Origin: a virus | Taxonomy: Duplodnaviria > Caudoviricetes | DNA length: 28,584 nt | IMG/VR virus record: IMGVR_UViG_3300020045_002388 | Span: 1 to 28,584 of that record | Direction: 5' to 3' (one strand) | Shown here: piece after piece, positions 1 through 28,584 of the stretch | Numbering within the stretch: position 1 is the stretch's first letter | Layout of the letters: every line of letters begins with the position of its first letter | Program-made: the position numbers and the translations under genes | The notes under the pieces: model-generated | The model's database searches: none | What the model saw: the letters and a program-made list of their open reading frames with translations, nothing else | Told to the model about the DNA's origin: nothing

Positions 1-408
1 CATAAGGTAGTATCAGATGGTGCAGTACAACTAGATAAGACTCCAAACGGTTCAGGAGTTATCACATTAGATAGACCAGCAAATTACTCTGAGGTTGGTC
101 TAGGCTTTACGGTTACGATTACGACTATGCCTATTAACTTCCAAGACCGCGAGGGCATGACAGTAAACAGCAAGAAACGTGTATTAAAGACACGCCTAAG
201 AGTGTATAATACTAAAGGCGCAATAGTAGAAGGAGAGCTTATGCAAGGTCGTAAATTCCCTATTGTTTTAAACAGTAATCCTGACCCATATACTGGGGTT
301 TTAGAAATATCTCATCTTGGGTTTTCAAGGATAAATAGCGTTACGGTCACGCAAACAGACCCCCTTCCTTTGCATTTATTGCAGGTGGAGAGCGAGACAG
401 AAAGTTAA
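1..408 (+). CDS. Tail tubular protein B / nozzle-like protein, C-terminal part (5' truncated)
   Basis: Frame is open from base 1 (HKVVSDGAVQ...GVITLDRPANYSEVGLGFTVTITTMP...QTDPLPLHLLQV). This ending is typical of podovirus tail tubular B/P22 gp10-like proteins, and it precedes the internal virion genes. Confidence 0.7.
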   Translation, partial: HKVVSDGAVQLDKTPNGSGVITLDRPANYSEVGLGFTVTITTMPINFQDREGMTVNSKKRVLKTRLRVYNTKGAIVEGELMQGRKFPIVLNSNPDPYTGVLEISHLGFSRINSVTVTQTDPLPLHLLQVESETES

Positions 409-418
409 AGGAGATAGC

Positions 419-814
419 ATGGGAATTGAAACAGCATTAATAGCAACAGCAGTTCTAGGAGCTGGTACGTCTGTAATGTCAGGTATGCAACAGAAGAAGG
501 CATACAAGCAACAAGCTGAACAAGCTAAGATGGCAGCAGAGGCAAACGTAACAGACCGCACAAGAGCTTTAAATGAAGCAATGGCAGTACAAAACGCTAT
601 GATGGGTTCATCGGGTCGCACAATGGATAGTATTACTTCTGTAATTGAAGGCGATAAGAAACGCTATGAGAGTGATGTTAAACTAATTAGAGCAGGAGCG
701 CAGTCACAAGCGGAGCAGTATAAATCAGCTGGGCAATCAGCTATGGCAACTGGTGTTGTAGGGGGAGCAAGTCAGCTAGGCAAAGGGTATGTTGAATACT
801 CTATGCTAAAGTAG
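419..814 (+). CDS. Small internal virion (ejection) protein
   Basis: AGGAG RBS; Gly/Ala-rich hydrophobic N- and C-termini around a Gln/Ala helical middle; located right after the tail tube gene. Confidence 0.6.
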   Translation: MGIETALIATAVLGAGTSVMSGMQQKKAYKQQAEQAKMAAEANVTDRTRALNEAMAVQNAMMGSSGRTMDSITSVIEGDKKRYESDVKLIRAGAQSQAEQYKSAGQSAMATGVVGGASQLGKGYVEYSMLK

Positions 815-820
815 GAAACA

Positions 821-2446
821 ATGGCAGAATTACAAAGATACCAAGGTGGAGCAACACCGTTTCAGCAAGTAGACCCAACAGCTGCTAAAGCATCAGCACA
901 AATGTTTCAATCTTTAGGCACACGACTAGAAGAATGGAATGGCATAGCCTACAAACAAGCGCAAGTTGAAGTTGCAGAAGAAGGACAGCAGAAAGCTATT
1001 AATGATATGCTTAGTGGTGACCCATTAAAGATTGAAAAAGGTCATACGTTCTATGCTAAGGCTTACAATGATATTTCTAAGGCTGCTTATAACGTACAAG
1101 TTGAGAGCGACTTAAAGAAAACAGCAGAGCAATACGCTGCACAGTTTACTAATGACCCTAACGGCTTTAATAATGCTTTCGGTGCATACACTAAAGAAGC
1201 ACTAAAGGGGCAGACTGAGCCTGAGTTTCAAGCGATACTAAAACAGAAGGCTATGACCTTACAAGGTACATACGGTGCTAATGTAGCCAAGGAAGCTTTT
1301 AAGACTAACCGTGAGAATGAGAATAAAGCTATTGAGGCCTACAAAGACGAGGAGGCTATCTCATATGCCTCTTTCATTGCTAATGGTGATGCAGAAGGCG
1401 CAACAAACTCACTCGCTAAAATTACTGCACTTATAACAACACAAGCAGATCATGGCCTCATTCATAAGAGTATGATACCGCTAGAGATTAAGAAGATGCA
1501 AGAGAAGGCGCAAGAAACTACTACGCTTATGAGATTAGATGAAAGCCTAGAGCGTGGCGAAACTGACTTTGTGCAGAAGTTCACTAGCACTCCTGAGTAT
1601 AAAGCTTTACCTATGGATAAGCGTACTGCGATTAGTAAGAAAATGTATGAGCATATTGATGGTAAGTTCAAAGCACAGACTGAGGCGTTTGATGCTAATG
1701 CTACGCTAGTTGAAAAAGTAAGTAAGAAAAAAGCCCTAGACGTATCATCAGACATTATGCTAGGTAAACCACCAACAGATACACAGCTTGATGATATGCT
1801 TAGAGAGAACAAGCTAAGACCTGAGGAATATAAGAACCTTAAAGAGTTGAAGAACGATATGGGCGCAGGCTCATTAACCGATAATGAGAGCGTAGTTATG
1901 GACTATGAATTAGCTATCGAGAGAGTAAACCCTAGAGTTATTGCGTATGATAATAGACTCACTACAAAGACCAAACAAGCATTAATCAGTAAAGCTATCT
2001 CACATCAACGTAGAGTTGCATCCGATAAAGAAATGGCTAATGCTATGCGAGGATATAAGCAGAATATGGGCGGTGACCCTTGGAAAGTAGCTGATGATTA
2101 TATCGTTGCCAACGTACCGCTAGATGATTCTACTGAGTTAAAGAGATTACGGCTTAATATGAAGAATCAATTACGTGAGGATGTAGAGGCTGGTAAGATT
2201 AATTTATTTGATGTTCCTGATGCTATGCAACAGAAGGTTGATTCGTACCTAGTTAAGAATAAAGACAAGACAGACTCCACCAAGTATGATAGCTCATTTA
2301 AAGAGTATGAGGATAAAGTCAAGGTTTACAATAAGTCTAAAAACTCCACCTTTGGTAAGCTCAAATCTAAGGTAGGTATTGACTCAACACCGCCACCACA
2401 AGCACCAGCTAAACCAGCAAACTATATCCCTAAAGGACAGAGATGA
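821..2446 (+). CDS. Internal virion (ejection) protein, helical
   Basis: 541-aa ORF with helical composition; syntenic with T7 gp15-like ejection proteins. Confidence 0.55.
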   Translation: MAELQRYQGGATPFQQVDPTAAKASAQMFQSLGTRLEEWNGIAYKQAQVEVAEEGQQKAINDMLSGDPLKIEKGHTFYAKAYNDISKAAYNVQVESDLKKTAEQYAAQFTNDPNGFNNAFGAYTKEALKGQTEPEFQAILKQKAMTLQGTYGANVAKEAFKTNRENENKAIEAYKDEEAISYASFIANGDAEGATNSLAKITALITTQADHGLIHKSMIPLEIKKMQEKAQETTTLMRLDESLERGETDFVQKFTSTPEYKALPMDKRTAISKKMYEHIDGKFKAQTEAFDANATLVEKVSKKKALDVSSDIMLGKPPTDTQLDDMLRENKLRPEEYKNLKELKNDMGAGSLTDNESVVMDYELAIERVNPRVIAYDNRLTTKTKQALISKAISHQRRVASDKEMANAMRGYKQNMGGDPWKVADDYIVANVPLDDSTELKRLRLNMKNQLREDVEAGKINLFDVPDAMQQKVDSYLVKNKDKTDSTKYDSSFKEYEDKVKVYNKSKNSTFGKLKSKVGIDSTPPPQAPAKPANYIPKGQR

Positions 2447-3615
2447 ATTTAGAATATAATCGAGAAGAAGAAGGCAGTGGTTCAGAGTCTATGCTCAAAG
2501 CTATGCAAGACCAAGGCGCTACATATCGTGAAGAAGATTTAGCTACTAACCTTGACTGGATTGAAGCATCAGGCAAAGTCTACCAAATGAACAATAACGG
2601 TGAAAAGTTTGCAGGAGATCATAGAGCTTTAGCAAAGTATGGCATAGACCAAATGAGTGAGTTTAACTATAACGTTGCTATGGGTATGATACCCGACGTT
2701 TTAGCAGTAGAGAAGGCTGACCCTGTAACACAAATGTCATTCGCTTACTTGATGGATACTTACGATAAAAAAGATATTACGCTAGATGGTTTTGGTAGAG
2801 CAGTTAAAGAGTTAGCACTAGACCCTACTACCTATTTGGGAATATCTACACTCGGTGCTGGGTTCGCTGTAAAGAAGGGCGCACAGCAACTAGCCAAAGA
2901 AGGACTGAAAAACAGACTTCATAACTCTATTAGAAACTATCTCACAAGTGGTTTAGCTATCGGTGCTACTGAGGGGGCTATCTATTCAGCAGGAGATACA
3001 ACAGCTAGAGAGATGATACAAACTGATGCAGGACTACGTGAAGGCGTAAGCGGCACTGATGTAGCTATCTCAGGCGTTATCGGTGCAGGAGTTGGAGCAG
3101 GACTAGGCAAAGGTATCGAGGCAGCTGGAAAGGCTATTGGTAAAGGTATCGACTACCTGAATAAAGAAGGTGAACAAGCTATGGCACAAGTAGCTGGTGG
3201 TGGTGTGCCTCCTAGTGAGTATAGAGGCTATCATAAAGCCCCAAGAATAGAGGGGGCTAATACTGGTGATAATTTAAAAGATATTTTCCCTGATGATATT
3301 TATACTCCTAAAGGCGTACAATACTACGGAACTGGTGATAAGGCTATGGATACAAAAAGCATTAGCATTATTCAAAGCATGAGGAATAAACCAGATAAAG
3401 AAATTACAGTATATAGAGCAGTGCCAAAAGGTGTAAAAGATTTTAATGATGGTGACTGGATTACTATTAATCCTGACTATGCGAAATGGCATGGTGAGAG
3501 TTGGGTAGAGGACGGCAAGTTTGATATAATAAGCAAGAAAGTTAAAGCTAAATATATTTCTACAAACGGTGACTCTATCCACGAATGGGGCTATAATGAA
3601 AAGGAAGCTAAATGA
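2443..3615 (+). CDS. Internal virion protein with C-terminal ADP-ribosyltransferase-like domain
   Basis: N-terminal part has DPTTYLG and Gly/Ala-rich segments typical of ejection proteins. After a GGGVPP linker come VYRAVP...GDWIT...YAKWHG...EWGY, matching the R-S/T-E pattern of the ART fold. Confidence 0.55.
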   Translation: MNLEYNREEEGSGSESMLKAMQDQGATYREEDLATNLDWIEASGKVYQMNNNGEKFAGDHRALAKYGIDQMSEFNYNVAMGMIPDVLAVEKADPVTQMSFAYLMDTYDKKDITLDGFGRAVKELALDPTTYLGISTLGAGFAVKKGAQQLAKEGLKNRLHNSIRNYLTSGLAIGATEGAIYSAGDTTAREMIQTDAGLREGVSGTDVAISGVIGAGVGAGLGKGIEAAGKAIGKGIDYLNKEGEQAMAQVAGGGVPPSEYRGYHKAPRIEGANTGDNLKDIFPDDIYTPKGVQYYGTGDKAMDTKSISIIQSMRNKPDKEITVYRAVPKGVKDFNDGDWITINPDYAKWHGESWVEDGKFDIISKKVKAKYISTNGDSIHEWGYNEKEAK

Positions 3616-6596
3616 ATGAAGAAGAACTAACAATTGTTGAACCAAAGATAGATGATGAACAAGCTTTAGCAGATGCTCAGGCTATGGCTGAAATGCCACC
3701 AGCTGAGGTAACAGATGTATCAGAGGAAGAAGCAGGAATAGGCGCAGATATTACACGCTTTATTACTAAAGCTATCGGTATCACTCCTGATGTTCCAGTA
3801 TCTAAGGTTATGCCTAGCCCTAAAGCTAAAGTAAGTGCAGAAATACCTACGCCTAAAGTAGATATGCCTGAACCAACAGCAGAAGCACCTAAGCCTAAAG
3901 CAAAGCCTACACGTATGACTGCATGGGCTAACCGTGAGATACTAGCTAAGAAGCCTGAGCCTAAAGAAAAGAAAATAGGCGAGATGGTAGTATCGAAACC
4001 TAGAGCAGTACATGAAGCAGAAGTAGTGCCTATGCCTAACGATGTTAATCCTGATGCTATGTTCACTAAGATGGAGCAGGGAACATCACCTAAGTTTGCT
4101 AAGTTCAATCCTGAAAAAGAAGCGGCTAATCTAGTAGAGGCGGATATTGACCAATTCGATGACTCAGTATCTCATCAGATCAACTTCAATACTTTAGAAA
4201 ATGAAGATGACGTTAATTCAGTTATTGCAAGTATCGCAGAGCAGAACAAAGCAAACATTGACTTTGAGCGTAGAGGTGTTGTATCTGATGACCAGCTAAT
4301 GAAGTTTGCTAATGACATAGGAGCAGATGAAACATTTGTGCGTGATGTGTTTATGCGTGAGGCTGGTGGTGCTATTCCTCCTGCTGAGTATGTAGTAGCT
4401 ATGCGCCAAGTTCTTAATCAATCAGCCACCAAGCTTAAAATGTTAGCGGATAAAGTAGCCGGTGAGTTTTCACCACAAGATAAGATCGAGTTTGCTAGAC
4501 AGTTTGACTTTCACCGTAAGTTCCAATCTAAGTTCATGGGTGTACGTGCTGAGTATGGTCGTGGCTTACGTGCGCTAGGTGTTCAGATGGGTAATGAAAA
4601 CGATGTGCTTATGACACTAGGAGCTATGGAGCGTGAACTAGACATTACTAAAGTGGCAGCAATGATAAGCGACTCAGAGAGCGCAACTGGTATCAACAAG
4701 ATGGTTAATGCTTACTCTAGTAATGCTAAGTACGGTATGGACCTGCTCTATACTGAGTATATGTCATCTATGCTATCGGGCGTATCCACTCAGATGCTAA
4801 ACTTTGGCGGTACTATCGCTAATATCAGCGTGAATATGGCAGAGCGTAAAGTAGCCTCATGGATGCCTAAAGGCGCTCATGCTATGGACGAGGTACAAAA
4901 TGATGAAGTAACAGCTATGCTTATAGGATACTCATCATCATTCAAAGACGCAATGAAAGCGGGGTGGAAAACACTAAAGACTGGCGACCCCTATAAAGGT
5001 ATGGGAGCAACTGGTGAAGCGTTTGTTATGCCTATGCCCTCAGAGAAGTTTGCAATGGGAGAAACATCAGGAGCAGTAGCGGATATGGCGTTTAAAGCTA
5101 TGGCGTTTCCATTGCGTAATGTTATGGGTAGCACCGATACATTCTTTAAAGTTCTAAATGAAAGAGCGCAACTAGCGTCTAACTCATTCCGTGAGGCTAA
5201 AGCTATGGTAAACCGTGGAGAAATTCAGCCTGAGCAGTTCCAAGAAACACTAGCTAATATTATCAATGACCCTCACCAATCAATAATTAACAAATCTGAG
5301 GACTTCTCTAAAGAGATGGCATACCAAGAAACACCTGGCAAGATGCTTACTGGTATTATGGGGCTTATTAACAAAACCCCTACGGCTAGATGGATTATCC
5401 CATTTGTTAAAACTCTTGGTAATATCACACGCCAAACATTAGTTGAGCGTACACCAGCAGCGGTACTGCAACAGAAGTTTAGAGATGAAGTAGCAGCAGG
5501 GGGAGCTAAGGGGCAGTTAGCACTAGCTAAGATGAGTTTAGGTACTGGTATTATGGCTACTTCTTATATGTTAGCTGAAAGTGGTAATCTAACTGGACCA
5601 GCGCCAAAAGATAGAGCAGAGCGTGACGCATGGAAAGCGGCAGGAATGAAGCCTTTTAGTATGGTATTCAATAATGAAGATGGCACGAAAGAGTATGTGC
5701 CTTATACTGGGCTAGAGCCTTTTGCTACATTCTTTGGTATATCAGCGTCTATCGCAGACTATCAGCGTAAATCTTCTTATGTAGACCTATACGATGGTGA
5801 GGATGAGAAGTTTAATAGCATCATGAGTGACTTGCTTGTAGCTATCAGTGAGAATACTCTAAATAGAACTTTTGCAGTAGGGCTACAAACATTTATGGAC
5901 GCAGTAAGCGAAGGAGATGCTAAGTCATTCCAACGTCTAGCACAAAGCTATGCTAATACGATGATACCACTTGCAGGGCTTAGACGTAATATCACTAAGG
6001 ATATGGATGAGTACAAGCGTAACACGGCAGGAGTTATGGAGTATATCCAATCACAAATTCCTACAATGAGTGAAGCCCTACCGCCAGTGCGTGACTTATT
6101 TGGTGAGCCAGTTACACATGATTACACTTATATTCGCTGGAGTCCTTCTACTTCTACTAAAGACCCAGTACGCTTAGAGCTATTAAGACTCAATGAACAA
6201 ACCAAGAAAATGGCAGTACCACCGGCTAGAGCAATTCTAGGTAAACAGAAGATCAAACCTGAGGATAGTGAGAAGTGGCTAACGTATGCTCGTAAAGAAT
6301 ACCGTGACTTTAGTGGGCGCACTTTGCATGAGCGAATAAATGATACAATTCAAGATGAAAACTATCTGTCAATGCTTGAAGACGATAAGGTTAAACATAT
6401 CCAATCTATTACACAAAAGAATGATATGGCAGCACTTAAAGAACTTGCTAAAGAGGATGAAGAATTATTCTTACGACTCCATGCTAAAGACATTGTAAGA
6501 AGTGCTAATATCCTTGTAGAAAAAGAAAACATGGATAAAGAAGATGCCTTGGAAGAAGCAAAGCAAGAATATGAAGATATATTTGGAGGTCGATAA
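3612..6596 (+). CDS. Large internal virion (ejection) protein
   Basis: 994 aa; Pro/Lys-rich N-terminus; C-terminal motifs (PFVKT.GN, G.LTG.AP.D..ER.AW...G.KPFS, Y..LEPF, P.RDLFGEP) seen in large podovirus ejection/polyvalent proteins; directly before the tail fibre. Confidence 0.65.
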   Translation: MNEEELTIVEPKIDDEQALADAQAMAEMPPAEVTDVSEEEAGIGADITRFITKAIGITPDVPVSKVMPSPKAKVSAEIPTPKVDMPEPTAEAPKPKAKPTRMTAWANREILAKKPEPKEKKIGEMVVSKPRAVHEAEVVPMPNDVNPDAMFTKMEQGTSPKFAKFNPEKEAANLVEADIDQFDDSVSHQINFNTLENEDDVNSVIASIAEQNKANIDFERRGVVSDDQLMKFANDIGADETFVRDVFMREAGGAIPPAEYVVAMRQVLNQSATKLKMLADKVAGEFSPQDKIEFARQFDFHRKFQSKFMGVRAEYGRGLRALGVQMGNENDVLMTLGAMERELDITKVAAMISDSESATGINKMVNAYSSNAKYGMDLLYTEYMSSMLSGVSTQMLNFGGTIANISVNMAERKVASWMPKGAHAMDEVQNDEVTAMLIGYSSSFKDAMKAGWKTLKTGDPYKGMGATGEAFVMPMPSEKFAMGETSGAVADMAFKAMAFPLRNVMGSTDTFFKVLNERAQLASNSFREAKAMVNRGEIQPEQFQETLANIINDPHQSIINKSEDFSKEMAYQETPGKMLTGIMGLINKTPTARWIIPFVKTLGNITRQTLVERTPAAVLQQKFRDEVAAGGAKGQLALAKMSLGTGIMATSYMLAESGNLTGPAPKDRAERDAWKAAGMKPFSMVFNNEDGTKEYVPYTGLEPFATFFGISASIADYQRKSSYVDLYDGEDEKFNSIMSDLLVAISENTLNRTFAVGLQTFMDAVSEGDAKSFQRLAQSYANTMIPLAGLRRNITKDMDEYKRNTAGVMEYIQSQIPTMSEALPPVRDLFGEPVTHDYTYIRWSPSTSTKDPVRLELLRLNEQTKKMAVPPARAILGKQKIKPEDSEKWLTYARKEYRDFSGRTLHERINDTIQDENYLSMLEDDKVKHIQSITQKNDMAALKELAKEDEELFLRLHAKDIVRSANILVEKENMDKEDALEEAKQEYEDIFGGR

Positions 6597-8284
6597 TGGC
6601 ATTTAACATAAACCCAGGTAAACAGCAGTTTACAGCAACGGCAGCACAGACAGTATTTACGTTTAATTTTGCTATCTTTGTAGATACTGATATTAAAGCA
6701 TATAAAACTTTGGCAGGTGCAGTAGCAAACGATACGACCGACCTATTAACTCTCACTACACATTACACCGTATCTATTAATGGAACGCTTGGCGGTACGG
6801 TTACGCTAGTATCAGGCGCTAGTGTTAATGATACTATTACTCTTGTACGATCGTTGCCTATTACAAGAACGACTGACTATGTAACTAACGGTGATTTATT
6901 TGCTGATACTTTAGACCTAGACCAAGACTACCAAACATATCTTGTATTAGACCAAAACGTGCAACTTCAAAGAGCCATCGTTGTTCCTGAGTCGCTTGGT
7001 AATGTAGATTTAGATATTCCAGCACCAGTAGCTAACTCATACCTACGTTGGAACGCTACGGCTGACGCACTAGAGAATGACACTTCAATACCCGATGATG
7101 TGGTTACAACTACTGCGAATGTAGTCTTAACTAATGCTGACGTAGTTTTAACCCATGCTGATGTTGTATTAACTCATGCTGATGTAGTGTTAGCTAACAA
7201 ATGGGCGGAAGAAGCGGAGGACGTAGAAGTAACTACTGGCGAATACTCAGCTCATCACTGGGCTATAAAAGCTGCGGCAAGTGCGGCAAGTTTAACAGTA
7301 GATGCAGTACCTACCGATGGAAGCGCAAATGCTGTGTCATCTAATGGTGTATTTGATGCTTTAGCGCTTAAAGCCCCACTATCTTCCCCTGCTCTTACGG
7401 ATACGCCTACTGCTCCTACTGCAACTCTAGGCACAAATACAACGCAAATTGCTACAACAGCCTTTGTATTGGCTAATGCTACTGGCACACCATCAGGTGT
7501 TCGCCAAACCGTACAATCAGGCTCAGTAGACACAAGCGGTTTTGCTAACTTCGTATCAATCGGAACAGGCCTTGCCGTAAACATTGCCGCAACTACTACG
7601 CCTATCGTAATCCATGCGGCAGGCGGTAAAGTATCAGACGACCGTATCGGTACAATTAGCGCTGACACTTCAATCACAGGGCTTACCGCAAACAGCACGA
7701 ATTACCTATACGCTGATGTAGCATCAAATGGCGTAGTAACACTATCGGCTAATGTAGTCGCTCACTTAGAGCAATTTGGAGGTACTCCAGCGGTTACAAA
7801 CAATCTTACAACATTCAATTACAGCGGTATGACAGGCTATACAGGTAACGGTGCAACTGCTCCACAATCTTGGCGTGTTCCTATCGGTGAAGCAGTTACA
7901 AATGCTACCAACGTCACAAGCGTTGTAAACTATGCCCTCAATGGTCAATATGACAGCGGATACACTGCAACACTTCCATCGGTAGCGGCGGCAGTATCAA
8001 AAAATCATAACATTGGTACTGACATTCTAAAATGCTCAATAAGGGTAAAATGTACAACCATTGATGCTGGTTTTGCGGTAGGTGATATCTTTGATGATAT
8101 TTCAACTGTCGGGGGGGGAATATATCCTATGCAATTGAACATCGTTAGAACTAATAAAATAATGAGTTTCACAACAGGTGACGGTGGTGGTGGATGGCGC
8201 ATTACCAATAAATCAACTGGTAGTTTAGCGGCAGTAACCCTCGCAAGTTGGTCGTATAAACTCATAGCACAGAGAGGATTTTAA
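6596..8284 (+). CDS. Tail fibre protein
   Basis: T7 gp17-like N-terminal adaptor (FTFNFAIF...YTVS...GGTVTL...ITLVR); APLSSPALTDTPTAPT...NTTQIATTAFV fibre motif; Thr/Ala/Gly-rich distal part. Confidence 0.85.
   Translation: MAFNINPGKQQFTATAAQTVFTFNFAIFVDTDIKAYKTLAGAVANDTTDLLTLTTHYTVSINGTLGGTVTLVSGASVNDTITLVRSLPITRTTDYVTNGDLFADTLDLDQDYQTYLVLDQNVQLQRAIVVPESLGNVDLDIPAPVANSYLRWNATADALENDTSIPDDVVTTTANVVLTNADVVLTHADVVLTHADVVLANKWAEEAEDVEVTTGEYSAHHWAIKAAASAASLTVDAVPTDGSANAVSSNGVFDALALKAPLSSPALTDTPTAPTATLGTNTTQIATTAFVLANATGTPSGVRQTVQSGSVDTSGFANFVSIGTGLAVNIAATTTPIVIHAAGGKVSDDRIGTISADTSITGLTANSTNYLYADVASNGVVTLSANVVAHLEQFGGTPAVTNNLTTFNYSGMTGYTGNGATAPQSWRVPIGEAVTNATNVTSVVNYALNGQYDSGYTATLPSVAAAVSKNHNIGTDILKCSIRVKCTTIDAGFAVGDIFDDISTVGGGIYPMQLNIVRTNKIMSFTTGDGGGGWRITNKSTGSLAAVTLASWSYKLIAQRGF
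7121..7198 (+). repeat. Degenerate 21-bp tandem repeat (~3.7 units) encoding VVLT(N/H)AD heptads
   Basis: Units start at 7121, 7142, 7163 and 7184 (partial); mostly synonymous differences between units. Confidence 0.9.
8111..8118 (+). repeat. Poly-G tract (G8) in the distal tail fibre
   Basis: gtc ggg ggg gga; a conspicuous G run in an AT-rich genome. Confidence 0.9.
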
Positions 8285-8286
8285 TT

Positions 8287-8640
8287 ATGGATAAATATAA
8301 CATTTGGTGGAAAAATACGGACGGTAGCTTACGTTTTGGCGATGGTAACACTACATCTAAAGAGTATAAAGAAGCTACAGCGGCGGAGGTTACAGCGTGG
8401 CAATCACGAGTGATCGTGCCACAAGAAGTTACACGCCTTCAAATGATGGAGGCTATGATTGAAGCTAACATATGGGATTCATTCAAAGCCTTACGTGCCT
8501 CAAATGAATTAGTGAATGAGTATTGGTTGGCTACATTAAGCGTAAACCGCACTCACCCTATGGTTGTAGGGATGAAAACGCTAATGGATAAAACGGACGC
8601 TGATATTGACGCTCTGTTCGTTTTGGCAAGTACAAAGTAA
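8287..8640 (+). CDS. Putative tail fibre assembly/chaperone protein
   Basis: Directly after the fibre; VPQEVTRLQ...W......V.R.HP.V......IDALF pattern typical of fibre-adjacent proteins. Confidence 0.5.
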   Translation: MDKYNIWWKNTDGSLRFGDGNTTSKEYKEATAAEVTAWQSRVIVPQEVTRLQMMEAMIEANIWDSFKALRASNELVNEYWLATLSVNRTHPMVVGMKTLMDKTDADIDALFVLASTK

Positions 8641-9035
8641 TGCAAACAATAGACCTTCGTATTCATGGCGTACAAGATTATGAAATACTCAGGAATATAC
8701 AGTTTATTTCAAAAAATTATAAAGTCAAGATAACGGTAGGGAAAGGGCTAAGATACAACGCAGCTAGTACGCCGAGAGTCCTATGGTCAGTTATCGGATG
8801 TCCTATTGATTACGCGTTCCCTGCTGCATTTCATGACCCGCTATACGGATCAAGATTGTTACCTAGAAGAGTGTGTGACGCTATTTTCTATGAGATACTT
8901 TTATCACAGGGCGTTCCAAGAGAAAAAGCTATACCGATGTATCTTGCACTTAGAACAGGCGGACAAAGCGCATACGATGAATCCCTTGAAAATATGGCGT
9001 ATTACCGTGACTTTATTATGATTGAGCCGACATGA
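8640..9035 (+). CDS. DUF1353-family protein
   Basis: AS.PR.LW....P......AA.HD.LY...R..CD.IF.E...MY.ALR.GG motif. Confidence 0.75.
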   Translation: MQTIDLRIHGVQDYEILRNIQFISKNYKVKITVGKGLRYNAASTPRVLWSVIGCPIDYAFPAAFHDPLYGSRLLPRRVCDAIFYEILLSQGVPREKAIPMYLALRTGGQSAYDESLENMAYYRDFIMIEPT

Positions 9036-9121
9036 TCGACCCAAGCACTATTAGCCTACTTAAAACAGTAGGAATGTTTGCCATTGTGTTTTGGATGTTC
9101 ATTGCGTTTAGTTCAGATTAA
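9032..9121 (+). CDS. 29-aa hydrophobic peptide MIDPSTISLLKTVGMFAIVFWMFIAFSSD (not in ORF track)
   Basis: ATGA overlap with the DUF1353 stop; one hydrophobic stretch. Confidence 0.45.
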   Translation: MIDPSTISLLKTVGMFAIVFWMFIAFSSD

Positions 9122-9129
9122 TGTATAAT
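9108..9129 (+). promoter_or_regulatory. Putative sigma70 promoter for the lysis cassette
   Basis: TATAAT at 9124-9129 with TTAGT starting 16 nt upstream of it. Confidence 0.45.
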
Positions 9130-9154
9130 ATAAAATAAAAACTAAAGGGCTAAC

Positions 9155-9532
9155 GTGTCAAGTGCAATAGAAGAAATCAAACGGTTAGAAACACTTATCA
9201 ATCAAAACATAGGTGCAACTCGTGGACTTTCCGATAAAGTACAAAAGCTTAGTGATGACCTGATAGTTATTGAAACTCACCGTGTACACGATAAAGAATT
9301 AGCCGATAGAACATCTGACCAAATCGACAAACTAACCAATGCTATTAACTCATTAAATGACACATTTGCAACTATAAATGGAAAGGCACAAGGGGTAAGC
9401 ATGATGGTAAAAGCATTTTGGACTATATCAGGTACTATAATTATCGCATCTATCCTTTGGCTATCGACTACCATTGTTGATCTAAAAATGCAAGTTGCGG
9501 TATTACAGAGTCGAGAGGCTAACGAAAAGTGA
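9155..9532 (+). CDS. Coiled-coil protein with C-terminal TM helix (lysis cassette, holin/antiholin candidate)
   Basis: GTG start after AAGGG; heptad pattern; hydrophobic FWTISGTIIIASILWL. Confidence 0.5.
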   Translation: MSSAIEEIKRLETLINQNIGATRGLSDKVQKLSDDLIVIETHRVHDKELADRTSDQIDKLTNAINSLNDTFATINGKAQGVSMMVKAFWTISGTIIIASILWLSTTIVDLKMQVAVLQSREANEK

Positions 9533-9804
9533 TTGAGTCAGCACTCCTAACCTCACACATGGTGTTGTTCGGTGTAAAACTATGGGCAGTATTTATATTC
9601 TCTGAACACATGAAAAAATACCCATATATGTTTTTATGGTCGGCTATATATTTGATTTTAGAAACATGGTTTTTGCATAAGTTCTTTTTAGATATTGACG
9701 TTTACCATTATGAAATAATATCTATTATTGACCAATGTATTTTCACTATCGGTCTAGTTTTTTATCTTACAAAGGAGGTAGACAATGGCACGAGGACGAA
9801 CTAA
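9529..9804 (+). CDS. Small multi-pass membrane protein (holin candidate)
   Basis: 91 aa with about three hydrophobic segments, upstream of the endolysin. Confidence 0.45.
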   Translation: MIESALLTSHMVLFGVKLWAVFIFSEHMKKYPYMFLWSAIYLILETWFLHKFFLDIDVYHYEIISIIDQCIFTIGLVFYLTKEVDNGTRTN

Positions 9805-9832
9805 CGGTGGCGGTGTACGCCCTAAAAAGTAA
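9785..9832 (+). CDS. 15-aa basic peptide MARGRTNGGGVRPKK (not in ORF track)
   Basis: Near-perfect AAGGAGGT RBS at 9772-9779, just upstream of ATG 9785. Confidence 0.45.
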   Translation: MARGRTNGGGVRPKK

Positions 9833-9841
9833 TTGACTTAT

Positions 9842-9863
9842 AGGCTTCTCTTTGGAGAGGCTT
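9842..9863 (+). promoter_or_regulatory. Stem-loop between holin candidate and endolysin
   Basis: aggcttctc-tttg-gagaggctt forms 9 bp including two G-U pairs; no clear U-tract. Confidence 0.45.
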
Positions 9864-9887
9864 GTTAAATTAATATGGAGGAATAAA

Positions 9888-10376
9888 ATGGAAGATCAAA
9901 AATGGATCACAAAAGCTAAATCATACATCGGACTAAAAGAGATTAAAGGTGACGCTGACGCACCTGAGATTATACAGTTTTGGAAAGACATAAAGAACAG
10001 CGGATTAAAAGATGATGAAACACCATGGTGCGCTGGATTCGTCGGGGCTTGTTTGGAACAGGTAGGAATTAGATCGACACGTAGCGCAGCTTCTCAATCA
10101 TATCTCAATTGGGGGGAAGTTCTTGCAAAGCCTATAACAGGGTGTGTCGTGATTTTTAAGCGTGACGGTGGAGGTCATGTTGGTTTTGTTATGGGCAAAG
10201 ACCAAAGCGGAAATATTATGGTATTGGGCGGTAATCAATCAGATGCAGTAAATATCAAGCCTTTTAAAACTGAAAGAGTAGTCGGGTATAGATGGCCCGT
10301 AGGAGTAAAACGCCCTATCGACGGCACATTAAAACTAGCTTCTAGCGATGGCAAAGTAAGCATCAATGAAGCATAA
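9888..10376 (+). CDS. Endolysin, NlpC/P60 (TIGR02594-like) peptidase
   Basis: DDETPWCAGFV (catalytic Cys), GHVGFV (His), LGGNQSD. Start moved to ATG 9888, which follows GGAGG. Confidence 0.85.
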   Translation: MEDQKWITKAKSYIGLKEIKGDADAPEIIQFWKDIKNSGLKDDETPWCAGFVGACLEQVGIRSTRSAASQSYLNWGEVLAKPITGCVVIFKRDGGGHVGFVMGKDQSGNIMVLGGNQSDAVNIKPFKTERVVGYRWPVGVKRPIDGTLKLASSDGKVSINEA

Positions 10377-10394
10377 TTACAAGGAGATTATATA

Positions 10395-10604
10395 ATGAAC
10401 CCATACACAACACTAGCCCTTCAATACCTCGCAGTACCGCTATTAAAAGGTATTGCCAACGTATCAATTGCTATGCTTAAAAAAGCTCCTAACGGCATCC
10501 CCAAGAAACTCGCCCTAACACTCTTAGAAGCGATCACAGAAAGTGAAGCCAACGGAGTAAGTCAAGATCACGTTAAACAAGCAAAAGAAGTATTACAAGC
10601 TTAA
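10395..10604 (+). CDS. Small amphipathic protein, possible lysis accessory
   Basis: AAGGAG RBS; follows the endolysin; no lipobox Cys. Confidence 0.55.
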   Translation: MNPYTTLALQYLAVPLLKGIANVSIAMLKKAPNGIPKKLALTLLEAITESEANGVSQDHVKQAKEVLQA

Positions 10605-10605
10605 T

Positions 10606-10627
10606 CTAAGCTATCATGCTATAAAAT
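10606..10627 (+). promoter_or_regulatory. Putative promoter driving sRNA-1
   Basis: CTAAG (10606)-N11-TAAAAT (10622), the same spacing as the other promoters; TGnTATAAA overlaps it. Confidence 0.55.
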
Positions 10628-10632
10628 TACCT

Positions 10633-10702
10633 GTTCCTATCTAGGACACCTCATCTATTCACCTCCTCCTAGTCGTCCTGCTCATCACAGGGCGATACTT
10701 TT
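10633..10702 (+). ncRNA. Predicted small RNA with anti-Shine-Dalgarno/anti-start-codon loop (sRNA-1)
   Basis: Promoter upstream; stem ctagga (10641-46)/tcctag (10667-72) around loop cacctcatctattcacctcc; terminator hairpin follows; no + strand ORF. Confidence 0.55.
10673..10702 (+). terminator. Rho-independent terminator-like hairpin
   Basis: tcgtcctg-ctcatca-cagggcga followed by tactttt. Confidence 0.6.
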
Positions 10703-10733
10703 CGACAACCTCTTATAAAAGAGCGTCGTTTTT
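10703..10733 (+). terminator. Second terminator-like hairpin
   Basis: cgac..ctctt-ataa-aagag.gtcg followed by ttttt. Confidence 0.5.
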
Positions 10734-10741
10734 ATCTACAA

Positions 10742-10763
10742 TTAAGAAACATAGTTTTATAAT
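10742..10763 (+). promoter_or_regulatory. Putative promoter for sRNA-2 and/or the early operon
   Basis: TTAAG (10742)-N11-TATAAT (10758). Confidence 0.65.
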
Positions 10764-10769
10764 ACACCC

Positions 10770-10816
10770 ATACCTAATCCACCTCTCGTTCTGGAAGTGC
10801 AAACGATTAGGTTTTC
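10770..10816 (+). ncRNA. Predicted hairpin RNA with bulged CCACCTC (sRNA-2)
   Basis: acctaa/ttaggt and tcgtt/aacga stems with an unpaired tccacctc; T-run after the stem. Confidence 0.35.
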
Positions 10817-10845
10817 AATTTTATTTATCAAGCTATTGGTAAATA

Positions 10846-10965
10846 GACTTCTAGGTGTTCAAGCCTTAGGGGGCAGTATTCACTTGGGTACTGCTTTCTC
10901 GAATTGAATAGCTAGAAGTTGCGTATTAGCAAAGAGAACTTGAACACCTCTCAATAAAACTTCTA
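10846..10965 (+). ncRNA. Structured leader / antisense-type RNA switch
   Basis: Rod-like hairpin 10846-10920; 10853-63 is perfectly complementary to 10939-49; 10913-20 is complementary to 10958-65. Confidence 0.55.
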
Positions 10966-10975
10966 AATCATATGT

Positions 10976-11824
10976 TTGAAAGCATACATGGAAACTACAC
11001 AGTTATATATTCTCACTGCTGGAGAATATTATAAAATCGGTATAACCAAGAGTATAAAAAACAGAGTCAAGCAAATACAGACAGGATGCCCTCTAGAGAT
11101 TAGAGATGTATACTTTGTCGAATTTGACAATAAATTTCAGGCTTTAGAAGCAGAAAAAAAACTCCATTCTTTTTTTGTATCAGCCTCAACATCAGGCGAA
11201 TGGTTTTTATCAAAGCAGGGATGGTTAAAAAATGCAGAGGATGCAATAAGGGTTATAAAAAACGACCTATTAGTGTATCTAAAAATATACAAAACATCCC
11301 CAAACAATAGGCATATATATTCGGATGCCCTTAGTAGAATTATGCAAGATAACACACTTGTAACTAGAAACAAATTGGAGCTTGTAAATATATATAAATC
11401 TGATTTACTAAAAGCTGGTGGGCAACAAGATATTATACTACGCATTGAAAAAACACAGTCTAAATTACTTAGACAACTTGCTATTTCTGAAAAAGATATT
11501 AATAAAGATGACTTTAAAAGAATAATGGGTGCTAGGCGTAGGAATGATGAAAACACAAATGTTATCAAAATAAAAAGTATTTCTACTTTTGGTAAAAATA
11601 AATTAACAAAAGCAAATATTAAAGACGTAAAAAATATAGAACAAGAAATAAAAAAATGCAATATTGGTGCAGATTTGCCAATATTAGAAGAAATAAAAAA
11701 TACCTACCCACATTTAAGTAAAATGTGTGAAAGCCAAGTGTTAAGAATAAATAAAAAGATAAATAAGGTTTCTAAAAATAACCCTTGCATCGGCAAAATT
11801 ATCAATAATAAGGAGAATGTATAA
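10976..11824 (+). CDS. T5orf172/Mug113 (GIY-YIG-like) domain protein
   Basis: LYIL....YKIGIT....R..QIQTGCP....EKKLH.....GEWF. Start may be ATG 10988. Very AT-rich. Confidence 0.8.
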   Translation: MKAYMETTQLYILTAGEYYKIGITKSIKNRVKQIQTGCPLEIRDVYFVEFDNKFQALEAEKKLHSFFVSASTSGEWFLSKQGWLKNAEDAIRVIKNDLLVYLKIYKTSPNNRHIYSDALSRIMQDNTLVTRNKLELVNIYKSDLLKAGGQQDIILRIEKTQSKLLRQLAISEKDINKDDFKRIMGARRRNDENTNVIKIKSISTFGKNKLTKANIKDVKNIEQEIKKCNIGADLPILEEIKNTYPHLSKMCESQVLRINKKINKVSKNNPCIGKIINNKENV

Positions 11825-12030
11825 TGGAAACTCAAAGCAAAGCTATTTTAGCTCACTTACAGCAAGGAAACACCATCACAGGCATTGAAGCACTTAATGA
11901 TTTTGGGTGCTTTCGACTCCCTGCACGTATTTTGGACTTAAAAAAACAAGGTCATAAAATCATTTCTGAAATGGTAAAGCTACCAAATGATAAGCGGATA
12001 GCACGTTATAGTTTAGAGGTGCAATCATGA
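11824..12030 (+). CDS. Winged HTH DNA-binding protein (HTH_39-like)
   Basis: Q...IL.HL..G.TIT..EA...FG.FRL.ARI.DLK..G..I motif. Confidence 0.8.
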   Translation: METQSKAILAHLQQGNTITGIEALNDFGCFRLPARILDLKKQGHKIISEMVKLPNDKRIARYSLEVQS

Positions 12031-12395
12031 GAGTTTTCGCACAATGGGAGCTTAACCAATTTGAGGCGGTATTTAATACCTGTATGAGTATAGCGTTAGG
12101 GCATGATAAAGACCGACCTATACAACTTAACCAAATACGACACGGAATACCTACACAAGAAAGCCCAAAAGCTTTTACGCTTCCAAATGCTCACCGCCAT
12201 CTAATAATTGAAGCAGGAGGGCTTGAAAAGTTCGCTGGTATGTTTTCCCCTATAAACAAAAAAGAAAGCATGAAGTGGCTTATAGGCTATCTTAACGACA
12301 AAAGAATACAGCCTAAAGAGTTTGAACTATTTGGCACTGTATGGATAGACCATAGTTTAAGCCATATTCAAATTAATTATGAGGTAAAACAATGA
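12027..12395 (+). CDS. Hypothetical protein
   Basis: GAGGTG RBS; ATGA overlaps at both ends. Confidence 0.65.
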   Translation: MRVFAQWELNQFEAVFNTCMSIALGHDKDRPIQLNQIRHGIPTQESPKAFTLPNAHRHLIIEAGGLEKFAGMFSPINKKESMKWLIGYLNDKRIQPKEFELFGTVWIDHSLSHIQINYEVKQ

Positions 12396-13060
12396 AGCTT
12401 ATCCCTAAAAACTGGAATGAGTTTCAACAGTATAAAGACCGTAAACCATCATGGATAAAATTACATAGGGAATTGCTAAATGACTTTGCGTACAGTTCCG
12501 TACAGATTGGTACAAAAGCTACACTACCACTTTTATGGCTGTTGGCTTGTGAGTATGATGATGGGATTATTGACGCTTCAGTTGAAGAGATTGCATTTAG
12601 AATACACATTGATGAAAAGACCGTAGATAAGGCAATTCAAGAGCTTATTGATAAGAAATTTTTTACTCTTGTACAAGACTGTACGGAAACGTACAAAATG
12701 GTACCTAGAGAAGAGAAGAGAAGAGAAGAGAAAAAGACAGAGATAGAGATAGAGGGGATAAACCAACTTGCTTTGGAAGAGTGGTTTAAATATAAAGGTT
12801 CTCGTTATTCAAAACAAGGAAAGACACTCACTATAAATTTTCTAAAAGAGTTTAGCGAATCGGTACAACTTGAAATAGTGAGATTGTCAATTATGAACAA
12901 CTGGAAAGGGCTATTCCCTCCAAAGCAACAAAAACAATCCGAACAGCGTATGGATATTTCAAAACTTCCCGAAGGCGTATCGCTCCAAGATTTGTTAAAC
13001 GAGGCAGGGGATAGATGGGAACAAGAGAGAGGAGTACAAAATGCACAAATTTCAAGATGA
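12392..13060 (+). CDS. Replication initiator / replisome organiser (lambda O-like role)
   Basis: KNW..FQ.YK.R.PSWIKLH N-terminus, HTH region, low-complexity linker, C-terminal SI.N.WKGLF motif; internal iteron-like repeats. Confidence 0.7.
   Translation: MKLIPKNWNEFQQYKDRKPSWIKLHRELLNDFAYSSVQIGTKATLPLLWLLACEYDDGIIDASVEEIAFRIHIDEKTVDKAIQELIDKKFFTLVQDCTETYKMVPREEKRREEKKTEIEIEGINQLALEEWFKYKGSRYSKQGKTLTINFLKEFSESVQLEIVRLSIMNNWKGLFPPKQQKQSEQRMDISKLPEGVSLQDLLNEAGDRWEQERGVQNAQISR
12490..12757. other. Putative replication origin inside the initiator gene
   Basis: GTAC at 12490/12500/12510 and at 12671/12681/12691/12701 (exact 10-bp phasing), followed by (AGAGA)5 at 12707-12731 and a purine-rich tract. 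Confidence 0.65.
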
Positions 13061-13625
13061 ACTAATCACGGCTATGCTGGAAGTCATGAACATACCAAAG
13101 TCAGGTTATATTGTTGATACTTTACGTGAGAAGCTATCACCGCTTAATCCAAAATATTACACCGAAGTGATGATGAACCTAATGGATAATCAAGATAGAT
13201 ACGCTAAACCAATAGAAAAGGTATCTACAGCCATTCAAAAGTCATTAGACAGATATATTCACCCTAAAACAATCGAGGAGCTTATAGGGCTATTTAAACG
13301 CTCTTATAAGGGAAGAGTTGTTAGTGATGATTGTGGAGCTTTTTATAAAGGGGTAAAAATTGCAGTATCGTCAGACGGAGAGCATTTGATAAATTTGTAC
13401 TCAGGTCACAAAATGAGTGAAGCTGATACGATAGAAGTTTGCGATTGGTTTTTAAAGAATCCTGATAAGATAGGAATTGATAACGGGTACAAATTTGAAC
13501 AACCTATTAGTGCATTAGGGTTAAATTATGGCGATAATCCCTACTTATTAGAAAATAAAACAGACGATACGAGAGCCAATAGCGAAGTAATGCAGTTAGC
13601 TAAAAATATTGTGAAGAGAGGGTAA
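13041..13625 (+). CDS. Hypothetical protein (helicase-loader position)
   Basis: AGGAG RBS; overlaps the initiator gene; function from position only. Confidence 0.55.
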   Translation: MHKFQDELITAMLEVMNIPKSGYIVDTLREKLSPLNPKYYTEVMMNLMDNQDRYAKPIEKVSTAIQKSLDRYIHPKTIEELIGLFKRSYKGRVVSDDCGAFYKGVKIAVSSDGEHLINLYSGHKMSEADTIEVCDWFLKNPDKIGIDNGYKFEQPISALGLNYGDNPYLLENKTDDTRANSEVMQLAKNIVKRG

Positions 13626-13627
13626 GG

Positions 13628-14278
13628 ATGAGAATACTAAACCTATACGCTGGAATAGGCGGCAATAGAAAACTTTGGGGTGATGAGCATGAGATCACAG
13701 CGGTTGAATATAACGCTGATATTGCATCAGTTTACCAAGACTTATATCCAGGTGACACTGTAATAGTTGGAGATGCACATGAGTACCTATTAAACAACTA
13801 CCAAAACTTTGATTTAATTTGGAGCTCGCCACCTTGTCAGTCACATTCGCAGATAAGAATATGTGGGCATAGAGCAGGTAATTGTGATGCTATATATCCT
13901 GATATGAAGTTATGGCAAGAGATTATTTTCTTAGAAAATTACGCCTCACTACAATGTAAGTATGTAGTGGAGAATGTACGACCATATTATGATCCATTCG
14001 TCAAGCCTACTGCCAAACTTGGAAGGCATTTATTTTGGAGTAACTTTAGAATATCAACCAATGATATTAAAAGCGATGTAGTGCTTGGCAATGTATCAGA
14101 TAACAGCACAGTTTTTGGAATTAATCTAAAAAACTATAATATGCCATCAGTGAAATATAAGAAGCAAGTATTACGAAATATGGTAAATCCAGAACTTGGG
14201 CTGTACGTCATAGAGCAACTTATGGGCATAGAACCAAAACAAAAAGAACGAAGTTTATTCGATGAGGAGTCAGCATGA
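13628..14278 (+). CDS. DNA cytosine-5 methyltransferase (short phage type)
   Basis: Motif I LYAGIGG, motif IV SPPCQ, motif VI VENV. Confidence 0.85.
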   Translation: MRILNLYAGIGGNRKLWGDEHEITAVEYNADIASVYQDLYPGDTVIVGDAHEYLLNNYQNFDLIWSSPPCQSHSQIRICGHRAGNCDAIYPDMKLWQEIIFLENYASLQCKYVVENVRPYYDPFVKPTAKLGRHLFWSNFRISTNDIKSDVVLGNVSDNSTVFGINLKNYNMPSVKYKKQVLRNMVNPELGLYVIEQLMGIEPKQKERSLFDEESA

Positions 14279-14589
14279 ATTGTGCAAAACACATTACTAC
14301 TTGTTTAATAATTACGAAAGATGGATTAGAGTTTTATGGTGAAAATCACTGTTTAGTAGAACAATTATCATGCCCTAGATTAGATGGAGAAGGGTATGAA
14401 AAATGTAAAACTGTTTGCTTTCAAATTGGACACGCAGAAGAAGTTGCTGTAATGCTCGCACTTAAAGCTAAGGCAAACCTAAAAGGAGCAACAGCGATTA
14501 TCGGACATGAACGAATTTGTGATAACTGTAAGAAACTTTTAACCTATCACGGTATAACTGATATTAAATTTTTAGGTATGCGTGTGTGA
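14275..14589 (+). CDS. dCMP/cytidine deaminase-family protein
   Basis: HAE...CDNC zinc-binding motif. Confidence 0.75.
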   Translation: MNCAKHITTCLIITKDGLEFYGENHCLVEQLSCPRLDGEGYEKCKTVCFQIGHAEEVAVMLALKAKANLKGATAIIGHERICDNCKKLLTYHGITDIKFLGMRV

Positions 14590-14608
14590 TACAATAAAGA
14601 CAAAAAGC

Positions 14609-14674
14609 TAAAACATAACACACTTTATACTTAATTAAGCTAAACAATGCTACTATTTTAAATACCAATGGAGG
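14609..14674 (+). repeat. 66-bp perfect direct repeat, copy 1 (promoter + RBS)
   Basis: Identical to 20276-20341; contains the CTTAATTAAG palindrome, TGnTACTAT -10 (14651) and GGAGG. Confidence 0.95.
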
Positions 14675-14682
14675 TGAAGAAG

Positions 14683-14751
14683 ATGAGTTACGAAGAAGCA
14701 AAGACAGGCGAAAAGCCAAACAGTTACAGAACAAAAAAGGCAGGACAATGA
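14683..14751 (+). CDS. 22-aa leader peptide MSYEEAKTGEKPNSYRTKKAGQ (not in ORF track)
   Basis: GGAGGTG RBS; its TGA overlaps the ATG of the Sak gene. Confidence 0.6.
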   Translation: MSYEEAKTGEKPNSYRTKKAGQ

Positions 14752-15404
14752 AAGATAAAAAGCGTGAGCAACTAATGAAGCCATTTAAAGAAGATGATAT
14801 TGAATGGCGTATCCAACAAAGCGGAAAAACAAATGATGGTAAAGTTTGGGCTATGTGTTTAGCCTATGTTACAAATCGTGCAATTATGGAACGCCTTGAC
14901 GATGTGTTCGGTGTATTTGGGTGGAAAAATGAGTTTTTACCTACACCTCACAATGATGGGGTAATGTGTGGTATATCAGTTAAGCATGATGGCGAATGGA
15001 TTACTAAATATGATGGAGCGCAAAATACAGATATTGAAGCCGTTAAAGGTGGGCTAAGTTCAGCGATGAAACGAACAGCCGTACAATTTGGAATCGGTAG
15101 ATATTTATATAACCTAGATGCTGGTTTTGTTCAAGTTGTAGAAAAAGGAACAGCAGGGGCAAAATACGCTAAAACTAAAGATGCAACATTTTATTGGCTA
15201 CCTCCTACACTTCCAAGTTGGGCATTGCCTATTGAAAAGCAACAAATAAAAGAGATTGATGAATTAATCATAAAAAAAGGTGCCAGCAAGGAGGATATGT
15301 TGGAATATTTTAATTTAACATCCGAGGAAGAGGCAACATTAGAACAAGCGGAAACAATGATTTCATTGCTACAAAAAAAGAAAGATGTGGAGGTTAAAAA
15401 ATGA
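14748..15404 (+). CDS. sak: Rad52/Sak-family single-strand annealing protein
   Basis: PF...DIEWR, LAYV..RAIMERLD.V.G...W and KGG.S.A.KR.AVQFGIGRYLY motifs. Confidence 0.85.
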   Translation: MKDKKREQLMKPFKEDDIEWRIQQSGKTNDGKVWAMCLAYVTNRAIMERLDDVFGVFGWKNEFLPTPHNDGVMCGISVKHDGEWITKYDGAQNTDIEAVKGGLSSAMKRTAVQFGIGRYLYNLDAGFVQVVEKGTAGAKYAKTKDATFYWLPPTLPSWALPIEKQQIKEIDELIIKKGASKEDMLEYFNLTSEEEATLEQAETMISLLQKKKDVEVKK

Positions 15405-15913
15405 GCCTACAAAAAACATACGTTTGCGCTTTAGAAGAGTGCGAACAAGGCGAAATTATAAACATACTTAACCGAAAGGCTGAGGCAGTAGGAAGTAACG
15501 CAACGTGTGACTATATCGGGCGATCACTTGATAATATACAAAACACCAAAGAGCGCATAAGCCAAACAATTAAAGAACTTCAAGAGATTAAAAAACGCTG
15601 TGAAGCTCAAGAAGAAATTGTTAAAATTGAAGTTTCAAAATGGCTTTTAGAAAATGGCGTTGAGAAGTTAGAAGGCGATTTAATCAGCTCGATAACGATT
15701 TTAGAAAAAGCACCTACGCAAAAAGTAATCATAGACGATGAAAAGTTAATTAACGTTTCATACTGTAAGTTAGTGGCCGATACAACGCTGATTAAACAAG
15801 CTATTAATGAAGGCGCAGAAGTAAAAGGCGCACGATTAGAAGTTACGCATAACGAAAGCTCAATACGGTTAAATAAGAAAAAAGTCAAAATTGTTGATGA
15901 GTTAGGTTTTTAA
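15401..15913 (+). CDS. Siphovirus Gp157-family (Gam-like) protein
   Basis: Coiled coil plus C-terminal D...IK.A...G.EV.GA.L.......R motif; adjacent to Sak. Confidence 0.7.
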   Translation: MSLQKTYVCALEECEQGEIINILNRKAEAVGSNATCDYIGRSLDNIQNTKERISQTIKELQEIKKRCEAQEEIVKIEVSKWLLENGVEKLEGDLISSITILEKAPTQKVIIDDEKLINVSYCKLVADTTLIKQAINEGAEVKGARLEVTHNESSIRLNKKKVKIVDELGF

Positions 15914-15957
15914 GTTGTATCCGATACATATCGGAAATAGTACTAAAAAAGAGGTTA

Positions 15958-16164
15958 TTGAAGCTCTTAAAATTTGGTGAAGGGGATATTATGGTTCAGT
16001 GTCATTTAATAGGGGCATATGCTAAAGAGAGTGATTTTACAAAAGAGCTTAACGATTTTATTGCTGGCTTTAATTATGAAAACATTGAAATTCAATTTAG
16101 AATGGTCATGAATGAAAGAGAAGTTTTATATAGTGCGTTGGTAATCATAAAAGATTGTAAATGA
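15958..16164 (+). CDS. Hypothetical protein
   Basis: ORF in operon; TTG start after GAGG, or ATG 15991. Confidence 0.55.
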   Translation: MKLLKFGEGDIMVQCHLIGAYAKESDFTKELNDFIAGFNYENIEIQFRMVMNEREVLYSALVIIKDCK

Positions 16165-16571
16165 AAATAACCCTACGTAAACAATATGGCATATTAATCC
16201 CATACTCTGATGAAGATCAAGCGAAATTATCTAAAATGTCAGACGGTGCAACTTATACTGTTGACATTAAAAACTTTGATACTCGCACAATAAAACAAAA
16301 TTCAGCTATGCACAAATACTTTCAAATGTTGGCTGATGCTTTAAACGATAGGGGCTTAACTGTATCAAAAATGGTTAAAGTAGAATTGAACTGGAACGAC
16401 GGCATGGTTAAAGAAACGCTATGGCGACCTATTCAAGAAGCTATTTTGCATAAAAAAAGCACTACTGAATTAAACCGTGATGAGATATCGCAGGTGTATG
16501 ATACGCTCAACCGTGCGCTATCAATTAAGTTTGGGTTATCTGTTCAATTCCCATCAATAGAAAAAGACTAA
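16161..16571 (+). CDS. NinB/DUF1367-like protein
   Basis: RT.KQN..MH.YF and ST.EL...E....D motifs, ending in FP. Confidence 0.55.
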   Translation: MKITLRKQYGILIPYSDEDQAKLSKMSDGATYTVDIKNFDTRTIKQNSAMHKYFQMLADALNDRGLTVSKMVKVELNWNDGMVKETLWRPIQEAILHKKSTTELNRDEISQVYDTLNRALSIKFGLSVQFPSIEKD

Positions 16572-16582
16572 ACAATAATTAA

Positions 16583-16637
16583 CTTAATACTTAATTAAGC
16601 TTAGTTAGTCTATAATTGTTCTACAAGATACGGAGGT
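16583..16637 (+). promoter_or_regulatory. Promoter related to the 66-bp repeat
   Basis: atacttaattaagct core, TATAAT at 16611 with the same spacing, GGAGGT RBS. Confidence 0.75.
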
Positions 16638-16642
16638 AAAAG

Positions 16643-16861
16643 ATGAATACAGATGGAAACTTAGCGGCATTAAATAGATACGAAAAACAGATGGAACAAA
16701 ATGAAAAACAAACAGAGCGTGAAATTAAAGAATTTCGTGACTCAATGGATGATTATGTTGATCTAATCGTAACAGCTTTTAATAAAGAAGCTAAGCATAG
16801 CAATATAAACCGTAATGAGTTAAAGGCTATTTTGCTTGAAGATTTAGGAGAGCAGTTGTGA
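16643..16861 (+). CDS. Hypothetical protein
   Basis: Strong RBS behind a promoter. Confidence 0.7.
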   Translation: MNTDGNLAALNRYEKQMEQNEKQTEREIKEFRDSMDDYVDLIVTAFNKEAKHSNINRNELKAILLEDLGEQL

Positions 16862-17052
16862 AAAAGACTTGTTGCGAAAAGTATATTTATAACCCAAAAT
16901 ATAATCATACAACGTGTAGAAATTGTGGTGCTGTTTCTCTTGACAGCTCAAAATCAACTTGGGGAGCTTATGCTAATCATACTTTTGAAAGTTATATTGA
17001 AGCAAGTAAAGCATTAACAGCTATAGGGATTAAAAATATTAATTTTCATTAA
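16858..17052 (+). CDS. Small Cys-rich hypothetical protein
   Basis: AGGAG RBS, GTGA overlap; CC...CxxC. Confidence 0.55.
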   Translation: MKKTCCEKYIYNPKYNHTTCRNCGAVSLDSSKSTWGAYANHTFESYIEASKALTAIGIKNINFH

Positions 17053-17062
17053 AGGTGAAAAG

Positions 17063-17125
17063 ATGAAACAAAAACTACAACAGCTCGAAAATTGGTTCGC
17101 TGAAATAGCGGAAAGGATTTTTTGA
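17063..17125 (+). CDS. 20-aa peptide MKQKLQQLENWFAEIAERIF (not in ORF track)
   Basis: AGGTG RBS; TGATG overlap with the next gene. Confidence 0.55.
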   Translation: MKQKLQQLENWFAEIAERIF

Positions 17126-17376
17126 TGAAAACAAAAACACTATCGCAGTTCTTATGCGACTATTTCAAAGACAGCGACCAAATACTCGTCAATGCTAAAT
17201 GGCTTCAAGCAAAGATTATCGAAGCGGTAAACACTGAAAGAACCATGAAGAATAAAATAAGTGAGCTTCAAGCGCAAGTCGATAGATTTAGTATTAAAAT
17301 TGATTCGCTAAAAGCTGAACGTATGATCGCAGAGTTACAAGCAAACGAAGTCTATAAACTAGACGTAAAGGCATAA
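17125..17376 (+). CDS. Hypothetical coiled-coil protein
   Basis: ATG 17125 after AAGGA. Confidence 0.6.
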   Translation: MKTKTLSQFLCDYFKDSDQILVNAKWLQAKIIEAVNTERTMKNKISELQAQVDRFSIKIDSLKAERMIAELQANEVYKLDVKA

Positions 17377-17377
17377 T

Positions 17378-17464
17378 ATGAACATAGACAACACAATAGC
17401 TGGTGCGGTGATCGTAGTTATCGCTTTGATTTATATTTACACATACTTGGAGGGTGAAAAATGA
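17378..17464 (+). CDS. 28-aa single-TM peptide MNIDNTIAGAVIVVIALIYIYTYLEGEK (not in ORF track)
   Basis: Fills the gap exactly; ATGA overlap with the next gene. Confidence 0.55.
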   Translation: MNIDNTIAGAVIVVIALIYIYTYLEGEK

Positions 17465-17904
17465 ACGAAAAACAAATGGTAGAAATGCAAAAGCATATTG
17501 AGGCGTTGCAAAAAGAAAACGAGCATTTAAAAGCTATTAGTGAAGATAATAATAAAATTATCATGATAAGATTAAACACTATCCGTAGCAAAAATATAGA
17601 ACTTGCTAAAAAGTCAAAACAATTCCGTATCATGATCGGTAGTTTCGTAATCGTGCTAACTTTTTTAGGCGTATGGATTTATGCGCTGTATTACGCAAAC
17701 AGTCTTTTAGCAACGGACAACCAAACAAAAGAGAACTGGAAGCGGTCAGCAGTCGAGTTGGATGGAAAGTACAACGATTTACAAGACGATATGAAAGCGC
17801 AAAAGAAAGCCTTTGAAGAATTAAGCAAAACGTGTACGACTGCACAAATTAAAAAAGCGGTTAAAAATACACCGCCTCCACCTATGGTAAAGGATATGAA
17901 ATGA
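17461..17904 (+). CDS. Membrane-anchored coiled-coil protein
   Basis: Central TM IMIGSFVIVLTFLGVWIYALYY flanked by coiled coils. Confidence 0.65.
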   Translation: MNEKQMVEMQKHIEALQKENEHLKAISEDNNKIIMIRLNTIRSKNIELAKKSKQFRIMIGSFVIVLTFLGVWIYALYYANSLLATDNQTKENWKRSAVELDGKYNDLQDDMKAQKKAFEELSKTCTTAQIKKAVKNTPPPPMVKDMK

Positions 17905-18311
17905 CTAAAGAAGATTTATTAAAAGAAGCATTTACTCAAAATAATGGAATTGAGGTTATTGAAGTAGAAGATATTGTGGAATTCTTCGAATCTAACATCT
18001 GTATTCCTAAAGGTGAGAATAGACACCCTTATGCTGATGTGCTACATGAATGGATTGAAGGTGTATTGATACAGTATCAAGACGTATGTGATGATACATT
18101 TAATGAACTTGCACACTCAATATCATTGCACTGTGCCAAATCATACCGCATCAAACCATCAGAGCCTATTTATGAATGGCAGTGGTATTGGTTAGACGAT
18201 GGGTTTAAACATATTTCAAATCAAAAAATGACTGAAGATGAAGCAAATAATTTTCACATTAGTAAAAACTGGCTATTCAAAGATGAAGAAACAAAGCAAG
18301 AGCGCAAGTGA
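17901..18311 (+). CDS. Hypothetical protein
   Basis: AAGGA RBS, ATGA overlap. Confidence 0.65.
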   Translation: MTKEDLLKEAFTQNNGIEVIEVEDIVEFFESNICIPKGENRHPYADVLHEWIEGVLIQYQDVCDDTFNELAHSISLHCAKSYRIKPSEPIYEWQWYWLDDGFKHISNQKMTEDEANNFHISKNWLFKDEETKQERK

Positions 18312-18568
18312 AAGCTAAACCTACTCACGGAGAAGCTTTTTACCAAAGAAAAAAGGCTTTTGAGTCAAACGAAACATCAGCGTTAAACATGAGATCGTTT
18401 GACACTATCCCACCACGTATGGGAAGAGCTAAAGCAGTCAAGTATTACACCGACAAGCTTCGCAAAGTTTTCGGAGTTGAAGCGGTAAATAGAAAAGATT
18501 ACGAGTTCGGAGAATACGATTACGATTGTTTCGAAGCTGAACGAATTTTAAATAAACTAAGGGGATAA
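18308..18568 (+). CDS. Hypothetical protein
   Basis: GTGA overlap within the operon. Confidence 0.6.
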   Translation: MKAKPTHGEAFYQRKKAFESNETSALNMRSFDTIPPRMGRAKAVKYYTDKLRKVFGVEAVNRKDYEFGEYDYDCFEAERILNKLRG

Positions 18569-18569
18569 G

Positions 18570-18755
18570 ATGGATACTTTAAAAAGAAACCTAATTGAGG
18601 CTATTATTGATGATTTAGTAGCTGATTTTTTTTATTATGATCGTAAAGAAGATGATGAGGTAACAGTGGACGATATGGAAAATCTAACTGATAATGATAT
18701 TGAGTTTATATGTGAAACTTTTACAAAAACTATACAAAAACATAAAGGGGAATAA
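18570..18755 (+). CDS. Small acidic hypothetical protein
   Basis: AGGGG RBS; Asp/Glu-rich. Confidence 0.6.
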   Translation: MDTLKRNLIEAIIDDLVADFFYYDRKEDDEVTVDDMENLTDNDIEFICETFTKTIQKHKGE

Positions 18756-19130
18756 ATGAAAACACAATTTACAGCATTTAACGCAAAGCTATTCGGACTA
18801 AAGCCATTTGGCAACGGATGCCGATTCGGTATTAAAATCAGCTCACGGAAGCAAGATGGAACGTACACAAATGGATTGTTTATCAACTGCAAACACAAAG
18901 AAATGCTATCAGCTGATACATTCTACACGCTAGAAGGCTTTTTAGGTGATAATGAATACAACGGCAATAACACGCTAGAGTTTATCGTCATGAACGCATC
19001 GCCATGCGATATGCCTACGCAAGAAAAGAAGCCGTATCAAGCACCTACGCCAACTTATGAACGCAAAGAGATGCCACAAAGAAACTCACTGCCTGAAATC
19101 GATATAAACGAAGATGAGATACCCTTCTAA
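18756..19130 (+). CDS. ssb: Single-stranded DNA-binding protein (divergent)
   Basis: OB-fold-sized N-terminus (K.DG.Y....FI.C...LEG.L....Y.G) and acidic tail DINEDEIPF. Confidence 0.7.
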   Translation: MKTQFTAFNAKLFGLKPFGNGCRFGIKISSRKQDGTYTNGLFINCKHKEMLSADTFYTLEGFLGDNEYNGNNTLEFIVMNASPCDMPTQEKKPYQAPTPTYERKEMPQRNSLPEIDINEDEIPF

Positions 19131-19147
19131 TATACCTTTAGTATTCT

Positions 19148-19169
19148 TTAAGGTTTATAATGTTATACT
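19148..19169 (+). promoter_or_regulatory. Putative promoter
   Basis: TTAAG (19148)-N11-TATACT (19164) with TGn extension. Confidence 0.65.
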
Positions 19170-19199
19170 TTTCCTATCAAAACAAAAGAGGTGAAGAAG

Positions 19200-19433
19200 A
19201 TGGGAAAGGTAACAGAAAACAAAAACTACAAAGTACACTTGCTTGGTAAGAAGTTAAATATAGATGGTTTTAAAGTAAATCAGCCAAAATGCTCAAATAA
19301 AATAAGTATAGGTTCTTTTACTTGTTCTCTTAATATTGCCGATGTAACTTGTAAAGCTTGTTTATCAAAAATTAAATCTTTACAATCAAGCCAAAAAGGT
19401 TTAAAAATTCTTGCTGAAATGGGGGTAAAGTAA
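19200..19433 (+). CDS. Hypothetical Zn-binding protein
   Basis: Start moved to ATG 19200 after GAGGTG; H...C...VTCKAC motif. Confidence 0.6.
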   Translation: MGKVTENKNYKVHLLGKKLNIDGFKVNQPKCSNKISIGSFTCSLNIADVTCKACLSKIKSLQSSQKGLKILAEMGVK

Positions 19434-19561
19434 TGCAACTAAAGCTAACCACAGAAGTACACGCAAAGCTTAAAGAGATGAGTGAGGCATTAAATATGCC
19501 TATGGCTCAATGTGTGAATATGCTTGTAAACCAATGGCTTAAAGAAAATAAAGGAGGATAA
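19433..19561 (+). CDS. Ribbon-helix-helix (Arc/CopG-like) regulator, 42 aa (not in ORF track)
   Basis: MQLKLTTEVHAKLKEMSEALNMPMAQCVNMLV: an alternating beta strand then two helices; TAATG overlap. Confidence 0.6.
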   Translation: MQLKLTTEVHAKLKEMSEALNMPMAQCVNMLVNQWLKENKGG

Positions 19562-19753
19562 ATGAATGAATACACCCCCCCTGAACTTATCAAAGATTTA
19601 GGAATGAAATTAACGGCAAACACTTCAAAAAAGAAGCGTTTCGGACTGTATAAATGCTTTTGCGGTCAAGAGTTCGAGGCGTACACCAATAACGTAGCAA
19701 TCGGTGGTACCAAGTCATGCGGATGTTTGCGGAAGAATAGGGGTAAAAAATGA
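19562..19753 (+). CDS. Stand-alone CxCG...KSCGC Zn-binding domain protein
   Basis: AGGAGG RBS; motif usually found at the N-terminus of HNH/AP2 endonucleases. Confidence 0.6.
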   Translation: MNEYTPPELIKDLGMKLTANTSKKKRFGLYKCFCGQEFEAYTNNVAIGGTKSCGCLRKNRGKK

Positions 19754-20106
19754 AACAAACTGAACATGATGAGCAAGTAAAATTGTTCCAATGGGCAAAG
19801 GCTCAAAGTGGTAAACACCCTCAACTCTCTATGATGTTTGCCATTCCTAACGGTGGACAGCGTAATATCGTAACCGCTACAAAGTTAAAAGCGGAAGGCG
19901 TAAAAAGTGGAGTGCCTGATATATTTTTGGCATTCCCATCCAATACTGCACATGGATTATTTATTGAAATGAAATCTAAAAAAGGTAAAATATCCGAAAA
20001 TCAAAAAGAGTGGATAGGTGCACTATCGTCTAGTGGGTATTTATGCGTAATATGCTATTCATTTATGGAAGCTCAACAAGTAATTATAAAATACTTAGAC
20101 ATATGA
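19750..20106 (+). CDS. VRR-NUC nuclease (resolvase-like)
   Basis: EH.EQ, AIPNGG.R, GV..GVPD, FIEMK, S..Q..W motifs. Confidence 0.9.
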   Translation: MKQTEHDEQVKLFQWAKAQSGKHPQLSMMFAIPNGGQRNIVTATKLKAEGVKSGVPDIFLAFPSNTAHGLFIEMKSKKGKISENQKEWIGALSSSGYLCVICYSFMEAQQVIIKYLDI

Positions 20107-20285
20107 AACAATGCGCCAAATGCACAGAAACGAAGCCACAAAGCGAATACCCAAAGCGAGGCTTAGGATTACGTGCGCAGTGTAAAAGTTGCTACTACAC
20201 CGCTAAAAACGCTAGACGACGAAAACCAAGCAAACAAGAGCGCATCGAAAGAATACGTGTGGCGATAAATAGCATTAAAACATAA
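20103..20285 (+). CDS. Small CxxC...CxxC Zn-finger protein
   Basis: Start moved to ATG 20103 (ATGA overlap); resembles the N-terminus of the 24704 endonuclease. Confidence 0.6.
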   Translation: MKQCAKCTETKPQSEYPKRGLGLRAQCKSCYYTAKNARRRKPSKQERIERIRVAINSIKT

Positions 20286-20341
20286 CACACTTTATACTTA
20301 ATTAAGCTAAACAATGCTACTATTTTAAATACCAATGGAGG
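20276..20341 (+). repeat. 66-bp perfect direct repeat, copy 2 (promoter + RBS)
   Basis: Identical to 14609-14674. Confidence 0.95.
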
Positions 20342-20349
20342 AGAATAAG

Positions 20350-20601
20350 ATGAAAGAAAAATTGTTTGAGATTATCTCAAATAACAAAGGCTATGCGCTT
20401 TTTGAGAAGATAGAAAAATTAATCAATGATGAAAAATTCATTACTGAAAAAGAAATGGCTATTGTTGCGGATGCTAATCTAATATCATTAATGAATATTA
20501 TAAATAATGCAGGGTGGGATACAAAAGAAAACCACTCAAGAGTTATTGATATGATTCGTCAATCATCCAGAATATATGATATTTATTTAGAGGGAGAATA
20601 A
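20350..20601 (+). CDS. Hypothetical protein
   Basis: Start moved to ATG 20350 after GGAGGAG. Confidence 0.65.
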   Translation: MKEKLFEIISNNKGYALFEKIEKLINDEKFITEKEMAIVADANLISLMNIINNAGWDTKENHSRVIDMIRQSSRIYDIYLEGE

Positions 20602-20602
20602 G

Positions 20603-20932
20603 ATGATTAGTAAATTATTGGCGGAAGCGGTACTAGATCAACAGGGTCGTATCAGTACGGCACAAGATAGCGGTAATGAGGTAGCTTTCTATGGTAAAGA
20701 AAGTGAGTTTTTAGGAACTTATAACATCTACGAGCTAGCTCATAAGTGTAAAGAGTGGGCATTCTATAATGGAGGGTATGAAGTTAGCTCTCTATTTCGT
20801 GATTATGGCGGTCAAATAGGGGTTGCTAGTATCACTCAAGGAACTTATAAAATACTTTTTAGTGACCATGAATATACAGAACCAGAAGCAATCTTCAAAG
20901 CTTGTCAATGGATTTTAGACAGTAATGACTGA
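20603..20932 (+). CDS. Hypothetical protein
   Basis: GGGAG RBS; ends TEPEAIFKACQWIL. Confidence 0.65.
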   Translation: MISKLLAEAVLDQQGRISTAQDSGNEVAFYGKESEFLGTYNIYELAHKCKEWAFYNGGYEVSSLFRDYGGQIGVASITQGTYKILFSDHEYTEPEAIFKACQWILDSND

Positions 20933-21146
20933 AGAAAATAAAAAGAACTTACTTCAAATAAGGCTATTTGATTTAGAGATTGCATTAGCAGATGTGATTG
21001 TACAAAATACTTCATTAAATGAGGAATTGCTAAAAGAAAGAGTAAGCAATAATATGCGTATCAAGAAAATTAGCGAATTAATGAAAGTAGTACAAACCTA
21101 TCATAGCTACAACAATGACATATATAAATCAATGAGTAATGAATAA
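20925..21146 (+). CDS. Hypothetical coiled-coil protein
   Basis: Overlapping ORF within the operon. Confidence 0.55.
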   Translation: MTEENKKNLLQIRLFDLEIALADVIVQNTSLNEELLKERVSNNMRIKKISELMKVVQTYHSYNNDIYKSMSNE

Positions 21147-21166
21147 ATATAAACTAAAGGATAGTC

Positions 21167-21490
21167 ATGTTAAGTAAAGCTGAACAACTCAAACGCCATG
21201 CGCCACTAAAACAAAAACCGTTTAAAAGCAAAGCGTATTTAAAATGGTTTCATAATCAAAACTTAGGCTGTCTAGTATGTGGACTTAAAGGCGTACAAGC
21301 TCACCACGTACACAGAGGGTCAAGTGGTAGACCTGACGATTCAATCGTGCCGTTGTGCCACTTCCACCACACAAGTACAGCTTTTAGCGCACACGGTACA
21401 GACGCTAAGAAGTTTAACGAGCAGTATCCAAAAGAAATGCTTTTAGAGATAGCACAAAAACTTTACAATGAATATAAGGGGAATAAATGA
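21167..21490 (+). CDS. DUF968-like HNH-type Zn-binding nuclease
   Basis: YL.W.....CLVCG.....AHH.........D...VPLC..HH.....H motif. Confidence 0.7.
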   Translation: MLSKAEQLKRHAPLKQKPFKSKAYLKWFHNQNLGCLVCGLKGVQAHHVHRGSSGRPDDSIVPLCHFHHTSTAFSAHGTDAKKFNEQYPKEMLLEIAQKLYNEYKGNK

Positions 21491-21705
21491 ACGGTGAAAT
21501 TACATATACATTTTCAAGAGCATTGCATTTGATGCGTTATGGTGGTAAATTTGTAGCATTAGATGGTAATACTGCTGAGAGATTTTATATTCAAGATGAC
21601 ACTTTGTTTCGTTCCATAAAAACAAATGGTGAGTGGGATTATGGATGGAAATGTAATGGTCTTCCTGATAGCTATATCATGGGTTCATGGGTAGAAGTAA
21701 AATGA
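21487..21705 (+). CDS. Hypothetical protein
   Basis: AAGGGG RBS, ATGA overlap. Confidence 0.6.
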   Translation: MNGEITYTFSRALHLMRYGGKFVALDGNTAERFYIQDDTLFRSIKTNGEWDYGWKCNGLPDSYIMGSWVEVK

Positions 21706-21959
21706 AAAGCATTAAATACCTATATGAAATGGACTCTATGGCTCACCTATTCACAGAAGATGAGTTAGTAACTATCCATAAGTACATAGATACGCACATT
21801 CAAAGAGCAGAACATTTAATCCAATTAGGCTCAATGAACACAGCTATGGAAGTATCAAAGGATAGAGGCGTAGATTTATTTGGCGCACAAAGTATGGTTA
21901 TGAAGAAGAGAGCGGATGCGATTTTATTTTGGGAAGAGAAAAAGAAGGAGATACAATGA
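21702..21959 (+). CDS. Hypothetical protein
   Basis: Start moved to the ATGA overlap at 21702. Confidence 0.55.
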   Translation: MKSIKYLYEMDSMAHLFTEDELVTIHKYIDTHIQRAEHLIQLGSMNTAMEVSKDRGVDLFGAQSMVMKKRADAILFWEEKKKEIQ

Positions 21960-22219
21960 AAGAGCTTAAAGCGTTAGAGATATTGAAGAAAAAACTACTA
22001 TTGATAAGCAAGAGTAGCGAAGTGCATCAGGAATATGTAGATGCCATTGCAGAACTCGAAGCACTACAAGCACCTAAAACATGTGATGGATGTGAATATG
22101 CAGGATATTCGATTAGCGAAATGTGTGGTACTTGTAGTTGTAAATATGACTGTACTCGTATGAAGATGGCTAAAGCTAAGCTGTATCCTGATATGTATAA
22201 AACTAAGGCTCAACAATGA
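21956..22219 (+). CDS. Cys-rich hypothetical protein
   Basis: Start moved to ATG 21956 after AAGGAG; TCDGCEY...C..C.C...C. Confidence 0.6.
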   Translation: MKELKALEILKKKLLLISKSSEVHQEYVDAIAELEALQAPKTCDGCEYAGYSISEMCGTCSCKYDCTRMKMAKAKLYPDMYKTKAQQ

Positions 22220-22404
22220 CCTATGATAAATACTGTAAAGATATGCGTAAATTTAAACAAGTCCCAATGGATGAGGTCGCATTTAATCTTATGATGAATA
22301 TCGGAGAGGAAAGAATAGAGCCTCTTGTTATCACTCCAAAGAATCAACAAAAGCCGATGAAGCCTACTATTGAAAACTATCATAAACTTAACATGGGGCA
22401 ATAA
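22216..22404 (+). CDS. Hypothetical protein
   Basis: Overlapping ORF within the operon. Confidence 0.5.
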   Translation: MTYDKYCKDMRKFKQVPMDEVAFNLMMNIGEERIEPLVITPKNQQKPMKPTIENYHKLNMGQ

Positions 22405-22697
22405 TGATAAAAGACATTCACGTACTAACCCTTCAAGATTATGGAATGACAAAAGGTGAAGCTACACGTATTTTTCAAGCATTAACACGTTATATTACAC
22501 CCCACCATGTGCAAGTTGTTAGACCAGTAATATTAAAAAATAAATTAACTGACACTACAATGACGCTAAGAGCATTTAAGCTCTCTGATATTGATAAGAT
22601 AGTACAATATAGGTTAATTAATCTAGGGCGCTCAAAGCTATCCAATTGGATTCATTTAGCACGATTAGTTGAGGCTTTTAAAAAATGTCAAGATTAG
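22404..22697 (+). CDS. Hypothetical protein
   Basis: TAATG overlap. Confidence 0.55.
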   Translation: MIKDIHVLTLQDYGMTKGEATRIFQALTRYITPHHVQVVRPVILKNKLTDTTMTLRAFKLSDIDKIVQYRLINLGRSKLSNWIHLARLVEAFKKCQD

Positions 22698-23143
22698 TAT
22701 CTCCCGAATATGCCGCTGAGGTATTAAGCACTACAACTAACGCTTTAATGACTATGGCGTGTTTACGTAAGCGTGAAGATGGTGTTTACCCATTATGGTA
22801 CATAAGCGATGGTAAACGTGGCTCAAATATAGCTTTTGTCGATCTTGATATTATTGAGCGTAACAACCAAATACGAAAGAAAGCATGGCTATACGCTACT
22901 GATAACCTATATTGGCTATTAGAAGCAATAGAGGGATATTCTATGCAGTATTTTGCTGATTTACTTGCCGAAAAAACAGAGTATAGTGCTAATTCGTGGG
23001 CTATGTGGCTATCTCGTGATGCTTGGAGCTTACCAATAGGTAACGTTTACGAGCTAAAACAAAATAGGCTATTCGATTTTATCCGTATAACTACTAGATG
23101 GGTATATGATAATCGTAGCACTATAAAATATACTGAATACTAA
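22685..23143 (+). CDS. Hypothetical protein, possible N-terminal HTH
   Basis: LVSPEYAAEVL...T..L pattern resembles an AlpA/Xis-like HTH start. Confidence 0.5.
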   Translation: MSRLVSPEYAAEVLSTTTNALMTMACLRKREDGVYPLWYISDGKRGSNIAFVDLDIIERNNQIRKKAWLYATDNLYWLLEAIEGYSMQYFADLLAEKTEYSANSWAMWLSRDAWSLPIGNVYELKQNRLFDFIRITTRWVYDNRSTIKYTEY

Positions 23144-23156
23144 AAAAGGATGAGTT

Positions 23157-23435
23157 ATGAGCCAAGCATTTAGAAACATGAGGGAAGAGTTTGAGGCTGA
23201 TTACAACTTAGATTCTAGCCTTAATGATATGGTGAATAACCCACCGCATTATAATCAAGGCGGTATTGAAACAATCGACTATATGAAAGCATACTCAACG
23301 CATGAAGAATTTTGCGGTCATTTACGATTGACAGCGATTAAGTATTTATCACGTACTGGCAAGAAAGATGACCATTTACAAGATATTAAAAAATCACAAT
23401 GGTATATAAACAAATTAATAACGGAGATGGAATAA
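23157..23435 (+). CDS. DUF3310 protein (T7 gp1.7 nucleotide kinase-like)
   Basis: D.VN.P.HY..G.IE.ID.......IKYL.R.GKK....D.KK..WY motif. Confidence 0.85.
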   Translation: MSQAFRNMREEFEADYNLDSSLNDMVNNPPHYNQGGIETIDYMKAYSTHEEFCGHLRLTAIKYLSRTGKKDDHLQDIKKSQWYINKLITEME

Positions 23436-23605
23436 TGCCACTAATTTACGAAACACTACAATACAACGAACTAAACATGGAAAAAGCAGTAATTGAGTAC
23501 AACAAAAAGTTAAGTGTATCAGCTTTAGAAATTGCCACTAAGCACAATGTGCCAGTGGGTGAATTGCACAAAGAATACGCCGCATTTTGTAATAAAAAAA
23601 GTTAG
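23435..23605 (+). CDS. Small hypothetical protein
   Basis: Start moved to the TAATG overlap at 23435. Confidence 0.5.
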   Translation: MPLIYETLQYNELNMEKAVIEYNKKLSVSALEIATKHNVPVGELHKEYAAFCNKKS

Positions 23606-23607
23606 TT

Positions 23608-23629
23608 TTATATTTAAAAAGAGTATAAT
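23608..23629 (+). promoter_or_regulatory. Putative promoter upstream of the packaging region
   Basis: TATAAT at 23624 in an AT-rich intergenic gap. Confidence 0.45.
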
Positions 23630-23658
23630 GTAACACTTAAAATCCAAAAGGTAACCGT

Positions 23659-23877
23659 ATGGATATTGTCGATAAGTTCTATTTAGTATGTGAACTGTTC
23701 GATGATGACCTATATGCTGTATCTTTGGAGCTAAAAAAGAATGGGGTTGAAGCTAGACCTTCAAAGATAATGAAAAACATATCTAACTTATTTTTAAATA
23801 AATACATCACACAGATAGATACTATGTATTTACAGAGGATAAACAATGAACCCACAGTCACTGCTCAACAAGATTGA
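23659..23877 (+). CDS. Hypothetical protein
   Basis: AAGGT RBS. Confidence 0.55.
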   Translation: MDIVDKFYLVCELFDDDLYAVSLELKKNGVEARPSKIMKNISNLFLNKYITQIDTMYLQRINNEPTVTAQQD

Positions 23878-24037
23878 ATATCTAGAAGCTACAATAAAAT
23901 CAATGCGTGACAATACAATAGATGATGCTAGACTCATTCAAGAGCTAGACTTTAAGATAGCACGTAGAGATGTAATCATTCGGTTCTTAGCTACTGGAAA
24001 AGCTGATGAAGTCGGTGAGCCTATTGTGAGGGAGTAA
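23846..24037 (+). CDS. Hypothetical protein
   Basis: GAGGA RBS. Confidence 0.55.
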   Translation: MNPQSLLNKIEYLEATIKSMRDNTIDDARLIQELDFKIARRDVIIRFLATGKADEVGEPIVRE

Positions 24038-24040
24038 AAT

Positions 24041-24235
24041 ATGTTAAAAACAGATGATATTAATAAGTGGATATTTGAACAGGAAAAAAAAGTACAAGAA
24101 GAAAAAATACAATTTGAATTAGATAAGATTAAGTATGAATCATTTAATAGACAATTAAATCTTTATACTGAGCTTTTTTGTATTCAACAAAAACAAATAA
24201 TATTTGGGTTGTTTTTTGGTGGGGCAAATAGATGA
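24041..24235 (+). CDS. Hypothetical protein
   Basis: GGGAG RBS; AT-rich. Confidence 0.5.
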   Translation: MLKTDDINKWIFEQEKKVQEEKIQFELDKIKYESFNRQLNLYTELFCIQQKQIIFGLFFGGANR

Positions 24236-24612
24236 AGTCTTTAACTCAAAAACAAGAAAATTTCTGCCTAGCATATATAAAGACTGGCAATGCAAGTGAG
24301 GCATACAGACAAGCATATAACGCCGAGAAGATGAAGGCCGCTACTATTACAAGTAAAGCATATGAGTTAATGCAGAACGGTGAGGTCACGGCTATGATAG
24401 ACAAGCTAAAAGCAAGAGCAGAATCTAAGGCTATTATAACCCTAGAACAGCGTAAAGAATTACTAAGTAGATTTGCATGGGAAGAAGAAACAGATAAGTC
24501 TATTAAAGCTATCGACTTACTCAATAAGATGGATGGTATCTACATTCAGAAGAACCAAACTGAACATAGTGGTGCAGTAGGTGTCACATTCCAAATAGAC
24601 TTGGGCGAGTAA
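24232..24612 (+). CDS. terS: Terminase small subunit
   Basis: LT.KQE.FC..Y...GNASEAYR.AY motif; KAIDLLNKMDG. Confidence 0.9.
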   Translation: MKSLTQKQENFCLAYIKTGNASEAYRQAYNAEKMKAATITSKAYELMQNGEVTAMIDKLKARAESKAIITLEQRKELLSRFAWEEETDKSIKAIDLLNKMDGIYIQKNQTEHSGAVGVTFQIDLGE

Positions 24613-24614
24613 TG

Positions 24615-24623
24615 TGGTATAAT
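24615..24623 (+). promoter_or_regulatory. Extended -10 promoter
   Basis: TGgTATAAT immediately after the terS stop. Confidence 0.65.
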
Positions 24624-24630
24624 TATGATG

Positions 24631-24697
24631 TTAGAGATTGACAGAGGTGATGGACACTCCACGCCCCGTCACTTCTTTCAAATTCTAGGCGTGGAGG
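24631..24697 (+). promoter_or_regulatory. RBS-sequestering RNA structure (hairpin plus loop-RBS pairing)
   Basis: Hairpin 24631-24688; loop ctccacgcc (24657-65) is perfectly complementary to ggcgtggag (24688-96), which overlaps GGAGG. Confidence 0.65.
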
Positions 24698-24703
24698 CCA
24701 AAG

Positions 24704-25306
24704 ATGAAATACTGCACTAAATGTAATCAAGACAAACCAATCACCGAGTTTAACAAAATTCCTAATACAAATAGGCATAGATCAGAGTGTAAATCGTGCA
24801 TTGCAATAATAAATAAAGAATATAGACGTAAGCCTGAGAATGTAATAAGAACATCATGGCATCATAATTGTTACCATGCAGAACAGCGTGGACATTCATT
24901 ACCAAGTTATAGCTATGATGAGTTATTGCTATGGGCGTTCTCACAAGATGTTTTTAATGCTCTTTATGATGCGTGGGTAGATAGTGGGTATAAAAGATTA
25001 TTAAAGCCTTCTGTTGATAGACTAGACGATAATAAATCATACTCACTAGATAATATACAAATCATTTCATTCGCAGATAACGAGGAAAAGTATCGTGCTG
25101 AGGTACGTGCTGGAACTAAAGGAAAGATGCTGTTAAATGGAGGCCATCAGAAGGTTAAACAATACACACTAGATGGTATATTAATAGCTGAGCATGTTTC
25201 ACAGTCACAAGCATCACGGGAAACAACTGTGAACCAAGCGTGTATAAGCGATTGTTGCCGAGGAATACAAAAAACTGCTGGTGGGTTTATATGGCAAACA
25301 GTGTAA
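24704..25306 (+). CDS. Free-standing HNH-like homing endonuclease with NUMOD1 domain
   Basis: N-terminal CxxC..CxxC; central PSVDRLD....Y..DNIQ.I...DN; C-terminal S..QA.R......IS.CC.G..KTAGGF.W. Confidence 0.7.
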   Translation: MKYCTKCNQDKPITEFNKIPNTNRHRSECKSCIAIINKEYRRKPENVIRTSWHHNCYHAEQRGHSLPSYSYDELLLWAFSQDVFNALYDAWVDSGYKRLLKPSVDRLDDNKSYSLDNIQIISFADNEEKYRAEVRAGTKGKMLLNGGHQKVKQYTLDGILIAEHVSQSQASRETTVNQACISDCCRGIQKTAGGFIWQTV

Positions 25307-26712
25307 AATCTTATAAAGCTTCAAAGACTGTACGAGAATTTATACTATCTAATCAGTTTGTAAGCCTTATAGTCGGTCCCATAGCAAGTGGTAAAAGCCT
25401 TGGAAGTATCATACGATGGCAGAAGTTAATATATGAGCAAGAACCATCAAAGGATGGCATTAGATATACTCGTACCGTAGTTGTAAGGAATACTTATAAT
25501 GAGCTTCGTGATACTACAATCAAGACGTTTCAGGGTTGGTTTGGCGATACAATGAAGTTTAACTGGGGCAATATGACTGCCTTGTTCCAGCATGGCGACG
25601 TACACGCAGAGATATTATTTAGATCATTAGATAAACCATCAGATATGTCTAAGCTCCTATCCCTTGAAATAACATACGCATACCTTAACGAATTACGAGA
25701 GTTACCACGTGAAGCATTAGAGAACGTCACGTCACGTTTAGGTCGTTACCCTGCTGTATCATCAGGAGTTGGTGCAACTAATCCATGCTGTTGGGCTGAT
25801 AGTAACGCTTGTGATAATGAACACTGGATGTATAAGAAGTTTCTCGATGCTAGACCTGATAATCACGCTTTATTTATTCAGCCACCAGCTATCCTAGAAG
25901 ATGGAGATGTAAACCCTGAGGCAGAGAACCTCGATAACTTACCATACGAATACTATCGAGGGTTTATTAAAGGCAAATCGCAAGACTGGATTGACGTAAT
26001 GATACGCTGTAAGTTCATACCGCTATCACATGGTAAACCAGTATACCCTGAATACAATGACAGATTCCATTGTGTAGAACATCATAAACTTGCACCACCT
26101 GATAAACTATTGCCACTCGTAATAGGTGGTGATAACGGTAGAACCTCAGCTATACTAATAGGTCAAGTTGATAAATTTGGGCGTTTAGTAGTATTTGATG
26201 AGTTAATATCAGATGATATTGGAAGTGCTGAGTTTGGTAATATTGTAGCGAATCACTTAAAGGCAAACTATGAAGGCTTTAAGCATGAGATATACTTAGA
26301 CCCTGCCGCAAACTCACGTACTCAACTTGATGATCGTACTCAGGTTATGGTATGGCGCAACGCTGGTCTATCAGTACGAACTGCATCTACAAATAAGCCT
26401 AGCGTAGTCATTGAAGCTGTGAAGAAGAAATTGAACACTATCATACAAGGCTTTCCTTCATTAGTAGTAAGCGATAAGTGTACGCATATGCGCAAGGCTC
26501 TAGCTGGGTCATATCAATACAAGCGTGTAAATGTCAGCGGTGAGCGTTACGCAGAAGCCCCTGATAAGAATAGCTATTCCCACGTAGCTGATGCTCTTGC
26601 TTATCTAGTCGATGGCATAGGAGGCACACGTGAGCTAGTATCATCATCTAAGTTTAAGGAAGCGTTCGATAATGGGTACAGTGCTAAAGCTAATGACTGG
26701 AGTGTGTTCTAA
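25291..26712 (+). CDS. terL: Terminase large subunit
   Basis: Walker A GPIASGKS, VVRNTY, Walker B AYLNE, nuclease GGDNG and SHVADAL.Y. Start moved to ATG 25291. Confidence 0.92.
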   Translation: MANSVKSYKASKTVREFILSNQFVSLIVGPIASGKSLGSIIRWQKLIYEQEPSKDGIRYTRTVVVRNTYNELRDTTIKTFQGWFGDTMKFNWGNMTALFQHGDVHAEILFRSLDKPSDMSKLLSLEITYAYLNELRELPREALENVTSRLGRYPAVSSGVGATNPCCWADSNACDNEHWMYKKFLDARPDNHALFIQPPAILEDGDVNPEAENLDNLPYEYYRGFIKGKSQDWIDVMIRCKFIPLSHGKPVYPEYNDRFHCVEHHKLAPPDKLLPLVIGGDNGRTSAILIGQVDKFGRLVVFDELISDDIGSAEFGNIVANHLKANYEGFKHEIYLDPAANSRTQLDDRTQVMVWRNAGLSVRTASTNKPSVVIEAVKKKLNTIIQGFPSLVVSDKCTHMRKALAGSYQYKRVNVSGERYAEAPDKNSYSHVADALAYLVDGIGGTRELVSSSKFKEAFDNGYSAKANDWSVF

Positions 26713-27104
26713 TGCTTAACGAGTGGTACTATGTAGTGTTCATGGGTGATAATAGTGGACTATATTCCAAGTTCGAGAAAAAAGGGTTTACGCATTGCTT
26801 CATCTTTTACCCTATCAATGAAAATCAATACGCAGTATTAGAACATGGTAAGATGTATGTTCAGTTTGGTACTGTGACATTGGAGCAGATAGAGGAACAC
26901 ATAGGAGATGGTATCATCATCAAGGTCAAGAGTAAAAGACAACCAAGAGCTAAGTGGTGGTGGTGGATACCAACGCCCGATACTTGTGTTACAATTGTGA
27001 AACAAGTTCTAGGGATTCATTTTCCGTTTATATGGAGTCCTTATCAGCTATACAAACATATTAAAAGGAGTCACAAATGGGTGGAAGTCCAACAAGAGCG
27101 TTAA
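26712..27104 (+). CDS. Hypothetical protein, possible permuted papain-like peptidase
   Basis: GFTHCF (His) precedes TCV..VK..LG (Cys) and SPYQLY. Confidence 0.5.
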   Translation: MLNEWYYVVFMGDNSGLYSKFEKKGFTHCFIFYPINENQYAVLEHGKMYVQFGTVTLEQIEEHIGDGIIIKVKSKRQPRAKWWWWIPTPDTCVTIVKQVLGIHFPFIWSPYQLYKHIKRSHKWVEVQQER

Positions 27105-27370
27105 AAGCGGTAGCCACTGGTGGAGTAAGTGAAGTTGTAAGGCCTTTTGAGAAAAGCGATACACTAAAAGCTATGACTGGGCGAGAAACAAGCGAAGAGA
27201 AAACAGCTAAAGCAGAGCAAAAAGCATCATTGGCCTCATCACAAGCAAGTGCAGCGGCAGACCTTGAAGAAAGACGTAAGCGTATGGAACTTAAAAAGCA
27301 AGGGCGTGGTAGTTTATTGACTGGCTCTGAAATTGGGGTAACACCTGCTACTACATCAACATTAGGATAA
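27077..27370 (+). CDS. Small virion-associated protein before the portal
   Basis: AAGGAG RBS; MGG start and RGSLLTG...TLG ending, typical of pre-portal proteins. Confidence 0.55.
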   Translation: MGGSPTRALKAVATGGVSEVVRPFEKSDTLKAMTGRETSEEKTAKAEQKASLASSQASAAADLEERRKRMELKKQGRGSLLTGSEIGVTPATTSTLG

Positions 27371-27373
27371 GCA

Positions 27374-27550
27374 ATGTTTAAAACTCAAAACTATACGACT
27401 ATTTGGTGCGAGAAGTGCCAAGATAAAACTATCATTGAGCCGGGTAAGTCATTCGATAAGCTCAACTGTAAATGCCAAGTAAAGGAAGAAGATGCAAGAG
27501 CTGAACCTAGAACAGATAATCAAGCGAAAAGAACACGCCAAAAACAATAA
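27374..27550 (+). CDS. 58-aa Zn-ribbon-like protein (not in ORF track)
   Basis: AGGA RBS; WCEKC...NCKC; overlaps the portal start. Confidence 0.5.
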   Translation: MFKTQNYTTIWCEKCQDKTIIEPGKSFDKLNCKCQVKEEDARAEPRTDNQAKRTRQKQ

Positions 27551-28584
27551 GGATATGTGGCGCAGTCACTTAAAGGACTGCTACAAGTATTCTATGCCTG
27601 AGCGTGAAACTATGGATATGTATTCACCGGGTCAAAAAAAGAACCATGAAGTGTTTGACTCCACAGCTATTATTGCATTACAGAAGTATGCTAACCGTAT
27701 GCAATCACAAGTTGTACCACCTTGGAAGCAATGGCTGGTTCTAAAAGCTGGTACAGATATCCCCGAGGAAGAACAAGAGAAGGCTAATGAGTATTTAGAG
27801 AAAGCCACTAAAATCATATTCGATAATATCAACCACTCTAACTTTGATACACAAATACATGAAGCATTCCTTGACCTTGGCGTATCTACTGGTGCTATCC
27901 TTGTAGAAGCTGGTGACGGCATTAAGACTTCATTAAAGTTTCGCTGTATCTCACTATCTGAGCTTATACCTGAGAAAACATCACAAGGCAAGATTGATAA
28001 TGTGTTCCGTGAGTTCAAGATGGCGCTACGTGATATTAAAGAGATATGGCCTATGGCTAAACTATCACAGAGCATGGAGAAAGACCTAGCGAAAGATGGT
28101 AGTGTAGAAGTTGAACTTGTAGAGTGCGTGTATGAGTTTGAAACAAAAAAGAAAGAGGATAAGTATCAGCATGTAATCTTCCATGAGAAAGAGAAGCATA
28201 TCTTATTCAGTGAAACGCTAGACTCTAATCCGTTTATCGTATTTCGAGAGAGTGTAATCCCTGGTGAAACTATTGGTCGTGGTCGTATTATGACTCTATT
28301 GCCTGACATTATGACGCTTAATAAGATTGTAGAGTTTAATCTACGTAATGCGGCACTATCTGTAAGTGGTATTTATACTGCAAGTGATGATGGTGTAATC
28401 AACCCATATACGCTACGATTACAGCCCGGTGCAATTATCCCAGTGGGAAGCAATGCAACTGATAACCCTACGCTTAGACCATTAGAGCGTAGTGGTGACT
28501 TTAATATGGCACAGCTTATTATCCAAGAGTACCGTGAGCTTATCAATAATGTTATGTTTGCTCAACCATTTGGACAACTAAGCG
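27492..28584 (+). CDS. Portal / head-to-tail connector (3' truncated)
   Basis: ATG 27492 after AAGGA; W.......Y.MP.R...VFDSTA...A.R.....PP...W signature of T7-like connectors; no stop before the window end. Confidence 0.9.
   Translation, partial: MQELNLEQIIKRKEHAKNNKDMWRSHLKDCYKYSMPERETMDMYSPGQKKNHEVFDSTAIIALQKYANRMQSQVVPPWKQWLVLKAGTDIPEEEQEKANEYLEKATKIIFDNINHSNFDTQIHEAFLDLGVSTGAILVEAGDGIKTSLKFRCISLSELIPEKTSQGKIDNVFREFKMALRDIKEIWPMAKLSQSMEKDLAKDGSVEVELVECVYEFETKKKEDKYQHVIFHEKEKHILFSETLDSNPFIVFRESVIPGETIGRGRIMTLLPDIMTLNKIVEFNLRNAALSVSGIYTASDDGVINPYTLRLQPGAIIPVGSNATDNPTLRPLERSGDFNMAQLIIQEYRELINNVMFAQPFGQLS

Follow-up and report, generated by a model that had tools for sequence, protein, structure and literature searches.

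We identified a structured non-coding element at positions 10632-10733 of a 28.6-kb phage fragment (the whole stretch of 28,584 nucleotides that was analysed, called the window below). The element is conserved behind a predicted promoter of its own and likely encodes an RNA of ∼100 nt on the + strand; we regard it as very probably a real and previously undescribed structured RNA gene. Sequence comparison revealed conservation of the element, compensatory changes in three stems, a strand preference, an exposed core and a high ranking of particular start sites as partners of that core. By sequence, the features of a trans-acting anti-RBS sRNA are present, namely a stand-alone gene with a promoter, structure, and an exposed conserved seed directed at distant starts. 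We lean, with modest confidence, towards the reading that the element specifies such an RNA, which would repress the first gene of early operons led by a common promoter-RBS cassette.

Genes of the window lie nearly all on the + strand. Tail and internal virion genes are followed by a lysis-side cluster, the final member of this late block being a 69-aa gene (10395-10604, +). Replication, methylase and recombination genes and many small genes come next, leading up to the terminase. The RNA element occupies the gap 10605-10975, with the late block on one side and the early block on the other. The 69-aa protein, with which a metagenome collection was also scanned, led to seven relatives, which bring the number of copies of the element, including that of the window, to eight. 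In all of them the RNA gene directly follows the last late gene, in the order promoter, hairpin H1, core, hairpin H2 and hairpin H3. The 69-aa gene itself matched no PHROGs or Pfam family, and nothing was found with its protein in scans of GTDB.

The predicted promoter (10599-10627, +) consists of (C/A)TAAG, 11 nt and TAAAAT, the same layout as the early promoters, and contains an imperfect inverted repeat (10599-10611). The promoter proposed here in the first-pass annotation is borne out by the relatives, since the words TAAG and TAAAAT are kept in 8/8 copies while the spacer between them varies. Promoter spacing would place the transcription start near 10633. Hairpin H1 (10632-10648, +) forms the 5′ end of the predicted RNA; 92.5% of its alignment cells are paired and two of its five pairs are changed on both sides, through one alternative allele found in G005 and L042. 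It is followed by an unpaired, C/U-rich core of 18 nt (10650-10667, +) that is antisense to SD, spacer and AUG, with the anti-SD at 10659-10667 and the anti-AUG at 10652-10654. The core is unpaired in the predicted folds of all eight copies and is the most constant segment between H1 and H2, alignment columns 10651-10667 being invariant in 8/8 with the exception of 10655. The 20-nt antisense stretch originally noted is present at 10647-10666, and only once in the window. It had been described as a loop closed by a ctagga/tcctag stem; that stem is paired in 66.7% of cells, shows no compensatory change and is equalled by 500/500 shuffles. The window has two nearly equivalent folds; only one of them contains this stem, and neither pairs the core.

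Downstream of the core, hairpin H2 (10672-10696, +) is paired in 100% of cells, with three of nine pairs changed on both sides and four on one side; its stem is replaced in L041 and L042, with the loop TCATC retained. H2 scored as terminator-like in the window and had been taken for the terminator of a ∼70-nt RNA. The T run that follows it, however, is 4 in the window and only 3 or 2 in five of the seven relatives, and a third conserved hairpin lies beyond the coordinates first given. This hairpin, H3 (10703-10728, or 10703-10733 including a run of 4-5 T, +), has a 3×1 internal loop and an ATAA loop and is a candidate 3′ end. Because the T run shrinks after H2 in five relatives and H3 is then followed by 4-5 T, a length of ∼100 nt is more likely than 70. 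The 3′ end is uncertain, and the RNA may be about 100 nt or longer. A new promoter of the same layout begins 9 nt beyond the T run of H3.

Across the eight copies, 97.8% of 184 cells in H1, H2 and H3 are paired and 5 of 23 pairs are changed on both sides. The covariation score of the three stems was reached by 0/500 shuffles, a test that kinship among sequences can beat, and controls slid along the alignment dropped to 35-54% paired. The covariation events are few (one alternative H1, in G005 and L042; one alternative H2, in L041 and L042; one alternative H3), and the evolutionary sample is narrow because six of the seven relatives bear the names of one assembly. Stem pairs changed on one side only still form G-U when read as + strand RNA but become C-A mismatches when read from the - strand, which favours an RNA from the + strand; the consensus reached -24.4 on the + strand against -18.7 on the other.

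The carriers are mosaic, in that G001 and G005 have the virion genes of the window and G004 and G006 have different ones. In G007 the virion module is 83-90% alike, but the early block is different and inverted, and no copy of the RNA is present. These observations indicate that the element moves together with the early promoter cassettes rather than with the virion module. What follows the next promoter also varies, the gene there encoding a T5orf172 domain in the window, an Ant family protein in G001 and other families elsewhere. Each record gave one model match, that is, one copy of the element per genome. Searches of Rfam gave 0 matches in the window, with only E ≥ 1.9 for 10400-11100, and a covariance model (R1) run on 151 Campylobacterota genomes had a best E of 0.03, inside unrelated sequence; the H3 pattern was found in 0/401 in the Campylobacterota search. 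A loose promoter-plus-seed scan of viral contigs (47 of 64 parts) returned 114 loci with 83 distinct matches, 56 of which were plain RBSs of the opposite strand, and no new full homologue among 80 modelled loci. An exact 21-nt match in L002 was rejected as a homologue, as it lies in unrelated context and has no significant model score.

We then analysed the start sites that the core could pair with. Gene starts were taken from our own heuristic caller and energies from RNAduplex and cofold rather than IntaRNA, and early promoters were found with a sequence pattern that makes no use of the core (TTAAG, in most cases inside CTTAATTAAG); the promoter at 19148, which has TATACT, was added from sequence. 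All six start sites quoted in the first-pass annotation (14670-87, 19188-19204, 17053-66, 20337-53, 16632-46 and terS) read as given. Five of them are ranks 1-5 of the 58 called starts by core duplex energy, and four are, as had been claimed, the first genes behind four related promoters. The start of terS was missed by the gene caller and scored apart; at -16.6 it would rank 6 in the window, but the match is not kept in G001 (-7.8).

The best predicted target lies in cassette 1 (14635-14687, +; rank 1/58), comprising promoter, RBS and the ATG (14683) of a 22-aa ORF whose stop overlaps the start of an Erf-like gene (14748). Cassette 1 is kept in six records ahead of different genes, and in relatives it leads recombination genes, namely Sak (L037), ERF (L042), and DUF1351 followed by Bet (G001). 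Cassette 3 (19148-19204, +) has its start at 19200, for a 77-aa ORF (rank 2/58). A duplicate of cassette 1 (20302-20353, +) precedes an 83-aa ORF starting at 20350 (rank 3/58), with a changed SD-spacer; the promoter-RBS duplicate spans 78 nt (14609-14686 and 20276-20353) and is 97% identical. Cassettes homologous to it precede different genes in relatives, marking mosaic boundaries. The target in cassette 2 (16595-16646, +; start 16643, 72-aa ORF) is the weakest of the four, ranking 4/58 with the whole RNA and 5/58 with the core. The remaining site (17053-17066, +) holds the start at 17063 of a 20-aa ORF that overlaps, and is coupled to, the next start. It ranks 4/58 by core duplex and falls outside the top 8 with the whole RNA in the window, being stronger in G001 and G006.

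With the whole-RNA cofold, first genes ranked 1-4 of 58 in the window, 1, 2 and 4 of 54 in G001, 2, 3 and 5 of 61 in G004, 1 and 2 of 30 in L037, 2 of 10 in L042, and 5, 6 and 7 of 66 in G006. The gene behind the promoter next to the element was not among the top starts in any record. With the 18-nt core, a duplex of -22 kcal/mol or lower was found for 12 of the 16 first genes behind the promoter family. Among the 284 other genes of the seven RNA-bearing records for which genes were called, none reached this value, and none did so among 277 genes from six records in which the full RNA is absent. One of these controls, G014, was later found to carry H3 and an anti-RBS-like word and is therefore not a clean negative. 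Its pseudo-gene 16393, which is the antisense of that word, is counted in the 0/277 and in the RNA-less filling controls described below, and is excluded from the operon-first counts and from the pairing of G014's own word. Defined mechanically, the RNA-bearing records have 41 operon-first genes. The 13 that reach -17 or lower are exactly those behind the promoter family and the remaining 28 do not reach it, which limits the target claim to one promoter family and not to every promoter.

AG before the ATG with a purine after it was seen in 16/16 first genes and, after collapsing by similarity, in 5/5 as against 7/64 other strong-SD starts. When the anti-SD and anti-AUG were held fixed and the five other positions of the core varied, the real core ranked 9th of 1024 fillings on the first genes, as compared with 185th on the other strong-SD genes of RNA-bearing phages and 609th on those of RNA-less records; on a stricter set of 13 genes (3 types) it ranked 5th of 1024. 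In the reverse search, the core was the best genome-wide complement of first-gene starts in the window and in G001. For G014, G007 and G002, every complement that this search returned was either coding sequence or the reverse strand of another start.

These numbers have to be read against the descent of the sites. The 16 targets are not independent and collapse to five types, or to three without three long-leader genes chosen by eye, so that the effective number of targets is 3-5, the cassettes being related by descent; their shared ancestry explains part of the match between core and targets. Among collapsed operon-first genes, RNA-bearing and RNA-less records did not differ significantly (AG in 3/29 and 2/25; p = 0.10). 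AG precedes early starts in 9/37 cases in G014 as compared with 7/36 in the window, in G014 mostly without a GGTG-type SD. On six RNA-less first genes, hand-picked and partly drawn from top-scoring lists, the real core ranked 25th of 1024, and the first early gene of G007, which lacks the RNA, still scores -20.4. Co-variation of seed and targets, which would be decisive at the level of sequence, was looked for and no case was found among the copies compared, the core being nearly invariant. G006 has a single core change with its targets unchanged, and its first genes fall to the ranks 5-7 given above. One contig of run X1 has a changed anti-AUG triplet and insertions in the core.

One alternative is that the RNA is a general anti-RBS agent, directed mainly against host mRNAs or against any strong SD-AUG, the phage match being due to an inherited strong RBS cassette. 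The near-universal anti-SD indeed supplies most of the pairing energy, AG-ATG characterises early genes across the family, a second anti-SD-like word follows the core in G001, L037 and L041, the H2 loop keeps TCATC, and the best gene sampled from Campylobacterota paired with the core at -30.3. However, that gene was the only one of 163 sampled from five Campylobacterota genomes to reach -22, and other phage genes with a strong SD, all late genes included, pair much worse than the predicted targets. The fragments of G031 yielded almost no genes. A general inhibitor would moreover strike the phage's own first genes hardest. We consider this alternative unlikely.

A second alternative is that the element forms the 5′ part of a longer non-coding leader, in which H2 and H3 serve the tRNA-like cassettes and replication genes further down as a cis element (for processing, protein binding, or antitermination of the put type) and the linker is incidental or acts in cis. 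H3 provides support for it. A model match to H3 was obtained in G014 (E 0.019 over 83 loci) and a further one in L201 by the H3 pattern, and in both all nine pairs are kept, four of them by two-sided change, with the same 3×1 internal loop and ATAA loop. In these two more distant phages a promoter precedes H3, no T run follows it, and it belongs to the 5′ portion of a longer transcript that runs on through hairpin cassettes into genes; L201 adds a tRNA-Ser and also has an H2-like stem. The H3-bearing transcripts correspond to L059 1250-1410 (minus; G014) and L201 7100-7600 (minus). Further downstream they carry a separate stem whose loop holds an anti-SD/anti-AUG-like word ∼50 nt before the first gene. 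This word, which pairs with G014's own starts at -18.8 at best, may act in cis. On these findings H3 is more than a terminator, the RNA may be released by cleavage of a longer precursor, and the unit is possibly no stand-alone sRNA. The short T runs of the window and its relatives fit such a leader, as does a tRNA-like cassette immediately following H3 in L037 (∼7650-7730) and L042 (∼570-650), whose anticodon loop measures 12 nt and which neither ARAGORN nor Rfam called; Rfam gave one tRNA on nine related loci.

The leader explanation does not account for an unpaired core more constant than H1 and H2, nor for first genes being the best partners of that core, and a second promoter follows 9 nt past the T run. 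The two stem-loops with bulges behind an early-type promoter recall HK022 put (PMC9378689), but put is reported at both early promoters with directly adjacent stems, whereas here a single copy per genome has stems 5-6 nt apart. A leader of this kind appears to us quite improbable as the whole explanation, and it would be compatible with an anti-RBS sRNA if the RNA were processed.

The remaining alternatives fare worse. The word TCACCTCCT in the core is identical over 9 nt to the 3′ tail of 16S rRNA as it stands in three Campylobacterota genomes, an identity that the first-pass annotation had remarked on, and the RNA might thus mimic the 16S 3′ end as a decoy for a host protein or nuclease that binds the anti-SD. 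The repetition of anti-SD-like words and the non-coding stacks with tRNA-like cassettes found nearby in these phages would agree with this. The core, however, ceases to follow the 16S sequence immediately 5′ of the anti-SD, where it matches the mRNA spacer and AUG instead, no such host factor was identified, and no precedent appeared among the papers listed, which makes a decoy very improbable. We give as little weight to the hairpins being just the terminator region of the late operon with a chance antisense match; their location directly after the last late gene and the terminator-like score of H2 stand against the promoter motif, H1 and the core, all conserved ahead of H2, and against the first place of the core in the reverse search. 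Least credible is a minus-strand RBS before a micro-ORF, for although an SD, an ATG and a stop after 5-7 codons occur in 8/8 copies, the peptides are not conserved (three are unrelated to the other type after codon 2, with 5 as against 7 codons), the structure covariation favours the + strand, and no phage-type promoter lies upstream on the - strand. A Csr-type sponge on the - strand was rejected, the GGA words of H1 and H2 being lost in the alternative alleles.

In the anti-RBS sRNA reading, the unpaired core would pair in trans across SD, spacer and AUG at each first gene that follows a promoter of one early family and block ribosome loading at those starts. We infer that the element is transcribed, with ends near those predicted, and that it pairs and represses in the cell. 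The promoter of the RNA has the same layout as the target promoters, and the RNA would therefore be produced together with the early mRNAs and accumulate to act as a delayed brake. Several target ORFs have 20-22 codons and overlap the next start (that of the Erf-like recombinase gene in the window), so polarity and the loss of translational coupling would carry the block down the operon. The RNA would also reach the small fraction of host starts that have this layout. The earlier proposal of a trans-acting RNA on several early operons thus retains the support of conservation, covariation and ranking, while its loop geometry, length, terminator and terS target do not stand.

More tentatively, and in our view rather doubtfully, the RNA could replace a protein repressor, with the RBS cassettes serving as RNA operators and one sRNA shutting all early operons, either as a timer in lytic growth, which is the simpler reading, or for immunity in a carrier state, which is the bolder one. 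Genes newly swapped in behind a cassette would then inherit the control. Beside this idea stand two facts, the lack of an integrase or CI-type gene in complete relatives and the second lineage (G014, L201) with H3 and a different anti-RBS word. Terminal repeats mark the G001 and G006 records as complete. A PHROGs search with the 60 window ORFs and 72 of the 112 proteins listed for G001 and G006 (the non-virion set) gave no integrase and no CI-type family, the sole exception among repressors being a weak Arc-like match at window 19433. Many proteins of these phages have no family, and a divergent repressor is therefore possible. The Arc-like ORF (19433-19561; 42 aa, E 4e-5) is gene 2 of the cassette-3 operon and a candidate binder of inverted repeats in promoters.

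Antisense RNAs are established phage regulators, c4 of P1 being one that acts on one locus. CI of P4 and c4 target the same or a neighbouring transcript, that of an antirepressor or replication operon, whereas the predicted targets here are several distant operon starts and not the adjoining leader. In the available parts of the sources, P4 CI acts on one locus by causing transcription termination (PMC4825925), and P22 sar and lambda OOP and aQ are antisense RNAs on one locus, with cis-encoded or neighbouring sites (PMC12197685). P4 CI, sar, OOP and aQ resemble the element in being, as far as these texts describe them, phage RNAs that restrain early or antirepressor functions by pairing, which is predicted here, and the Ant/Rha/KilA-type gene slot just downstream recalls antisense RNAs linked to antirepressors. 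More generally, the portion of the review consulted describes characterised phage antisense regulators as acting on one neighbouring locus and phage trans-acting sRNAs as acting mostly on host genes (PMC12197685). No phage sRNA covering the first RBS of several early operons was found among the titles and opening lines of abstracts returned from the open-access literature.

Closer in mode of action, going by the accessible text, are csRNAs 1-5 of Streptococcus pneumoniae, trans-acting RNAs of 87-151 nt with segments complementary to RBS and AUG, whose specificity was shown to reside in the SD-AUG spacer (PMC4507080). They are described there as host-encoded, CiaR-controlled siblings with host targets, in contrast to one phage copy with predicted phage targets here. 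CJnc190 and CJnc230 of Campylobacter jejuni and RepG of Helicobacter pylori are likewise described as chromosomal (PMC8687705, PMC11187230), and CJnc190 and RepG, as reported there, have the seed in a hairpin loop, whereas here it lies between hairpins and the loop-closing stem is not conserved. By analogy, and within what these sources cover, the element would work like the csRNAs and CJnc190/CJnc230 without being a member of either group (PMC4507080, PMC8687705, PMC11187230). No sequence or model match to a chromosomal homologue of the RepG/CJnc190 kind was found in 151 Campylobacterota genomes. On the target side, the nearest phage parallel is SAS/ESAS of cluster K mycobacteriophages, unrelated in sequence. 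There, genes that follow intergenic gaps have at their starts a common word containing an SD, preceded by an inverted repeat, and one lone copy faces the other way and lies apart from gene starts; the authors left an RNA or a protein partner open (PMC3203893). That reverse copy was not described as an RNA gene, whereas here it lies in a covarying structure with a promoter motif. If the anti-RBS sRNA reading is correct, a phage RNA over a start-site cassette shared by distant early promoters would constitute an RNA-level regulon that survives gene shuffling, and the element would offer a testable model for the role of such start-associated sequences with a single reverse copy, as far as the mycobacteriophage report describes them (PMC3203893).

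The host of the phage may belong to Campylobacterota, as suggested by the promoter layout and by a single protein match (45%) on a MAG contig of that phylum. The TTAAG-11 nt-TAnnnT layout, which we take to be typical of Campylobacterota, was enriched over a reversed control in two of the four Campylobacterota genomes tested. In the GTDB scan, the Gp157-like alignment matched two MAG contigs, one of Campylobacterota (45%) and one of Clostridia (44%), and because the matches are split in this way the host can only be inferred. The Erf query matched 0/151 Campylobacterota genomes. Cultured phages gave no DNA match to the window, and Erf was 56% identical or less to cultured phages among the matches listed.

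Further non-coding structures were observed in these genomes. The second promoter of the same layout behind H3 and the stem that follows it occupy window 10742-10830. L037 and L042 retain this stem with a variable insert inside it, and a similar stem lies ahead of the replication gene of G014. Over 13 nt, this second element is complementary to the RBS of the first gene at G001 21737; G001 lacks the second element itself. A long hairpin at window 10846-10951 (z -5.1), with an alternative pairing that involves 10938-10951, lies in the leader of the T5orf172-domain gene; in relatives, the leaders ahead of Ant, Rha-like or KilA-like genes are different ones and contain two stems that exclude each other. 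This arrangement is reminiscent of leaders that attenuate antirepressor genes. Stacks of long hairpin cassettes, non-coding and 450-650 nt in length, occur in G001 (17592-18107) and behind cassette 2 in G004 and G006; the cassettes are separated by AGAGCTTTT-like words, differ between phages and are in some cases tRNA-like, with no Rfam match. G014 (L059 11510-11600) and the region behind cassette 2 in G006 have a common short two-hairpin leader with CTCATC between the hairpins. In two runs, X1 and X2, summed contig depth is highest over the element, a quantity to which we give no weight.
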